A DNA stretch of 64,000 bases from Acidimicrobiia bacterium (lineage in GTDB: Bacteria; Actinomycetota; Acidimicrobiia; IMCC26256; JACDBD01). Location: contig DATFXL010000102.1 of NCBI GenBank assembly GCA_035316025.1, forward strand, positions 1,195 through 65,194, given 5' to 3'. The notes below the pieces were generated by a model. That model made no database searches. It saw only the letters and a list, made by a program, of their open reading frames with translations, and had not been told where the DNA came from. Within the stretch, counting starts at the first letter, position 1; every line of letters begins with the position of its first letter. The translations under genes were made by a program, and so were the position numbers. Shown here piece by piece: positions 1-64,000 of the stretch.

Positions 1-478
1 CATCAACCGGCCCAAGCTGCTGTTGCTGGACGAGCCGACCACAGGGCTCGATCCCCAGGCCCGGCATCTCGTGTGGGGCCGGCTGTACCAGCTGAAGCGG
101 CAGGGCGTGACGCTCGTGCTCACCACGCACTACATGGACGAAGCCGAGCAGCTCTGCGACCGGCTCGTCATCATGGACGACGGGCACATCGCCGCCGAGG
201 GCTCGCCCCGCGAGCTGATCGACCGGTACTCGACACGCGAGGTCGTCGAGCTTCGCTTTCGCACCGACGAGGAACGTGAGGGCGCGCTGCCGCACGTAGC
301 GGCGGTCGGCGAGCGGTACGAGGCCCTCGCGGACCGGATTCTCGTTTACTCGTCCGACGGTGAAGCCGACGCCGACCGATTGACGAACGACGGCGTCCGG
401 CCCGACTCGGTGCTCGTGCGCCGAAGCTCGCTCGAGGACGTCTTCCTGACACTCACCGGCCGGACTCTGGAGGAGTAG
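1..478 (+). CDS. ABC transporter ATP-binding protein (ABC-2/DrrA-NodI type), 5' end outside window
   Basis: Frame is open from nt 2. Walker B LLLDEPTTGLD and H-loop LTTHYMDEAE are present. Two ABC-2 permease genes follow. Confidence 0.9.
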   Translation, partial: INRPKLLLLDEPTTGLDPQARHLVWGRLYQLKRQGVTLVLTTHYMDEAEQLCDRLVIMDDGHIAAEGSPRELIDRYSTREVVELRFRTDEEREGALPHVAAVGERYEALADRILVYSSDGEADADRLTNDGVRPDSVLVRRSSLEDVFLTLTGRTLEE

Positions 479-1251
479 TGGCAACGCCGCTTCCTGTTCG
501 CGTCGTCGAGCACCAGGCCGCGATCTTCCGGCGGTTCTGGCGCGGGTCGGTGATCTTCTACGTCCTCAATCCCGTCATGTTCCTCGCCGCCATCGGGTTC
601 GGGCTCGGCGGCCTGGTCGACGAGAGCTCGGGCCACGTCGCCGGTGTCCCCTATGACGCGTTCGTGGCGCCCGGGCTGATGGCCGCGGGGGCCATGCTCG
701 GCGCGGGCGCGGAGTCGCTGTGGCCGATCATGGCGGGCACGAAATGGGTCCGGACCTTCCACGCGATGGTCGCGACCCCGGTTCGTCCCGCCGACGTCTA
801 CGGAGGGGTCGTGGCGTGGACGGCGGCGCGGGCGTTCGTCGGCGCCGCGATCTTCCTCGTCGTGGCGGCGATCCTCGGCGCCGTGCTCTCGCCCTGGGGT
901 GTCCTAGCGGTGCCGGCGGCCGCGCTGTGCGCGGCGGCATTCGCCGCGCCCCTCACCGCGTTCTCCGCCACCCAGGAGACCGACGCCAAGTTCCCGTTGG
1001 TCATGCGGATCGGGATCCTGCCGCTGTTCCTGTTCTCGGGGACGTTCTTCCCGATCTCCCAGCTCCCGGACGCGCTCCAGCCGTTGTGCGTGCTGTCGCC
1101 GCTGTGGCACGGGGTCGAGTTGTGCCGCGGCGCGATGACCGGCTCGATCGACTTCTGGCCCGCCGTCGCGCATGTGGTCGTGCTCGCCGTCTGCGTGGGG
1201 TTCGGTTGGCGTTGGGGCACACGTGCATTCACGAGGAAGCTGTCGCAGTGA
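478..1251 (+). CDS. ABC-2 type transporter permease
   Basis: 257 aa with about 6 hydrophobic helices. Start overlaps the upstream stop (TAGTG). Sits in an operon with the ATPase. Confidence 0.85.
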   Translation: MATPLPVRVVEHQAAIFRRFWRGSVIFYVLNPVMFLAAIGFGLGGLVDESSGHVAGVPYDAFVAPGLMAAGAMLGAGAESLWPIMAGTKWVRTFHAMVATPVRPADVYGGVVAWTAARAFVGAAIFLVVAAILGAVLSPWGVLAVPAAALCAAAFAAPLTAFSATQETDAKFPLVMRIGILPLFLFSGTFFPISQLPDALQPLCVLSPLWHGVELCRGAMTGSIDFWPAVAHVVVLAVCVGFGWRWGTRAFTRKLSQ

Positions 1252-2009
1252 CTGCGCTCTTCGTCCACGTCATCGAGCGCGACGTTCTCGCCTACCGCCG
1301 CATGTGGCTGATCTTCCTGACGGGTTTCGCCGAGCCTCTCCTCTACCTCCTGTCGATCGGCGTCGGCGTCGGTGCGCTCGTCGGCTCCGTGCACGTCGGC
1401 GGGCAGAACATCGACTACGAGGTGTTCGTGGCGCCCGCTCTCCTGGCGGCGGCGGCGATGAACGGGTCGGTGTTCGACACCACCTTCAACTTCTTCTTCA
1501 AGTTCAAGTACGCCCGTAGCTTCGACGCCATGCTGGCCACGCCACTGGGTACCACCGACGTCGCCCTCGGCGAGCTGGGCTGGGCCCTGATGCGCGGCTC
1601 GATCTACGCCGCCGCCTTCCTCGTGACGATGGCGCTGCTCGGGTTGGTCCCGTCTGCGTGGGGGATCCTCTGCCTCCCGGCCGCCATGCTGATCGGGTTC
1701 GCATTCGCGGGAGCCGGCATGGCGGCGACGACGTGGATGCGGTCGTTCGTCCACTTCGACTACGTGAACCTCGCGATCATCACCTTGTTCCTCTTCTCGG
1801 CCACGTTCTTTCCCGTGTCCCGGTATCCAGCCGGTCTCCAGTGGCTGATCCAGATCACGCCCCTGTACCAGGGCGTCGCGCTGGAGCGGGCGCTGTCGCT
1901 CGGCGACCTCGACTGGACCCTGCTGCTACGGGTCGCCTACCTGCTGACCATGGGCGTCCTGGGCGTGCGGATCGCCGGCCGGCGGCTGCGTCTGCTCCTC
2001 CAGCCCTGA
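1248..2009 (+). CDS. ABC-2 type transporter permease (second subunit)
   Basis: GTG at 1248 overlaps the upstream TGA (GTGA). VTALFVHVIERDVLAYRRMWLIF... is polytopic. The track ORF 720..2009 upstream extension is Arg-rich nonsense. Confidence 0.8.
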   Translation: MTALFVHVIERDVLAYRRMWLIFLTGFAEPLLYLLSIGVGVGALVGSVHVGGQNIDYEVFVAPALLAAAAMNGSVFDTTFNFFFKFKYARSFDAMLATPLGTTDVALGELGWALMRGSIYAAAFLVTMALLGLVPSAWGILCLPAAMLIGFAFAGAGMAATTWMRSFVHFDYVNLAIITLFLFSATFFPVSRYPAGLQWLIQITPLYQGVALERALSLGDLDWTLLLRVAYLLTMGVLGVRIAGRRLRLLLQP

Positions 2010-2102
2010 ACCACCCAGGGCACCCAGGGTTGACCAAACCACCCATTCCCTCCTGATTGGTATGGTTCTCAGGAAATTTTCAGGAGGGGACGAAGGACGA
2101 GA

Positions 2103-4118
2103 GTGGCTTCGTCGAGGCTCTCGACCGCCTCGCCGGATCAGGCGCGCCTGGCCTACATGCCCGCGCTCGACGGCGTCCGGGCCTTGGCCGTGGCCGCCGT
2201 CCTGCTCTACCACGGCGACGTCTCGTGGGCGCCCGGCGGGTACCTCGGGGTCGACGCGTTCTTCGTCCTCAGCGGCTTCCTGATCACGAGCCTGCTGCTC
2301 GCCGAATGGCGGAACGAGGGCCGGATCGCGTTGGGCGCCTTCTGGGCCCGCCGGGCCCGCCGACTGCTCCCGGCTCTGTTCCTCGTCCTCGCCGGCGTCG
2401 CGGTGTACGGCGCCGTCATCGCGGCGCCGGTCGAGCTCGAGCAGCTACGCCGCGACGGCCTGAGCGCACTCGCGTACGTCGCCAACTGGGGCCAGATCTT
2501 CTCGCACCAGTCGTACTTCCAGTCGTTCGCGGCACCGTCACCGCTGCGACACACCTGGTCGCTCGCGATCGAGGAGCAGTTCTACCTGGTGTGGCCGCTG
2601 CTCGTCGTGGGCGTACTCCGGTGGCGGCGAGGCTCGGTTCGCTCGCTCACCGTGCTCACCGGCGCGCTGCTCGCGGCGTCGGCGACCTGGATGGTTGCGC
2701 TCTACCAGCCGGGTGCCGACCCGACGCGCGTCTATTACGGCACGGATACGCGAGCCCAGTCGCTGTTGATGGGCGCGCTGTTGGCGACCGTGCTGGCGCG
2801 CATGCGCCGGCCGATGGGCGCGGCCGCGACGCGCGTCCTGCACGGCGGCGCGTTCGCGTCGGCTCTCGCGCTGGGCTGGATCTGGACCCACACGTCGGAG
2901 GAAGCCGGCTGGCTCTACCGCGGCGGTTTCACGCTGTGCGCCCTGCTCGTCGCGATCGTGATCGCGAGCGTGACCCGTCCGACGCCGGGTCGGCTCGGCA
3001 CAGCGCTCTCGTCCCGCGCCGTCCGTTGGGTCGGGACGGTGTCGTATGGCCTGTACCTGTGGCACTGGCCGCTGTACGTGCTGATCAGCAAGGAGCGGAC
3101 GGGTCTCGATGGCGCGCCGCTCCTCCTCGCGCGACTCATGGCCACGTTCGCGGTCGCGGCCTTGTCCTTCTATCTCGTCGAACGGCCGATCCGACGAGGC
3201 AGCCTGCGACGGTGGCGCGCCCGCGTCACCGCGCCGGCCACGGCCGGCTTGCTCGCCACCGCGCTGGTGTTCACGACCGGTGGCGCGGTCGCGCGGCTGT
3301 CGGGGGTCGCCGCCGCCGACCTGGGTCCCGCGCCCACCGCGCCGGCGACGCCGGCGGGCAGGACGGGACCGGTGCGCGTGATGATCGTGGGCGATTCGGT
3401 CGCCAACAGCATGGCCCCGGGCTTCGAGCGCGCCGCCGCCGGGCAGGGCCTCACGGTGTGGAACGCCGCCGTCGACGGCTGCGGGATCACGCAGGACGTC
3501 GGCGAGCAGCGCGTCTGGGACTGGCAGCAACCTCGTCCGGAGTGCTCTCCCGGATGGCGCCAGCGCTGGCCGTTGCAGATCGGTCAGTTCAATCCCGACG
3601 TCGTGGTGATGCTGCTCGGCACGGACGACGCCTTCGACCGGCGCATCGACGGCCGGGAGATCGACTACGACTCGCCCGCCGGCGACAACCTCACCCGCAG
3701 CGAGCTCGAGCAGGCCGTCACCATCCTCTCGAGCGGCGGGGCGCGCGTCGTGGTCCTCACCACGCCGTACAACGTCATCGGCTGGCCCCGCCGCGTCCGG
3801 GTCGACCGGTCCGCGTACAACCCGAGCTGGGTGGATCGGTGGAACACCAATCTGCGCGCGGTCGCCACCGGCCACCCGAACACCGTGACCATCGCCGATC
3901 TCAACCACTTCCTGGGGCCCGACGGCAGGTGGGACGACGTCGCGAACGGGGTCAAGCTCCACACCTCCGACAAGATGCACTTGTCCCCGGAGGGCGCCGA
4001 CCTCGTGGCGGGCTGGCTGGCGCCGGAGCTCGTCCGCCTGGCCCGAGCGCCCGCCCCGACCGCCAACGCCTCGGTCGGCGGCGCGCCGGAGGGATCGGTC
4101 CTACGCGCGCGTCGCTGA
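2103..4118 (+). CDS. Acyltransferase family 3 membrane protein with C-terminal SGNH/GDSL hydrolase domain (OafA-like)
   Basis: N-terminus YMPALDGVRALAVAAVLLYH is typical of acyltransferase_3. Multiple TM helices, then VMIVGDSVANS (GDS motif) and a soluble C-terminal domain. Confidence 0.85.
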   Translation: MASSRLSTASPDQARLAYMPALDGVRALAVAAVLLYHGDVSWAPGGYLGVDAFFVLSGFLITSLLLAEWRNEGRIALGAFWARRARRLLPALFLVLAGVAVYGAVIAAPVELEQLRRDGLSALAYVANWGQIFSHQSYFQSFAAPSPLRHTWSLAIEEQFYLVWPLLVVGVLRWRRGSVRSLTVLTGALLAASATWMVALYQPGADPTRVYYGTDTRAQSLLMGALLATVLARMRRPMGAAATRVLHGGAFASALALGWIWTHTSEEAGWLYRGGFTLCALLVAIVIASVTRPTPGRLGTALSSRAVRWVGTVSYGLYLWHWPLYVLISKERTGLDGAPLLLARLMATFAVAALSFYLVERPIRRGSLRRWRARVTAPATAGLLATALVFTTGGAVARLSGVAAADLGPAPTAPATPAGRTGPVRVMIVGDSVANSMAPGFERAAAGQGLTVWNAAVDGCGITQDVGEQRVWDWQQPRPECSPGWRQRWPLQIGQFNPDVVVMLLGTDDAFDRRIDGREIDYDSPAGDNLTRSELEQAVTILSSGGARVVVLTTPYNVIGWPRRVRVDRSAYNPSWVDRWNTNLRAVATGHPNTVTIADLNHFLGPDGRWDDVANGVKLHTSDKMHLSPEGADLVAGWLAPELVRLARAPAPTANASVGGAPEGSVLRARR

Positions 4119-5354
4119 CGCCAGCACCCGCTGCGGCGCCGCCCGACGGCGTCGGAGCGTCGCGATCGCGGCGGTGGTGACGGCCAGCGTGGCCACGCCG
4201 CCGACCCAGAGCCCGGCACGCGGCCCGAGCAGCTGCGACACCCAACCGATGATCGGGCCCCCGATGGGCGTGCTGCCGAGGAACGCGACCGTGAACAACG
4301 CGGCGACGCGTCCCCTCATCTCCGGGGCGGCCTCGGACTGGAGGACGCCGTTCGCCATGGCCGTGAACGCGACGCCGGCGGCGCCGACCGGGACGAGGAC
4401 GATCAGCTCCGCGCCGAGCGTCGGCGCGAACGCGGCCGTCAGGAGAGCGATGCCGAAGACGAGTGCGGCGCCGAGGACGAACCGAAGCGTCGCCCGAGCC
4501 TCGTGCGCGCTGACGAGGGCGCCGACAACCGAGCCGACGCTCATGAACGCGTACAACAGGCCGAACGTCTCGGCCGACCCGCCGAAGGTCTGCTTGGCGA
4601 GCAGCGGCAGGACGACCTGGAAGTTGAACGCGAGCGTGCCGATCACGGCAGTGAGGAGGAGCGGAATGCGCAGCGCCGGTGTCGACCACGCGTAGCGGAG
4701 TCCCTCGCGGAGCTGGCCCTTGCGCCTCGGGACGGGCTCGACGGCGAAGAACTCGTCGGTGCGCATCACGACGAAAGCCAGGACGGCCGCGCCGTACGAC
4801 ACGCCGTTGGCCAGGAAGCACCACGAGACCCCGACGCCGGCGATGACGAGACCGGCGATGGCGGGACCGATGACACGGGCGGCCATGAACATGGCGCTGC
4901 TCAGGCTGACCGCGTTGCTGACGTGCTCCGCGCCCACCATCTCGACGACGAAGGCGCGCCGCGCCGGATTGTCGAGCGCGTTCACCGCGCCCAGGCCGAG
5001 CGCCAGGACGTAGATCATCCAGAGCTGGACGACGCCGAGCGCCGTGATCGCGCCCAGCACCAGCGCGAGGCTGGCGGCGGCGGCCTGCGTGCCCACCAGC
5101 AGGCGGCGCTTGTCGACGCGGTCGGCGACGACGCCGCCCCAGGCGCCGGCGAGGAGCACGGGCGTGAACTGCAGCGCGACGGTCACTCCGAGCGCGACAC
5201 CACTTCCAGTGAGCTGCAGGACGAGCCACGCCTGGGCGATCGACTGCATCCAGGTTCCGGTGGTCGAGATCAGTTGCCCGGTGAAGTACAGGCGGTAGTT
5301 CCGGACGCTCATCGATCGGAAGGTCGTGCGCGTGACGCGCCACAGCCGGGTCAC
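4101..5354 (-). CDS. MFS transporter
   Basis: 417 aa, about 12 TM helices. N-terminus RNYRLYFTGQLISTTGTWMQ is typical of the MFS_3/enterobactin-exporter-like group. 4-nt overlap with the upstream MarR gene. Confidence 0.85.
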   Translation of the reverse strand: MTRLWRVTRTTFRSMSVRNYRLYFTGQLISTTGTWMQSIAQAWLVLQLTGSGVALGVTVALQFTPVLLAGAWGGVVADRVDKRRLLVGTQAAAASLALVLGAITALGVVQLWMIYVLALGLGAVNALDNPARRAFVVEMVGAEHVSNAVSLSSAMFMAARVIGPAIAGLVIAGVGVSWCFLANGVSYGAAVLAFVVMRTDEFFAVEPVPRRKGQLREGLRYAWSTPALRIPLLLTAVIGTLAFNFQVVLPLLAKQTFGGSAETFGLLYAFMSVGSVVGALVSAHEARATLRFVLGAALVFGIALLTAAFAPTLGAELIVLVPVGAAGVAFTAMANGVLQSEAAPEMRGRVAALFTVAFLGSTPIGGPIIGWVSQLLGPRAGLWVGGVATLAVTTAAIATLRRRRAAPQRVLASATRA

Positions 5355-5815
5355 GGCCGTTCCTCCTGGAGGACGCGCTCGAGGATCTCCGCCGCCTGCT
5401 CGAGCTTCTGGCGCTCGCCGGCGCTGAGCGCCGCGAGCCGCCGCTCGAGGTAGGCGGTCTTGCGCGAGCGGCTCTCGGCGAGCAGCCGGCGGCCGGGCGC
5501 GGTGATCTCGACGTGGGCGACCCGCCGGTCGCGGGGGTCGGTGCGCCGCCGGACGAGCCCGTGCTCCTCGAGGCGACCGACGGCGGCGGTGATCGTGGGG
5601 GGCCGCACACGCTCGATGGCGGCGAGGGCACCGAGGGTCAGCGGGCCGTCGCGCTCGATCGTCGCCAGCGCAGCCAACTGCGTCGGCGAGGCAGCCGACT
5701 CACCCTGCTGGCGGAGCCGCCGCGCGAGCCGGGTCACGACCATGCGCAGCCGGCTGGGCAGCGCGGGGGCGGAGGATCGGGGTGCGGGAGCCGTACGGTT
5801 CATCTTGTCGGACAA
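5351..5815 (-). CDS. MarR family transcriptional regulator
   Basis: 154 aa winged-helix pattern (SPTQLAALATIERDGPLTLGALAAIERVRPPTITAAVGRLEEHGLVRR..DPRDRR). Confidence 0.9.
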   Translation of the reverse strand: MSDKMNRTAPAPRSSAPALPSRLRMVVTRLARRLRQQGESAASPTQLAALATIERDGPLTLGALAAIERVRPPTITAAVGRLEEHGLVRRRTDPRDRRVAHVEITAPGRRLLAESRSRKTAYLERRLAALSAGERQKLEQAAEILERVLQEERP

Positions 5816-5956
5816 CTATTTAGTCTAGCGAAGTATTCCCGGAACCATCTCTCGCCTTTCGGGGTATGGCTTGACGGAGGGTGACGGGTGACACAAACTG
5901 CCCGGAGCTACTTGCACGCAGTGTGAATTCTTCAGGGCGGGATCGGGGGTGGCGCG

Positions 5957-7249
5957 ATGACCACGAACGACCGAACCGTCGGTCGCTACCTGCGCTGGGT
6001 GCTCGCCGCCTTGTCGCTCGGGGCCGGGGTGATCCACTTCTCCGTCAGCGGGGAGCACTACAGCCTCTCGTGGATGCACGGGGCATTCTTCGCTGCCACC
6101 GCCTGGCTGCAGGTTGCTTGGGCAATCGGGGTCATCCTCCGACCCACGCGGCGCCTGCTCGTCGCCGGCGTCGTTCTCAATGCCGGCATCGCCCTGGTGT
6201 GGGCGGTCTCACGGGTGTGGGGCGTACCGATCGGGCCCGATGCCTGGACGCCGGAGGCGGCCACCTTCATCGACCAGCTCTCGACCGGCTTCGAGCTCGG
6301 AATCGTCGGGCTGTCGCTCGCCGTTCTCGTGCGGCCGGCGCTTGCGACCCAGAAGATGCGCCCATCCGTTGCGGCCCCGAGCTTCGGTCTCGCCGTCATC
6401 GCCGTCGCCGTGTTCTCGTCGCTGGCCGTGGCGCCGGCGTTCGCAGCCGGGGACGGAGGGGGCCACAGCCACGGCGGGAGCGCGGAGGCCGCGGGCCACA
6501 GCCACGGAGCCGCCGCCGACAGCGGAGCCGCGCACGCTGGGCACGGCGCAATCGTGAGCAACGCGCCCGTGGGCGACACGCCGTGCGAGCAGTCGGGCCC
6601 GCCCGCCTCCGAGGGTCAGATCTCGAGCGCCGGCGGTCACGGCCACCGCGGTCCGATCAAGTGGAACCCGATCCCCGATCGCGCCACCCGTGATCAGCTC
6701 GGACAGCAGCTCGACGTCGCGCACCAGGTCACCCTGCAGTTCCCGACCGTCACCGACGCCGAAGCGGCGGGCTACACCAAGGTCACCGAATACGTGCCCT
6801 GCATCGGTGCGCACTACATCAAGGCGAGCAACATGCTCGGTGGGTTCGACCCGGCCAAGCCGTCGATGCTGTTGTACGACGGCACGAACCCGGACTCGAA
6901 GATCGTCGGGCTCAGCTACTCCGTCCTCGGTGACCCCAACAAGCCGCCCGAAGGCTTCGCGGGGCCGAACGACCCGTGGCACAAGCACGACAAGAACGGC
7001 GGCTTGTGCATGAAGGGTGGCGTCGTGATCGGCGCCGAGAGCACGACCGACGCGGAGTGCTCGGCGCGTGGCGGCAGGAAGGTCGCGCTGCGCAACCTGT
7101 GGATGATGCACGCGTGGACCGCCGACGCGTGGCAGAGCTCATGGGGCATCTTCAGCGCCGAGAACCCGGACCTCGGCGGCAAGATCGGCGACATCAACGG
7201 CACGCCCGATGCCGCGTCGCGTAAGCAGCTCGGCAACACCGAGACGTAG
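5957..7249 (+). CDS. Hypothetical membrane-anchored protein with His-rich linker
   Basis: 430 aa. 4-5 N-terminal TM helices, then GDGGGHSHGGSAEAAGHSHGAAADSGAAHAGHG, then a Cys-containing soluble domain I cannot assign. Confidence 0.65.
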   Translation: MTTNDRTVGRYLRWVLAALSLGAGVIHFSVSGEHYSLSWMHGAFFAATAWLQVAWAIGVILRPTRRLLVAGVVLNAGIALVWAVSRVWGVPIGPDAWTPEAATFIDQLSTGFELGIVGLSLAVLVRPALATQKMRPSVAAPSFGLAVIAVAVFSSLAVAPAFAAGDGGGHSHGGSAEAAGHSHGAAADSGAAHAGHGAIVSNAPVGDTPCEQSGPPASEGQISSAGGHGHRGPIKWNPIPDRATRDQLGQQLDVAHQVTLQFPTVTDAEAAGYTKVTEYVPCIGAHYIKASNMLGGFDPAKPSMLLYDGTNPDSKIVGLSYSVLGDPNKPPEGFAGPNDPWHKHDKNGGLCMKGGVVIGAESTTDAECSARGGRKVALRNLWMMHAWTADAWQSSWGIFSAENPDLGGKIGDINGTPDAASRKQLGNTET

Positions 7250-7271
7250 ATCCGAGCCCGCGACCAGACAA

Positions 7272-7979
7272 CTAGGACAGTGGCGACCACGCGGTCGTGC
7301 GCAGGAGCTTGCTCTCCCAGTCGTCGCGCACCTCGAGGGCGTCGTTCATCCACGTGCCCGGAGCCCGGTGCTCGGGCGGGACCTCGGTCGTCACCAGCGG
7401 CGTGATGCCCTTCACCTGCGTGACCTTCTGCCAGAGGACGACCTCGCGCCAGCGTCCCGATCCCCACGCGGGGCGGAATACGGCCTGGAGCTCCAACAAC
7501 GACCGTCCGGTGCGGCCGCTCTCGGCCAGGCTCGGCGCGTAGTTGGTGCGGGCCGCCTCGAGGTACTGGTCGAGCCTGCCCTCGTAGGGCCAGGCGGTGT
7601 CCTCCATGAACAGCGTGAGCGGGTGGTGTCCGCTCGTCGGCACCTCGGCCAGGTCGACCTCCTGCAGGGGCGACCACGGCACGGGCACGAGCATCTTGGC
7701 GGCCACCCGGTGGCGCAGCTGGTCGACGTCGTGCGCCCACGGCTGGAGGTCGCCGTCGTGCAACCGCAGCATCAGGTCCTCCCATGCGCGGCCGTCGCGG
7801 ACGGCGGTGAGGGTGACCACGTTGTAGGCGCGGCCGGTGCCGTGCGAGTGGTGAAGGAAATAGAGGAGACGGGCATCGTCGCCCTTGGCGAGCGACGGCA
7901 TCCAACCGTCGCGGTACGCGGCCTCGAACTCCTCTTCCCGGCGGCCCGCGACCTGATGGACTTCGTGCAGGAACAGCAT
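7272..7979 (-). CDS. Hypothetical protein (possibly tandem dimeric alpha/beta-barrel, NIPSNAP-like)
   Basis: 235 aa non-repetitive ORF, 19 nt downstream of the selenoprotein gene, with GGGGGCGAGGA before the ATG. The fold guess is weak. Confidence 0.55.
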   Translation of the reverse strand: MLFLHEVHQVAGRREEEFEAAYRDGWMPSLAKGDDARLLYFLHHSHGTGRAYNVVTLTAVRDGRAWEDLMLRLHDGDLQPWAHDVDQLRHRVAAKMLVPVPWSPLQEVDLAEVPTSGHHPLTLFMEDTAWPYEGRLDQYLEAARTNYAPSLAESGRTGRSLLELQAVFRPAWGSGRWREVVLWQKVTQVKGITPLVTTEVPPEHRAPGTWMNDALEVRDDWESKLLRTTAWSPLS

Positions 7980-7998
7980 GGATCCTCGCCCCCCGGCG

Positions 7999-8535
7999 TC
8001 AGCTGGTGGAAAGGAGCCTACGCAGGATCTCCTCCAGCGCGCCGTCCGCCAGTGCCCGCATCTCGTCGTTGGTGCGGTCCTGGATCGGATGGGCCACGAA
8101 CACCCGGGCCGGGTCGGCGCCGAGCGCGGCGGCCTGCGCCGACGCGGCGTCGACGAACTCTGTCGAGGCGATCATCACTCCCGGCAGGCCGCTGCTCTCC
8201 AGGTTGACGATGTCGTGCACACTGCACGACGTGCACGAACCTCAATCAGCGAGCGCTTCGATCACCAGGTCGCACTGGGTGCCGATCTCGTGACGCAGGT
8301 CGACGGGCGCCGGCTTCGAAAAGGTCGGCTTCGAGAACCGCCGCACCGCGACACCGCGGTCGGCGAGCCGCGTCTCGAGCCGGTCGAGAAAGACGTCGCC
8401 GCGCGGCTTGGAGATGTCGAGCAGTCCGACGGTGCGGCCCTCGAGCGATGCCGGACGCGGCGAACGCTCGCGTGTCGGGGCAGACAGCTCGCCGGTGGGG
8501 TCGAGCAGGACACGACCGTCCGACGAAGCGCTCAT
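7999..8535 (-). CDS. UGSC-motif selenoprotein (in-frame UGA at 8242..8244 read as Sec)
   Basis: Track ORFs 8242..8586 and 7999..8220 share one frame, separated only by TGA plus 21 stop-free nt. Read-through gives ...EALAD-U-GSCTSCS-VHDIVNLESSGLPGVMIAST.... ATG 8535 overlaps the upstream stop (ATGA) and follows GGGAGGTGAGG. Confidence 0.7.
8212..8230 (-). other. Candidate bacterial SECIS hairpin
   Basis: mRNA 5'-GUCGUGC AGUGU GCACGAC-3': 7-bp perfect stem and 5-nt loop containing GU. It starts exactly 11 nt after the UGA. Confidence 0.5.
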
Positions 8536-9971
8536 GACCTCACCTCCCGGGTGACGGGCTGGCTGCCGCCGGGCCCGTTGATCCAACCACCGATGACGGC
8601 GGAGAACAATCCGGCCCTTCCGCCGGCATGCACGACGAGGAGCCCGTCGTCGCCGAACTTCGGCACCGTCATCCCGGCGAGGCCGGCGGGCAACCCCTCG
8701 GCGATCCCGCCCGCGCCCCGCACGACCTCGTCACCGTCGAGTTGAAGGAGCGCGAGCAGCTCCTCACGCAGGCGCGCCTTCGACCAGCCCCCTTCGCGGA
8801 ACACGCGACCGTGCTCCGGAGAGACGACGAGGATCGCGTCGAAGCCCAGCGCCATCTTCGGGTGCGGCACGGCCCGGATGCACGCGGCGAGGGAGCGCGC
8901 GAGCGAGTCCGGGGTGCGGCTGAGCTGGTCGACGATGCCGCGCACGCCGTCACCGGCGAAGAGCGTCACGGCCGACGAATCGGCGGGGAGGCCCCGTTCG
9001 GCGTGCAACGGCTCCCACGGCGAACTCTCCTCGTCCTCGGCGAAGCAGAAGGTGTACTTGCCGGGGTTCCCGAGCGTCGCCCGGTCGATCTCGCCGGGGC
9101 GGCCGCCGCCGACGTTGCGCACGACGAGCTGCAGCGCCCGGCCGATCGTGGCGTTGGCGCGGTTTCCCTGGCCGAGCGCGTTGATCCCCGAGTTCATCCC
9201 GATCGCGTTCGCGACGGGGCCGTTCACGATCACGACCGGACCAGAGAAGTAGGTCGTCGCCAGCAGCCCGTGAATGTTGAACTCGTCCGTGCACGCGGCC
9301 TCGACGGTCGTGAGCACGACGGGCAGGTACTCGGGTTTGCACCCCGCCAACACGGCGTTGACCGCGACCTTTTCGACGGTGCACTCGACAAGGTCGGGCG
9401 GCACGATTGCCACCACGTCGTCCGGCGCGCGTGTCGTGCCCGTCAGCATCCGTGCGACCCGCTCGGCGGTCGGCGGCACGACCGGCAGCCCGTCGCTCCA
9501 GCCCCGCTCGAACACGGCCTCGACGTCGTCTTCCTGCGCGCCGAGGTCGATGCGGCGGGAGCGCAGGCGGGTGGCGCCGAGCGCGTCGGCGTGGGCGGCG
9601 GCGACGTCAGGGTCGAGGGTCCGCGAGCCACAGCCGGGCCGGTATTCGGGGAGCCCGGCGCCGAGTGGCGCCTGTCCCGTGAACGCCTCCCATTCCGACC
9701 GCATCCATCCCTCGGCCCGGGCGACGATCGCGCCGCCGTCGACGCGCAGCAGCGTCGGGACCGTTTCCAGCTCGAGCGCGAACGACACGTCGAGCGCGGT
9801 GTCGTCGACGACGTCGAGGCCATCCGGGAACGTGGGATCGTCCTGCGAGTAGACGGTGAGGCGGTCGTCGCCGTCGGCCAGGTCGGCGAGCACGGGAGCG
9901 ACGAGCCGGCACGTCGGGCAGTCACGCTTCACGATCGCGACGAGCCCGTCGGGCAGTGGCGGTGGGGTCAC
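8532..9971 (-). CDS. Thioredoxin-fold (CPTC) domain fused to an uncharacterised ~370-aa domain
   Basis: GTG 9971 overlaps the serC stop (GTGA). N-terminus VAIVKRDCPTCRLVAPVL...ETVPTLL shows a CxxC plus cis-Pro loop. The remainder is unassigned. The track ORF extension to 10475 is a shadow over serC. Confidence 0.75.
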   Translation of the reverse strand: MTPPPLPDGLVAIVKRDCPTCRLVAPVLADLADGDDRLTVYSQDDPTFPDGLDVVDDTALDVSFALELETVPTLLRVDGGAIVARAEGWMRSEWEAFTGQAPLGAGLPEYRPGCGSRTLDPDVAAAHADALGATRLRSRRIDLGAQEDDVEAVFERGWSDGLPVVPPTAERVARMLTGTTRAPDDVVAIVPPDLVECTVEKVAVNAVLAGCKPEYLPVVLTTVEAACTDEFNIHGLLATTYFSGPVVIVNGPVANAIGMNSGINALGQGNRANATIGRALQLVVRNVGGGRPGEIDRATLGNPGKYTFCFAEDEESSPWEPLHAERGLPADSSAVTLFAGDGVRGIVDQLSRTPDSLARSLAACIRAVPHPKMALGFDAILVVSPEHGRVFREGGWSKARLREELLALLQLDGDEVVRGAGGIAEGLPAGLAGMTVPKFGDDGLLVVHAGGRAGLFSAVIGGWINGPGGSQPVTREVRS

Positions 9972-11110
9972 GCTCGCTCGATCAGGTAGTCGATCGCCCG
10001 GGTGAGGGTTGCGAGGTCGTCGGGTTCGATGTTCGGGAACATCGCGATGCGCAGCTGGTTCCGGCCGAGCTTGCGGTACGACTCGGTGTCGAGGATCGCG
10101 TTCGCGCGTAGCTGGGCCGCGAGCCACTTGGCGTCGATCGGTTCCGCGAAGTCGATCGTTGCGGTGACGCGGCTGCGCTCGTCGGGCTTCGCCACGAACG
10201 GGGCCGCGTGCCGATGGGACTCGGCCCAGCCGTAGACGATCTCGGCCGACCGGTCGCAGCGCGAAGCCGCCCATTCGAGCCCGCCGTGGCCGAGCAGCCA
10301 GTCGAGCTGGTCGGCGACGAGGAACAGGGTCGCCAGCGCGGGCGTGTTGTAGGTCTGGTCGAGGCGGGAGTTCTCGAGCGCGATCGCGAGACTCAGCGAG
10401 GGCGGGATCCAACGTCCGGAGCCCGCGATGCGCTCGATGCGCTCGGTCGCCGCCGGTGAGCAGCACGCGAGCCACAGCCCTCCCTCGCCACCGAGGACCT
10501 TCTGCGGCGCGAAGTAATAGACGTCGAACTGCATGGGGTCGACGCGCAGCCCGCCGGCGGCGGAGGTGGCGTCGACGACGACCAGCCCTCGCTGCGCGTC
10601 GACGCTGTCCGGCCGCCGCACCTCGGTCATCACGCCCGTGGACGTCTCGTTGTGCGGGTAGGCATAGACGTCGACGTCGGGGACCTCGCGCAGCGCCGGA
10701 TGCGTGCCGGGCGCCGACTCGATCACGCGGGGGTCTTCGAGGTGGGGGACCCCGGTGGCGGCGGCGGCGAACTTGGCCGAGAACTCGCCGAAGCTGAGGT
10801 GCTCGCTGCGCCGGTCGATCAGGCCGAAGACGGCCGCGTCCCAGAACACCGTGGTGCCGCCCACGCCGAGCATCACCTCGTACCCGTCCGGGAGCCCGAA
10901 CAGGTCGGTCAGCCCGGCCCGGATGCGGCGCACGACGGCGCGCACGCCTTCGCGCCGGTGGCTGGTGCCGAGGTACGTCGGGGCCGCGGCGGCGAGTGCG
11001 TCGACGGCCTCGGCGCGGATCTTCGACGGCCCCGAACCGAACCGGCCGTCCGATGGCAGCAGCTCGGAGGGGACGTGAATCGGGGTCGTGTCATCCCGGG
11101 CCGGCGTCAC
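9968..11110 (-). CDS. serC: Phosphoserine aminotransferase (actinobacterial type)
   Basis: 380 aa. LPSDGRFGSGPSKIR...YLGTSHRR... matches mycobacterial-type SerC. Confidence 0.9.
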   Translation of the reverse strand: MTPARDDTTPIHVPSELLPSDGRFGSGPSKIRAEAVDALAAAAPTYLGTSHRREGVRAVVRRIRAGLTDLFGLPDGYEVMLGVGGTTVFWDAAVFGLIDRRSEHLSFGEFSAKFAAAATGVPHLEDPRVIESAPGTHPALREVPDVDVYAYPHNETSTGVMTEVRRPDSVDAQRGLVVVDATSAAGGLRVDPMQFDVYYFAPQKVLGGEGGLWLACCSPAATERIERIAGSGRWIPPSLSLAIALENSRLDQTYNTPALATLFLVADQLDWLLGHGGLEWAASRCDRSAEIVYGWAESHRHAAPFVAKPDERSRVTATIDFAEPIDAKWLAAQLRANAILDTESYRKLGRNQLRIAMFPNIEPDDLATLTRAIDYLIERA

Positions 11111-11219
11111 GCGCCCACGGTACAGAGCGGCCGCGCGGGCGCTGCCGACATTGGCTCGGGTGTGGGAGCGGCCGCGATGCGATATACCCTACCGGGGTAT
11201 CCCACGAGGAGGTGATGCC

Positions 11220-12107
11220 ATGAGTCTCACCGTCTTGGTCGCGGGAGCGACCGGCCGGTTCCGCCCGATCGTCCCGATGCTCGTCCAGCGTGGGCATCGA
11301 GTGCGCGCCGGTACGCGTGATCCCGGGTCGGCGGCAGCTCTCGAGCTGGCAGCCCTCGGTGCCGAACCGACGGTCTGCGACTTCGACGACCTGTCGACCA
11401 TCGAGGACGCGGCCCGGGGCGCCGATGCCGTGTTCGCCACCGGAACTGCGCACCGGGTCGGGCCCGACGGCGAGGTCCGACACGGGAACAATCTCGTCGA
11501 AGCCGTGAACGCGGCCGTCATCGGCCACGTCGTGTACACGTCGGGAGCCGGCGCCGATCGACACACGGGTGTGGGCGTCTTCGAACGCAAGTGGCAGGTC
11601 GAAGAGCGGCTGACGGATCGCCGTCTGCCGACCACGATCCTCGCCCCCGTCTTCCTCATGGAGAACGTCTTCAACCCCTGGAACCTGCCGGCTCTCGCGG
11701 CCGGCGTGTTCCCGAGCCCAACGTCACCGACGCGCGCGATCCAGCAGATCCCGATTGCCGACATCGCCACGTTTGCCGTGTACGCGCTCGAACATCGCGG
11801 AGATCTCGTTGGCCAGCGCATCGAGCTCGCGTCCGACTCGCTCGACGCGATCGAAGAGGCGCGCGTCATTTCGTCGGTGTCTGGCCGTCGGCTCGAAGTG
11901 CGCGAGGCCACGCCCGCCGGCGCCCTGCGCGGGTTGTTCGAGTGGCTCGAACGTGTGGGCTTCTCGGTCGACATCGCGGCGCTCCGACGCGACTTTCCGA
12001 CTGTTCCGTGGCACTCGTTCAGCGACTGGGCTGTCGAGCAGGACTGGACCACGTTGGACCCACCTGTACATGTCGGCGATCCCACCGGCTGCTCGACTCG
12101 GCAATGA
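11220..12107 (+). CDS. NmrA family NAD(P)-binding protein
   Basis: ATG 11220 gives MSLTVLVAGATGRFRPIVPMLVQRGHRVRAGTRD (Rossmann GxxGxxG). Upstream track residues look non-coding. Confidence 0.75.
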   Translation: MSLTVLVAGATGRFRPIVPMLVQRGHRVRAGTRDPGSAAALELAALGAEPTVCDFDDLSTIEDAARGADAVFATGTAHRVGPDGEVRHGNNLVEAVNAAVIGHVVYTSGAGADRHTGVGVFERKWQVEERLTDRRLPTTILAPVFLMENVFNPWNLPALAAGVFPSPTSPTRAIQQIPIADIATFAVYALEHRGDLVGQRIELASDSLDAIEEARVISSVSGRRLEVREATPAGALRGLFEWLERVGFSVDIAALRRDFPTVPWHSFSDWAVEQDWTTLDPPVHVGDPTGCSTRQ

Positions 12108-12163
12108 AAGACGAACGTCAGGCCGATCGCTACGCCGCTTGGAGACGGGGCCGCCAACCGCCG

Positions 12164-12183
12164 GGCACGAGCCGGCTCGTGCC
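12164..12183. terminator. Hairpin between convergent genes
   Basis: GGCACGAG-CCGG-CTCGTGCC, 8-bp perfect stem, no clear U-tract. Confidence 0.35.
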
Positions 12184-12230
12184 GACGGCGCCGGTGACGA
12201 CAGCCGCTGCGGCCACCACTGCGATCCGGC

Positions 12231-12860
12231 TCAGCGCGTCGCGGAGCGTTCGGTGGTGTCGCCCGTCAGCTCCCGGTACCAGGCGGGCCGCTCGGTGCGG
12301 GCCCAATAGGGCGTGACGCCCCCGCGGGTCATGCCGCCGAGTGCAATCGGATCGCGGATGGCGAAGAAGATGTGGCCGAGCACGGCGACCCAGATGCCGA
12401 AGGCGAACCAGTCGTGCACGAACGTCGCGCCCGTGCGCAGGTCGTTGGAGAACGGGCTCGGCCAGCGCAGCATCAACCCGGTGGCGAGCATGACGACGAC
12501 GGCGCCGGCGAAGAACGTGGCGTTGAGCTTCTGGCCGGCGTTGAACTTGCCCGTGTCGAGGCGGCCGGGCCGGACACGATTGCGACGGCGAAACCAGCGA
12601 GCGTCGTCTCGCGTCCAGCGGTTGATACGCGCAACGTCGCGGCGGAGCTGACTGCCCCACCGTCCGCCGAGGGCGACGAGCACGGGCACGGGTAGGAGGA
12701 TGCCGGCGTAAACGTGTACCTGCCGGAAGAGCTCGCGCCGTCCGAACATCGCCGAGAACGGGCCTGCGTACAACACCGCGCCGGTGAGCATCAGCACGCC
12801 GAAGAGCGCGGCCGTGGTCCAGTGAGCGACGCGCTCGACGCGGTCGAAGCGCGGGATCAT
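12231..12860 (-). CDS. Cytochrome b family membrane protein (Ni-hydrogenase/FdnI-type cytochrome b)
   Basis: ATG 12860 gives MIPRFDRVERVAHWTTAALFGVLMLTG. 4 TM helices with conserved His. Lies 7 nt after the Moco-oxidoreductase gene. Confidence 0.7.
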   Translation of the reverse strand: MIPRFDRVERVAHWTTAALFGVLMLTGAVLYAGPFSAMFGRRELFRQVHVYAGILLPVPVLVALGGRWGSQLRRDVARINRWTRDDARWFRRRNRVRPGRLDTGKFNAGQKLNATFFAGAVVVMLATGLMLRWPSPFSNDLRTGATFVHDWFAFGIWVAVLGHIFFAIRDPIALGGMTRGGVTPYWARTERPAWYRELTGDTTERSATR

Positions 12861-12867
12861 GTCGGGA

Positions 12868-13566
12868 TCACGTTGTGCTGTCGTCACGGTTGTTGGAGCG
12901 TCCGACCCAGGCGTCGACGTCGTAGCCGCGGTTCTCCCAGTAGCCCGGGACGACCTCATCGGTCACCTCGATGCGCTCGAGCCACTTGATCGACTTGTAG
13001 CCGTACATCGGCGCCACGTAGAGCCGGACGGGGCCGCCGTGGGCGTCCGAAAGGTTCTCGCCTTCCAGCTCGTAGGCGACGAGCACGTCGTCGCGGCGCG
13101 CTTGCTTCAGCGTGAGGCTCTCGGTGTACGTGCCGTCGAAGGACCGGAAGCGCAGCGCTTTCGCGGACGGCTGCACGCCGGCGCGGTCGAGCACATCGGC
13201 GAGCCGGACGCCCTTCCATTTCACGTCGAAGACGCGCCAACCCGTGACGCACTGAAAGTCGCGGCTGAGGCCGGCGGGCTGCATCGTGCGGAGATCGCCA
13301 TAGCTGAGCGCCAACGGCTGATCGACGAGGCCGGCGACCTGCAGGCGATACTCGTCGTGGCCGCGATGCGGCATCGAGCCCGTGACCGAATAGATGCGGA
13401 ATCGGCCGATCGGCAGGAGCCCCGACAGCCCGGTGCCGTCTTTGGCCAGGTACGGGCCCACCTGCCGCTCGAGCCATCGCTGGACGTTCGAGCCCCAGAG
13501 GATCCCCGCCGCGCCCACCCCCAGCAGTCCGAGGAACACCCGCCGTCCGACCGGTGCACCGTCCAT
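12868..13566 (-). CDS. Molybdopterin-dependent oxidoreductase (sulfite oxidase/MsrP-like)
   Basis: ATG 13566 gives MDGAPVGRRVFLGLLGVGAAG (Tat-like). FQCVTGW and YGYKSIKWL motifs are present. Confidence 0.8.
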   Translation of the reverse strand: MDGAPVGRRVFLGLLGVGAAGILWGSNVQRWLERQVGPYLAKDGTGLSGLLPIGRFRIYSVTGSMPHRGHDEYRLQVAGLVDQPLALSYGDLRTMQPAGLSRDFQCVTGWRVFDVKWKGVRLADVLDRAGVQPSAKALRFRSFDGTYTESLTLKQARRDDVLVAYELEGENLSDAHGGPVRLYVAPMYGYKSIKWLERIEVTDEVVPGYWENRGYDVDAWVGRSNNRDDSTT

Positions 13567-13628
13567 GCGCTCAGGATAGGAACCCCACCCCTCCGCGCCG
13601 GTGTCGCGATCCGGAATTCCCGGAACGC

Positions 13629-14996
13629 TCAGGCGCCGAGTGCCACTACCTCGGCGAAGCCGGCTTCGACGGACGCGGCGAACTCGGGCGCGTCGGGGAT
13701 CGCGACCGCGTCGGCGTTGATTCCGATGCAGCACGTGTCGCAGTGCGACAGCAACGTGACGTTGGCCGCGGTGCCCGACAGGGGGCCGAAGGGGTACATG
13801 CGCTCGAGCTCGGCGCCCGCGACGTACAACGGGAACGGCGAGCCCGGCACGTTGCTCGTGACGAAGTCGGATCCCTTCAGCATGGCGCCGAAGAACGCGG
13901 TGGTCATTCGCGACGGGAGCTGGTTGAGCACCATTGCGACGGCGTCGGTGAGGCCGATCGCCGGTTCGTCGCGTACGCCTTGGGCGAGGTGTCCGAGGGC
14001 TCGCATCCGCTCCTCGGGGTCGGCGATCTGGAGCGGGACGAGGAACCGGGACGGCGTGAAGTGATTCCCGCCGAGAGCGGCGCCCTCGCCCCGGAGGTTG
14101 ATGGGCATCATCATCCGCAGCTCGGCCGGCTCGACGTCGTGTTGCTCGTGGTAGCGCTGTATGCCGCCGACGACGGACGCGAGAAACGCGTCGTTGAGCG
14201 AGCCGCCGACCGACTTGGCGGCGCGCTTCAAGTCGTCCAGTGGCACGTCGAGCGTCGCCAGGCTGCGAGCGAGGCTGCGAGCACCGATGATCGGCGAGCG
14301 GGGCGTGGTCGCCGGCGCAAGGAAGGACGCCAAGGACCGCGCCATCCGGCCGGCTTCCTTCAACGCGGCCTCGGGGTCACGGGTGACGTCGCGTGCCGCG
14401 TGGACCGTGTTGGCGAGCGCGTGCTGGACGATGGCCCAGGCTCGCTGCCGTTGGTAGTCAAGGGAGCGGCCGAGGAGCGCGATCGGCGTCAAAGCGGGGA
14501 GATCGTGGAGCTCGACCGTCCGCGCCGGTGATTCCGGCTCGCGCTCGAGGTCGAACAGCATCATCAGGAGCTTCATGCCGCCGACACCATCGGTCATCGA
14601 GTGGTGCACCTTGATGACGAACGCCGCCCGGCCGCCTTCGAGCCCGTCCACGACCGTGTACTCCCACAGGGGCCGGACGCGGTCGAAGCCGGCCATGGCG
14701 GCATTGCGAGCGAGGTCGAGCACCGAGTCGAAGTTGCCGGGGTCGGGGGCGCGCACGCGGCGCAGGTGATACGACAGGTCGAAGTTTGGATCGGCGGACC
14801 AGCACGGTGGTCCGACGCGCGGGAGCGGCGTCACAACGCGTTGGCGCAGGCGGGGGATGAGGCGGCTGCCACGATCGACCCGCTCGACCAGCGCATCCCA
14901 GTCCGGGCTGCGGTCGAGTGTCAGGATCGTGACGACCGTCGAGCGGAGCGTGGGGTCCTTCTCAACGGTCCACATGAGCGCGTCGGCGTCGCTCAT
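13629..14996 (-). CDS. Wax ester synthase/diacylglycerol acyltransferase (WS/DGAT)
   Basis: HHSMTDGVGG catalytic HHxxxDG motif. ATG 14996 (MSDADALMWTVEKDPTLRST) fits the 44-nt gap to the upstream gene. Confidence 0.85.
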   Translation of the reverse strand: MSDADALMWTVEKDPTLRSTVVTILTLDRSPDWDALVERVDRGSRLIPRLRQRVVTPLPRVGPPCWSADPNFDLSYHLRRVRAPDPGNFDSVLDLARNAAMAGFDRVRPLWEYTVVDGLEGGRAAFVIKVHHSMTDGVGGMKLLMMLFDLEREPESPARTVELHDLPALTPIALLGRSLDYQRQRAWAIVQHALANTVHAARDVTRDPEAALKEAGRMARSLASFLAPATTPRSPIIGARSLARSLATLDVPLDDLKRAAKSVGGSLNDAFLASVVGGIQRYHEQHDVEPAELRMMMPINLRGEGAALGGNHFTPSRFLVPLQIADPEERMRALGHLAQGVRDEPAIGLTDAVAMVLNQLPSRMTTAFFGAMLKGSDFVTSNVPGSPFPLYVAGAELERMYPFGPLSGTAANVTLLSHCDTCCIGINADAVAIPDAPEFAASVEAGFAEVVALGA

Positions 14997-15040
14997 CTGG
15001 AGATCGAACTCGGCGGCCCCCGCCACGGGCCCAGCGTGCG

Positions 15041-16234
15041 CTATGCGCCGTACTTCTGCAAGCGGCCCGCGTTCGCCAGCATCAGCGCCATGAGCTCCTT
15101 GGTGGGACGGAGACCGAGACCACCGTGCCGGCACCAACGCTCGCCGAACCGGTCGACGTCGTCGCGACCGCACCGCTCACTCCACAGCAGTGCCGGCACC
15201 GGGTGCCAGGAGTGCGCGGCCATCTGCGTCGGCGTGGAGTGGTCGCCCGACACTGCGATCACATCGGGCAGAAGCGCCCGCAGCTCGGGGACGACGGCGT
15301 CGAGCTGCTCGATCGCGGCGATCTTGCGGGGGCGGTCGCCGTCCTCGCCGGCGGAATCCGTCCCCTTGTGGTGGACGAAGAAGTAGTCGTAATCCTCCCA
15401 GCCGTCGCGTAGGACCTGCAGCTCGTCGGTCAGTGTCGTGGGCCGGCCGAGCACGTCCATCCCGAGCAGCCGGGCGATGCCGCGGTACATCGGGTAGATC
15501 GCGACGGCAGCGGCGCGCAGGCCGTACCGCTCTGCGAAGCCGGGAAGCTCCCGGTGCGTGTCGAAGCCACGCAACAGGATGCCGTTCGCCTTCGGCTCGC
15601 CGGCCAGGACGTTTTGCACCTGGGTGACGAGCTCGGTGACGAGCTCGGCCGTGTGCTTCGCCTCAGGCTCCAGCGGCTGCGGGTCGAGCGGCGCGACGCC
15701 TTCGCGCTGCGGGTCGGTGTCGGTCAGCGCGGGGTCGAGGCCGGCGCCGCGCAGCACGACGAGCAAGCGGTGCTCCCGTTCGTGCCGGAAGAACACCTCG
15801 GCGCCGTCCAGGCGCACGCCGTCCTCGAGCTTGGCGACGGCGGCGGTCGCTTCGGCGTCGGGGACGCGCCCGGCACGCCGGTCGGCGACGGTGCCGTCGC
15901 CGGCGAGCGTGCAGAGGTTGCCCCGAGCGGCGACGTCGCCCGTGCGCAGCTCGAAGTCGAGCCCGGCCGCGCTGAGCGCACCGCGTCCGAGCTCGAAGCG
16001 CCCGGGGTCGTAGCCGAACAGACCGAGGTGCCCGGGGCCGGACCCGGGCGTGATGCCGGGGCCGACCGGTTCGACGAGACCGGAGATCGCTTCGGTCGCG
16101 AGCCGGTCGAGATTCGGCGTCGCGGCCTCCTCGAGCTCGGTGCCGTACTCGGTGTCGGCATAGCCGCCGAGGCCGTCCATGACGACGAGCAACATCTTCG
16201 TGTCCGCGGCCTGGATCAGTCGCGTGACGTCCAT
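15041..16234 (-). CDS. Cofactor-independent phosphoglycerate mutase, ApgM/archaeal type
   Basis: 397 aa. MLLVVMDGLGG...PNLDRLA...HSTPTQM... matches the metalloenzyme superfamily pattern. Confidence 0.8.
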   Translation of the reverse strand: MDVTRLIQAADTKMLLVVMDGLGGYADTEYGTELEEAATPNLDRLATEAISGLVEPVGPGITPGSGPGHLGLFGYDPGRFELGRGALSAAGLDFELRTGDVAARGNLCTLAGDGTVADRRAGRVPDAEATAAVAKLEDGVRLDGAEVFFRHEREHRLLVVLRGAGLDPALTDTDPQREGVAPLDPQPLEPEAKHTAELVTELVTQVQNVLAGEPKANGILLRGFDTHRELPGFAERYGLRAAAVAIYPMYRGIARLLGMDVLGRPTTLTDELQVLRDGWEDYDYFFVHHKGTDSAGEDGDRPRKIAAIEQLDAVVPELRALLPDVIAVSGDHSTPTQMAAHSWHPVPALLWSERCGRDDVDRFGERWCRHGGLGLRPTKELMALMLANAGRLQKYGA

Positions 16235-16252
16235 GGGCTCACCGTACCGCCG

Positions 16253-17026
16253 CTACCGCTGCTGGCCGCGGCCCCGTTCGACGACGGCCGCTCGTCGTCG
16301 GTCGATCTCGGACGAATCGACGCGGAAGTTGCGGAACCGTTCCTGCTCGAGCGCGAGCGCATCGCCGACGCTCACCTCGGAGCCGCGGTCGTACAGCTGC
16401 TTCAGATTGCGGACGGCCTGCTGGTCGTTGCCCGCGATGTCGGTCGCCAGGCGGTGGGCGGTCGGCAGTAGCTTGTCGTGGGCGACCACGTGGTTCACCA
16501 CCCGCAGCGCGAGCGCCTCGGTGGCGTCGACGAAGTTTCCGGTGAGACTCATCTCCTTCGCCCGGCGCAGGCCGACGGTCTGGGGAAGGAACACGCTCAT
16601 CCCTCCGCCCGGGGTCACGCCCACGCGCGCGTGGGTGTCGCCGAACGTCGCTCGCTCGGACGCGACGAGGAAGTCGCAACCCAATGCAAGCTCGAATCCA
16701 CCGGTCACCGCGGGACCGTTGATCGCGCCGATGACCGGCTTCGTCATCGTCCACAGCACGGTGAACGGGCTGCGATGCTCGTCGTCGCGTCCGCCGACGA
16801 GGTTCTCGGCGGTCGTGCCGAGCTCCCGGAGGTCGAGGCCGGCGCAGAACGCGGGGTCGGCGCCGGTGAGGACGACAACGTCGACGCCGTCGTCGGACTC
16901 GGCGGCCCCGAGCGCGATCGCGAACTCACGCTGCAGCTCGCTGTTCATCGCGTTGCGGGCGTCGGGACGATTGAGTGTGACCGTGCACACGCGATCGGCC
17001 ATTCCCGACAAAACCGTTTCGCCCAT
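16253..17026 (-). CDS. Enoyl-CoA hydratase/isomerase family protein
   Basis: Crotonase fold: NRPDARNAM...FCAGLDL...AINGPAVTGGFELALGCD. Confidence 0.9.
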   Translation of the reverse strand: MGETVLSGMADRVCTVTLNRPDARNAMNSELQREFAIALGAAESDDGVDVVVLTGADPAFCAGLDLRELGTTAENLVGGRDDEHRSPFTVLWTMTKPVIGAINGPAVTGGFELALGCDFLVASERATFGDTHARVGVTPGGGMSVFLPQTVGLRRAKEMSLTGNFVDATEALALRVVNHVVAHDKLLPTAHRLATDIAGNDQQAVRNLKQLYDRGSEVSVGDALALEQERFRNFRVDSSEIDRRRAAVVERGRGQQR

Positions 17027-17202
17027 GGCTTGACCTTAGTAATGCTTCACCGATGGACACTCGGGAGCTCGACCCGGCCGCGCCGGCGGGTTTCCACATC
17101 TCTGACACGCCGGCGTGGGGTCATTTCGTCAATGTCGAGCACCTGGTCATGCGCCGGTTCGGGCGCGTTCTGAGGGTGCCTGCCGGCCGGTAGCTTGCGG
17201 GC

Positions 17203-17970
17203 GTGGCTGCCGCCGTGTTCACAGGTGTCGGCGTCGCGCTCGTGACGCTGTTCGACGACCGGGGCGAGCTGGACGCGCCGGCCACGGCGGACCTCGCCGC
17301 CCGGCTCGTCGACCTGGGGATGCGCGCCGTCGTGGTCGCGGGCACGACGGGAGAGGCCGCCGCCCTCGAGGCCGGCGAGCGCATCGCGCTGCTCGAAGCG
17401 GTCCGGCGCCGAGTTCCCTTGTCGGTCCCCGTGATCGCAGGCACCGGGGCGCCGTCGGCTCGGCAGGCCGCCGCGCTCACGCGCGACGCCGTCGAGCGAG
17501 GCGCCGACGCGGTGCTGACGCTGTCGCCGCCGGGCGTGGCTGACCCTCGGGCCTACTTCGACGCGGTCGCGAAGGCCGCCGGCGGGGCACCCGTCCTCGC
17601 CTATCACTACCCGAAGGCTGCGCCGCCGGGCATCGCCGTGCGCTTCATCGGCGACCTCCCCGTCGCTGGCATCAAGGACTCCTCGGGAGACGCGGAGCGG
17701 CTGCTGCACGAGCTCGACCGGTACGAGGGGGCGATCTACACGGGGTCGTCTGCGCTGTTGTCGTTCGCGGGGCCGCTCGGGTGCGCCGGCGCCATCCTGT
17801 CCCTCGCCAATGCAGAGCCCGAACGGTGCATGCGGGCGTTCACCGGCGACGTGGTGGCCCAGGGCGCACTGTTGCAATCGCACCTGGCCGCCCACGAGAG
17901 CTTCCCCCGCGGCCTCAAGGAGATGGTCGCGGCGCGCTTCGGGACGTCGACGGTGTGCCGGGTCGCGTAG
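17203..17970 (+). CDS. Dihydrodipicolinate synthase/N-acetylneuraminate lyase family protein
   Basis: GVALVTLFD...VVVAGTTGEAAALEAGER. At 255 aa it is short for the family. Confidence 0.7.
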   Translation: MAAAVFTGVGVALVTLFDDRGELDAPATADLAARLVDLGMRAVVVAGTTGEAAALEAGERIALLEAVRRRVPLSVPVIAGTGAPSARQAAALTRDAVERGADAVLTLSPPGVADPRAYFDAVAKAAGGAPVLAYHYPKAAPPGIAVRFIGDLPVAGIKDSSGDAERLLHELDRYEGAIYTGSSALLSFAGPLGCAGAILSLANAEPERCMRAFTGDVVAQGALLQSHLAAHESFPRGLKEMVAARFGTSTVCRVA

Positions 17971-19038
17971 CTACCAGCTGACGCCGAAACGCTCCTCCAG
18001 CCGGTAGAAGCGTGCCGGCGTGTCCCACAGCACGGCGGTGAGGTCGCCGCCGCCGAGCCCGTGCTCGACCGACTCCTTCAGGAAGCCGGTGACGGCCTCG
18101 GGGTACATCGCGTCCGGATGCGGGAAGTCGCTCGCCCACACCACGTGGTCGGCGCCGACCTGCGAGACCGTCCACGCCGCCAGCGGGTCGTCGGGATCGG
18201 TGCTGATCATGCACTGGCGCGCGAAGTACTCCGAGGGCATCAGTGACAGCTCGGCGGTCTCGGTGTCGTGCATCCATTCGGCGTGCCCGTCGAGACGCGC
18301 CAGCCAGTACGGCAGCCAGCCCGTCCCCGACTCGAGGAAGGCGACGCGGAGGGCCGGATGCCGCTCCAGTGCGCCCTCGAGCACCAGGCTCGCCATCGCC
18401 GCCATCTGTTCCATCGGATGGGACATGGCATGGCGGACGGCAAACGTCCCGCTCACCTCGCGGCCGATCGTGGGCGCGCCGCGCACGCCGAGCCCCTCGT
18501 GGACCGCCAGGACGAGCCCGGTCTCCTCGAGCACGTCGAAGAGCGAGTCGTAGTCGCGGGCGCCGAGGCTGCGGCCGAACACATGGTTGGGGCGAACCAT
18601 GACGCCGGGAAGGCCGAGGTCGGCAGCCGTGCGCGCGGCGTCGACCGCCAGGGTCACGTTGGCCAGCGGAGCGATCCCGACTCCGGCGAGGCGGGAGGGA
18701 TCCGTCGAGCAGTAGCCGGCGATCCAGTCGTTGTACCTGCGGCACGCGGCCGCCGCGCCGTTGGCATCGAGCTCGGGCAGGTACGGCACGTACAGCCCGA
18801 TGGACGGGTACAGCACGACGGCGTCGATGTCCTCGATGTCCATGCAGCGCAGGTAGGCGTCGGCCGCACACCCGGACTCGAAGAAGTCCACGAGCTTCGA
18901 CATGTCTCCGGCCGCCTCGAACGGCGTCGTCGGCGGCAGATCCATGATCTCGGGGCCGGCGCGCTGTGCCTCGCCGAACACGTCGGCCGGCTCGACGACA
19001 TGCGCGTCGGCGTCGAGGATCCTCATCCCGTCACGCAT
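17971..19038 (-). CDS. Amidohydrolase family protein (amidohydrolase_2)
   Basis: N-terminal ILDADAHVVEP and C-terminal WASDFPHPD metal-ligand motifs. The start could instead be the second Met (19026). Confidence 0.75.
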   Translation of the reverse strand: MRDGMRILDADAHVVEPADVFGEAQRAGPEIMDLPPTTPFEAAGDMSKLVDFFESGCAADAYLRCMDIEDIDAVVLYPSIGLYVPYLPELDANGAAAACRRYNDWIAGYCSTDPSRLAGVGIAPLANVTLAVDAARTAADLGLPGVMVRPNHVFGRSLGARDYDSLFDVLEETGLVLAVHEGLGVRGAPTIGREVSGTFAVRHAMSHPMEQMAAMASLVLEGALERHPALRVAFLESGTGWLPYWLARLDGHAEWMHDTETAELSLMPSEYFARQCMISTDPDDPLAAWTVSQVGADHVVWASDFPHPDAMYPEAVTGFLKESVEHGLGGGDLTAVLWDTPARFYRLEERFGVSW

Positions 19039-19098
19039 CGCGACGCTCCACGATGCTTCCCCCGACCGTCAAGATGTTGGTGCTCATGCTCATGGTCG

Positions 19099-19887
19099 TC
19101 ACATCCTCCGCGCCGCCAGCCCGCCGTCGAGGGGGAAGACGGATCCGCTGATGTAGCTCGACTCGTCGCCGGCCAGGAACATGATCGACTCGCAGACGTC
19201 GTCGGCGGTCCCGAGCCGGCGCATCGGCGTCCGGTCGGCGACCATGCGCTTGATCGCCTCCGGGTCAGGTGCCTGCTCGACCACCTTCAAGAACAGCCCC
19301 GCTTCGCAGGCGGTCGGCGAGACCACGTTCACTCGCACCTGGTCCGGCGCGTGCTCGATTGCCGCCTGCTTGGCCAGGTTCACGAGTGCGCCCTTCGACG
19401 CGCAGTACGCCGCGTACCCCGGCGAGCCGATCGCGCCGAGCACCGAGCCGAGCAGGATCGCCGAGCCACCGTCGGAGCGCGCCATGGCCGGGATGGCGTG
19501 CTTGAGGCAGAGGAAGGGGCCCTTGAGGTTCACGTCGAGCACCCGTTGCCACTCCTCGTCGCTCGTCTCGGCCAGTGACGCACGCACCTCGACCGCCGCG
19601 CTGGACACGAGCACGTCGAGCCGACCGTCACCGTTCCCGCCGGTGGCGGCGCCGACCATGCGTTGCACGTCTTCCTCGCTCCTGACGTCGGCGGCGACCG
19701 CTTCGGCGACGCCCCCCGCTTTCACCACCGCGCCCGCGACCCGTGCCGCCGCCGCCTCGTCGATGTCGGCGACGATGACCCGGGCACCGGCCGCCGCCAG
19801 GCGGGCCACGGTGGCCTCGCCGAGTCCCGACGCGCCGCCCGTGACGATGGCGGTCCGCCCGCCCAAGCGGCCTTCCGCCGCGCTCAT
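19099..19887 (-). CDS. SDR family oxidoreductase
   Basis: TGGASGLGEA and YAAYCASK (YxxxK) motifs. Confidence 0.9.
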   Translation of the reverse strand: MSAAEGRLGGRTAIVTGGASGLGEATVARLAAAGARVIVADIDEAAAARVAGAVVKAGGVAEAVAADVRSEEDVQRMVGAATGGNGDGRLDVLVSSAAVEVRASLAETSDEEWQRVLDVNLKGPFLCLKHAIPAMARSDGGSAILLGSVLGAIGSPGYAAYCASKGALVNLAKQAAIEHAPDQVRVNVVSPTACEAGLFLKVVEQAPDPEAIKRMVADRTPMRRLGTADDVCESIMFLAGDESSYISGSVFPLDGGLAARRM

Positions 19888-20648
19888 CGCAACGCCGCCA
19901 GACCGCCGTCGGCCGGGATCACCGCGCCCGATGTGTACGCCGACAGGTCACTGGCGAGGAACAGGGCGATGCCGGCGACGTCGGCGGCCGTGCCGAGCCG
20001 GTGCAGCGGGATGTTCTCCAGGAGCCCCTTCACGAAGCCCTCGCCGTCGTGCATCTCGGCGGCGACCTTCCGGAAGCGCGGCGTGTCGATCGAGCCCGGC
20101 GCGATCGCGTTGACGCGCACCTTCGGGCCGTACTCGGTCGCCATCTGCCGCGTCAGCGCGACGAGTCCGGCCTTCGCCGCGCCGTACGCGGCGTACCCCT
20201 CCGAGCCGATCAGGCCGAGCACGGACGCTGTGTTGATGATGCTCCCGCCTGCGCCCTCGGCGAGATGCGGCATGGCAGCGCGGCACGCCCAGAAGATCGC
20301 GTTGAGGTTCGTCGCCATTGTGATGTCCCACTGCTCCTCGGTGCACTCGACGAGCCGTCCGGACATCTGGATGGCGGCGTTGTTGTAGAGGACGTCGAGG
20401 CCGCCGAACGCTTCGACAGCGCCGGCGACCATGGCGACGTTGTCGGCCCGGTTCGACACGTCGGCGTGCACGGCGATCGCCTTGCTACCGGCCTGCTCGA
20501 CGAGATCGACGGTCTCACCTGACCCGTCGTCGTTCACGTCGGCGACGGCCACGCGGGCTCCGTGCTCGGCGAACAGCACCGACGCCGCCCGGCCCTGACC
20601 CGATGCGGCCCCAGTGATCAAGGCGACCTTTCCCTCGAGCAGGCGCAT
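19884..20648 (-). CDS. SDR family oxidoreductase
   Basis: ATG 20648 gives MRLLEGKVALITGAASGQG. YAAYGAAK motif present. The track ORF N-terminal extension is Pro/Arg-rich shadow. Confidence 0.9.
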   Translation of the reverse strand: MRLLEGKVALITGAASGQGRAASVLFAEHGARVAVADVNDDGSGETVDLVEQAGSKAIAVHADVSNRADNVAMVAGAVEAFGGLDVLYNNAAIQMSGRLVECTEEQWDITMATNLNAIFWACRAAMPHLAEGAGGSIINTASVLGLIGSEGYAAYGAAKAGLVALTRQMATEYGPKVRVNAIAPGSIDTPRFRKVAAEMHDGEGFVKGLLENIPLHRLGTAADVAGIALFLASDLSAYTSGAVIPADGGLAALR

Positions 20649-20716
20649 CTCGGCCACGCGCGGAAGGTACGAGAGCCCTGACACGGGCGTCAACAACGCT
20701 CCCGTAGGCTCCTGCC

Positions 20717-21502
20717 GTGCCGCCCGAGCTTCCGGACGCCGTGTTCCATCGCGACGGCGACCGGTACGTCCCCACGGCGTTGGCGCGGGGGCCGTGGGAC
20801 CCGAACGCGCAGCACGGAGGGCCCAGCGCGGCGTTGCTCGCTCGGTCGGTGGAGGAGCACGAGGCCGCGTCGCCCGCCCACGTTGCCCGCATGACCATCG
20901 AGCTCCTCCGGCCCGTGCCGATGCAGCCGATCGACGTGCGGGCGCGCACGGTGCGGCCGGGCAAGAAGGTGCAGCTGGTCGAGTCGTCGGTGCTGGCGGA
21001 CGAGACGGAGGTCGTACGGGCAACGGCATTGCGCATCCGCCGGGAGGACATCCCCTTCGCCGACCCGCCCGACGACCGCCTCGTGCCGGGACCGAACGAG
21101 CAGCTCCGCGAGCACTTCGAGAACATCGGTGGCCTGAACTTCGGGTTCGCGATGGACGTGAGCCTGGCTCGCGGCGAGGTCGGCGTGCCGGGCCCGGCCG
21201 CGGTCTGGTTCCGGCTCGCGGTCCCGATCGTCGCGGGGGAGGAGCCGACGCCCCTCATGCGCGTGGCGGCGGCGGCCGACTTTGGCAACGGCATCAGCGG
21301 TGCCGTCACCTGGGACGAGCACCTCTTCATCAACCCCGACCTGACCATCTACCTGCACCGCCTTCCCTTCGGTCCGTGGGTAGGGCTCGACGCCCACACG
21401 TGGCCGACCCACGAGGGCGTCGGCTTCGCGGACGCCGCGCTGTACGACGAACGCGGCCGCATCGGCCGCTCGGTGCAGGCACTGCTCCTCGACCGGCGCT
21501 GA
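20717..21502 (+). CDS. Thioesterase family protein (TesB-like double hotdog)
   Basis: 261 aa. ARGPWDPNAQHGGPSAALLAR is typical of the acyl-CoA thioesterase-like family. Confidence 0.6.
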   Translation: MPPELPDAVFHRDGDRYVPTALARGPWDPNAQHGGPSAALLARSVEEHEAASPAHVARMTIELLRPVPMQPIDVRARTVRPGKKVQLVESSVLADETEVVRATALRIRREDIPFADPPDDRLVPGPNEQLREHFENIGGLNFGFAMDVSLARGEVGVPGPAAVWFRLAVPIVAGEEPTPLMRVAAAADFGNGISGAVTWDEHLFINPDLTIYLHRLPFGPWVGLDAHTWPTHEGVGFADAALYDERGRIGRSVQALLLDRR

Positions 21503-21542
21503 GCGACCGTCGGGTGCTCTCCGTTGCTCGGCTTGCCACCTC

Positions 21543-21569
21543 TATTCCGGATATCTAGTATCCGGAATA
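21543..21569. promoter_or_regulatory. Perfect 11-bp inverted repeat, probable Rrf2 operator
   Basis: TATTCCGGATA-TCTAG-TATCCGGAATA. The right arm ends on the A of the Rrf2 ATG. TAGTAT (21556..21561) is -10-like. Confidence 0.55.
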
Positions 21570-22057
21570 TGCGCCTCACGGAGGGCGTCGAGTGGGGGCT
21601 CCACTGCGGCGTGGTTCTCGCGGTCCTGCCGTCCGGGGCCGCCTTGTCGACGGCCCGATTGGCCGAGTACCACGCCGTCCCCGAGGCGTACCTGGCCAAG
21701 CACCTGCAAGCGATGTCGCGGGCGGGGATCCTCGAGGCAGGGACGGGACGGGGCGGCGGCTACCGCCTGGCCCGCCCGCCCGCCGACGTCTCGGTCCTCG
21801 ACGTGGTCGAGGCCGTCGACGGTGGGGACCCGGCGTTCCGGTGCCTCGAGATCCGGCGCCGGGGCCCGGCGGCGCTCCCAGCACGCGAGTACCGGACGAT
21901 GTGCGGCATCCACCGGGTGATGGTCGAGGCCGACGAGGCGTGGCGGGCGCAACTGGCCCGTACTTCGATCGCCGACCTCGCCGCCGGGGTCGCGCGGGAC
22001 GCGAGCCCGGAGGCGATTGCGAAGTTCGGCACCTGGCTCCAGGAGGTGATCGCGTGA
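21569..22057 (+). CDS. Rrf2 family transcriptional regulator
   Basis: MRLTEGVEWGLHCGVVLA...LAEYHAVPEAYLAKHLQAMSRAGILE..GRGGGYRLA. Confidence 0.85.
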   Translation: MRLTEGVEWGLHCGVVLAVLPSGAALSTARLAEYHAVPEAYLAKHLQAMSRAGILEAGTGRGGGYRLARPPADVSVLDVVEAVDGGDPAFRCLEIRRRGPAALPAREYRTMCGIHRVMVEADEAWRAQLARTSIADLAAGVARDASPEAIAKFGTWLQEVIA

Positions 22058-22983
22058 ACGTGTTCCTGACCGGCGCAACCGGAGCGATCGGGCCCGCCAC
22101 CGTGCGCGGGCTGGTCGACCGGGGCTATCAGGTGCGAGCCGTCGCCCGCACCGACGAGAAGGCGGCGATTCTGCGGGGTCTCGGCGCCGACCCGATCGCA
22201 GTCGACTTGTTCGACGGCGAAGCGGCGAAGGCGGCGGTGGTGGGCTCCGAGGCAGTGCTGCATCTCGCCACCAACGTGCCCAGACTCCGGCGGATGTCGA
22301 GCAAGAAGGGATGGGAGACCCACAACCGCCTGCGCACGGCCGCGACCGAGAACCTCGTCGATGCCGCCGTGGCGACCGGCGCGAGCACGTTCGTGAAGGA
22401 GTCGGTGTCGTTCGTCTATCCCGACGGTGGCGACGCGTGGATCGACGAGACCACGCCGGTCGACGAGTCGGTCGCGATGCTGGCGCCCACGCTCGAAGGC
22501 GAGCGCATCGTCGAGCGGTTCACCGCCGGCGGCGGGCGCGGCGTCGTGCTTCGCTTCGGCTCCTTCTACGGTCAGACCGCGCGAATGGTCGACGAGGCGC
22601 TGCTGTTGGCGCGCTTTCGGATGTCGATTCTCGGGGGCGCGCCCGGGGCCTACGTGTCGTCGATCCACACCGACGATGTCGCGAGCGCGTCTGTTGCCGC
22701 GCTCGAGGCACCCGCCGGCGTGTACAACGTCGTCGACGACGAGCCCGTGACGCGGCGGGAATACTTGGACGCGTTCTCGGAAGCGTTCGGCGTCCGCAAG
22801 CTGCGACCGTTGCCGACGTGGCTGGTGAAGCTGGCGAGCGGGTCCGCCGCTGCCGCCGTCATCCGCTCGTGGCGGGTGAGCAACAAGAAGCTTCGGGACG
22901 CCACCGTGTGGTCGCCGAAGTTCCCGAGCGTCCATGAGGGGTGGCCGGCGGTTGCGTGGGCCCGAAAGGAGAGCCGTGCGTGA
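22054..22983 (+). CDS. NAD-dependent epimerase/dehydratase family protein
   Basis: GTG 22054 overlaps the Rrf2 stop (GTGA). VNVFLTGATGAIGPATVRGLVDRG is a Rossmann motif. Confidence 0.75.
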   Translation: MNVFLTGATGAIGPATVRGLVDRGYQVRAVARTDEKAAILRGLGADPIAVDLFDGEAAKAAVVGSEAVLHLATNVPRLRRMSSKKGWETHNRLRTAATENLVDAAVATGASTFVKESVSFVYPDGGDAWIDETTPVDESVAMLAPTLEGERIVERFTAGGGRGVVLRFGSFYGQTARMVDEALLLARFRMSILGGAPGAYVSSIHTDDVASASVAALEAPAGVYNVVDDEPVTRREYLDAFSEAFGVRKLRPLPTWLVKLASGSAAAAVIRSWRVSNKKLRDATVWSPKFPSVHEGWPAVAWARKESRA

Positions 22984-23392
22984 GTGGATCGTTCGCGTCG
23001 TGCTCGCGCTGTGGGCAGCAGCGAGCGTGCAGCTGGGCATCTGGGCGACGTTCGCGCCCCGATCGTTCTACGACGACTACCCCGGTTTCGGACGCGAGTG
23101 GGTGCGCGTCGACGGTCCATACAACGAGCACCTTGTGCGCGACTTCGGGGGGCTGAACCTCGCGCTGGCGGTCGTGACAATCGCGGCGCTCATCACGCTG
23201 AGCCGGCCGCTCGTGATCGCGGTGGCCATCGCGTGGTTGGCGTGGGGAGTGCCGCACCTCGTGTACCACCTGCGCCATCTCGACGTGTTCGCGACCGATG
23301 ACAAGGTGCTGAACGTGATCGCGCTCTCGGTGTTGCCCGTCCTCGCGGTCGTCGTGCTGGTGCTGACGATACGAAGACCGGCGCGGACCTAG
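22976..23392 (+). CDS. Hypothetical membrane protein
   Basis: Hydrophobic helices (WIVRVVLALWAAASVQLGIWATF..., LNVIALSVLPVLAVVVLVL). Start is uncertain: GTG 22976 overlapping the upstream stop, or track start 22934. Confidence 0.5.
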   Translation: MREWIVRVVLALWAAASVQLGIWATFAPRSFYDDYPGFGREWVRVDGPYNEHLVRDFGGLNLALAVVTIAALITLSRPLVIAVAIAWLAWGVPHLVYHLRHLDVFATDDKVLNVIALSVLPVLAVVVLVLTIRRPART

Positions 23393-23475
23393 CGCCGGCC
23401 CGCGTTGGGGCGCTTGCCGTGGTTCGCCTTGTTGCGGCGGCTCCGGATACGGCGCTTCTTCGTCTTCTTCGACAT
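23389..23475 (-). CDS. 50S ribosomal protein bL37 (28 aa)
   Basis: MSKKTKKRRIRSRRNKANHGKRPNAGRR. The ANHGKRPN core matches my recollection of mycobacterial bL37. It forms the last 28 codons of track ORF 23389..23670. Confidence 0.6.
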   Translation of the reverse strand: MSKKTKKRRIRSRRNKANHGKRPNAGRR

Positions 23476-23505
23476 GCGAATGGCAACGCTAGTCGAACCG
23501 GTGGT

Positions 23506-23541
23506 GCGTTCCTCACCGTCGCCATGCACGGTGAGGAACGC
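23506..23541. promoter_or_regulatory. 13-bp perfect inverted repeat (hairpin or operator) in a divergent intergenic region
   Basis: GCGTTCCTCACCG-N10-CGGTGAGGAACGC, about 30 nt from both flanking start codons. Confidence 0.45.
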
Positions 23542-23569
23542 GTCGTAGGCACCGGTACCCTGAGGCGCG

Positions 23570-24598
23570 ATGGAGCATCTGGGGCTCGTCGGACTGCCGG
23601 ACTCGGGGCACGCGCAGCTGTTCAGCGCGCTGACGGGGCTCGACACGCCGACCGGCTTCGAGACGACCAAGGGTGTCGCGCCGTTGCCGGACGATCGCGT
23701 CGACCGTTTGGCCGAGATGTCGAAGTCGAAGAAGCTCGTTCACGCGACGTTCGAGATCGACTTCATCCCCGGCCTCGCGCCGGGCGGGAAGCCGGGCGAA
23801 GGCCTCGGCAGCCGGCTGCTCGGCTCCATCCGCGACAGCGACGCGATCCTCGCCGTCGTGCGCGCCGACGACGACGCCGACCCCGCCGAGGCGCTCGGTG
23901 CCCTCGAGCTCGAGCTCGTGCTCGCCGACCTCGGGTCCGTCGAGCAGCGCCTCGAGAAGCAGCGTCGGGCCGTGAAGGGCGATTCGTCGCTCGCGGCCGA
24001 GGTCGCCGCGCTCGAGCGCGCCGAGACCGTCCTCGCCGACGGCACGCCCGTGTACCGCTCCGACCTCGACGACCAGGAGCGCCGGCTCCTCGCACCCGTC
24101 TTCCTGCTCACGAACAAGCCCATGCTCGTGGTGGTGAATGTGGGCGTCGACCAACTCGACCGGGCCGAGGAACTGGCGACACCGTTCGGTCCGGACGCGT
24201 TGAGCGTTTGCGTCGAGATCGAAGGCGATCCCGACGTCGCCCAGGCGCCGGCCCACGAGCGAGCCGCGCTCCTCGCCGACCTCGGCGTGACCGAGAGCGT
24301 CCTGCCCAGACTCGCCCGCAGCGCGTACCACTTGCTCGGCCGGCGCACATTCTTCACGACCGGAGAGGACGAGTCGCGCGCGTGGTCGTTCCGCGCCGGC
24401 GCCAAGGCCCCCGAGTGCGCGGGCGTGATCCACTCGGATCTCCAGCGCGGGTTCATCCGTGCCGAGGTGATCGAGTGGCGCGAGCTGCTCGACATCGGAT
24501 CCTGGGACAAGGCGAAGGAGTTGGGCAAGCTCCGCGTCGAAGGGAAGGAGTACGAGGTGCGCGACGGCGACGTGCTCGAGATCCGCTTCAACGTCTGA
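23570..24598 (+). CDS. YchF-like protein (DUF933/TGS C-terminal domain) with degenerate P-loop
   Basis: C-terminus TTGEDESRAW...IHSDLQRGFIRAEV...EGKEYEVRDGDVLEIRFNV is YchF-like. The N-terminus LVGLPDSGHAQLFSALTG replaces GLPNVGKSTLFNALT. Confidence 0.8.
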   Translation: MEHLGLVGLPDSGHAQLFSALTGLDTPTGFETTKGVAPLPDDRVDRLAEMSKSKKLVHATFEIDFIPGLAPGGKPGEGLGSRLLGSIRDSDAILAVVRADDDADPAEALGALELELVLADLGSVEQRLEKQRRAVKGDSSLAAEVAALERAETVLADGTPVYRSDLDDQERRLLAPVFLLTNKPMLVVVNVGVDQLDRAEELATPFGPDALSVCVEIEGDPDVAQAPAHERAALLADLGVTESVLPRLARSAYHLLGRRTFFTTGEDESRAWSFRAGAKAPECAGVIHSDLQRGFIRAEVIEWRELLDIGSWDKAKELGKLRVEGKEYEVRDGDVLEIRFNV

Positions 24599-24618
24599 CT
24601 GGGGAACCGGAGGCAGGT

Positions 24619-24948
24619 GTGGCCTGGCTGGTGCGCGAAGGCGACGTGCTGGCGACCGCCGAGGTGGCGGAGAGTCGACGTGACCGGCGACACGGCCTCC
24701 TCGGCCGGTCGGACTTCGAGGGCGCGCTGGTCTTGCGGCCGAGCCGGCATATCCACACGCTGTTCATGCGCTTCACGATCGACGTTGCTTTCTGCGACGC
24801 CGACGGTGTGGTCCTGCGCACGACATGCCTGCGTCCGTGGCGGCTGTCGCCACTGGTCACGAACGCCGCGTTCGCCGTCGAGGCCCGGGCCGGCGCGTTC
24901 GAGCGTTGGGGCCTGACGGTCGGCGACCGGGTGGAAGTGAAGGAGTGA
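24619..24948 (+). CDS. DUF192 domain-containing protein
   Basis: GTG 24619 in the frame of track ORF 23419..24948. ...HTLFMRFTIDVAFCDADGVV...EARAGAFERWGL.GD.V. Confidence 0.65.
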   Translation: MAWLVREGDVLATAEVAESRRDRRHGLLGRSDFEGALVLRPSRHIHTLFMRFTIDVAFCDADGVVLRTTCLRPWRLSPLVTNAAFAVEARAGAFERWGLTVGDRVEVKE

Positions 24949-25811
24949 CGGACCGCCCGGCGGGGGCGCTCGTCCTCGTCGGCACCCCCATCGGCAACCT
25001 CGGAGACCTGTCGCCCCGCGCCATCGAGGTGCTGCGGAGCGCCGATGTCATCGCCGCCGAGGACACGCGTCGCACCCGAGTGCTGCTCAGTCACGCGGGC
25101 ATCCCAGCCGGTCGCCGGTTGCGCGCCGTGCACGCCCGCAACGAGGCCGCCCAAGCTCCTCGCATCGTCGACGAGGTCCGCAGCGGGGCGCGCGTGGCCG
25201 TCGTCACGGATGCCGGCATGCCCGGCATCTCCGATCCCGGGGGCGTGCTCGTGCGCGACTGCCTGGACGCCGGGCTCCCCGTCGAGGCCGTCCCCGGTCC
25301 GAGCGCGGCGTTGACCGCACTCGTGCTGTCGGGCTTGCCGGCGGACCGTTTCGTCTTCGAAGGGTTCCTGCCCCGCAAGGGCCGCGCTCGCGCCGAGCGC
25401 CTGTCGGCGGTCGCACGTGAATCGCGTACCACGGTCCTGTTCGAAGCGCCGACCCGCGTCCGCACCACGCTCGTCGACCTCGCGGGCGCGTGCGGCGGGC
25501 AACGGCCGGTCGCCGTCGCCCGGGAGCTGACGAAGGCGTTCGAAGAGGTATGGCGGGGCACGCTTGCTACCGCCGCCAGCCACGTCGAACGATCAGAGCC
25601 TCGGGGCGAGCACGTGATCGTGGTCGGCCCCGCCCCCGAGCGCGCACCCGCCGGTAACGCCGAGGTCGAGGCGGCCGTCCGCGCCGCCCTGGCCGACGGC
25701 CGCTCGGCGCGGGACGCGGCGTCCGACGTCGCCGACGCCCTGGGGGTCGCCCGGCGGCGCGCTTACGAGGCGGCTACGCGGTTGAAGGAGAGTCGGCGGC
25801 GAGGCGGGTGA
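24945..25811 (+). CDS. rsmI: 16S rRNA (cytidine1402-2'-O)-methyltransferase
   Basis: GTG 24945 overlaps the upstream stop. LVLVGTPIGNLGDLSPRAIEVLRSADVIAAEDTR...VTDAGMPGISDPG. Confidence 0.9.
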   Translation: MTDRPAGALVLVGTPIGNLGDLSPRAIEVLRSADVIAAEDTRRTRVLLSHAGIPAGRRLRAVHARNEAAQAPRIVDEVRSGARVAVVTDAGMPGISDPGGVLVRDCLDAGLPVEAVPGPSAALTALVLSGLPADRFVFEGFLPRKGRARAERLSAVARESRTTVLFEAPTRVRTTLVDLAGACGGQRPVAVARELTKAFEEVWRGTLATAASHVERSEPRGEHVIVVGPAPERAPAGNAEVEAAVRAALADGRSARDAASDVADALGVARRRAYEAATRLKESRRRGG

Positions 25812-26034
25812 CACATCCGCTGCACACGAGTTTCCCGGAGAACTCGCTGAGGCTCACCGTCCCGCCGCAGAAGACGCAGCGGTCCTCGACCTTGGTGAGC
25901 AGGATGGCGTCGGAGTCGACGGCGATCTCGATCAGATCGCCGGGACTGATGCCGAACTGTCGGCGAACCTCGGCGGGGAGGACCACACGACCGAGCTGGT
26001 CGACCTTCCGCGCAACACCCGTGCGTCGAGCCAT
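25774..26034 (-). CDS. AbrB/MazE/SpoVT-family DNA-binding protein with C-terminal CxxC..CxxC ribbon
   Basis: RKVDQLGRVVLPAEVRRQFGISPGDLIEI swapped-hairpin motif, then CVFCGG...CSGC. Confidence 0.75.
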   Translation of the reverse strand: MARRTGVARKVDQLGRVVLPAEVRRQFGISPGDLIEIAVDSDAILLTKVEDRCVFCGGTVSLSEFSGKLVCSGCVTRLAADSPSTA

Positions 26035-26085
26035 GGATTCCTATTCCGACGAGGGGTATCGGGGCCATCGGTATCGTAGGCGCCG

Positions 26086-27606
26086 ATGGCGCGTCCCTTC
26101 TATGTGACGACACCTATCTATTACCCAAATGACGTCCCTCACATCGGTCACGCCTACACCACCGTGAACGGCGACGTGCTCACCCGATGGCGGAGACTCT
26201 GGGGCGACGACGTCGTCTATCTGACGGGCGTCGACGAGCACGGCCTCAACATCGTCCGCGCCGCCGAAGCGCAGGGCCTACCGGCGCAGGAGTTCGTCGA
26301 CCAGACCAGCCCGACCTTCCGGGAGGCGTGGAAGCTCCTCGACATCGCGAACGACGACTTCATCCGCACCACTGAGCCCCGCCACTACAAGGCGGTGCAG
26401 GAGTTCATGCAGGCCGTCTACGACAACGGCGCCATCGAGCTCGGCCGGTACGAAGGCCTCTACTGCTACCGGTGCGAGCTGTACTACACCGAGGACGAGC
26501 TGGTGGCCGGGAAGTGCCCGATCCACGGGATCCCGGTCGAGCGGGTCAGCGAGGAGAACTACTTCTTCAAGCTCTCCGAGTTCGAGGACCGCCTGCTCGC
26601 CCACTACGCCGAGCATCCCGACGCCGTGCAGCCCGAGACCCGCCTCAACGAGGTGCTGGGCCTGATCCGGCAAGGGCTGCGCGACTTCTCGATGAGCCGG
26701 ACCTCCATCTCGTGGGGCATCCCGCTGCCGTGGGACCCCAAGCACGTGGCGTACGTATGGTTCGACGCGTTGTTCAACTACTGCACCGCGGTGGGGTACG
26801 GCGAGGACCGACAACGCTTCGACCACTACTGGCCGGCCGACTACCACCTGATCGGCAAGGACATCCTGCGCCAACACGCCGTCTACTGGCCGGCGATGCT
26901 CATGGCCGCCGGTGAAGCCCCGCCCAAGTGCGTGTTCGCCCACGGCTGGCTGCTGGTGGGCGGCGAGAAGATGAGCAAGAGCAGGCTCAACCAGATCGCG
27001 CCCGCCGACCTCGTCGCGGAGTTCGGCGTCGACGGCTTCCGGTACCACTTCGTCGTCGACCAGAAGTTCGGACCCGATGGTGACTTCAGCTACGAAGGCA
27101 TGCTTGCCCGCTACAACAGCGATCTCGCCAACAACTTCGGCAACCTCGCCAACCGCGTGCTCAACATGGCGGTCAACTACGTAGGCGGCGTAGTTCCCGA
27201 CGCGCGGGCGGATGGTCCTCTGGTCGACGCGGCCGCGGCCGCGTTCGAGCGCCTCGAGTCGAGCATGAGCAAGCTCGACTTCTCGTGGGGGTTCGGCGGC
27301 GTGTGGGAGCTGATCCGGGCAGCGAACGCGTACATCGAGGAGCGACAGCCGTGGGCGCTCAACAAGGCGGGTGACGCCACCGCCGCGGCGGAAGTGCTCG
27401 GTGACTGCCTCGAGTCGCTGCGCATCGTGGCGCTGCTGTCGTCGCCGGTGATCCCGAACGCGGCGGCCGAGCTGTGGCGCCGGCTGGGCATGCCGGGCCG
27501 ACCCGAGGGCGCGCGCCTCCCCGACGCCGCCACGTGGGGCGGCCTGCCCGCCGGTGCGCGGCTGGAGAAGGGGGCACCGCTCTTCCCCCGGCTCGAACCC
27601 GCGTGA
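26086..27606 (+). CDS. metG: Methionine--tRNA ligase
   Basis: PNDVPHIGHAYT (HIGH) and KMSKS motifs. 506 aa. Confidence 0.97.
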   Translation: MARPFYVTTPIYYPNDVPHIGHAYTTVNGDVLTRWRRLWGDDVVYLTGVDEHGLNIVRAAEAQGLPAQEFVDQTSPTFREAWKLLDIANDDFIRTTEPRHYKAVQEFMQAVYDNGAIELGRYEGLYCYRCELYYTEDELVAGKCPIHGIPVERVSEENYFFKLSEFEDRLLAHYAEHPDAVQPETRLNEVLGLIRQGLRDFSMSRTSISWGIPLPWDPKHVAYVWFDALFNYCTAVGYGEDRQRFDHYWPADYHLIGKDILRQHAVYWPAMLMAAGEAPPKCVFAHGWLLVGGEKMSKSRLNQIAPADLVAEFGVDGFRYHFVVDQKFGPDGDFSYEGMLARYNSDLANNFGNLANRVLNMAVNYVGGVVPDARADGPLVDAAAAAFERLESSMSKLDFSWGFGGVWELIRAANAYIEERQPWALNKAGDATAAAEVLGDCLESLRIVALLSSPVIPNAAAELWRRLGMPGRPEGARLPDAATWGGLPAGARLEKGAPLFPRLEPA

Positions 27607-27636
27607 TGCGTGGACAGAGCCCCCTGAGCGAACGTC

Positions 27637-28398
27637 ATGCACCCATCATGGATTGACTCGCACTGCCATCTGCAGTCCCTGAGTGATCCCGAGGGCGGGA
27701 TCGAGCGGGCGCGTGACGCGGGCGTGAGCGCGATGGTGTGCGTGGGCACCGACCTCGAGACGTCACGTCAGACGGTCGAGCTCGCGGCGGGTCATCGCGA
27801 CGTCGACGCCACGGTCGGCCTCCACCCCCACGACGCGGCGAAGCTGCCGGCCGAATGGGACGCGCTGGAAGAGCTCGCGGGAGCGCCCGGCATCGTGGGG
27901 ATCGGCGAGACCGGCTTCGACTTCCACTACATGCACAGCCCGGCGGACGCGCAGGAGGCGGCCTTCCGGGCCCAGATCGGCCTCGCGAAGCAGCTCGACC
28001 GGGCTCTCGTCGTCCACTCCCGCGATGCGTGGGACGACACGTTCGGCGTCCTGGCTGACGAGGGCGCGCCGGCGTGCACGGTGATGCATTGCTTCACCGG
28101 CGGTCCCGGCGAGGCGCGCCGGGCGCTCGACCTCGGCGCGTTCCTGTCGTACAGCGGCATCGTGACGTTCGCCGGCGCCGACGACGTGCGCGCCGCCGCC
28201 GCCGTGACGCCGCTCGACCGGCTCCTCGTCGAGACCGACGCGCCGTATCTCGCGCCAGTGCCCCGCCGGGGTCGCGTGAACGAGCCCGCATATGTCGGCT
28301 TGGTCGGCGCGGCCTTGGCCGCGGCCACCGGTCGGGCGGAGGCCGAGATCGCCGAATGCACCGCCGCGAACGCGAGCGCGGTATTCCGCAGTCGGTGA
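27637..28398 (+). CDS. tatD: TatD family hydrolase
   Basis: IDSHCHL...GETGFDFHY...VVHSRDA...ETDAPYL. Confidence 0.9.
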   Translation: MHPSWIDSHCHLQSLSDPEGGIERARDAGVSAMVCVGTDLETSRQTVELAAGHRDVDATVGLHPHDAAKLPAEWDALEELAGAPGIVGIGETGFDFHYMHSPADAQEAAFRAQIGLAKQLDRALVVHSRDAWDDTFGVLADEGAPACTVMHCFTGGPGEARRALDLGAFLSYSGIVTFAGADDVRAAAAVTPLDRLLVETDAPYLAPVPRRGRVNEPAYVGLVGAALAAATGRAEAEIAECTAANASAVFRSR

Positions 28399-28429
28399 GG
28401 CACTCTTCACTCGGTTGACCGGCGAGACG

Positions 28430-28550
28430 GAGCCTCGCTAGGTTGCCGCGCACGTTCCCGGCGCCCTGATCCTGACCGAGGCGCGGAATCATGCACGCTC
28501 GGACCTCCGGGAGGCGGACCCGATTCCCGAGCACCTAGCCGGCATAGACC
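28430..28550 (+). promoter_or_regulatory. Possible structured leader (ydaO/c-di-AMP-riboswitch-like); unverified
   Basis: GCUAGG (28437..28442) can pair with CCUAGC (28534..28539). GGCGCGGAAUC and GGCGGACCCGAUUCC..AGCACCUAGCC loosely resemble conserved ydaO blocks. It lies upstream of an rpfB-like gene. Confidence 0.25.
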
Positions 28551-28598
28551 CGCCGTCGCCCGAACGACGGCGCAAAATCGTCTACAAGTCGCGCGCAC

Positions 28599-29705
28599 GT
28601 GACGCGCACTCCGACGCGCGGACGTGGGTTCCCTTCCCGAACGTCGACTCGTTCCAGACGCTCGAGGATCTTCTCGACGACGACGAACACGTTTCCGTCC
28701 GGACACACGCGAACGATTGCTGACTCGCCGGTTACCGTCGCCAACGCCCCGAAGCCAGAACCCGCGCCGGCACAGGAGCACCCACCGGCGATTTCCAAAC
28801 CGCACCGGACGCCACCACGCACCCGGCGGGTGCGTCGACAGCAGCGACGCCGGCGCCAGCAGCGCAGAGTCGCCTTCGTTGCGCTCGTGTTGCTCACAGC
28901 GGCCGCCGCTACGCTCGAACTCCCGCAGCTCCAACGCCGCTCGCCGCAGCTGACGATCCGCGTAGAGGGTAAGGAGCGGGTCAGCGTTCGGACCAACGCT
29001 ACGAACGTTGCCGGCGCGCTACGAGCCCGCCACGTCAAGGTCGACGCCGGCGACCGTGTCCGGCCGCGTCCGACCGCCCGGGTGTCCGATGGCATGACCG
29101 TCGATGTGTTCCGATCCTTCCCGGTCACCGTCGACTTGGACGGGGTAGTCACTCCCGTGAAGACGACGTGGGCGAGGCCGGCCCGGGTGCTCGAGCAACT
29201 CCGGCTCGATCCCGACAACGTGTCGATCGTCGCCGCGCCCCCGCGCCTCACCCAGGGCTCATCGCTGGCGATCCGTACCCTGCGGCGGGTTACGGTCTCC
29301 GTCGACGGCACCCGGCATGCGGAGACCACTCCGGCCCGAAACGTCGGAGAGCTCCTCGAACAGAGGCGTGTCGCACTGGGTCCAGAGGACGACCTGTCGC
29401 CATCGGCGGACACCGGGCTCACCAACGGCATGACCGTCACCGTGTCCCGCGTCGTCAAAGACACCGAAACGAACGACGAGCCCCTGCCGCCGCCCACGGT
29501 GAAGCAGGACGATCCCGCCATGGCCGTGGGTCGACAAGGTGTGGTGCAAGGCGGCGTTCCCGGGGTCCAACTGCTCGTCTACGAGATCACCAAACGGGAC
29601 GGCCGCGAGGTCGAGCGCACGCCGATCTCGAGCGAGACCGTCGAGCCGCCGACGCCGACGATCATCGCCATCGGGAGCGCGCCGGCGAACTCGTCCGCCG
29701 GCTAG
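28599..29705 (+). CDS. RpfB-like protein: TM anchor, three DUF348 repeats and a G5 domain, no transglycosylase domain
   Basis: Syntenic with rpfB (tatD upstream, rsmA downstream). Repeated ...V.VDG....V.T.A.TV...L pattern. G5-like region VSRVVKDTETNDEPLPPPTVKQDDPAMAVGRQGVVQGGVPGVQLLVYEITKRDGREV. Start (GTG 28599) is uncertain. Confidence 0.7.
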   Translation: MTRTPTRGRGFPSRTSTRSRRSRIFSTTTNTFPSGHTRTIADSPVTVANAPKPEPAPAQEHPPAISKPHRTPPRTRRVRRQQRRRRQQRRVAFVALVLLTAAAATLELPQLQRRSPQLTIRVEGKERVSVRTNATNVAGALRARHVKVDAGDRVRPRPTARVSDGMTVDVFRSFPVTVDLDGVVTPVKTTWARPARVLEQLRLDPDNVSIVAAPPRLTQGSSLAIRTLRRVTVSVDGTRHAETTPARNVGELLEQRRVALGPEDDLSPSADTGLTNGMTVTVSRVVKDTETNDEPLPPPTVKQDDPAMAVGRQGVVQGGVPGVQLLVYEITKRDGREVERTPISSETVEPPTPTIIAIGSAPANSSAG

Positions 29706-29768
29706 GCGTATCGCCCAGCGATCGCGGAGCCATCCGTTTTCGGAGGCTCGGTTGTAGCGTCGCTCGCG

Positions 29769-30602
29769 ATGGCGCTCTTGACGCCGGGCGACATACGGGC
29801 GCTGCTGGCGGAGCACGGGCTTCGAACGTCACGTCGCTTCGGGCAACACTTCCTCGCCGACCCGAACACCGCCCGCCGCATCGTGCGCCTCGCCGGGGTG
29901 GAGGCCGGCGACCGCGTCCTCGAGATCGGGCCCGGACTCGGGTCGCTCACCCTCGCGTTGCGCGAGCGGGGATGCGACGTGCTCGCGCTCGAGGTCGACC
30001 GCAAGCTGGCGAATGTCCTGGAGGAGGTCGTGGCCGGCGATGACGGCGTCCGCGTCGTCACCGGCGACGCGCTCGCCGTCGACCTCGATGCACTCCTCGG
30101 CTCCAGACCGTGGCGCTGCGTGTCGAACCTGCCGTACAACGTCGCAACGCCGGTCGTCATCCGGTTGCTCGAGCAGGCACCGTCGGTGAGCGCCGCGCTC
30201 GTCATGGTGCAGCGGGAGGCTGCGGACCGCCTCGTGGCCGGCCCGGGATCCGCCGCCTACGGTGCGGTGTCCGTGCGCGTCGCGTACTACGCCGACGCAA
30301 CGATCGTCGGCATGGTCCCGCGCTCGGTCTTCGTTCCCGTCCCGAAGGTCGATTCCGCTCTCGTCGAACTCGTCCGGCGCGACGCGCCACCGGTCGACGT
30401 CCCCTCTCGCGAGCGGCTCTTCGCCCTCGTCCGAGCCGGGTTTGCACATCGTCGCAAGATGCTTCGACGCACGCTGCGTCCAGTGCTCGGCGAGCGCGCT
30501 GTCCACGTCCTTACGAATGCGGGCGTCGACCCGGCCGCCCGCGCCGAGTCGCTCGGGATCGTCGACTGGGCCGCGTTGGCGAACGCCGAGACGACGCCGT
30601 GA
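29769..30602 (+). CDS. rsmA: 16S rRNA (adenine1518/1519-N6)-dimethyltransferase
   Basis: FGQHFLADPN...VLEIGPGLGSLT...SNLPYNVATP. Confidence 0.95.
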   Translation: MALLTPGDIRALLAEHGLRTSRRFGQHFLADPNTARRIVRLAGVEAGDRVLEIGPGLGSLTLALRERGCDVLALEVDRKLANVLEEVVAGDDGVRVVTGDALAVDLDALLGSRPWRCVSNLPYNVATPVVIRLLEQAPSVSAALVMVQREAADRLVAGPGSAAYGAVSVRVAYYADATIVGMVPRSVFVPVPKVDSALVELVRRDAPPVDVPSRERLFALVRAGFAHRRKMLRRTLRPVLGERAVHVLTNAGVDPAARAESLGIVDWAALANAETTP

Positions 30603-31498
30603 GCACCGCGCACGTCGAACGGGTCCGCGCCACCGCGTTCGCGAAGCTCACTTTGTCGCTGCGCGTGCTCGGACCGCCCCGCGCCGACGGCTTTCACGAC
30701 GTCGAGGCGCTCACTGTTCCGATCGGGCAGCCCCACGACGCGCTCGAGGCCGTCGCAGCGCCGGACCAGCCGGGAATCACGCTCGACGTGGTCGCGGGCG
30801 ACGACGGCGTGCCCACCGGCCGCGAGAACCTGGCCGTGCGGGCGGCGGAGAGCCTGCTCGCCCGTTCCCGGCGAGGCGGGCGCGGCGTGCAGCTCGCGCT
30901 GCGGAAGCGCATCCCGTCCGCGCGCGGGCTCGGCGGCGGATCGGCCGACGCCGCCGCCTCCCTGCTCGCGGTGCACCAGCTCCTCGAGGCGAAGGTCCCC
31001 GACGCGGAGCTCTTCGCGCTCGCGGCCGACCTCGGCTCCGACGTGCCGTTCTTCCTCGCCGGCGGGGCGGCATGGATGCGTGGCCGGGGCGACGTGCTCG
31101 AGCGCGTCGCGCTGCGGCCGGGTCTCCCGATGCTCGTCGTGATGCCGCCGTTCCCCCTCGCGACGGTCGACGTCTACCGCGCGTGGGACGACCTCGCCGG
31201 ACCGCGCTCGCCCCGGTCGGTGCCCTCGCCCGAGCCAATCGCCGGGCTCGTCCCCGAGCTGGTCAACGACCTCGAGCCCGCCGCCGAGCAGGTCGACCCG
31301 CGACTGCGTCCGCTTCGCGAGCGCATCGAGGACGCGGCCGGCCGTGGCGCGCTGATGGCGGGGAGCGGACCGACCTATGTGGTGCTCGCCGACCGCCCCG
31401 TCGGCCTGCCCGAGCGGGCCGAGGAGCTGTCGGGCGCCGTCGGCGTGCCGGTCCTGGCGGCGGCGACCGTCTCGAAGGCGGTACGGCTCGAGGTGTGA
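30599..31498 (+). CDS. ispE: 4-(cytidine 5'-diphospho)-2-C-methyl-D-erythritol kinase
   Basis: GTG 30599 overlaps the rsmA stop (GTGA). KLTLSLRV...RKRIPSARGLGGGSADAAA (GHMP motif). Confidence 0.9.
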   Translation: MSTAHVERVRATAFAKLTLSLRVLGPPRADGFHDVEALTVPIGQPHDALEAVAAPDQPGITLDVVAGDDGVPTGRENLAVRAAESLLARSRRGGRGVQLALRKRIPSARGLGGGSADAAASLLAVHQLLEAKVPDAELFALAADLGSDVPFFLAGGAAWMRGRGDVLERVALRPGLPMLVVMPPFPLATVDVYRAWDDLAGPRSPRSVPSPEPIAGLVPELVNDLEPAAEQVDPRLRPLRERIEDAAGRGALMAGSGPTYVVLADRPVGLPERAEELSGAVGVPVLAAATVSKAVRLEV

Positions 31499-31565
31499 CG
31501 GCGGCCCGACGCGCTTCGGCCGCCCAAAGGGGCGGCCGAACCCGAGACGACCGGGATCGCGCGCG

Positions 31566-31667
31566 CTAGCGACCCTGCTGTCGGCGCTGCCAGCGCGTCT
31601 TCTTCAGCAGCTTCTTGTGCTTCTTCTTCCGCATGCGCTTGCGGCGCTTCTTGATCAGCGATCCCAT
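31566..31667 (-). CDS. 30S ribosomal protein bS22 (33 aa)
   Basis: MGSLIKKRRKRMRKKKHKKLLKKTRWQRRQQGR. Near-identical in pattern to mycobacterial bS22 (MGSVIKKRRKRM.KKKHRKLL..TR.QRR). Not in the ORF track (too short). Confidence 0.85.
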   Translation of the reverse strand: MGSLIKKRRKRMRKKKHKKLLKKTRWQRRQQGR

Positions 31668-31759
31668 GACGGCGTGTGACGCTATCGGCGCCGTTCACGA
31701 GCTGTCACATTGTGTGGCTCACGACCGCGCACCCGCGGCGGTATGGTCAGGATGGTCGA

Positions 31760-31830
31760 TCGGGGGTGGTGTAACGGCAGCACGGGGTCCTTTGGAGTCC
31801 CAGGTCGAGGTTCGATGCCTCGCCCCCGAG
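31760..31830 (+). tRNA. tRNA-Gln (anticodon UUG)
   Basis: Manual cloverleaf: acceptor TCGGGGG/CCCCCGA (U1:A72, G73 as in bacterial tRNA-Gln), D arm GTGT-AACGGCA-GCAC, anticodon arm GGGTC-CTTTGGA-GTCCC (one U:U), variable AGGT, T arm CGAGG-TTCGATG-CCTCG. CCA is not encoded. Confidence 0.85.
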
Positions 31831-31883
31831 CCCGAGGGGCCTCAGCTGCACGCCGCTCCACGAGCCCGGCAGGAGGTGAGCGC

Positions 31884-33302
31884 ATGACCCAGTACCGGCC
31901 ACTGTCGGCAGTCGTCCTGGCCGCGGGCGAGGGCACGCGCATGCGCTCCGAGACGCCGAAGGTCCTGCATCCGCTGTGCGGGCGACCGATGCTTCTGCAC
32001 GTCATCGACGCCCTCGTCGCGCTCCCGCTCGAGCGCATCGTGGTCGTCGTCGGTCACGGCGCGGAGCGGGTGACGAAGACGCTGCAGGAACAGGCGGCGA
32101 CCGAGCTGCCGGTCGAGTTCGTCGAACAGCACGTTCAACGGGGCACGGGCGATGCCGCCAGCGTCGCGCTCACTTCGGGCGTCTGGGATCTCGACGCCGA
32201 GGACGACCTTCTCGTCGTCCCCGGTGACGCGCCGTTGCTGCGCGCCGAGACGCTGGCCGCGCTCGCCCGGGCGCACCGGGAAGCCGACGCCGCCGCCACC
32301 GTCCTCACTGCGATCCTCCACCCGCCGACGGGCTACGGCCGCGTCGTGCGCGACGAGAACGGCGCCGTCGACCACATCGTCGAGCACGCCGATGGCACGC
32401 CCGAGGAGCTCGCCATCGACGAGATCAACACGTCGATCTACTGCTTCCGGCGGGGCTTGCTCGCCCCGGCGCTGCGCCGCCTGAGCCCCGAGAACGCGCA
32501 GGGCGAGTACTACCTGACCGACGCGGTCAGTGTGCTGAAGGAGACCGGACATGCGGTGATCGGCGTCGTCGCCGACGATCCGGACGAGACCGCCGGCGTC
32601 AACGATCGCGAGCAGCTCGCCGCCGTCGAAGCGGCGCTGCGTCGTCGTATCAACCAGCGATGGATGCGCGACGGCGTCTCGATGACGGATCCCGAGCGCA
32701 CGTACGTCGACGCCACCGTCGAGCTCGAGCCCGACGTCCAGCTGCTCCCCGGCACGATGCTCGCCGGGCGGACGGTCGTCGGCGCCCGGTCGGTCATCGG
32801 TCCCGACGCGCAGCTGACGGACACGATCGTCGGCGAGGGTGCGATGGTGCGCCAGACGGTCGCCGACGAGTCCGAGATCGGCGACGACGCCACCGTGGGG
32901 CCGTACGTTCGCCTCCGGCCCGGCGCCCGCCTCGCTCCCCGCGCCCACGTCGGCACGTTCGTCGAGATCAAGAACTCGGAGATCGGTGAGGGGGCGAAGG
33001 TTCCACACCTCGCGTACATCGGCGACGCTGAGATCGGCGACGGCGCCAACATCGGCGCGGGGACGATCACCGCCAACTACGACGGGCGGGAGAAGCACCG
33101 GACCAAGGTCGGGAAGAACGCTCGGATCTCGTCCAACACCGTCCTCGTCGCGCCGGTCGAGATCGGCGACGAGGCGTACACGGGCGCCGGTGCCGTGGTC
33201 ACCCGGGACGTTCCCCCGCGTGCGATGGCGAAGGGCGTCCCGGCTCAAATCACCGAAGGCTGGCTCGACGAGCGCGATGCTGAGCGGGACGAGCGGCGGT
33301 AA
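31884..33302 (+). CDS. glmU: Bifunctional UDP-N-acetylglucosamine diphosphorylase/glucosamine-1-phosphate N-acetyltransferase
   Basis: ATG 31884 preceded by AGGAGGTG. AVVLAAGEGTRMRS, plus C-terminal hexapeptide repeats. Confidence 0.95.
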   Translation: MTQYRPLSAVVLAAGEGTRMRSETPKVLHPLCGRPMLLHVIDALVALPLERIVVVVGHGAERVTKTLQEQAATELPVEFVEQHVQRGTGDAASVALTSGVWDLDAEDDLLVVPGDAPLLRAETLAALARAHREADAAATVLTAILHPPTGYGRVVRDENGAVDHIVEHADGTPEELAIDEINTSIYCFRRGLLAPALRRLSPENAQGEYYLTDAVSVLKETGHAVIGVVADDPDETAGVNDREQLAAVEAALRRRINQRWMRDGVSMTDPERTYVDATVELEPDVQLLPGTMLAGRTVVGARSVIGPDAQLTDTIVGEGAMVRQTVADESEIGDDATVGPYVRLRPGARLAPRAHVGTFVEIKNSEIGEGAKVPHLAYIGDAEIGDGANIGAGTITANYDGREKHRTKVGKNARISSNTVLVAPVEIGDEAYTGAGAVVTRDVPPRAMAKGVPAQITEGWLDERDAERDERR

Positions 33303-33319
33303 CGGGGGAGGCGGCGGCG

Positions 33320-34306
33320 ATGGAGGTGGTGACCAAGAAGAAGCTGATGCTCTTCGCCGGCCGGGGCAACGAACAGCTGAGCAAGGAGATCGCCGAGCAC
33401 CTCAAGGTCCCCCTGGGCGAGGTCATCCTGTCGACCTTCGCCAACGGCGAGATCTACTGCCGGTACGGCGAGAGCATCCGCGGCGCCGACGTCTTCATCC
33501 TCCAGGCGCACTGCGACCCGATCAACGACCGGATCTGGGAGCAGCTGCTGATGATCGACGCCGCCAAGCGGGCGTCGGCGAAGCGCATCACCGCCGTCTG
33601 CCCCTTCTACGGCTATGCCCGTCAGGACCGAAAGGCCGAGGGGCGCGAGCCGATCAGCGCCCGGATGCTCGCCGACTGCATCACCGTGGCCGGCGCCGAC
33701 CGGGTCGTCACGGTCGACCTGCACACGGGGCAGGCGCAGGGCTTCTTCGACATGCCGGTCGACCATCTCACCGGTGTCCCGATCCTGGCGAACTATCTTG
33801 CCGACAAGGTCTCGGGCGAGGTCACGGTCGTGTCTCCCGACGCCGGCGGCGGCAAGCTGACCCGCCGGTTCGCCAACTATCTGGGCGAGCACGACGACAT
33901 CGACGCCGACCTCGCCTTCATCGACAAGCGCCGGCCCAAAGGCACGCACAATGTCGCCGAGGCGACGGAGGTCGTCGGCGTCGTCGAGGGTCGCACGTGC
34001 ATCCTCATCGACGACATGATCGACACCGCCGGCACCGTGTGCAGTGCCGCCCGGCTACTGACCGAGCGCGGCGCGAGCGCCGTGTACGTACTCGCCACGC
34101 ACGGCATCCTGTCGGGGCCCGCGGTCGAGCGCTTGCGCGACGCGCCGATCCGCGAGGTCGTGCTGACCAATAGTCTGCCGATCCCGGGCGAGAAGCAGTT
34201 CGAGAGCCTCACCGTGCTGTCGATCGCTCCGATCGTCGCCCACGCGCTCGACGCCGTCTTCGAGGACACGTCTGTCAGCGAGATCTTCCGCGGCGACAAC
34301 GTCTGA
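33320..34306 (+). CDS. prs: Ribose-phosphate diphosphokinase
   Basis: LMLFAGRGN..L...IA..L...LG......F.NGE and DLHTGQAQGFF, DDMIDTAGT motifs. Confidence 0.95.
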   Translation: MEVVTKKKLMLFAGRGNEQLSKEIAEHLKVPLGEVILSTFANGEIYCRYGESIRGADVFILQAHCDPINDRIWEQLLMIDAAKRASAKRITAVCPFYGYARQDRKAEGREPISARMLADCITVAGADRVVTVDLHTGQAQGFFDMPVDHLTGVPILANYLADKVSGEVTVVSPDAGGGKLTRRFANYLGEHDDIDADLAFIDKRRPKGTHNVAEATEVVGVVEGRTCILIDDMIDTAGTVCSAARLLTERGASAVYVLATHGILSGPAVERLRDAPIREVVLTNSLPIPGEKQFESLTVLSIAPIVAHALDAVFEDTSVSEIFRGDNV

Positions 34307-34327
34307 CACGAGGTATAACTGCCGGCC

Positions 34328-35200
34328 GTGACCCGCGTCGGCTCGATCGAGTCTCTCTGGCGGTACCCCGCCAAGTCGATGATGGGCGACCGCTTCTCCA
34401 CGGTCGCGATCGACGAGGGCGGCGTCATCGGCGACCGCGCCTGGGCGGTCCGGGACGAGGTGCGAGGCGCGATCCGCGGCGCGAAGAAGATCGGCGGCCT
34501 GATGCGGCTGCACGCGCGCTACGTGCGAGAGCCAGAGCCCGGCAGTGCGCCGCCGCCGATCGAGATGACGGCACCCGACGGGCAGCGCGTCCGCTCCGAC
34601 GACGACGATGTGCACGATCGACTCACCGAGTTGCTGGGTCATCAGGTGACGCTGTGGCCGCTGCGACCCAAGGAGGATCTCGACCACTATCGGCGTGGCG
34701 CGCCGGATACCGATGACGTCGGCGCGGAGATGCGCTCCATGTTCGGCCGTGAACCCGACGAGCCGCTCCCGACGTTCGAAGGGATCCCACTCGACGTGCT
34801 CGTCGAGTACGAGTCCCCGCCGGGGACGTATTTCGACGCCTTCCCGATCCACATCGTGACGGACCGGTCGTTGGCGACCCTCGCCCGGCTCTCTCCCGGC
34901 TCCGACTTCGACGTGCGGCGGTTCCGCCCGAACGTCGTGGTCGCCGCCGACGAGGGCATCGAGGGCGACTTCCCCGAACGAGCGTGGCTCGGGCGGACGC
35001 TCGAGATCGGCGGCGCCGAGCTCGAGGTGACAGCATCGTGCCCGCGGTGCGTCATGGTGACCCGCGACCTCGCCGACCTTCCCGAGGACCGCCACGTCCT
35101 GCGCACGATCGTCCGCCACGCCGACCAGAACATCGGCGTGTACGCCAACGTGGTTCGCCCGGGCAGACTGCACGCCGGAGCTTCGGTCACCCTCTGCTGA
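34328..35200 (+). CDS. MOSC domain-containing protein
   Basis: LWRYPAKSMMGD (MOSC_N) and C-terminal ...CPRCVMVT.... Confidence 0.8.
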   Translation: MTRVGSIESLWRYPAKSMMGDRFSTVAIDEGGVIGDRAWAVRDEVRGAIRGAKKIGGLMRLHARYVREPEPGSAPPPIEMTAPDGQRVRSDDDDVHDRLTELLGHQVTLWPLRPKEDLDHYRRGAPDTDDVGAEMRSMFGREPDEPLPTFEGIPLDVLVEYESPPGTYFDAFPIHIVTDRSLATLARLSPGSDFDVRRFRPNVVVAADEGIEGDFPERAWLGRTLEIGGAELEVTASCPRCVMVTRDLADLPEDRHVLRTIVRHADQNIGVYANVVRPGRLHAGASVTLC

Positions 35201-35214
35201 CGGAAGGAGCCACC

Positions 35215-36084
35215 GTGCTGGAGCGACCCGAGTACCCGCCCGGTGTCCCGTGCTGGATCGACACTGCGCAACCGGATCCCGACGCCGCGACCCTGTTCTA
35301 TGGCGGGCTGTTCGGGTGGGAGTTCGAGAACCACATGCCGGCCGGCGCGCCGGGCAAGTACTTCATGGCCCGCCTTCACGGCCGTGACGTCGCCGCGGTG
35401 GGCTCCCAGCCCGAGGGCGCACCCCCGATGCCGGTGTGGACCACCTACATCGCCGTCGCCGATGCCGATGCGGCGGCGGCGAAGGTGACGAAGGCGGGCG
35501 GGAGCACGCTCGCCGAGCCGTTCGACGTGTTCGAGGCCGGGCGCATGGGCGTGTTCTCGGATCCGCAGGGGGCGGCGTTCTCGGTATGGCAGGCGAAGCA
35601 GACCATCGGCGCCCAGCTCGTCAACGACCCGGGAACCTGGAACTTCAGCGACCTCAACACTCGTGACCGGGACGGCGCCGCCGCCTTCTACGGCGAGGTC
35701 TTCGGCTGGGTCGCCGAGACCTTGGAAGGAGGCGGGATGGAATTCTCGTTCCTGCGCCTCCCGGGGTACGGAGACTTCCTCGTCGAGAAGGTGAACCCGG
35801 ACCTGCGAGCCGGGCAGGCGGAAGCGGGCGCGCCGTCCGGGTTCGAGGATGTCGTCGCCGGACTGGTGCCGATGACGAGCGATCGGTTCCCGGACGACGT
35901 GCCGCCGCACTGGAGCGTCACGTTCGCGGTCGACGACGCCGACGCGAGCGCAGCCCGGGCCGAAGAGCTCGGCGGCACGATCGTGGCACCCCCGATGGAC
36001 GCAGGACCGACTCGCATTGCAGTCGTGCGCGACCCACAAGGCGCGGTGTTCACGGTGAGTCGGTTCTACCCGGAGCGCTTATGA
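35215..36084 (+). CDS. VOC (glyoxalase/bleomycin-resistance) family protein, two-domain
   Basis: GTG 35215 after GGAAGGAG. Duplicated FYGGLFGW.F / FYGEVFGW modules. Confidence 0.7.
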   Translation: MLERPEYPPGVPCWIDTAQPDPDAATLFYGGLFGWEFENHMPAGAPGKYFMARLHGRDVAAVGSQPEGAPPMPVWTTYIAVADADAAAAKVTKAGGSTLAEPFDVFEAGRMGVFSDPQGAAFSVWQAKQTIGAQLVNDPGTWNFSDLNTRDRDGAAAFYGEVFGWVAETLEGGGMEFSFLRLPGYGDFLVEKVNPDLRAGQAEAGAPSGFEDVVAGLVPMTSDRFPDDVPPHWSVTFAVDDADASAARAEELGGTIVAPPMDAGPTRIAVVRDPQGAVFTVSRFYPERL

Positions 36085-36671
36085 GCACCGTCGACCTCAC
36101 GCCGGCGGCACGACGGCTCGCCGACCTGGTCGCCGGCGTAGGCGACGACATGCTCGACGCGCCCACGCCGAATCCTGCGTACACGCTCGGCGACCTCATT
36201 GACCACATCGGCGGGGCGGCGATCGCCTTCACCGGCGCGGCCGTGAAGGACATGAGTGAATTGACGGGCACCGCGGCGTCGGGTGACGCGTCACGACTTA
36301 CCGACGAATGGCGTCTCCGGATCCCGCGCGACCTGATCGGGCTGGCCGAGGCGTGGCGCGACCCCTCCGCATGGACCGGGATGACCCGGGCCGGTGGGGT
36401 CGACCTGCCGGGCGAGGTGGCCGGGGTCGTAGCACTGGACGAGCTGGTGGTCCACGGGTGGGATGTCGCCCGCGCCACCGGACAGGACTACGAAAGCGAC
36501 CAGCCGTCGCTGGAGGCGGTGCACGTCTTCGTGACGCAGTTCTCGGAACCCGGAATGGAGGAGGCGCGCGCGGGGCTGTTCGGTCCCGTGGTCGACGTGG
36601 CCGACGACGCTCCGTTGCTCGAGCGCGTCATCGGCCTCACCGGCCGCGACCCGGCCTGGTTGCCCGGCTGA
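36081..36671 (+). CDS. DinB/MDMPI_N-like metal-binding protein (TIGR03086-like)
   Basis: 4-nt overlap with the upstream gene. N-terminal ...L.APTP...W.LGDLIDHI... pattern. Family call is from memory. Confidence 0.5.
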   Translation: MSTVDLTPAARRLADLVAGVGDDMLDAPTPNPAYTLGDLIDHIGGAAIAFTGAAVKDMSELTGTAASGDASRLTDEWRLRIPRDLIGLAEAWRDPSAWTGMTRAGGVDLPGEVAGVVALDELVVHGWDVARATGQDYESDQPSLEAVHVFVTQFSEPGMEEARAGLFGPVVDVADDAPLLERVIGLTGRDPAWLPG

Positions 36672-36762
36672 GCCGGACCGTCTGCGACTGACCCGGATAG
36701 GCCTTGTCGCGCTCGAGGAGAAGGCCCATCCGACTTGGCCGGGGCGGGATGGACGGCGCACA

Positions 36763-37506
36763 ATGGAAGGTCCCCGGATGCCGACGAGGCCCGATCCCAT
36801 GGCCGACAACGCCGACAACACCCTGATCGCTGAGCCGCGCAGCGTCGTCGGGAGCCGTCCCGCGGGCCGCCTGCGTCGCGAGGGCAAGGTCCCGGCCGTG
36901 ATGTACGGCCTCGACACCGAGACGGCCAACGTCACCGTGCCGAGCCGGAAGCTCAACCACATCCTGGCGGGGGAGTCGGGCGCCAACACGCTCATCACCC
37001 TCGAACTGGATGGCGAGGAGCACCTCGCGCTCGCCCGGCAGATCCAGCGGCATCCGACCCGGGGGGACCTCCTGCACGTCGACTTCATCCGGGTGCGGCG
37101 CGACGTGGCAGTCGCCGCCGAGATCCCCGTCCACCTCGCCGGCGAGCCCGAAGGCGTCCGAGACGGCGGCATCCTCGAGCAGCTTGTGTTCACGCTCAGC
37201 ATCGAGGCCAAGCCCGAGGACATCCCGCCGAGCGTCGAGGCCGATGTCTCCGCCCTCGAGATCGGCGACCAGCTGCGCATCGCCGACCTGCGGCTGCCAC
37301 CGGGCGTCGCCGTCCAGCAGGAAGCCGACGAGCTGGTCGTGCAGGTCATCGTCCCGCGCGTCGTCGAGGAGCCGGAAGCGGTCGAGGCGGGCGAGGAGAT
37401 CGAGGGCGAGGCGCCGGAGGGCGAGGAGGGCGAGGTCGGGCCGGCCGCCGAAGGCGGCGAAGGCGGCGAAGCCGCCGCGTCCTCCGACGAGTCCTCCGCG
37501 AGCTGA
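36763..37506 (+). CDS. rplY: 50S ribosomal protein L25/general stress protein Ctc
   Basis: GRLRREGKVPAVMYG...ANTLITLELDGE..LALARQIQRHP..G.LLHVDF, with an acidic tail. The true start may be ATG 36778 or 36799. Confidence 0.9.
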   Translation: MEGPRMPTRPDPMADNADNTLIAEPRSVVGSRPAGRLRREGKVPAVMYGLDTETANVTVPSRKLNHILAGESGANTLITLELDGEEHLALARQIQRHPTRGDLLHVDFIRVRRDVAVAAEIPVHLAGEPEGVRDGGILEQLVFTLSIEAKPEDIPPSVEADVSALEIGDQLRIADLRLPPGVAVQQEADELVVQVIVPRVVEEPEAVEAGEEIEGEAPEGEEGEVGPAAEGGEGGEAAASSDESSAS

Positions 37507-37510
37507 CCGC

Positions 37511-38101
37511 GTGCGGCTGCGGCCGCGCCGGGGAACGCCGGCCGACCTGCTCGTCGTCGGGCTCGGCAACCCCGGCGACGAGTTTCGGGGCTCTCGCCAC
37601 AACCTCGGCGCCGAGGTCGTCGAGCTGATCGCCCAGCGGCACGGCGGTCGTCTGCGCAAGCGCAAGGAGCGCGCGCTGGTCGACGAGGTCACCATCGACG
37701 GCAGGCGTGTCGCGCTGGCAGTCCCGTTGACGTACGTCAACGACTCCGGCAACGCCGTCGGCGCACTCGTCCGGCGGTTCGGAGTGGCGTCGGAGCAGCT
37801 CGTCGTCGTGCACGACGAGCTCGATTTACCCGTCGCCGAGCTCAAGGTGAAGTCGGGCGGCGGCCTCGCCGGCCACAACGGGCTGCGCTCGATCGTCGCC
37901 CACCTGCATACCCAGGACTTCCTGCGGGTGCGCCTCGGCGTCGGCAAGCCGGTGTCGAAGGAGCGCGGCGCCGACCACGTGCTGAACCGGTTGAGCAAGC
38001 GCGAGCGGGCCGACGTCGACGTGACCGTCGAGCAGGCGGCGGACGCGGTTGAGACGATCGCGCTCGAGGGCGTCGACGCGGCGATGAACCGCTTCAACTG
38101 A
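37511..38101 (+). CDS. pth: Peptidyl-tRNA hydrolase
   Basis: GTG 37511. LVVGLGNPG..F.GSRHNLG...HDELDLP.......GGGLAGHNGLRS. Confidence 0.95.
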   Translation: MRLRPRRGTPADLLVVGLGNPGDEFRGSRHNLGAEVVELIAQRHGGRLRKRKERALVDEVTIDGRRVALAVPLTYVNDSGNAVGALVRRFGVASEQLVVVHDELDLPVAELKVKSGGGLAGHNGLRSIVAHLHTQDFLRVRLGVGKPVSKERGADHVLNRLSKRERADVDVTVEQAADAVETIALEGVDAAMNRFN

Positions 38102-38107
38102 GGTGAC

Positions 38108-39895
38108 GTGACATCGGAGCCGGTGCCGCGACGGACGCTCGCGTACCTCGCAATCGGGGCAGTGGCCGTTCGCATCGTCTATCTGATCGCGTTGGCGCGC
38201 GACTACGGGCCGCGTAGCGACGCCAACCATTACCAGGCGATCGCATCCGCATTCGCGCACGGCAACGGGATCTCGGCGCCCTTCCCCTTCACGTACTTGC
38301 ACCCCACGGCGTTCCGCCCGCCGCTGTACCCAGCGCTGCTCGGCGCCCTGTACTGGGTCACGGGCGTCCACGTCGGGGCCGGCCAGCTCCTGAATGTCGC
38401 GCTCGGCGCCCTTGTCGTGGTGCTCGCAGCCGTGCTCGGCGCGCGGATCGCCGGGCGCCGTGGAGGTGTGGCGGCCGGTGTCGTGGTCGCGATCTACCCG
38501 CCGCTCCTCGCCAACGACGTCGTGCTCCTGAGCGAGCCCCTCTCGCTCGTGCTGCTGCTGGCGATGATCCTGCTGCTGATCCGGGATCGACCGGCCTGGG
38601 CCGGGGCGGCCTGCGGACTCCTCGTGCTCACCCGGCCCAGCGCGCAGCTCCTCGTGGTGGTCATCGCGGCATGGCTCGTCTGGCGGACCGGATGGCGCGC
38701 CGCAGTTCGGTTCGCGGTGCTGACGGTCGTGGTGGTTGCACCATGGGTCGTTCGCAACTGGGTCCTCGTCGGCTCGCCCACGATCGTCACTTCCAATGGC
38801 TTCAACCTCGTGTCGACGTACTCCCGGGAAGCGCAAGCTTCGGGCGGCTTCGCCGACGCCGTCTTCGACGACCGTTTCACGCGCATCAACCAGACAAATC
38901 GCAACGAGGTGGAGCTCGACCGCGCCTACCGCGACCACGCTCTCGAGTCGGTGCGAGACGATCCGACGATCCCCGCGCGCGTGCTCGGTCACAACGTCAC
39001 CAACCTCTTCGAGCTCCGTCCCGAAGAGAATGAGAGCGCCGAGCGCTCCGACGGACGGAACATCACGTTCCGATACGCGACGCTGCCGCTGTTCTACGTC
39101 GTCACGGTGGCGGGACTGGTCGGGCTCTGGCGGTTCCGACGTAACCGCGGCGCCGAGCTCCTGCTGCTGCAAGCCGCGTACTTCGTCGTGGCCAGCCTCG
39201 CCACCATCTCCGTGCCGCGGCTGCGCGCGCCCCTCGACCTCGCGGCCGCCATCGGCGCCGGGCTCCTCGTTGCCCAGCTCGTCGGACGGCGGGCGGGGAA
39301 GGAACCTGCGGCTGCGGTCGAGACGACCGAGCCGGCGCCGACCCCAACCGGCGGGAGCACGCGCACGCGCTTCCTCGTCGCGCTGGCGGTCGCCGCCGCG
39401 GTGGTCGTCGTCGCCGCCGGTGTCGCCTTCGCGCGGGACCGCGTCGACGGGAACGCGCGGTCGCAGCTCGAGGAGACGATCTCACGTGACGTTCCCGCCG
39501 TGCGGCGCCTCGCCGGGGTCGACGCCCACGGGCTGGTCGCGGGCGGACCGGCGCCTGCCCCGGCCGACTACTGGCGCGCCGCGAGGCTCGCCGACCGACT
39601 CTGGCTCCTTTCGCCCCGGCTGGCGGGCGGGGCGCGGAGTCGCGCGCTTGACGCGGCCCGCACGACCGACGAGGCGCTGTTCGAGCTCAAGGTGCTCGAC
39701 GTCGTCACGGGCGGCAACCGCGACCCGGACACTCCGCCTGCCATCGCGCTCGACGCATCACGCGCCACGTACGAATCCGACGCCCGCCCCGACCACCCAC
39801 GCCTCCCCGACTGGGACACCATCAGCAAGAACCCAGCGATGCGGCGGGCGGCGCATGAGCTCGCCGTGCTCCGAACGACGCTCGCCCGTCGGTGA
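38108..39895 (+). CDS. Polytopic membrane glycosyltransferase-like protein (GT39/GT83, ArnT/PMT-like) with C-terminal extra-membrane domain
   Basis: About 10 TM helices. N-terminal loop DANHYQAIASAFAHGNG...RPPLYPALLGALYWVTG. A ~200-aa soluble tail follows a last TM helix. Confidence 0.6.
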   Translation: MTSEPVPRRTLAYLAIGAVAVRIVYLIALARDYGPRSDANHYQAIASAFAHGNGISAPFPFTYLHPTAFRPPLYPALLGALYWVTGVHVGAGQLLNVALGALVVVLAAVLGARIAGRRGGVAAGVVVAIYPPLLANDVVLLSEPLSLVLLLAMILLLIRDRPAWAGAACGLLVLTRPSAQLLVVVIAAWLVWRTGWRAAVRFAVLTVVVVAPWVVRNWVLVGSPTIVTSNGFNLVSTYSREAQASGGFADAVFDDRFTRINQTNRNEVELDRAYRDHALESVRDDPTIPARVLGHNVTNLFELRPEENESAERSDGRNITFRYATLPLFYVVTVAGLVGLWRFRRNRGAELLLLQAAYFVVASLATISVPRLRAPLDLAAAIGAGLLVAQLVGRRAGKEPAAAVETTEPAPTPTGGSTRTRFLVALAVAAAVVVVAAGVAFARDRVDGNARSQLEETISRDVPAVRRLAGVDAHGLVAGGPAPAPADYWRAARLADRLWLLSPRLAGGARSRALDAARTTDEALFELKVLDVVTGGNRDPDTPPAIALDASRATYESDARPDHPRLPDWDTISKNPAMRRAAHELAVLRTTLARR

Positions 39896-39933
39896 GGCGC
39901 GCATCATGGCGGTACGCTCGGAGCCCGCGTGCC

Positions 39934-39957
39934 ACCCCCGGTCGGAACCGGTCGGGG
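39934..39957 (+). terminator. Candidate intrinsic terminator hairpin
   Basis: CCCCCGGTCG-GAAC-CGGTCGGGGG (10-bp stem including 2 G:U), followed by CCCTTTG. Confidence 0.35.
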
Positions 39958-39995
39958 GCCCTTTGCGCGCGCCACGACCCACGGATGCGAATCGG

Positions 39996-42900
39996 ATGAC
40001 GACGATCGAAACCCCGACCACCGACGCGCTGACCGAGCTCCCGATGTTGCTGTCCGAGGAGACGGCCGTGCGCGCCGTGATCGACCGCGCGCCGGTCGTG
40101 GCGGTGCCCGAGCCGGCCCGCGCGCTGTACCTCGCCGCCCTGACCCGGGTCACGACCCGCCGTCCCGTCCTCGTCGCTGTGCCCACTGCGGCCGAAGCCG
40201 AGCGCGTCGCCCATGACCTCACCCGCTACCTCGGACCCGACGCGGACGTCGAGCTCTTCCCGGCCTGGGAGACCCTCCCCTTCGAGCGGGTCTCGCCCTC
40301 CCTCGAGACGATGGGCCGTCGCCTCCGAGTGATCTGGGAAATGCGCACGGGCGGCGAGCACCTGCCGGACGTCGTCGTCGCGCCCGTCCGCGCTCTCGTC
40401 CAGCGCCTCGGCCCCCACGTCGAGGACGTCGAGCCCATCCGCATCCATCCCGGTGCGCAGCTCGACCGTGACGCCCTCGTCACCCGGCTCGTCGCGTTCG
40501 GGTACCGGCGCGAATACCAGGTCGAGGCGCGCGGCGAAGTCGCCGTACGCGGGTCGATCGTCGACGTGTACCCGGCGACGGACGATCATCCGACTCGGAT
40601 CGACCTTTGGGGAGACGAGGTCGACCGCCTGTCGCGTTTCTCGGTCGCCGACCAGCGCTCGACCGACGAGATCGACGAGGCGTGCGTCTTCCCGGCCCGG
40701 GAGCTGCTGGCGACCGACGAGGTGCGCAAGCGCGCCGCCGCCCTCGTCGGACGCGAGCCTTGGGGCCGCGAGCAGTGGGACCGCCTCGCCGATGGCCAGG
40801 TGTTCGACGGCATGGAGTCGTGGCTGCCGTGGCTGTCCGACCACGAGCACGTCCTGCCCGACCTGCTGTCCGACGACGCCGCCGTGCTGCTGGTCGAGCC
40901 CAAGCGCACGCGCGACCGCGCCCAGGAGCTGCTCGACGAGGAGGCCGCGCTGGCGTCGACACTGGCAGCGACGTGGGGCGCGAGCGCGGGCCGACCATTT
41001 CCGCGGCTCTCCTTGCCGTTCGACCGGTTGCTCGCCCACACGAAGGCGGGGGCGACGGCAGTGCTCGCCGCGCCCGAGTCGCCCGCCACGCCTCTCCTCG
41101 CGGCATCCGGCTTCGACCCCGTCGTCGGCGACACCGAGGGCCTCACCCGCCGGCTGCGCACCCTGCGGAACGGCGGCGCCCGTGTCGTGCTCGCCGCCGA
41201 CGGCGAAGGGACTGCAGGACGACTGCACGACGTGCTCGGGGGCGAAGGCATCACGACCGTGCGCGGCGTGGTTCCCGGGGAGATCGGGATCGTCGTCGCC
41301 CCACTCGAGCGGGGCGTGATCGTCCCCGCAGCCGGGCTCGCGGTCATCGCCGAGGCCGACCTCACCGGCCGACGCCGTGTGCATCGGCGGCCGCGCGGTG
41401 CGCGCCGGGGCGCCGACTTCTATGACGCGCTCGAACCCGGCGATTTCGTCGTGCACTATCAGCACGGGGTCGGCCGCTACAAGGAGATGACGACCCGCTC
41501 CATCGGCGGTATCGAACGCGACTACCTGCTGATCGAGTACCGCGGCGGCGACAAGCTCTATGTGCCGACCGACCAGGTCGGCGCGGTCCGCCGATACACC
41601 GGCGGCGACACTCCCACGCTGAACCGCATGGGCGGGAGCGACTGGGAGAAGACGCGCGCACGCGTCCGGTCCGCCGTGCGTGAGATTGCCCAGGAGCTCG
41701 TCGTCCTCTACCGCCGCCGCCTGGCCACCCCCGGTCACGCCTTCGGTCCCGACACGCCGTGGCAGCGGGAGATCGAGGAGGCATTCCCCTTCGAGGAGAC
41801 TCCCGACCAGGCCAAGGCGATCGAGGACGTGAAGGCCGACATGGAGAGGGCCGTCCCCATGGATCGTCTCGTCTGCGGCGACGTCGGCTACGGCAAGACG
41901 GAGGTCGCGATCCGCGCCGCGTTCAAGGCCGTCCAGGACGGCAAGCAGGTCGCGGTACTCGTCCCGACCACGCTGCTGGCGAATCAGCACGGCCAGACGT
42001 TCCGCGAACGCTTCGCGAACTACCCCGTGCGGGTCGAGGTGCTGTCCCGCTTCCTGACCGCCAGGGAGCAGCAGGCGGTGGTCGAAGGACTCGCCGACGG
42101 ATCGGTCGACGTCGTGATCGCCACGCATCGCCTCCTGTCGGGTGACATTCGCTTCGACGACCTCGGCCTGCTCGTCGTCGACGAGGAGCAACGGTTCGGC
42201 GTCCAGCACAAGGAGCTCGTAAAGCAACTGCGAGCCGACGTCGACGTGCTCACGCTGACGGCGACGCCGATCCCGCGCACGCTCGAGATGTCGCTCACCG
42301 GCATCCGCGACCTGTCCCTCGTCAACACGCCACCCGAGGACCGCCAGCCCATCCTCACCTATGTCGGCGAATACGACGAGCGCGCCGCAGCCGAGGCCGT
42401 CCGGCGCGAACTGCTGCGCGAAGGACAGGTGTTCTTCGTCCACAACCGTGTGCGCGACATCGACTACATCGCCGAGCAGCTCCGCGAGCTCGTGCCCGAG
42501 GCTCGTATCGGCATCGCCCACGGGCAGATGGACGAAGGCAGGCTCGAACGCGTCGTGCTCGACTTCTGGGAGCGGGAGTACGACGTGCTCGTCTGCACGA
42601 CCATCGTCGAGAGCGGGCTCGACATCCCGACCGTGAACACCCTCGTCGTCGACCGCTCCGACCTGCTCGGCCTCGCGCAGCTCTACCAGCTTCGGGGCCG
42701 CATCGGCCGCCGCGGCCAGCGGGCGTACGCGTACTTGTTCCATCCGCGCGAGCAGTCGCTCACCGAGGAGGCGTACGAGCGGCTTAAGACGATCGGGGAG
42801 TTCACCGACCTCGGCTCCGGCTTCAAGATCGCGATGCGCGACCTCGAGATCCGCGGCGCCGGCAACATGCTCGGCGCCGAGCAGTCCGGCCACATCGCCG

Positions 42901-43457
42901 CCGTCGGCTTCGACCTGTATTGCCAACTCGTCACCGAGGCCGTCGGCGAGCTGAAGGGCGAGCCTCCGCCGGCGCCGGTCGAAGTGACGATCGACGTCCC
43001 CGTCGACGCTTACCTGCCGAGCGACTACGTGGCGCGCGACGACGTGCGCATGGAGGCGTACCGCCGACTCGCCGCCGTGACGACCCCGGCGGACGTCGAC
43101 GACATCCGCGACGAGTGGGAGGACCGCTACGGCCCTCCGCCGGCGCCGGCGGCCGCGCTCCTCGACGTGGCACGTCTGCGCGCCGAGTGCGTGCGCACGG
43201 GCGTCCGCAGCCTCTCGGTCCAGCGGGGCGTCGCCCGCCTCACCGGGCTCGACCTGCGCGAATCGCAGAAGATCCGGCTACGCCGGCTCGTGCCCGGCGG
43301 CGTTGCCAAGGCCGACGGCGAGGTCGCCATCCCCGTCTCGGGGTCTGGAGCGGCCGTGTGCGCGGCGTTGGTCGAGGTGCTCCGCGAGCTGATTCCCGCC
43401 GACGAGGCCGCGCCGAGCCCGGGGTCTCCACCGAAGCCTTCGATTTCGGTGGGGTGA
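39996..43457 (+). CDS. mfd: Transcription-repair coupling factor
   Basis: ATG 39996 (MTTIETP...). CarD/RID domain, DEAD-box helicase motifs ([18 protein letters not shown]) and TRG motif. The track ORF 5' extension from 38736 overlaps the GT gene and is spurious. Confidence 0.97.
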
Positions 43458-44479
43458 CTATCATCCGCCGCACCGTGAGATCCCTCTTGCGCGGCGCGAT
43501 CGCGCTCGCCGCTCTGGTCGTCGTCGTCGCCCTCGCCGCGAGCTGCAGCTCGGTTCGGCCACCGGCGCTCACGGTGAACGGCAGCGACATCTCGCGTGAC
43601 TCGATCGATCGCGAGCTGACGGCGATCGCCGACAACCCCGATCTGAAGCGGCAGATCTCCGTCACGGAGGGCAGCATCAAGTCTGGTGGCAGCAGCATCT
43701 GGCTTACTCACGTCGTGAGCCAACAGGTCGTCGACCGCGAGGTGCAACGCCGCGGCATCACCGTGCGCGCCGCCGATCGGCGGGCGGGGCAGGCCCAGGC
43801 GGCCAACTTCTTCGGCCCGCAGGCGTTCGCGGCGTTCCCGAAGTGGTTCCGCGACCAGACCGTCGGCGAGTTCGCTCGCGAGCAGGCGCTGTTCCGGGTG
43901 TCGGGCACGCCGCCCAGCGACGCCGATGTGCGTGCTGCGTACCAGGCGGCGATGGCGCAGTTCCGTCAGCAGTGCCCGTCGGGTCGCTTCGTGTCGCACA
44001 TCCTCGTGCCGAGCCAGCAGTTGGCCGCCGGGCTCGCGGCCCAGATCCGGGCCGGGGCGAGCTTCGAGCAGATCGCCAGTCAGCAGTCGACGGACGCGAC
44101 CTCGGCGCGCGACGGCGGCGCGCTCGGTTGCATCGACGGTCAGCAGCTCGTCCCCGCATTCCGGCAGGTCGCTGTTACCCTGCCGCTCAACCAGGTGTCG
44201 GCGCCGGTGCAGACGCAGTTCGGCTGGCACCTCATCCTCGTGCGCGACACGATCCCGTTCGAACAACTCGAGAACGGCTTGCGCCAACGCCTGGAGCAGC
44301 AGTCGCCAGCCGCGCAGCGCAAGCTGGATGCGCGCGTCGCTCGCGCCGACGTGGACGTCGACCCCCGGTACGGACGGTGGGTCGTGCGCGACGGGCGCGG
44401 GCAGGTCGAGCCGCCGCGAGGCGCGGCCCGCCCGGCGAGGACCACGCCTCCCACGACCCTCCCTGAACCGGTCCCGTAG
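43454..44479 (+). CDS. Peptidyl-prolyl cis-trans isomerase lipoprotein (parvulin/SurA-like)
   Basis: GTG 43454 overlaps the mfd stop. Signal peptide with lipobox LAASC. Parvulin core SHILV......GG.LG......FGWHLILV. Confidence 0.75.
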   Translation: MTIIRRTVRSLLRGAIALAALVVVVALAASCSSVRPPALTVNGSDISRDSIDRELTAIADNPDLKRQISVTEGSIKSGGSSIWLTHVVSQQVVDREVQRRGITVRAADRRAGQAQAANFFGPQAFAAFPKWFRDQTVGEFAREQALFRVSGTPPSDADVRAAYQAAMAQFRQQCPSGRFVSHILVPSQQLAAGLAAQIRAGASFEQIASQQSTDATSARDGGALGCIDGQQLVPAFRQVAVTLPLNQVSAPVQTQFGWHLILVRDTIPFEQLENGLRQRLEQQSPAAQRKLDARVARADVDVDPRYGRWVVRDGRGQVEPPRGAARPARTTPPTTLPEPVP

Positions 44480-44481
44480 CC

Positions 44482-45954
44482 GTGGCCGGCCGCATCGTCG
44501 TCGTCGGGCTCGGGCCGGCCGGTGTGGACCTCATGGTGGCGGCCGCTCGGTCGGCGCTCGAAGAGATCCCGAACCGGTACACGCGCACGCTCCGGCATCC
44601 CGCCGTCGACGATCTCGCGGCCGCCGGCGTCGAGCTCCGCAGCTTCGACCACGAGTACGACCGGGCCGGCGACGTCGACGACGTCTACGAACGCATCGCC
44701 ACCGAGCTCCTCGACCGGGCCGCTTCGACCGGCGAGGTCCTGTACGCCGTGCCGGGCAATCCGGCGGTGGCGGAGCGCAGCGTCGAGCTCCTGCGCGAGG
44801 CGGCTGCACGAGGCGAGGTCCTGCTCGACATCGTGCCCGGGCTGTCCTTCGCCGAGCTGGCGTGGGCCCGGCTCGGTGTCGACCCGATGCGGGGCGGGCG
44901 CCTTGCCGACGCCCGCAACCTCACCGCCGAGGACGTCGGCGATGCCGGTCCGCTTCTCGTCGCCCAGTGCGACACGCGCCTCCTGCTCTCGGACGTGAAG
45001 CTCGTGCTGCTCGAGGTCTTGCCCGCCGACGCGCTGGTCACGGTCCTGCAGCGGCTCGGCCGCGAGGACGAGGAGGTGCGCACGGTCGCGCTCACCGAGG
45101 TCGACCGCGCCGTCGAGCCCGACCACCTGACCGCGCTGCTGGTCGACAGCGACGTGAGCGCTGCCGCCCGGGAGCTGGCCCGCCTGCTCGGACTGGCCGA
45201 GCGCCTCCGCGGGCCTGGCGGCTGCCCGTGGGACGCCGATCAGACGCACCACTCGCTCACGCGCTACCTGCTCGAAGAGGCGTACGAGGTCGTCGAGTCG
45301 GTCGAAGCGTTGCCGCCCGATGCTCCTGCGGGCGACGTTCCCGCCGGTGTGTACGGCCACCTCGAGGACGAGCTGGGAGACCTCTTGTACCAAGTGATCT
45401 TCCACGCTGTCCTCGCAGAGGAGGCGGGCGCGTTCGACATGGCCGACGTCGCCCGCCGCATCCACGACAAGCTCGTTCGTCGCCATCCCCACGTGTTCGG
45501 CGACACCGACGCCGCCACCTCGTCGGACGTCATGCGCAACTGGGAGCAGATCAAGAAAGAGGAGAAGGGCGTTTCGTCGATCGTCGCCGGGATCACACCG
45601 GGTCTGCCGTCACTGCTGTACGCGCACAAGCTGATGCGCAAGGCGGCGTCCGTCGGTCTCGACCCGGGCGGGCGGGACGAGGCCCTGGGCCGCCTCGACG
45701 CGGCGTTGGCCGACCTGCGGGCCGGCGGTGGCCGGGATCTCGAGACCGAGCTCGGCGAGCTGCTGGCGGCGGCCATCGTGCTGGCCCGCTCGGGTGGCGT
45801 GGACGCCGAGTCGGCGCTGCGGGGCTGGGCGGTACGGTTCCGGCGTCGATTCGAGGCGATGGAGCGCCGGGCCGCCTCCGAGCGGATCGAGCTGGCGGCG
45901 TTGCCGCCTGACGCGGTGGTGGCGCTGTGGGCGGAGTCGGGGGGAGAGCGGTGA
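44482..45954 (+). CDS. mazG: Nucleoside triphosphate pyrophosphohydrolase MazG with N-terminal tetrapyrrole-methylase-like domain
   Basis: N-terminus IVVVGLGPAG...YAVPGNP (TP_methylase-like). C-terminal tandem MazG modules (CPWD..QTH.SL..YLLEEAYEVVE). Confidence 0.85.
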   Translation: MAGRIVVVGLGPAGVDLMVAAARSALEEIPNRYTRTLRHPAVDDLAAAGVELRSFDHEYDRAGDVDDVYERIATELLDRAASTGEVLYAVPGNPAVAERSVELLREAAARGEVLLDIVPGLSFAELAWARLGVDPMRGGRLADARNLTAEDVGDAGPLLVAQCDTRLLLSDVKLVLLEVLPADALVTVLQRLGREDEEVRTVALTEVDRAVEPDHLTALLVDSDVSAAARELARLLGLAERLRGPGGCPWDADQTHHSLTRYLLEEAYEVVESVEALPPDAPAGDVPAGVYGHLEDELGDLLYQVIFHAVLAEEAGAFDMADVARRIHDKLVRRHPHVFGDTDAATSSDVMRNWEQIKKEEKGVSSIVAGITPGLPSLLYAHKLMRKAASVGLDPGGRDEALGRLDAALADLRAGGGRDLETELGELLAAAIVLARSGGVDAESALRGWAVRFRRRFEAMERRAASERIELAALPPDAVVALWAESGGER

Positions 45955-46682
45955 ACCGCAAGTCCCGCTACACGATCCAAGGTCATGAGGTCACGGTCCC
46001 GGTCGAGGTGCGCGACGCCGGCGCGTCGACAGCGTCGTTCCTCGTTCCAGCGGCGGCGGCCCAGGATCTGATCGGCTCCTCCGGGCTCGACGTCGCCGAA
46101 CCGCTCCCGGGCCGGGCTGTGTGCTCGCTGGCGTTCATGCGGTACCTCGACGGTGACCTCGGGCCGTACCACGAGTTCGCGGTGGCGTTCCTCGTGCGCC
46201 ACAAGGGCATGGAGCCGGCGTCCGCGGTGACGAAGTCGGCTGAGGTGGCCCGCGGCTTTATCGGCGCGTTCATCCACCAGCTACCCGTCAACCAGGAGTT
46301 CACCCTCGAGGCCGGCCGCTGCATCTGGGGCTTCCCGAAGTTTCTCGCCGACATCGACCTCGACCAGACCGGTCCCGTCGTACGCGCGGAGCTCCGCCAC
46401 GACGGCGACCACGTCCTGTCGCTCTCGATCCGGCGGGGCATGACCATGCCCGCCCGCGGCTCCGGCCTGGATGCGTACTCGCTCGCCGACGGTGTGCTGC
46501 GCCGCACCGCGTGGTCGATGCAACCTGCCGGCGTGCGTGGCCGTCCGGGCGGCGCGGAGCTGACGCTCGGTGACCATCCGATCGCGAAGGAGCTGCGCGG
46601 CATCGGCCTGCCCCGACGAGCCGCCTTCAGCAGCACGATCGACCACGTGCGCATGCAGTTCCAGGCTCCAGACGAGCTGTGA
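45951..46682 (+). CDS. Acetoacetate decarboxylase family protein
   Basis: GTG 45951 overlaps the mazG stop. Beta-rich sequence ...YHEFAVAFLV....GAFIHQLPVN.EFTLEAGRCIWGFPKF. Family call is moderate. Confidence 0.5.
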   Translation: MNRKSRYTIQGHEVTVPVEVRDAGASTASFLVPAAAAQDLIGSSGLDVAEPLPGRAVCSLAFMRYLDGDLGPYHEFAVAFLVRHKGMEPASAVTKSAEVARGFIGAFIHQLPVNQEFTLEAGRCIWGFPKFLADIDLDQTGPVVRAELRHDGDHVLSLSIRRGMTMPARGSGLDAYSLADGVLRRTAWSMQPAGVRGRPGGAELTLGDHPIAKELRGIGLPRRAAFSSTIDHVRMQFQAPDEL

Positions 46683-47452
46683 CGACGACGCCGGCGGTCG
46701 CGCTCGTCACGGGGGCGGCGAGCGGGATGGGTCAGTTGGCCGCACGGCGGCTCGCCGCCGCCGGCGCGTCGGTCGCGGCGGTGGACGTCGACGGCGACGG
46801 CCTCGCGGCGACGGTGCATCGCGCACCGACCATGCAATCGTGGGAGTGCGACGTCACCGACGCCGGTGCCGTCGAGCGGCTCGTGAAGGAGGTCGAGGCC
46901 GCGTTCGGGCCGGTCGACCGGCTCGTGCACGCGGCGGGCATCTGTCACCCCGGCCTGCTCGCCGAGCAGCGGGTCGAGGAGATCGACCGTACGATCGCCG
47001 TCAACTATCTCGGAACGGCGCACGCGGTGCTGTCGGTGTTGCCGGGGATGCTCGACCGGCGTCACGGGGAGATCGTCGCCTTTGCGTCGTTGGCGGGATG
47101 GCTCCCCAGTCCGCGCCTGGGGGCGTACGCCGCCTCGAAGCATGCGGTGGTCGCGTTCATGGAGGTGCTCGCGTACGAGAACCGGGCGAGCGGGGTGCGG
47201 TTCGCGTGCGTGTGCCCGCCCGTCGTCGACACGCCCATGGTCGCCGGCATCCGTGCCCGTCACGCCGCCGCTCTCGGCGGTCAGCGCGGCATCGAGCCCG
47301 GTGTCGTGCTGGACGCGATCCAACGGTCGCTCGACACCGACGAGCTGTTCGTCTTGCCGGGGAGGGGAACGAAGGCGGCGTGGCGCGCCCGCCGGTTCGC
47401 CCCCGGACTCATCTGGCGCCGGATCGAGCGCGCCACCAGTCGCGCCCGCTGA
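46679..47452 (+). CDS. SDR family oxidoreductase
   Basis: VTGAASGMGQ and YAASKHAV motifs. 4-nt overlap with the upstream gene. Confidence 0.85.
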   Translation: MTTTPAVALVTGAASGMGQLAARRLAAAGASVAAVDVDGDGLAATVHRAPTMQSWECDVTDAGAVERLVKEVEAAFGPVDRLVHAAGICHPGLLAEQRVEEIDRTIAVNYLGTAHAVLSVLPGMLDRRHGEIVAFASLAGWLPSPRLGAYAASKHAVVAFMEVLAYENRASGVRFACVCPPVVDTPMVAGIRARHAAALGGQRGIEPGVVLDAIQRSLDTDELFVLPGRGTKAAWRARRFAPGLIWRRIERATSRAR

Positions 47453-47807
47453 TCTCGTAGATCACCTCGTCGACTGCTCCGCCCGCTCGTCGATCGTCGA
47501 CTGAGTGGGCGACGCCCTTCGATCTCATGCCGAGCTTCGTCATCAGCTTGATGGACGCCTCGTGACGGCTGTCGGCACGCGCGACCACCTTTGACAGGTC
47601 GAGTTCGACGAAGGCGTGGTCGATCGCGGCTCTGCACGCCTCGAATCCGATGCGCCGACGCCAGAACTCGGGTGCCACCAGGCACGCGAGCTCGGCGGCG
47701 ACGTCCTCGCTGTTGATGCCGAGGAACACCGACCCCACGACCTCGCCCTCCAGCGTGATCACCCACGAGCGCTCGACGGACCAGTCGACGTCGACGTTGT
47801 GGGCCAC
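47409..47807 (-). CDS. GNAT family N-acetyltransferase (RimJ/RimL-like); frame stays open upstream to 47966 without a canonical start
   Basis: Track ORF starts at GTG 47807. The 53 in-frame codons upstream encode TERLLLRPFRPADDVAISRYAADEDYRRYL..., a typical GNAT N-terminus. Confidence 0.6.
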   Translation of the reverse strand: MAHNVDVDWSVERSWVITLEGEVVGSVFLGINSEDVAAELACLVAPEFWRRRIGFEACRAAIDHAFVELDLSKVVARADSRHEASIKLMTKLGMRSKGVAHSVDDRRAGGAVDEVIYEISGRDWWRARSGAR

Positions 47808-48015
47808 GAACGCGTCCGGTTCCGGGTGGGTCGGGCTCAGATAGCGGCGGTAGTCCTCGTCGGCTGCGTAGCGCGAGATCGCGACGTCGTCGGCGGGACG
47901 GAACGGCCGCAGCAGCAGTCGCTCCGTGCGGAGGTTCTGCTGTTCGGGCGCCGGGTCTTCATCCGTTCAGACAGCCTGCCCAGAGGGGCTGCAGCGTATC
48001 CGGGCGTCCCTTTTC

Positions 48016-48153
48016 CTACAGCCCTTCGGCGCGGTTCCGGGCCTCTTCGGCGCTCCTGCGTTCGGCGCGCTTCTGCCGCTTCGACGCCCGTTTCTCCTGT
48101 AGGGACTTCCCCTTCTTCTTGTCCTTGGAGTGATGTGGCGACTTGTCGGTCAT
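48016..48153 (-). CDS. Small Lys/Arg-rich hypothetical protein (45 aa)
   Basis: MTDKSPHHSKDKKKGKSLQEKRASKRQKRAERRSAEEARNRAEGL. GGGGGAGGA lies 5 nt before the ATG. Embedded in the shadow track ORF 48016..48615. Confidence 0.5.
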   Translation of the reverse strand: MTDKSPHHSKDKKKGKSLQEKRASKRQKRAERRSAEEARNRAEGL

Positions 48154-48209
48154 GCGTCCTCCCCCGGGATCTGCGGCTCCAGTGTTGCGAATCGGGCACG
48201 GTCCGTCCA

Positions 48210-48662
48210 TCACCGGGCGAAGGTGAGTTGGACGAACAGCACGGCGGCGACGGCCACGATGCAGATCACGTGATCGCGGAGGATCGATCGCGCGAGGCGG
48301 CTCTGCTCGACCGTCGCATCGGCTTGTCTCCCGAGACGAACTGCGCAGGGCACCGTGTGCAGCGCCGCGAGCGAGATCGCGCCTGTCGCGAGTACGAACG
48401 ATACGGCCGCTGCCCAGCGCGGGGCATCGCCACGGGCGAACTGGACGCCGATGGCGGCGATCGTGCCGGCCATGACCGCAGCGATCAGTCGGTTCATCGG
48501 GCGCGCCGCGGTCGTCACCCGCCGGTAGTAGGCGGCGATGGATCTCAGCGCCGCCTCCGGAACCTCCGGATCGCGCCGGCGGGCGGCCTGGACGTCGAAC
48601 ATGAGGTCGAACCACAGGACAGCGAGAAGGAAGCCCGCGCCCCCGGTCACGAAGGCGGTCAC
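48210..48662 (-). CDS. Hypothetical membrane protein (4 TM)
   Basis: 150 aa with hydrophobic helices, 9 nt downstream of the P450 gene. Confidence 0.6.
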   Translation of the reverse strand: MTAFVTGGAGFLLAVLWFDLMFDVQAARRRDPEVPEAALRSIAAYYRRVTTAARPMNRLIAAVMAGTIAAIGVQFARGDAPRWAAAVSFVLATGAISLAALHTVPCAVRLGRQADATVEQSRLARSILRDHVICIVAVAAVLFVQLTFAR

Positions 48663-48671
48663 GCCGCGCGG

Positions 48672-51760
<3,089 letters not shown>

Positions 51761-51797
51761 CGCGACGGAGCGGCGCTTGCGGCGCCGCTCCGTCGCG
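51761..51797. terminator. Strong bidirectional terminator-like hairpin
   Basis: CGCGACGGAGCGGCGC-TTGCG-GCGCCGCTCCGTCGCG: perfect 16-bp stem between convergent genes. Confidence 0.6.
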
Positions 51798-51828
51798 CCC
51801 CTGCCCCGAAACCTCGACCCAGGCGGAG

Positions 51829-52269
51829 TTAGGCGGCGGCTTCGGAGGCGCGGGCCTGATCGAGCGCACGGATGCGGCCGGTCAGCTCACGGAGGAGGTT
51901 GCGGGCGAGGGTGGGCGTGTCCTCGAGGACACTCTCGAACCGACGGGCGTCGATCACGTACACCTTCATCGGCGTCCGGGCGACGACGGTCGCCGACCGG
52001 GGGCGGTAGTCGAGCAGGCCCATCTCACCGACGATCCCACCCGTGCCGACCGCGCCGACCACCTGGTCGCCGACGGTCACGTTCGCCTCGCCGTCGTCGA
52101 CGACGAACGCCGCGGTCGCAACTTCCCCCTGACGGCACAGCACCTGCCCCGTCTCAAGGACGGCCTGATCGGTGATGGTCGCCAGGCGATTCAGCTCCTT
52201 CGGCGTGCAGTGCCGAAACAGCGCCACCTCGCGCAACCGCCCGATCTTCGGGTCCGGCCCGTTCCGCAT
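51829..52269 (-). CDS. Cyclic nucleotide-binding domain protein (stand-alone)
   Basis: 146 aa. GEMGLLDYRPRSATVVA phosphate-binding cassette. Confidence 0.8.
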   Translation of the reverse strand: MRNGPDPKIGRLREVALFRHCTPKELNRLATITDQAVLETGQVLCRQGEVATAAFVVDDGEANVTVGDQVVGAVGTGGIVGEMGLLDYRPRSATVVARTPMKVYVIDARRFESVLEDTPTLARNLLRELTGRIRALDQARASEAAA

Positions 52270-52355
52270 CGATCGTCCCTCTCCGTCGCGTGCGTGCTGG
52301 CTGCAGCCTGGACGGCGGACGGCGTGGCCGCCATGACGGCGATCACATAGTGGCG

Positions 52356-52369
52356 GTGACGTCCGTCAC
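52356..52369. promoter_or_regulatory. CRP/FNR-type half-site pair GTGA-N6-TCAC
   Basis: GTGAcgtccgTCAC, about 93 nt upstream of the 52269 start. It overlaps the stop codon of the Crp/Fnr gene. Confidence 0.35.
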
Positions 52370-53040
52370 GCGGTCTCGGTGGCGCGGCGCCGCAACGCCG
52401 GGAGGTCGGTCAGGACGATGCGTTGGCGCCCCGTGGTGAGCCAGCCCTCGGCGCGGAGGCGCCCGAGCGCCCGGCTGGTGGCCTCCCGGGTCGCGCCTAC
52501 CCAGGCCGCCAGGTCGTCCTGGCCGACGACGATCGTGACCTCGACTCCCGACCCCCGATGCTCGCCCAGCCGCTCGGCGAGGTCGACGAGCCGGCGGGCG
52601 ACGCGGCAGGTGATGTCCCCGGTGTCGCGATCGACGCTGCGGCGGTCGGCGTCGCGGATCTGCGCCGCGAGGGTGCGGAGGAGACGGACCGCGATTCGGG
52701 GATGGGCCTCGATGAACTCGACGAACGCCGGCGCCGACACGACGAGCGCGTCGACAGGTTCGAGGGCGACGGCAGTCGCCGAGCGGGGCCGTCCGTCGAT
52801 GGCGGACAGCTCGCCGACGATGTCACCGGGCTCCTTGACCGCCAGGAGGATCTCGCGCCCCGACCCCGTCTGCACCGAGATCTTGACCCTGCCCGTCAGC
52901 ACGCCGATGACGTGGTCGCCGTCTTCGCCCTCCCGGAAGATGCGCTGACGCACCCGGTAACGACGGCGCCGGCCGGCCGCTTCCAGCGCGCGCCATTCCT
53001 CCCCGGTGAGGAACCCGCCCGGCGGCTCGCGTCCTGCCAC
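52366..53040 (-). CDS. Crp/Fnr family transcriptional regulator
   Basis: cNMP-binding domain (GELSAIDGRPRSATAVA) plus C-terminal HTH (ATREATSRALGRLRAEGWL). Confidence 0.85.
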   Translation of the reverse strand: MAGREPPGGFLTGEEWRALEAAGRRRRYRVRQRIFREGEDGDHVIGVLTGRVKISVQTGSGREILLAVKEPGDIVGELSAIDGRPRSATAVALEPVDALVVSAPAFVEFIEAHPRIAVRLLRTLAAQIRDADRRSVDRDTGDITCRVARRLVDLAERLGEHRGSGVEVTIVVGQDDLAAWVGATREATSRALGRLRAEGWLTTGRQRIVLTDLPALRRRATETA

Positions 53041-53048
53041 GCACGGCA

Positions 53049-53546
53049 GTGTACGGACGGTCGCTCCCTACACTGCTGCTCGTGCCTGCCACCGCCGATG
53101 ACATCGCCGAGCTGACGGCGTTGCTCGGGCGCCCGCCCCGGGCGGACTTCGACGTGGTCGTGCGCACGCCCGCCGGCCGGGCGGCGGTGATCCGCAACGC
53201 GCCGCTGCTCGACGACGGGACGCCGATGCCGACCCGCTACTGGCTCGTGGATCCCGACCTCGTCCTCGCGGTCTCGCGGCTCGAAGGCGAGGGCGGCGTC
53301 CGCGCCGCCGAGGCCACCGTCGACGCCGACGAGCTCGCCGCGGCGCATGCGTCTTACACGACCGAGCGAGACGCCGACCTGCCCGCCGCGCACCGCGGTC
53401 CCAGGCCCCACGGCGGGGTGGGCGGAACGCGCGCGGGGGTCAAGTGTCTGCACGCGCACTACGCCTACTTCCTCGCTGGCGGTGACGACCCCGTCGGCCG
53501 GTGGGTCTCCGAACGCTTGTCGGGTGCTGGGGAGAACGACGCGTGA
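53049..53546 (+). CDS. DUF501 domain-containing protein
   Basis: ...TRYWLVDP...GGVGGTR.GVKCLHAHYA..LAG. Position before ppx matches mycobacteria. The start could be GTG 53082. Confidence 0.6.
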   Translation: MYGRSLPTLLLVPATADDIAELTALLGRPPRADFDVVVRTPAGRAAVIRNAPLLDDGTPMPTRYWLVDPDLVLAVSRLEGEGGVRAAEATVDADELAAAHASYTTERDADLPAAHRGPRPHGGVGGTRAGVKCLHAHYAYFLAGGDDPVGRWVSERLSGAGENDA

Positions 53547-54475
53547 CCAGCCGGCTCGGCGCGATCGACATCGGCACGAACTCCGTGCGGCTGCTCGTTG
53601 CCGACGTCGACGGCGCCGGCGAAGCCGCATCGCTCGACCCGCTGGATCGGCGGATGCACATCACCCGGCTCGGTCAGGGGGTCGACGAGACGCGCCGGTT
53701 GAACCCTGAGGCCATCTCCCGGACCCTCGACGTGCTGCGCGAGTACCGGAGCGCCCTCGACGAGCTGGATGTTGAAGGCGCCCGTGCCACCGCGACGAGC
53801 GCCGCCCGGGACGCCACCAACCGCGACGACTTCTTCGGGCCGGCCGCCGACGTGCTGCACTTCGAGCCCGAACTGATCCCGGGAGAGGAGGAAGCGCGGC
53901 TGTCGTTCCTCGGGGCGACGGCCGGCATCCACGAGCCCGCGCCCTACCTCACCGTTGACATCGGCGGCGGCTCGACCGAGTTCGTTGTCGGCACCCACGA
54001 GCCCGAGGGGCTCATCTCCGTCGACACGGGCAGCGTCCGCATCACCGAGCAGTACCTCCGGTGCGATCCTCCCGCGCCCGAGGAGCTGTCGGAAGCGGTC
54101 TCGGTGGTGCGCACGCACCTCGCCGACGTCGAGCGCGAAGTCCCGGCCGTGCGCGAAGCGGCCACGCTCATCGGCCTCGCCGGCACCGTGACGACCGTTG
54201 CGGCGGTCGAGCTCGGCCTCGCCGAGTACGACCGGACCAAGATCCACCACTACCGCCTCACACGTTCGGATGCCGAAGACGTGTTCCGCACGCTGGCGAC
54301 GGAGCCTTACGACCAGCGGCGGCACAATCCCGGTCTCGATCCGGGCCGCGTCGACGTGATCGTCGGTGGCACGCTGATCCTGGTCACCACGATGCGGACG
54401 TTCGAGTTCAACGAGATGCTCGTGTCAGAAGCGGACATTCTGGACGGACTCGTGCGGAGCCTTTCGGCGCGATAA
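53543..54475 (+). CDS. Ppx/GppA phosphatase family protein
   Basis: GTG 53543 overlaps the upstream stop. GAIDIGTNSVRLLVA...DIGGGSTEF. Confidence 0.85.
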   Translation: MTSRLGAIDIGTNSVRLLVADVDGAGEAASLDPLDRRMHITRLGQGVDETRRLNPEAISRTLDVLREYRSALDELDVEGARATATSAARDATNRDDFFGPAADVLHFEPELIPGEEEARLSFLGATAGIHEPAPYLTVDIGGGSTEFVVGTHEPEGLISVDTGSVRITEQYLRCDPPAPEELSEAVSVVRTHLADVEREVPAVREAATLIGLAGTVTTVAAVELGLAEYDRTKIHHYRLTRSDAEDVFRTLATEPYDQRRHNPGLDPGRVDVIVGGTLILVTTMRTFEFNEMLVSEADILDGLVRSLSAR

Positions 54476-54523
54476 ATCGCACGGAAATCCATCACTTGGC
54501 GTGCCGACGCGCCGAAGATACGT

Positions 54524-54907
54524 GTGATGGACGTCGGCGAGTTCACGCGTGCACTCGAGCGGCTCACCCCCGACGACGTGCACCGGATCGCGTCCACGCT
54601 GACGAGCAACCACGCCGATTCTGCCGCCGACGAGGTGGAGGCGTGGCGGGTCACCTTGACGATCGACCGGGTCCTACGCCGCACGCACCGCACGCGCGTC
54701 GCGGCGCATGCCGCGTCGACCGTCACGCACACCGTTCTGCAGATCGCGGCGGCGCAAGGGATTCGCCTTCCCGACGAGGAGGTCACCCACGTCGCCCGCG
54801 CCGCCGCGGAAGTCGCCCGCGGGCTCGTTGCCGGTGATGACGCACGCGCCGAGGTGCGCATGCTGCTCGTCGACTGGGCTCCGCTCGTCGGCCTCTCGGC
54901 GGCGTAA
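54524..54907 (+). CDS. Hypothetical protein
   Basis: 127 aa with strong third-position G/C bias. No family recognised. Confidence 0.5.
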   Translation: MMDVGEFTRALERLTPDDVHRIASTLTSNHADSAADEVEAWRVTLTIDRVLRRTHRTRVAAHAASTVTHTVLQIAAAQGIRLPDEEVTHVARAAAEVARGLVAGDDARAEVRMLLVDWAPLVGLSAA

Positions 54908-54936
54908 GGAGCCGCGGGAGCGTTAGCGTTCCCAGC

Positions 54937-56034
54937 GTGCCGCAGAGCGAACGTCTCCTCCTCGGCCCCGGCCCTTCGAACCCGTACCCGGAAGCCGTCG
55001 CGGCCCTCACCCGTCCCGTCCTCGGGCACCTCGACCCAGAGTTTCTTGCGTTGCTCGACGAGACGATGGAGCGACTGCGGAGCGTCTTCCTCACCAAGAA
55101 CGCGCTGACACTGCCCATCAGCGGCACCGGATCGGCCGGCATGGAGGCGTGCTTCGTCAACCTTCTCGAGCCGGGTGACACCGCCGTCGTCGGCGTGAAC
55201 GGCGTGTTCGGGGAGCGAATGGCCGACGTCGCCCGCCGTTGCGGCGCCGAGGTCGTCCGCGTCGAGCAGGCGTGGGGGCGTGCCCTCGATCCGCATCAGC
55301 TGATCGACGCCCAGCGCGAGCACCCGGACGCCCGGCTGGTCGCGGTGGTGCACGCCGAGACGTCGACCGGCGTCGAGAACGACATCGCGCCGCTCGCTGC
55401 CGTAGCCGATACCGACTCGCTCCTTGTCGTCGACGCCGTCACGTCGCTGGCCGGGATTCCGGTCGATGTCGACGGATGGCGGATCGACGCCTGCTACTCC
55501 GGCACCCAGAAGTGCCTGGGAGTCCCGCCCGGGCTCGCGCCGCTCACGTTCGGGCAGCGCGCCGTGGACCGGCTGCGCAACCGCGTGCATCCACCGCAGT
55601 CGTGGTACCTCGACCTGGGGCTCATCGGCGCCTACGTCGGCGGCTCGACGCGTCGCTATCACCACACGGCGCCCATCGTGATGATCTACTCGCTGCACGC
55701 CGGCTTGGGAGCAGTGCTCGAGGAGGGCCTCGACGCCGTCTGGGAACGCCATCGACGCGTCGGCGCGCGGCTACACGCGGAGCTCCCCGGGCTCGGCTTC
55801 CGGCTGGCGGCCGAGCGGGGTCATCAGCTTCCCGAGCTCACGACGGCGTGGCTGCCCGAAGGCGCCGACGACGCTGCGCTGCGCAAGGCGTTGCTCGAGA
55901 CATACGGCATCGAAGTCGGCGGCGGACTCGGCGAGTTCGCCGGCAAGGCGTGGCGCATCGGCCTGATGGGTCACTCGGCGCGTGACCGGTCCGTCACGGC
56001 GCTGCTGGGAGCGCTGCGAGAGCTGCTGGCATGA
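54937..56034 (+). CDS. Class V aminotransferase (alanine--glyoxylate/serine--pyruvate type)
   Basis: LLLGPGPSNPYPEV...HAETSTGV...SGTQKCLG (PLP Lys). Confidence 0.8.
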   Translation: MPQSERLLLGPGPSNPYPEAVAALTRPVLGHLDPEFLALLDETMERLRSVFLTKNALTLPISGTGSAGMEACFVNLLEPGDTAVVGVNGVFGERMADVARRCGAEVVRVEQAWGRALDPHQLIDAQREHPDARLVAVVHAETSTGVENDIAPLAAVADTDSLLVVDAVTSLAGIPVDVDGWRIDACYSGTQKCLGVPPGLAPLTFGQRAVDRLRNRVHPPQSWYLDLGLIGAYVGGSTRRYHHTAPIVMIYSLHAGLGAVLEEGLDAVWERHRRVGARLHAELPGLGFRLAAERGHQLPELTTAWLPEGADDAALRKALLETYGIEVGGGLGEFAGKAWRIGLMGHSARDRSVTALLGALRELLA

Positions 56035-57152
56035 CGCACCCGGCGCGAGCGCTCTGCGCCGGCGTCGTCGTCTGGGTGATCGCCGCCGGCGTTGGCATGT
56101 CCGCTGCGTCGCCGGCGCAGCCGCAGTCGTCCCCGACGGTGTGGCTTTGCCGCCCCCACATCAAGAACAACCCGTGCGCGTCGGATCTCACGACCACAGT
56201 CATCCATCCGGACGGGAAGAAGACGACACGGCGGGCGTCCCCAGCCGCCGATCCGCCTGTTGACTGCTTCTACGTGTACCCGACAGTCAGTGCGCAGCCA
56301 ACGGTCAACGCCAACCTCAATATCGATCCCGAGCTCATCGCTGTGGCCGAGAACCAGGCGGCACGCTTCTCGCAGGTCTGTCGCATGTACGCGCCGGTCT
56401 ACCCGCAGCTCACGCTGTCGGCCATCGGGGGCGGGGCGACCCCGCAAGCCCGTGCGGCCGCCTACGCCGGCGTGCTCGCGGGATGGAAGGAGTACCTCGC
56501 CAAGTACAACAAGGGTCGCGGCGTCGTGTTCATCGGCCACTCGCAGGGCAGCGGCATGCTGATTCAGCTCCTCAAATCCGAGGTCGATCCCAACCCGAAG
56601 TTGCAACGCCAGATGGTGTCCGCGTTCCTCCTCGGCGGGAACGTCACCGTCCCCGAGGGTAAGAACGTCGGCGGCGACTTCCAGAACATCCCCGCTTGCG
56701 AATCCGCCAAGGAGACGCACTGCGTCCTGGCGTACTCGATGTACGGGCAGCAGCCGCCGCCCGACGGCCTGTTCGGGAAGACGCGGGTCGGCGCGGACGG
56801 TACGAACCTGCAGGTCTTGTGCGTGAACCCGGCGTCGTTCTCCGGCGACGGGCCGCTGGAGCCGTACCTGCGCACGAAGCCGTTTCCCGGACCCATCGGC
56901 GCCGCCGCCGGTGCTCCCCCCACCGCGCCGACGCCGTGGGTCGCGTACCCGAAGCTGTACAGCGCGCAGTGTCAACAAGCCAACGGCTTCACCTGGCTCC
57001 AGGTCACCGACGTCGGCAAGCAGGACGCACCGCGCTATCAGCCCCGCGGCTCCCTGCCGCCCAACTGGGGTCTCCACCTGGGCGACATCAACCTCGCGCT
57101 CGGGAACCTCGTCGACGTCGCCCGCCAGCAAGCCGCTGCGTACCGCAAGTAG
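56031..57152 (+). CDS. Secreted alpha/beta-hydrolase-like protein (DUF3089-like)
   Basis: Signal peptide. VDCFYVYPT and GHSQGSGML nucleophile elbow. Family name is from memory. Confidence 0.5.
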   Translation: MTHPARALCAGVVVWVIAAGVGMSAASPAQPQSSPTVWLCRPHIKNNPCASDLTTTVIHPDGKKTTRRASPAADPPVDCFYVYPTVSAQPTVNANLNIDPELIAVAENQAARFSQVCRMYAPVYPQLTLSAIGGGATPQARAAAYAGVLAGWKEYLAKYNKGRGVVFIGHSQGSGMLIQLLKSEVDPNPKLQRQMVSAFLLGGNVTVPEGKNVGGDFQNIPACESAKETHCVLAYSMYGQQPPPDGLFGKTRVGADGTNLQVLCVNPASFSGDGPLEPYLRTKPFPGPIGAAAGAPPTAPTPWVAYPKLYSAQCQQANGFTWLQVTDVGKQDAPRYQPRGSLPPNWGLHLGDINLALGNLVDVARQQAAAYRK

Positions 57153-57166
57153 CGCGCCAGCACCGC

Positions 57167-58369
57167 TCACGCCGCGAGTGGTGGCCCGTGGGTGTTGCGG
57201 GGATGGCGAGGATCGCCCGGGGGAACGAATGCCCGCTTGCCCGTTCCCTCGACGAGGGCCCAGTTGTCCCTGGTCTTGAGGTCGTGATGGTGGCGGCAGT
57301 ACCGGTCGCACAGCTCGAGCAGCGTCATATGGGTTTGTGACCAGTCCTCGCGGTGGTCGACTTCCAGGTAGGTCAAGCTGTTGCAGCCTTCGACGGCACA
57401 GGTGGGGTACAGCCACTCGAGGGCGCTGAGCTGGCGGGCGTTGGGCCGGCGTCCCAGGTGGGCGACGCCGGCGACGTCCCGGCCTTTCGTAACCACTGCG
57501 GCGAGGAACGGGTCCTCGGTGTCGAGCAGGTGGCGAATGGCCGAAACGGCGATGGGACCGTAGCCCGCGATCTCGCAGGTCTCATCGCTGGTCGGGAACC
57601 CGCGCAGCAGGGCGGCAAGGTCGACCCGCACGAGGATCTTCGCCCGGCGCGACCGCTTGGCCGCGCCGCCCGTCGCACCGGCGCGACGAGCGAGCTCGGC
57701 CAGCGCGTCGGCGGCGTGCGCCTCGAGGCGCTCTGCCCGACCCTGATTGCGGGCCAGAGCGAGGAGCTCGTCGCGGACGGGCTCGATCGCGGCCATGACC
57801 CCGGCGATGACCTCGGGGTTGTCGCGCATCTGCAACAGAGCGGCGCCTTCGACATCGTTCCAGGACCGCAGGTACCGCTGACGGTGGATGCGCCGCCGGC
57901 GCTCCTCGAGATCCATGACGTTCGCCTTGGTGCGGGCGCACTCGTCGCGCAGCTCTCCGTAGCTGCCGCGCGCTGCCTGCTCGAGGAGCCGCTGCTCGGC
58001 GTGTGGATCAGCGGTGGCGGCGTCGGTGATCACCGCCACCTGATGGGCCGACAGCTCGCCCCGTCGAGCGGCGGCCTCGACGGCGGGAAGCTCCCGAAGG
58101 CGACGGGCGCACTCGAGCGCGTCGCGCGCCGGACCGACCGGCGTGCCCGTCAAGCGCGCCAGATGATGCGCCGCCGACCGATCGCCTTCGCGCTTCCACA
58201 CGTTCGTCTCCGCCACCCGCGCCGCCGCCAGCGACTTCACCGCGGCCGCCATCTTCTCGATGGCCGCCGCATCCTTCACCGCCCGCGCCGCATCATCGGC
58301 GCCCAGCCGGCGGGCATCGAAGCGCGCCGCGTACTCGCCCATCGAGCTCCGGAGCTCCGATAACCTCAT
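57167..58369 (-). CDS. DUF222 domain HNH endonuclease (13E12-repeat-like)
   Basis: C-terminus CAVEGCNS...LEVDHREDW....T.L..L...C..HH..K and the long helical DUF222 N-terminal region. Confidence 0.8.
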   Translation of the reverse strand: MRLSELRSSMGEYAARFDARRLGADDAARAVKDAAAIEKMAAAVKSLAAARVAETNVWKREGDRSAAHHLARLTGTPVGPARDALECARRLRELPAVEAAARRGELSAHQVAVITDAATADPHAEQRLLEQAARGSYGELRDECARTKANVMDLEERRRRIHRQRYLRSWNDVEGAALLQMRDNPEVIAGVMAAIEPVRDELLALARNQGRAERLEAHAADALAELARRAGATGGAAKRSRRAKILVRVDLAALLRGFPTSDETCEIAGYGPIAVSAIRHLLDTEDPFLAAVVTKGRDVAGVAHLGRRPNARQLSALEWLYPTCAVEGCNSLTYLEVDHREDWSQTHMTLLELCDRYCRHHHDLKTRDNWALVEGTGKRAFVPPGDPRHPRNTHGPPLAA

Positions 58370-58425
58370 ATCCCGGAGCGTACGAACGGGGTATGACAGC
58401 TACGCGGGTGCGCGCACCTGGTCCG

Positions 58426-59028
58426 CTATGAGGTGTTGCGGTCCTCAGTCCGGGTGGCCGCAGCGGTGGGCTGCATGATCGTGTCGCGGTAGTAGCGCAG
58501 CTCCGCGAGGGACTCCCGGATGTCGTCGAGCGCGCGGTGAGTCTCGGTCTTGCCCGGACGCTTCTTGTATGCGTCGGGATACCAGCGCCGGCAAAGCTCC
58601 TTGAGCGACGACACGTCGATGCTCCGGTAGTGGAGATAGCGGTCGAGCTGGGGTAGGTAGCGGTCGAGGAAGCGGCGGTCGACGCCGATCGAGTTGCCGC
58701 ACATCGGTGCCGTGCCGGGCTCGGGTACGAACTGCCTGATGTAATCGACGGCCTGCTTGCCGGCGTCCTCGAGCGTGAGCGACGACCGCTCGATCTCGCT
58801 CAGCAGTCCGGACTTGGTGTGCATCTTGCGCACGAAGTCGTCCATCTCGGCCAGCACCTCGGGCGGTTCGTGTACCACCAGGTCGAGGCCTTCGGCAAGC
58901 AGCTCGAGGCGGGCGTCGGTGACGAGCACCGCCAGCTCGACGATCCGGTGCCGCTCGACCTCGAGGCCGGTCATCTCGAGGTCGATCCACACGAGGCGGT
59001 CATCGGCGCTGGCCGGGGCCTCGGGCAC
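58426..59028 (-). CDS. orn: Oligoribonuclease
   Basis: LVWIDLEMTGL...GNSIGVDRRFL...HRALDDI DEDDh motifs. Confidence 0.9.
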   Translation of the reverse strand: MPEAPASADDRLVWIDLEMTGLEVERHRIVELAVLVTDARLELLAEGLDLVVHEPPEVLAEMDDFVRKMHTKSGLLSEIERSSLTLEDAGKQAVDYIRQFVPEPGTAPMCGNSIGVDRRFLDRYLPQLDRYLHYRSIDVSSLKELCRRWYPDAYKKRPGKTETHRALDDIRESLAELRYYRDTIMQPTAAATRTEDRNTS

Positions 59029-59077
59029 GGGATCACGCTACCGTTCACGACGTCATGGCGATGATGACGACGACGAC

Positions 59078-59695
59078 ATGACCAGCGTCCGGCACGCCAA
59101 GTCGATCGCCCTCGGTGGGCCGCGTATCGACCTACGGCCCCTCCGGAGCAGCGACTTCGGAGCCTGGCAGGACGTGCGCACGCGCAGCCGCGACTGGCTC
59201 GAGCCGTGGGAGCCGCTCGCCGACCCCGGGAGCCCCGACCCCGTGACCGATCCTGAAGCCTTCCGCGCCCGCTGCGGCGCGTGGGAGCGGCAACGGCACT
59301 TCGACACGGCCTACGGCTTCGGGTTGTTCCTCCACGACGGCTCGCTGATCGGCGAAGTGAGCCTCGGGAGCGTGCAGCGCGGACCGTTCCAGTCGGCGTT
59401 CGTGGGCTATTGGATCGACGCGCTGCACGCGGGGCAGAGCCTCGTCCCCGAAGGGGTTGCCGTGATCCTTCGGTACGGCTTCGACGAGTTGCACCTCCAC
59501 CGCATCGAAGCCGCCATCGTGCCCCGCAACAGCGCGAGCCGCCGGGTGGCGCACAAGCTCGGCCTCCGGCAGGAAGGCGTGGCGGAACGGTTCCTCCAGA
59601 TCCGCGGCGTGTGGGAGGACCACGTCCGCTACGCGATCACGTCCGAGGAGTGGGACGTGCGCCGCGACGAGATCACGAGGCGGTTCCTCACCTGA
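59078..59695 (+). CDS. GNAT family N-acetyltransferase (RimJ-like)
   Basis: ATG 59078. IDLRPLRSSDF..W...R.....L.PWEP...LHRIEAAIVPRN.AS.RV..KLG. Confidence 0.8.
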   Translation: MTSVRHAKSIALGGPRIDLRPLRSSDFGAWQDVRTRSRDWLEPWEPLADPGSPDPVTDPEAFRARCGAWERQRHFDTAYGFGLFLHDGSLIGEVSLGSVQRGPFQSAFVGYWIDALHAGQSLVPEGVAVILRYGFDELHLHRIEAAIVPRNSASRRVAHKLGLRQEGVAERFLQIRGVWEDHVRYAITSEEWDVRRDEITRRFLT

Positions 59696-60375
59696 ACCCA
59701 GGGTCGCCCGGTCGCAGCCGGAGCTTCTCCACCGAGGACGCCTACGGTCTCCTGCTCGCGATCATCATCCTCACCTTCGTCCTGCTGTCGCAGGTCGATC
59801 CGGCCCGCTGGACTCGGCTCGTCGTCGCACCCAGTGTCGGCGCCATGCTGCTCCTCGCGCTGTACGCGTCACGTGCCCGGTTCGAGCTCGTGCGGGCGGC
59901 GGTGATCGCCCTGGCCGTCTCGTACCTGATCGTCTTCGCCGAGGCGTTGTTCGACAGCGAGGCCTTCAAAGGCTCCATCTATCTCATCTACGGGCTGCTG
60001 CTCCTGATCACGCCGCTCGTCATCATCAACCGCATCCTGCGGCATCCCGAGGTCCAGGTCTCGACCATCCTCGGCGCGATCTGTGCCTACATGCTCATCG
60101 GCATGGTGTTCGGGTTCGTGTACGCGCTGATCGGGCGGATCGACCCACCGTTCTTCGCCAAGCACGGCCCCGTCGACCAGTTCGACTACTTCTATTTCAG
60201 TTACGCGTGCTTGACGACCGTCGGCTTCGGTGACTTCGTGTCGCGCGGCGACTTCGGCCGCGCGCTGTCCGTGCTGGAAGCCGCGTTCGGCCAGGTCTTC
60301 CTCGTGACCCTCATCGCTCGCCTCGTCTCGCTGTTCAAGCCGCCGCAACGCGACGCGAACTCCTCCGAGACCTGA
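59650..60375 (+). CDS. Potassium channel family protein (TVGFGD filter)
   Basis: Pore signature YACLTTVGFGDFV with multiple TM helices. The start is uncertain: the only in-frame canonical start before the first TM helix is GTG 59650. Confidence 0.65.
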   Translation: MGRAPRRDHEAVPHLNPGSPGRSRSFSTEDAYGLLLAIIILTFVLLSQVDPARWTRLVVAPSVGAMLLLALYASRARFELVRAAVIALAVSYLIVFAEALFDSEAFKGSIYLIYGLLLLITPLVIINRILRHPEVQVSTILGAICAYMLIGMVFGFVYALIGRIDPPFFAKHGPVDQFDYFYFSYACLTTVGFGDFVSRGDFGRALSVLEAAFGQVFLVTLIARLVSLFKPPQRDANSSET

Positions 60376-60412
60376 ACGGTCACGACCAGGCGGAGGAACA
60401 CGGCCCGTGCGC

Positions 60413-61177
60413 TCACGACCTTCGGCGGCGGGCCTCGGCCTTCGCCCGCTGCTCGGCGAAGAAGCCCTGCTCGAGACTCCAACGCTGACGTTCGAGCTCG
60501 AGGGCGACGGCCTCGTCGAGCGATCCCAACCGCGGCGTCTCGCGCAACGACGCCTTGACCTTCCTCGCGAGCTCCCGAGGAAGGTCAGCAGCGCGCCCGG
60601 CGATGCGCGTCGCCTCGTCGAGCAGCTCGGCCTCGTCGACGCACGTCCAGGCCAGCCCGATCTCCGCCGCCCGCTCGCCGCCCGGCGCCTCACCTCCGAG
60701 CACCATGGCCGCCGCGGCTTGCGGGCCCACGGCCTCGGTGAGCAACCGCGTGTGCCCTCCGCCTGGGTGCAGCCCGATGCGCGCGAACCGACAGTCGAAA
60801 CGCGCCGACGGGCTCGCGACGCGGACGTCGCACGCCAGCGCGAGGTTCAGACCCGCACCGACGGCGGGACCGTTCACCGCCGCGACCGTCGGCAGCGTGC
60901 AGCGGTGGACGCGGAGGAAGCCGTCGTAGATCGACGGCAGCGCGCCGCGCTCCTCGCGCGCGCCGCTCATCGCACCGAGTGCGCCGACGTCGGCGCCGGA
61001 GCAGAACGCGGGCGGGGCGCCCGTGACCACGAGCGCGCCGACACCGTCGTCGTCCTCCAGAGCGTCGACGGTGGACACGATCTCGCCTACGAGCTCCGAC
61101 GAGAGCGCGTTCCTACGGTCGGGGTCGTCGAGGGTGAGCAGTGCGACACGCTCACGCCGCTCGACGCGGAGCGGCAC
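60413..61177 (-). CDS. Enoyl-CoA hydratase/isomerase family protein
   Basis: GTG 61177, 5 nt after the upstream stop. LTLDDPDRRNAL...FCSGADV...AVNGPAVGAGLNLALACD. Confidence 0.8.
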   Translation of the reverse strand: MPLRVERRERVALLTLDDPDRRNALSSELVGEIVSTVDALEDDDGVGALVVTGAPPAFCSGADVGALGAMSGAREERGALPSIYDGFLRVHRCTLPTVAAVNGPAVGAGLNLALACDVRVASPSARFDCRFARIGLHPGGGHTRLLTEAVGPQAAAAMVLGGEAPGGERAAEIGLAWTCVDEAELLDEATRIAGRAADLPRELARKVKASLRETPRLGSLDEAVALELERQRWSLEQGFFAEQRAKAEARRRRS

Positions 61178-61182
61178 GGTCG

Positions 61183-62220
61183 CTACCCGCGGTCTCGCAC
61201 GACGGCCGCCGAATGCCGGAAGAACGCCTCGACGTCCTTCTCGTACGTGTACTCGGGCTCCGACGACCCGACGGCGCGCTGAAGCCGGAGGCTGCGAGCG
61301 AAGGCGTCGACGGCCCCCGCGGTCGTGTACTTGTACCGGAACCCGGCCCGCTTGAATCGGGAGTTGTCGACCCCGCGGCCGTACCGCAACAGGCTGAGCA
61401 TCTCGGGCGGCATGTCGATGAGTCGGAGCGCTCGCAACGGCTCGACGGCCACGTTGGCGAGGACGGGCGGCAGCGGCACCCGGGGCCGGCCGGCGATCCG
61501 GCACACCTCGCTCCAGGTGACCATGCCGTCGCCGGCGACGTTGTAGATGCCGGGCACGTCGTGGGTCGTCGAGTACATGAGCGCGTTGACGACATCTTCT
61601 TCGTGGGTGAACTGGAGGCGGGGATCGAACCCGAGCAGCTCGGGCGCGGCGGGCATCCGCAGCGCGTGCGCGAACGGCGTCGCCATGTGGTCGCCCAGCA
61701 CGTTCGAGAAGCGGAGCACGGTGACGAGCACGTGCGGGTTGTCCTCGGCGAAGTCACGCACGAAGGACTCTGACGAAAGCAGCGACCGCTCGATGCTCGT
61801 CTGCGGCGCACGCGTCCGGGCTGACTCCTCACGGAAGAAGTACGGGTCCTGGTAGTTCGACCCGTAGACGAGCGTGGAGCTCTTGACGACGACCTTGCGC
61901 ACCGGGCTGTTTGCCGCGCCCGCGGCGGCCGAGAGGTTCATCGTCCCGATCACGTTGATCTCGTGCATGGCCCGCCCGCTGAGCTGGGTCGAGTCGACGA
62001 CCAAGTGCGTGTGCAGGATCGTGTCCACCTGGGTCGCCTCGACGATGCGCTGCAGGATCGAGTGCGAGGAGTCTGTGCGCACGAACTCGGTGCGCTCGAG
62101 CGGCAGGACGGGATCGGACGTGTCGACGCCGACGACGACCTCCACGTCGGGGCGCGCCTCGAGCTCCTGGGCCAGCCGGCTGCCCCAGAAGGTTCCCAGC
62201 CCGGTGACGAGCACCCGCAC
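61183..62220 (-). CDS. NAD-dependent epimerase/dehydratase family protein
   Basis: MRVLVTGLGTFWGSRLAQEL Rossmann N-terminus. 345 aa. Confidence 0.75.
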   Translation of the reverse strand: MRVLVTGLGTFWGSRLAQELEARPDVEVVVGVDTSDPVLPLERTEFVRTDSSHSILQRIVEATQVDTILHTHLVVDSTQLSGRAMHEINVIGTMNLSAAAGAANSPVRKVVVKSSTLVYGSNYQDPYFFREESARTRAPQTSIERSLLSSESFVRDFAEDNPHVLVTVLRFSNVLGDHMATPFAHALRMPAAPELLGFDPRLQFTHEEDVVNALMYSTTHDVPGIYNVAGDGMVTWSEVCRIAGRPRVPLPPVLANVAVEPLRALRLIDMPPEMLSLLRYGRGVDNSRFKRAGFRYKYTTAGAVDAFARSLRLQRAVGSSEPEYTYEKDVEAFFRHSAAVVRDRG

Positions 62221-62223
62221 GGG

Positions 62224-63138
62224 TCAGCCGGTCCAGACGCTGCGACGGGCGCGCAGCATGTCGTACAGGGCGTGCTGGATGCGCTCCCGGATGTGTTCGG
62301 CCTCGTCCATGACCCGGCTACGGCTGTACCGCTCCTGATCGGCCGGGACGTCGAAGTGCGCCGGAGGCAGGACGCGCAGCTTGAACTTCGCGGGGAAGTA
62401 AGCCAGCAACCCGAGGGGGCCGAGCATGAGCATCTGCGGCGTGACCGGGAAGTACGGGATGTTGAGCATCCTCGCCAGCCGCGGGCTCTTCCAAACGATG
62501 GGCATCGACTCCTCTGCGCCCACGACGGCGATGGGCACGACGGGGACGCCCGCGCGCATCGCGATCTCGACGAACCCGCCCCGCCCGAAGCGGTTCAGCT
62601 TGTACCGGTCCCGGTACAGCTTGCCGGTGCCCTTCGTTCCCTCGGGGAAGACGAGCACGAGCTGCTTGTCGTCGTGGAGAAGCCGGTACGCGTTATCGGG
62701 ATGAGCCGGGACGCCGCCGAAGCGCGACCAGAGAGTCCCGAGCATGGGAATGGCTCGCAGCAGGTTCTCGGCCAGCCCGTAGACCGGCCGATGGAGCTCC
62801 TTCTCGATGCCGTGCATGATCACTGGCGCGTCCGACGGGATGGCGGCCGCGTGGTTGGCCACGATCAAAGCGCCGCCCTGGCGCGGGATGTGCTCGAGCC
62901 CCTCCCATTCGACACGGAACCAGTGCGAGTACAGGGGGTCGTAGACCATGCGCGCGACCTCACGCATGCGTTCGCTGCGGCCCCAGGCGTCGACGTCGCC
63001 GCGTCGAACGGCGGCGTCTTCGGACTCGGGTTGCGGCACAGGGACCAGATCGGTGCTCTGCGGCGGCGCCTCCACGTCGAGGTCGTCAGGAGCACGCAGA
63101 TTCACCGACGGTGCCTGCTGGTCCCACTGATCGGACAT
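62224..63138 (-). CDS. Lysophospholipid (1-acyl-glycerol-3-phosphate) acyltransferase family protein
   Basis: VANHAAAIPSD and FPEGTKGTGK acyltransferase blocks. Start is ATG 63138 (track 63174 is an alternative). Confidence 0.75.
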   Translation of the reverse strand: MSDQWDQQAPSVNLRAPDDLDVEAPPQSTDLVPVPQPESEDAAVRRGDVDAWGRSERMREVARMVYDPLYSHWFRVEWEGLEHIPRQGGALIVANHAAAIPSDAPVIMHGIEKELHRPVYGLAENLLRAIPMLGTLWSRFGGVPAHPDNAYRLLHDDKQLVLVFPEGTKGTGKLYRDRYKLNRFGRGGFVEIAMRAGVPVVPIAVVGAEESMPIVWKSPRLARMLNIPYFPVTPQMLMLGPLGLLAYFPAKFKLRVLPPAHFDVPADQERYSRSRVMDEAEHIRERIQHALYDMLRARRSVWTG

Positions 63139-63184
63139 CCCGGGAAGGAAACCGCGTCGCGGGACGCCGCGCAAACCGCCGAAT

Positions 63185-64000
63185 TCAGACGGTCCGGACG
63201 GCCCCCGTCACCTGCCAGCCGGAGCCGACGTAACGGGCCGCCATCCCGACGCCCCGGGCGCCCATCCAAAGCACGAGCGCGCCCCATAGCCACAACAACC
63301 CGCCGTCGAGCGCGAGCACGGCTGCGGCGGCCGGCGCGAACACGCCGAGGGTCGCGACGAGCATCGCGACCGCCAGGTAGGTGACGTCGCCGGCGCCGAT
63401 CAGGATGCCGTCGAGCACGAAGACGACGGCGTTGAGCGGCTGCATCACGGCGACGATCACGAGCACCTGGAGGGCGAGTGCTTGCACGTCGGGGTCCGGC
63501 GTGAACAGCGGCACGATGACCGGGCGCAGGATGACGAGCAGGACGCCGAACACGATGCCCACCCCGACCCCCCACTCGATCATGCGGCGCGCCACCGCAC
63601 GCGCCTCGTTCGAGTCGTCTGCGCCGAGAAAGCGCCCGATCATCGCCTGGGCCGCGATGGCGAGCGCGTCGAGCGACAGCGCGAGGAACAGGAACATCTG
63701 GAAGGCGATCTGATGGGCCGCGACGTCGTCGTCACCGATCCGAGAGGCGATCGCGGTGGCGGCGAGGAACGCGGCCAGGAGCGAGCCGGTGCGGACCACG
63801 AGCCGGCCGCCGATGCTGGCGGCAGCTCGGATCCCGGCCGCCCGTGGGCGTACCGAAGCGTGCTCGAGTTGCACAGTGCGAGCTGTGATCGCGATGTAGG
63901 CGAGGGCGGCGCCGTACTGCGCGATGACGGTGCCCCAGGCCGATCCCGCGATCCCGAGGTCAAGCCCGTAGACGAACACCACCTCGATCAGGATGTTGGC
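63185..64000 (-). CDS. MATE family efflux transporter, 5' end outside window
   Basis: Frame is open to the window edge (..ANILIEVVFVYGLDLGIAGSAWGTVIAQ..) and polytopic. Confidence 0.75.
   Translation of the reverse strand, partial: ANILIEVVFVYGLDLGIAGSAWGTVIAQYGAALAYIAITARTVQLEHASVRPRAAGIRAAASIGGRLVVRTGSLLAAFLAATAIASRIGDDDVAAHQIAFQMFLFLALSLDALAIAAQAMIGRFLGADDSNEARAVARRMIEWGVGVGIVFGVLLVILRPVIVPLFTPDPDVQALALQVLVIVAVMQPLNAVVFVLDGILIGAGDVTYLAVAMLVATLGVFAPAAAAVLALDGGLLWLWGALVLWMGARGVGMAARYVGSGWQVTGAVRTV

Follow-up and report, generated by a model that had tools for sequence, protein, structure and literature searches.

In metagenomes from the ocean, and above all from fresh water, UGSC was reported in 2007–2008 to be one of the most abundant selenoprotein families of prokaryotes (PMC2398784), and its function was still listed as uncharacterised in a 2026 review (PMC13188914). 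In the DNA analysed here (the window, a 64-kb stretch of contig DATFXL010000102.1 from an Acidimicrobiia bacterium), a UGSC gene directly follows a gene whose product joins an N-terminal thioredoxin (Trx) fold to a large C-terminal domain. This domain is called X below, and the whole protein Trx-X. What is domain X, and what might it do together with the selenoprotein?

The limits of the Trx-X gene had to be established against the mechanical ORF (8532..10475, 647 aa), which carries 168 extra upstream codons that reach into serC in another frame. The earlier note had described this overshoot and had placed a 479-aa protein at 8532–9971, and the minus-strand translation bore it out on both points. 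The GTG start (9971..9969) shares bases with the stop codon of serC (GTGA) and was backed by more than 100 homologues of 470–481 aa with the same beginning, while the TGA stop overlaps the start of the UGSC gene (ATGA). More than 8,000 database proteins were similar to Trx-X (E ≤ 1e-3), and therefore the gene is real and conserved. The two outer genes of the string are lineage-specific neighbours outside the conserved cassette: serC was found upstream in only about 8/80 loci, and the 235-aa ORF, which had zero matches in Pfam and NCBIfam scans, was present in 6/80. A promoter and terminator scan gave matches at chance level only, an Rfam scan of the region gave no relevant match, and no tRNA-Sec was found within the window. 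The features are listed in Table 1.

Table 1. Features of the Trx-X/UGSC region and their positions in the window.
Feature	Position	Strand	Basis or remark
235-aa ORF	7272..7979	-	begins 19 nt past UGSC; no family assignment
UGSC family selenoprotein gene, 178 aa, ALAD-U-GSCTSC	7999..8535	-	PF24696, NF041046
SECIS-type hairpin	8212..8230	-	begins 11 nt past UGA
In-frame TGA, UGSC selenocysteine codon	8242..8244	-	orthologue alignment
Trx-X gene, 479 aa	8532..9971	-	translation; same-length homologues
Domain X, uncharacterised family, residues 145–479	8535..9539	-	conservation, AF2
C309 codon	9045..9047	-	
C211 codon	9339..9341	-	
Linker with RPGCGS motif, residues 99–144	9540..9677	-	pLDDT 91–93
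RPGCGS motif (C114)	9624..9641	-	conservation counts
Thioredoxin-fold domain, residues 9–98	9678..9947	-	AF2, Foldseek, conservation
Cis-Pro-type VPT loop, V71-P72-T73 (predicted)	9753..9761	-	
Active-site CPTC, residues C18–C21	9909..9920	-	
serC (phosphoserine transaminase), upstream gene of the operon-like string	9968..11110	-	TIGR01366, 1.6e-155

The downstream protein matched both models of the UGSC family, PF24696 at 8.6e-45 (153.4 bits, cut-off 25) and NF041046 at 1.1e-45 (155.2 bits, cut-off 125); a PDB sequence search with it returned nothing. Its ribosome-binding site, GGAGG, sits within the 3′ end of the Trx-X gene, and the two genes are translationally coupled. The selenocysteine (Sec) codon occupied the same column in 77 orthologous loci, where it was TGA in 74 and TAG in three. 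UGSC is kept even in the Geodermatophilaceae, where Sec is read at a recoded UAG and the selenoproteins reported are few, namely formate dehydrogenases, an AhpC, and UGSC itself (PMC5330540). The stem of the SECIS-type hairpin, GUCGUGCA-GUG-UGCACGAC, was paired in 95–100% of 75 distinct sequences and showed compensatory GC to AT changes. The Ser codons within the stem were fixed (TCG in 70/75 and AGT in 71/75), and a Ser codon outside it was written with six different codons.

The first ~110 residues of Trx-X had been read in the earlier note as a thioredoxin fold, and structural comparison agreed with this. The AF2 model had a pLDDT of 92–96 for residues 11–110, and thioredoxins were the only matches when the full-length model was searched with Foldseek (prob 1.0, rmsd 1.9–3 Å over ~95 residues, target-normalised TM 0.55–0.73). 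The CxxC, which directly precedes helix 19–32, was invariant in 51/51 aligned sequences, and CPTC was found in 119/120 members of the close family. V71-P72-T73 was also invariant and precedes strand 73–78, as does the 'IPT' loop of thioredoxin, with P72 invariant in the close family. By sequence models the domain went undetected, with its best Pfam match (Thioredoxin_2, E = 0.27) scoring 12.1 bits vs a cut-off of 27 and no match in NCBIfam; distant members of the X family passed the Redoxin, AhpC-TSA and ResA models. The domain thus shares with thioredoxin the fold, a CxxC where helix 1 begins, and a loop predicted to be equivalent to the cis-Pro loop of the E. coli protein. However, it is only ~90 aa long and lacks the first beta-alpha unit, its motif is CPTC instead of CGPC, and a linker that bears an additional conserved Cys ties it covalently to X. 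The RPGCGS motif that contains this Cys was present in 117/120 members of the close family and in 18/31 distant representatives fused to Trx or Redoxin; it was restricted to such fused forms, and C114 was absent from standalone X.

Behind the linker, the conserved core of X begins at about residue 145. The earlier note could not assign this C-terminal region to a family, and neither could we: Pfam and NCBIfam scans of Trx-X gave no match to X at E ≤ 0.01 or at E ≤ 10, and when 47 diverse members of the X family were scanned singly against the same libraries, only Trx-fold and UGSC partner domains were matched. PDB sequence searches with the protein (phmmer) and with an X profile (hmmsearch) returned nothing. 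X was then re-modelled alone from a diverse alignment, which gave a confident model (pLDDT 92.3, pTM 0.90), and Foldseek of this model found no neighbour in the PDB above TM 0.32 and nothing among viral predicted structures. No confident match to a characterised enzyme family was found in these searches.

The X family itself is large, comprising ~7,000 clusters at 50% identity, and strongly conserved. About 35 positions, D, C, R, N, R, E, and H residues among them, had at least 90% identity across these clusters, and Trx-X proteins of different phyla were 62–88% identical. The family-wide conserved residues include D160, T168, C211, N260, R271, N273, R278, C309, E312, and H387, and the recurrent motifs are GWxDGLPVVPPT, NAVMAGC, GxGNRANAxIGRA, PGKYxFCFAE, and PEH. 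Six cysteines (C18, C21, C114, C211, C227, and C309) were invariant in the close family; in the wider family C211 was retained in 94%, C309 in 87%, and C227 in 43%. The earlier note had asked whether the cysteines of four motifs were conserved: those of AGC and FCF were conserved family-wide, whereas those of GCGS and EAACTDEF were not.

The genomic association between X and UGSC was seen from both sides. A Sec-encoding UGSC gene lay downstream of X in 77/80 species-level loci belonging to many phyla, and in 72 of these loci it began at −6 to 112 nt. Standalone X proteins likewise adjoined Sec-UGSC genes. In the reverse test, contigs were found by a metagenome scan with the Sec/SECIS DNA motif of UGSC alone, and 102 were testable; X was adjacent upstream in 86 of them and somewhere upstream in 95 by tblastn, with one more (L173) recovered by HMM. 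Co-occurrence with UGSC, which the earlier note had proposed as a check, is therefore a near-universal adjacency in both directions, and natural fusions join the two as well. About 6% of the UGSC genes in the reverse test had no neighbouring X, which counts against the explanation favoured below. No further conserved neighbour was found across the 80 loci (any other was present in at most 9/80), and therefore the X/UGSC cassette is self-sufficient.

Some members of the family consist of X alone and others of X-X tandems; X also follows Trx or Redoxin domains, and in fusions with UGSC it may come first or second. Sixteen UGSC+X fusions occurred among the top 150 family representatives; some carry Cys in place of Sec (P0237, P0242, and P0256), and Sec-form fusions also exist, which gene callers truncate at the UGA. 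In some of the Cys-form fusions the UGSC motif lacks its resolving Cys (GHCGASS, GDCGTST), which speaks against the relay proposed below. C309 was retained in 16/16 UGSC-fused proteins, but X-X tandem proteins without UGSC nearby had lost it in 10/10 of their domains, a correlation that rests on five tandem representatives and may reflect a single evolutionary event. C211, D160, R271, R278, E312, and H387 were retained in every architecture. A Trx-fold CxxC domain was joined to X more than once, as a minimal Trx in the protein studied here and as Redoxin/AhpC-TSA/ResA-like domains in distant members, and one standalone X precedes a Pyr_redox_2 gene of the size of a thioredoxin reductase.

A fusion of UGSC to a conserved, functionally uncharacterised domain that contains conserved Cys ('Unknown_1') had been described in a few aquatic organisms (Zhang and Gladyshev, 2008, PLoS Genet, PMC2398784, Fig. 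S1A). UGSC+X fusions were found in both orders, and therefore X is very probably 'Unknown_1', as judged from the description in that paper and from the shared fusion architecture. That account does not present X as the operon partner that separate UGSC genes generally have, and the Trx- or Redoxin-fused forms, the X-X tandems, and the size of the family are absent from it. The protein in the window differs from the 'Unknown_1' fusion in being a Trx-fused form encoded next to, not fused with, a separate UGSC gene. To our knowledge, the fusion reported in 2008 was never followed up.

What reaction could such a pair perform? Trx-X and UGSC probably form an undescribed selenium-dependent redox enzyme. 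We tentatively propose, at slightly less than an even chance, that the two proteins make up a self-contained cytoplasmic thiol/selenol-relay reductase. As X is unlike any known reductase or other enzyme, a catalytic role is suggested for it solely by its conserved polar residues. Substrate binding and catalysis would fall to X, with a core site predicted to be built from D160, C211, R271, N273, R278, E312, and H387. UGSC would bind to X as a small redox subunit, and the Sec of its U-G-S-C motif would trade electrons with X, most likely with C309. The CPTC of the Trx domain, acting as a built-in reductant, would then re-reduce the oxidised selenenylsulfide or disulfide, a step in which the linker Cys of RPGCGS may assist, and the Trx domain itself could be recycled by thioredoxin reductase and NADPH. 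If the relay runs in this direction and order, the net outcome would be the reduction of a small, probably anionic substrate. No N-terminal signal peptide was apparent to the eye in either protein. The need for a Sec intermediary despite a fused Trx is puzzling and speaks against a relay.

A thiol/selenol relay of this kind would resemble the Trx-recycled Cys/Sec reductases, such as ArsC, MsrA/B, PAPS reductase, and the GCUG tail of mammalian thioredoxin reductase, in its catalytic Cys, resolving Cys, Sec/Cys shuttle, Trx-fold CxxC reductant, and cytoplasmic location. A fused Trx-fold domain is known in some Msr and Prx systems. However, X resembles none of these reductases in sequence or fold, and the Sec is carried here by a separate protein of ~150–178 aa belonging to a family of its own.

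The fold comparison suggests another role for the cysteines. The best PDB matches of X, and the only ones at E ~1e-3, came from class I fumarate hydratases (Leishmania 6uqn/5l2r and M. jannaschii 7xky_A; prob 0.6–0.77), so X might be very distantly related to the iron-sulfur hydro-lyases of the class I fumarate hydratase and serine dehydratase type. A metal or Fe-S centre at the subunit interface would then be ligated by C211, C309, and a third residue, either the Sec/Cys of UGSC or, where Trx is fused, C114; Sec would be a ligand, not a shuttle. The minimal conserved Cys/Sec set in the UGSC-coupled forms does number three (U/C98, C211, and C309), the C114-C211-C309 spacing of 97 and 98 residues bears a loose resemblance to that of the class I enzymes, and the D, H, R, R, and T residues conserved in X would fit a carboxylate substrate. 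However, the matches had a TM of only 0.20–0.32 and an rmsd of 12–16 Å, under the same-fold level (TM ~0.5), comparing the X profile with E. coli FumA in hhalign gave a probability of 0.1, and the Pfam Fumerase model had no match to X even at E ≤ 10. Membership of X in the class I fumarate hydratase family was rejected on the hhalign probability. A [4Fe-4S] cluster would call for three conserved Cys within X, of which only C211 and C309 proved to be family-wide, so the three-Cys cluster motif of class I fumarate hydratase is absent. Moreover, C114 is missing from standalone X, the X-X tandems keep C211 and lose C309, and the repeated gain of CxxC Trx-fold domains suggests dithiol exchange over cluster chemistry. 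We consider distant kinship with the Fe-S hydro-lyases the least probable of the explanations weighed here.

Two further explanations divide the work between X and UGSC differently. The pair could be a functional analogue of the B components of clostridial glycine/sarcosine/betaine/D-proline reductases (GrdB/GrdE, PrdB/PrdA), in which X binds an amine or organic acid and the Sec of UGSC attacks it, with reductive C-N or C-X cleavage and paralogous pairs for different substrates. A UxxC Sec subunit, a larger non-Sec subunit, and a supply of thioredoxin follow what we take to be the same logic as in Grd/Prd, which likewise depend on thioredoxin or dithiols and have paralogues per substrate. X/UGSC paralogues are indeed expanded, with three Sec-UGSC+X pairs and one extra X on a single 6.4-kb contig (L084), and distant X paralogues adjoin solute-binding proteins (TctC, SBP_bac_5), isochorismatase, amidohydrolase, and MaoC. 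The UxxC motif has been listed for both PrdB and UGSC (PMC2398784). However, neither X nor UGSC matched the GRDB/PrdB, Gly_reductase, and selenoprotein-B models of Pfam and NCBIfam, X showed no evidence of a pyruvoyl-forming cleavage site, and there was no detectable homology to the Grd/Prd B components. The conserved neighbourhood lacks GrdA/GrdCD-like genes, no transporter or catabolic gene is conserved next to the orthologues of Trx-X, and the hosts are mostly aerobes (Blastococcus, Pseudonocardia, and Acidimicrobiia), not Stickland fermenters. A Grd/Prd-like cleavage is thus unlikely. We give slightly less credence still to X being no enzyme at all but a dedicated partner, scaffold, chaperone, or regulated target of UGSC, which would be the true thiol/selenol oxidoreductase and act on other substrates, such as peroxides or protein disulfides. 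UGSC has been placed among selenoproteins with a putative Trx-like fold (PMC2398784, PMC13188914), no catalytic fold is recognisable in X, and the coupling data alone do not tell which partner carries the chemistry. Against this, the ~35 nearly invariant positions of X are typical of an active site, and Trx-X is highly conserved across phyla. The X-X tandems without UGSC keep the conserved residues, and therefore X has a function of its own.

UGSC has a near-obligate partner, sometimes fused to it, that is large, strongly conserved, outside Pfam and NCBIfam, and without a structural relative in the PDB. The orphan selenoprotein thereby becomes a defined, expressible system of two genes, Trx-X and UGSC, which probably draws its electrons from thioredoxin reductase. 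C18/C21, C114, C211, C309, and the Sec residue are pinpointed as targets for mutation, and the Cys-form fusions P0237, P0242, and P0256 sidestep the difficulty of expressing a Sec protein. In the broadest interpretation, which we regard as possible but doubtful, X and UGSC constitute a previously unrecognised class of selenium-dependent enzymes, in which a catalytic domain of new fold is served by a separate Sec subunit that completes or recycles its active site, with a reaction outside those of known selenoenzymes and many substrate-specific paralogues, whether standalone, in tandem, or joined to Trx, Redoxin, or UGSC. If the activity is new, it would represent an additional enzyme fold and an additional use of selenium. 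If such a class is real, it would provide a function for UGSC, which in aquatic metagenomes ranks among the most abundant selenoprotein families still classed as orphans.

The earlier note had described a 479-aa protein (Trx-X; a thioredoxin-fold domain, a linker and a C-terminal domain, here domain X), and translation of the minus strand reproduced the quoted sequence. It had also claimed that the ORF track over-extended into serC, and the listed ORF (647 aa, 8532..10475) did extend upstream by another 168 codons, which crossed this gene in a different frame. The true start was the GTG at 9971, which overlapped the serC stop codon as GTGA. The Trx-X stop codon and the ATG of the next gene, the selenoprotein gene UGSC, overlapped as ATGA; just upstream of this ATG was a ribosome-binding site (GGAGG). 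Homologues of Trx-X were 470–481 aa long with the same start point. At least 8,000 proteins matched Trx-X at E ≤ 1e-3 in a word-indexed search, which indicated that the gene is real; the interpretation in the earlier note is supported.

Positions of the features around the Trx-X gene in the window
Feature	Position	Strand	Remarks
Trx-X gene, 479 aa	8532..9971	-	stop-free translation
UGSC gene	7999..8535	-	scores clear the curated PF24696 and NF041046 cut-offs by a wide margin
In-frame TGA (Sec)	8242..8244	-	motif ALAD-U-GSCTSC
SECIS hairpin	8212..8230	-	GUCGUGCA-GUG-UGCACGAC, eleven nt past UGA
235-aa ORF	7272..7979	-	starts 19 nt past UGSC, same operon-like string; no Pfam or NCBIfam match
430-aa ORF	5957..7249	+	N-terminal hydrophobic segments, His/Gly-rich repeats (GGGHSHGGSAEAAGHSHG); no Pfam or NCBIfam match
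Oxidoreductase/cytochrome gene pair	12231..13734	-	Oxidored_molyb (1.2e-42) and Ni_hydr_CYTB (2.9e-21)

With one genome scanned per GTDB species, Trx-X proteins were present in at least 592 species of the Actinomycetota, Chloroflexota, Myxococcota, Desulfobacterota, Nitrospirota, Spirochaetota and Proteobacteria. The proteins of the best 80 of these species shared 62–88% identity with the window Trx-X. UGSC was located downstream on the same strand in 77 of the 80 loci: 72 had it at a distance of -6 to 112 nt, and five at up to 5.2 kb. Of the remaining three loci, two stopped at a contig edge. The U position was a stop codon in all 77 UGSC genes, TGA in 74 and TAG in 3. No further gene family recurred among the 80 loci (maximum 9/80). 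In the reverse test, a DNA pattern built from nothing but the Sec codon and SECIS of UGSC was run against metagenome contigs; it recovered 120 contigs, 102 of which had enough upstream sequence. X was directly upstream of UGSC in 86 of the 102 and 209–2563 nt upstream in nine more; it was found by HMM only in one (L173) and was missing from six, three of them with large flanks. The co-occurrence with UGSC genes that had been put forward for checking was thus found in both directions. Three metagenome contigs (L094, L168, and L177) carried Sec-UGSC genes with no X within several kb, and X may be encoded elsewhere in these genomes. As such genes exist, though few, the partnership is near-obligate, not absolute. 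Standalone X from distant clusters was also adjoined by Sec-UGSC genes, in either order.

The hairpin following the UGA was assessed on 75 distinct orthologous sequences. Its stem was paired in 95–100% of them, with GC replaced by AT or GU in some; the Ser codons within the stem were fixed (TCG in 70/75, AGT in 71/75), and six different codons were used for the Ser just outside it. This indicated that the hairpin is a constrained SECIS element. In three Blastococcus genomes (L045, 7401-7892; L062, 7392-7883; L069, 7392-7850), TAG replaced TGA in front of the same hairpin. These genes agree with the UAG-Sec recoding by tRNA-Sec(CUA) known in the Geodermatophilaceae, for which UGSC and FDH had been described before (PMC5330540).

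The serC gene and the 235-aa ORF were limited to close relatives of the window; just six of the 80 loci had an orthologue of the latter (61–93% identity), always together with serC. The 430-aa ORF could be a metal-binding membrane protein. The genes for a molybdopterin-binding oxidoreductase domain protein and a cytochrome b561 look like an MsrP/MsrQ-type pair, and similar pairs existed in five related loci. One start codon in this pair is probably mis-set, because the listed ORFs overlap by 92 nt.

When 1.84 billion representatives at 50% identity were searched exhaustively with a profile of domain X, 7,084 clusters matched at E ≤ 1e-3, and 1,986 of them did so at E ≤ 1e-30. The source annotations of X proteins read only 'hypothetical protein', 'thioredoxin family protein' or 'peroxiredoxin'. 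The best 150 representatives comprised standalone X (~340–375 aa), X-X tandems (~715 aa), X behind Trx-type or Redoxin/AhpC-TSA/ResA-type CxxC domains, and 16 fusions of UGSC and X in both orders. Three of these fusions (P0237, P0242, and P0256) were full-length Cys forms; the other 13 started just past, or stopped at, the Sec codon position, and are Sec-containing proteins cut by gene callers. In one locus (L090, 241-5573), a TctC-family solute-binding protein gene lay between two genes for Cys-form UGSC-X fusions (614 and 556 aa). A 6.4-kb ENA metagenome contig (k141_3103966; L084, 1-6367) was arranged as Sec-UGSC+X, isochorismatase, Sec-UGSC+X, X, Sec-UGSC+X, which suggests a paralogue expansion of the system in one genome.

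The full-length protein was modelled with AlphaFold2 (pLDDT 81). Residues 9-98 were very confident and matched dozens of thioredoxins in Foldseek (prob 1.0, target-normalised TM 0.55–0.73, rmsd ~2–3 Å), in line with the CPTC thioredoxin fold originally proposed, and the domain was too divergent for the Pfam thioredoxin model (Thioredoxin_2, E=0.27). CPTC (C18, C21) marked the beginning of helix 1, and V71-P72-T73 was the putative counterpart of the thioredoxin cis-Pro loop; both were invariant in 51 aligned homologues. The linker (residues 99-144) was well ordered and contained an RPGCGS motif, which was shared by 117 of 120 close homologues and 18 of 31 distant Trx/Redoxin-fused members, and was absent from X forms without an N-terminal redox domain.

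Domain X had no Pfam or NCBIfam match in the window protein at E ≤ 10 or in 47 diverse members scanned individually, and no match among PDB sequences by single-sequence or profile search; the region left unassigned in the earlier note remained so. Modelled alone with a diverse alignment (pLDDT 92.3, pTM 0.90), it had no PDB neighbour above TM 0.32 in Foldseek and nothing in a viral structure library. The best matches were class I fumarate hydratases (E ~1e-3, prob 0.6–0.77, TM 0.20–0.32, rmsd 12–16 Å), followed by weaker ones to Toblerone-fold hydrolases, chorismatase and PurM-like proteins. Membership of the fumarate hydratase family was rejected, since profile comparison with E. coli FumA was negative (prob 0.1). 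By the PDB and viral structure libraries, the modelled domain seems to have a fold to which no solved structure is related. About 35 positions were ≥90% identical across X representatives, including D160, T168, C211, N260, R271, N273, R278, E312, and H387. Among the cysteines listed in the earlier note, C211 (AGC) and C309 (FCF, 87%) were conserved family-wide; C227 reached 43%, and C114 of RPGCGS was specific to Trx/Redoxin-fused forms.

C309 was lost in 10 of 10 X-X tandem domains (V, G or I instead), which retained C211, D160, R271, R278, E312, and H387. The five tandem representatives had no UGSC within the flanks at hand, and C309 was retained in 16 of 16 UGSC-fused proteins. This pattern in the sequences suggests that the Sec/Cys of UGSC may communicate with C309, and that the residues retained in the tandems may form the active site of X itself; the loss counts once, not ten times, since the tandems may be a single lineage. 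The X-X tandems may represent a branch of the family that does not use selenium. Both halves lacked C309 in four tandems of ~715–741 aa (L087, 7213-9366; L091, 9001-11154; L092, 6836-8989; L082, 266-2491). In L087, L091, and L092, the tandem gene started 14 nt past an SBP_bac_5 solute-binding protein gene, with short-chain dehydrogenases and a glyoxalase nearby; L082 had none of these neighbours.

Here, we tentatively propose, at somewhat below an even chance, that Trx-X and UGSC constitute a self-contained cytoplasmic reductase. The architecture, the conservation, the coupling and the Sec coding were observed; the complex of X and UGSC, its catalytic residues, the relay order and the reductive direction are predicted, as follows. 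X would bind and transform a substrate, probably anionic because R271, N273, and R278 are conserved; UGSC would supply the Sec redox center (U-x-x-C), exchanging with X probably via C309; and the oxidised partner would be re-reduced by the CPTC of the fused thioredoxin domain, possibly together with C114, this domain in turn being reduced by thioredoxin reductase. Several observations support this proposal: CxxC Trx-fold domains of different types have joined X repeatedly and independently; X-UGSC fusions exist; one standalone X gene is followed by a flavoprotein gene of thioredoxin-reductase size; and, by eye, neither Trx-X nor UGSC shows a signal peptide at its N-terminus. The flavoprotein locus (L089, 9001-17240), in which UGSC was not detected, encoded standalone X, a 308-aa Pyr_redox_2 protein and, further downstream, a 739-aa protein without a Pfam match, TauE, PAPS reductase and sulfite reductase.

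Three other explanations were considered, all of them unlikely. A Grd/Prd-like system would cleave its specific substrate reductively, and is the least improbable of the three; that X is a non-catalytic partner of UGSC comes slightly behind. A metal or Fe-S site ligated by Sec/Cys, in a distant hydro-lyase of the fumarate hydratase kind, has the smallest chance; it agrees with the best structural matches and not with the FumA profile comparison. The remaining probability belongs to other functions.

UGSC was described in 2007 as a selenoprotein without known function (PMC1976440), and it was still so in the 2022 and 2026 reviews. A 'UGSC/Unknown_1' fusion was noted in a few aquatic organisms (PMC2398784); X is very probably Unknown_1, the published alignment of which exists as an image only. 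The phrase 'UGSC family' occurred in no paper of the searched literature, which held no account of X as a general UGSC operon partner, of the Trx-X architecture or of X-X forms, and these appear to be new within it. The reductase proposed for Trx-X and UGSC would be alike in kind to Trx-coupled thiol/selenol redox systems, with a new catalytic module; that X and UGSC represent a truly new class of selenoenzyme is possible, though doubtful. X is a large, unmodelled and structurally unmatched family, and a near-obligate partner of the abundant orphan selenoprotein UGSC.
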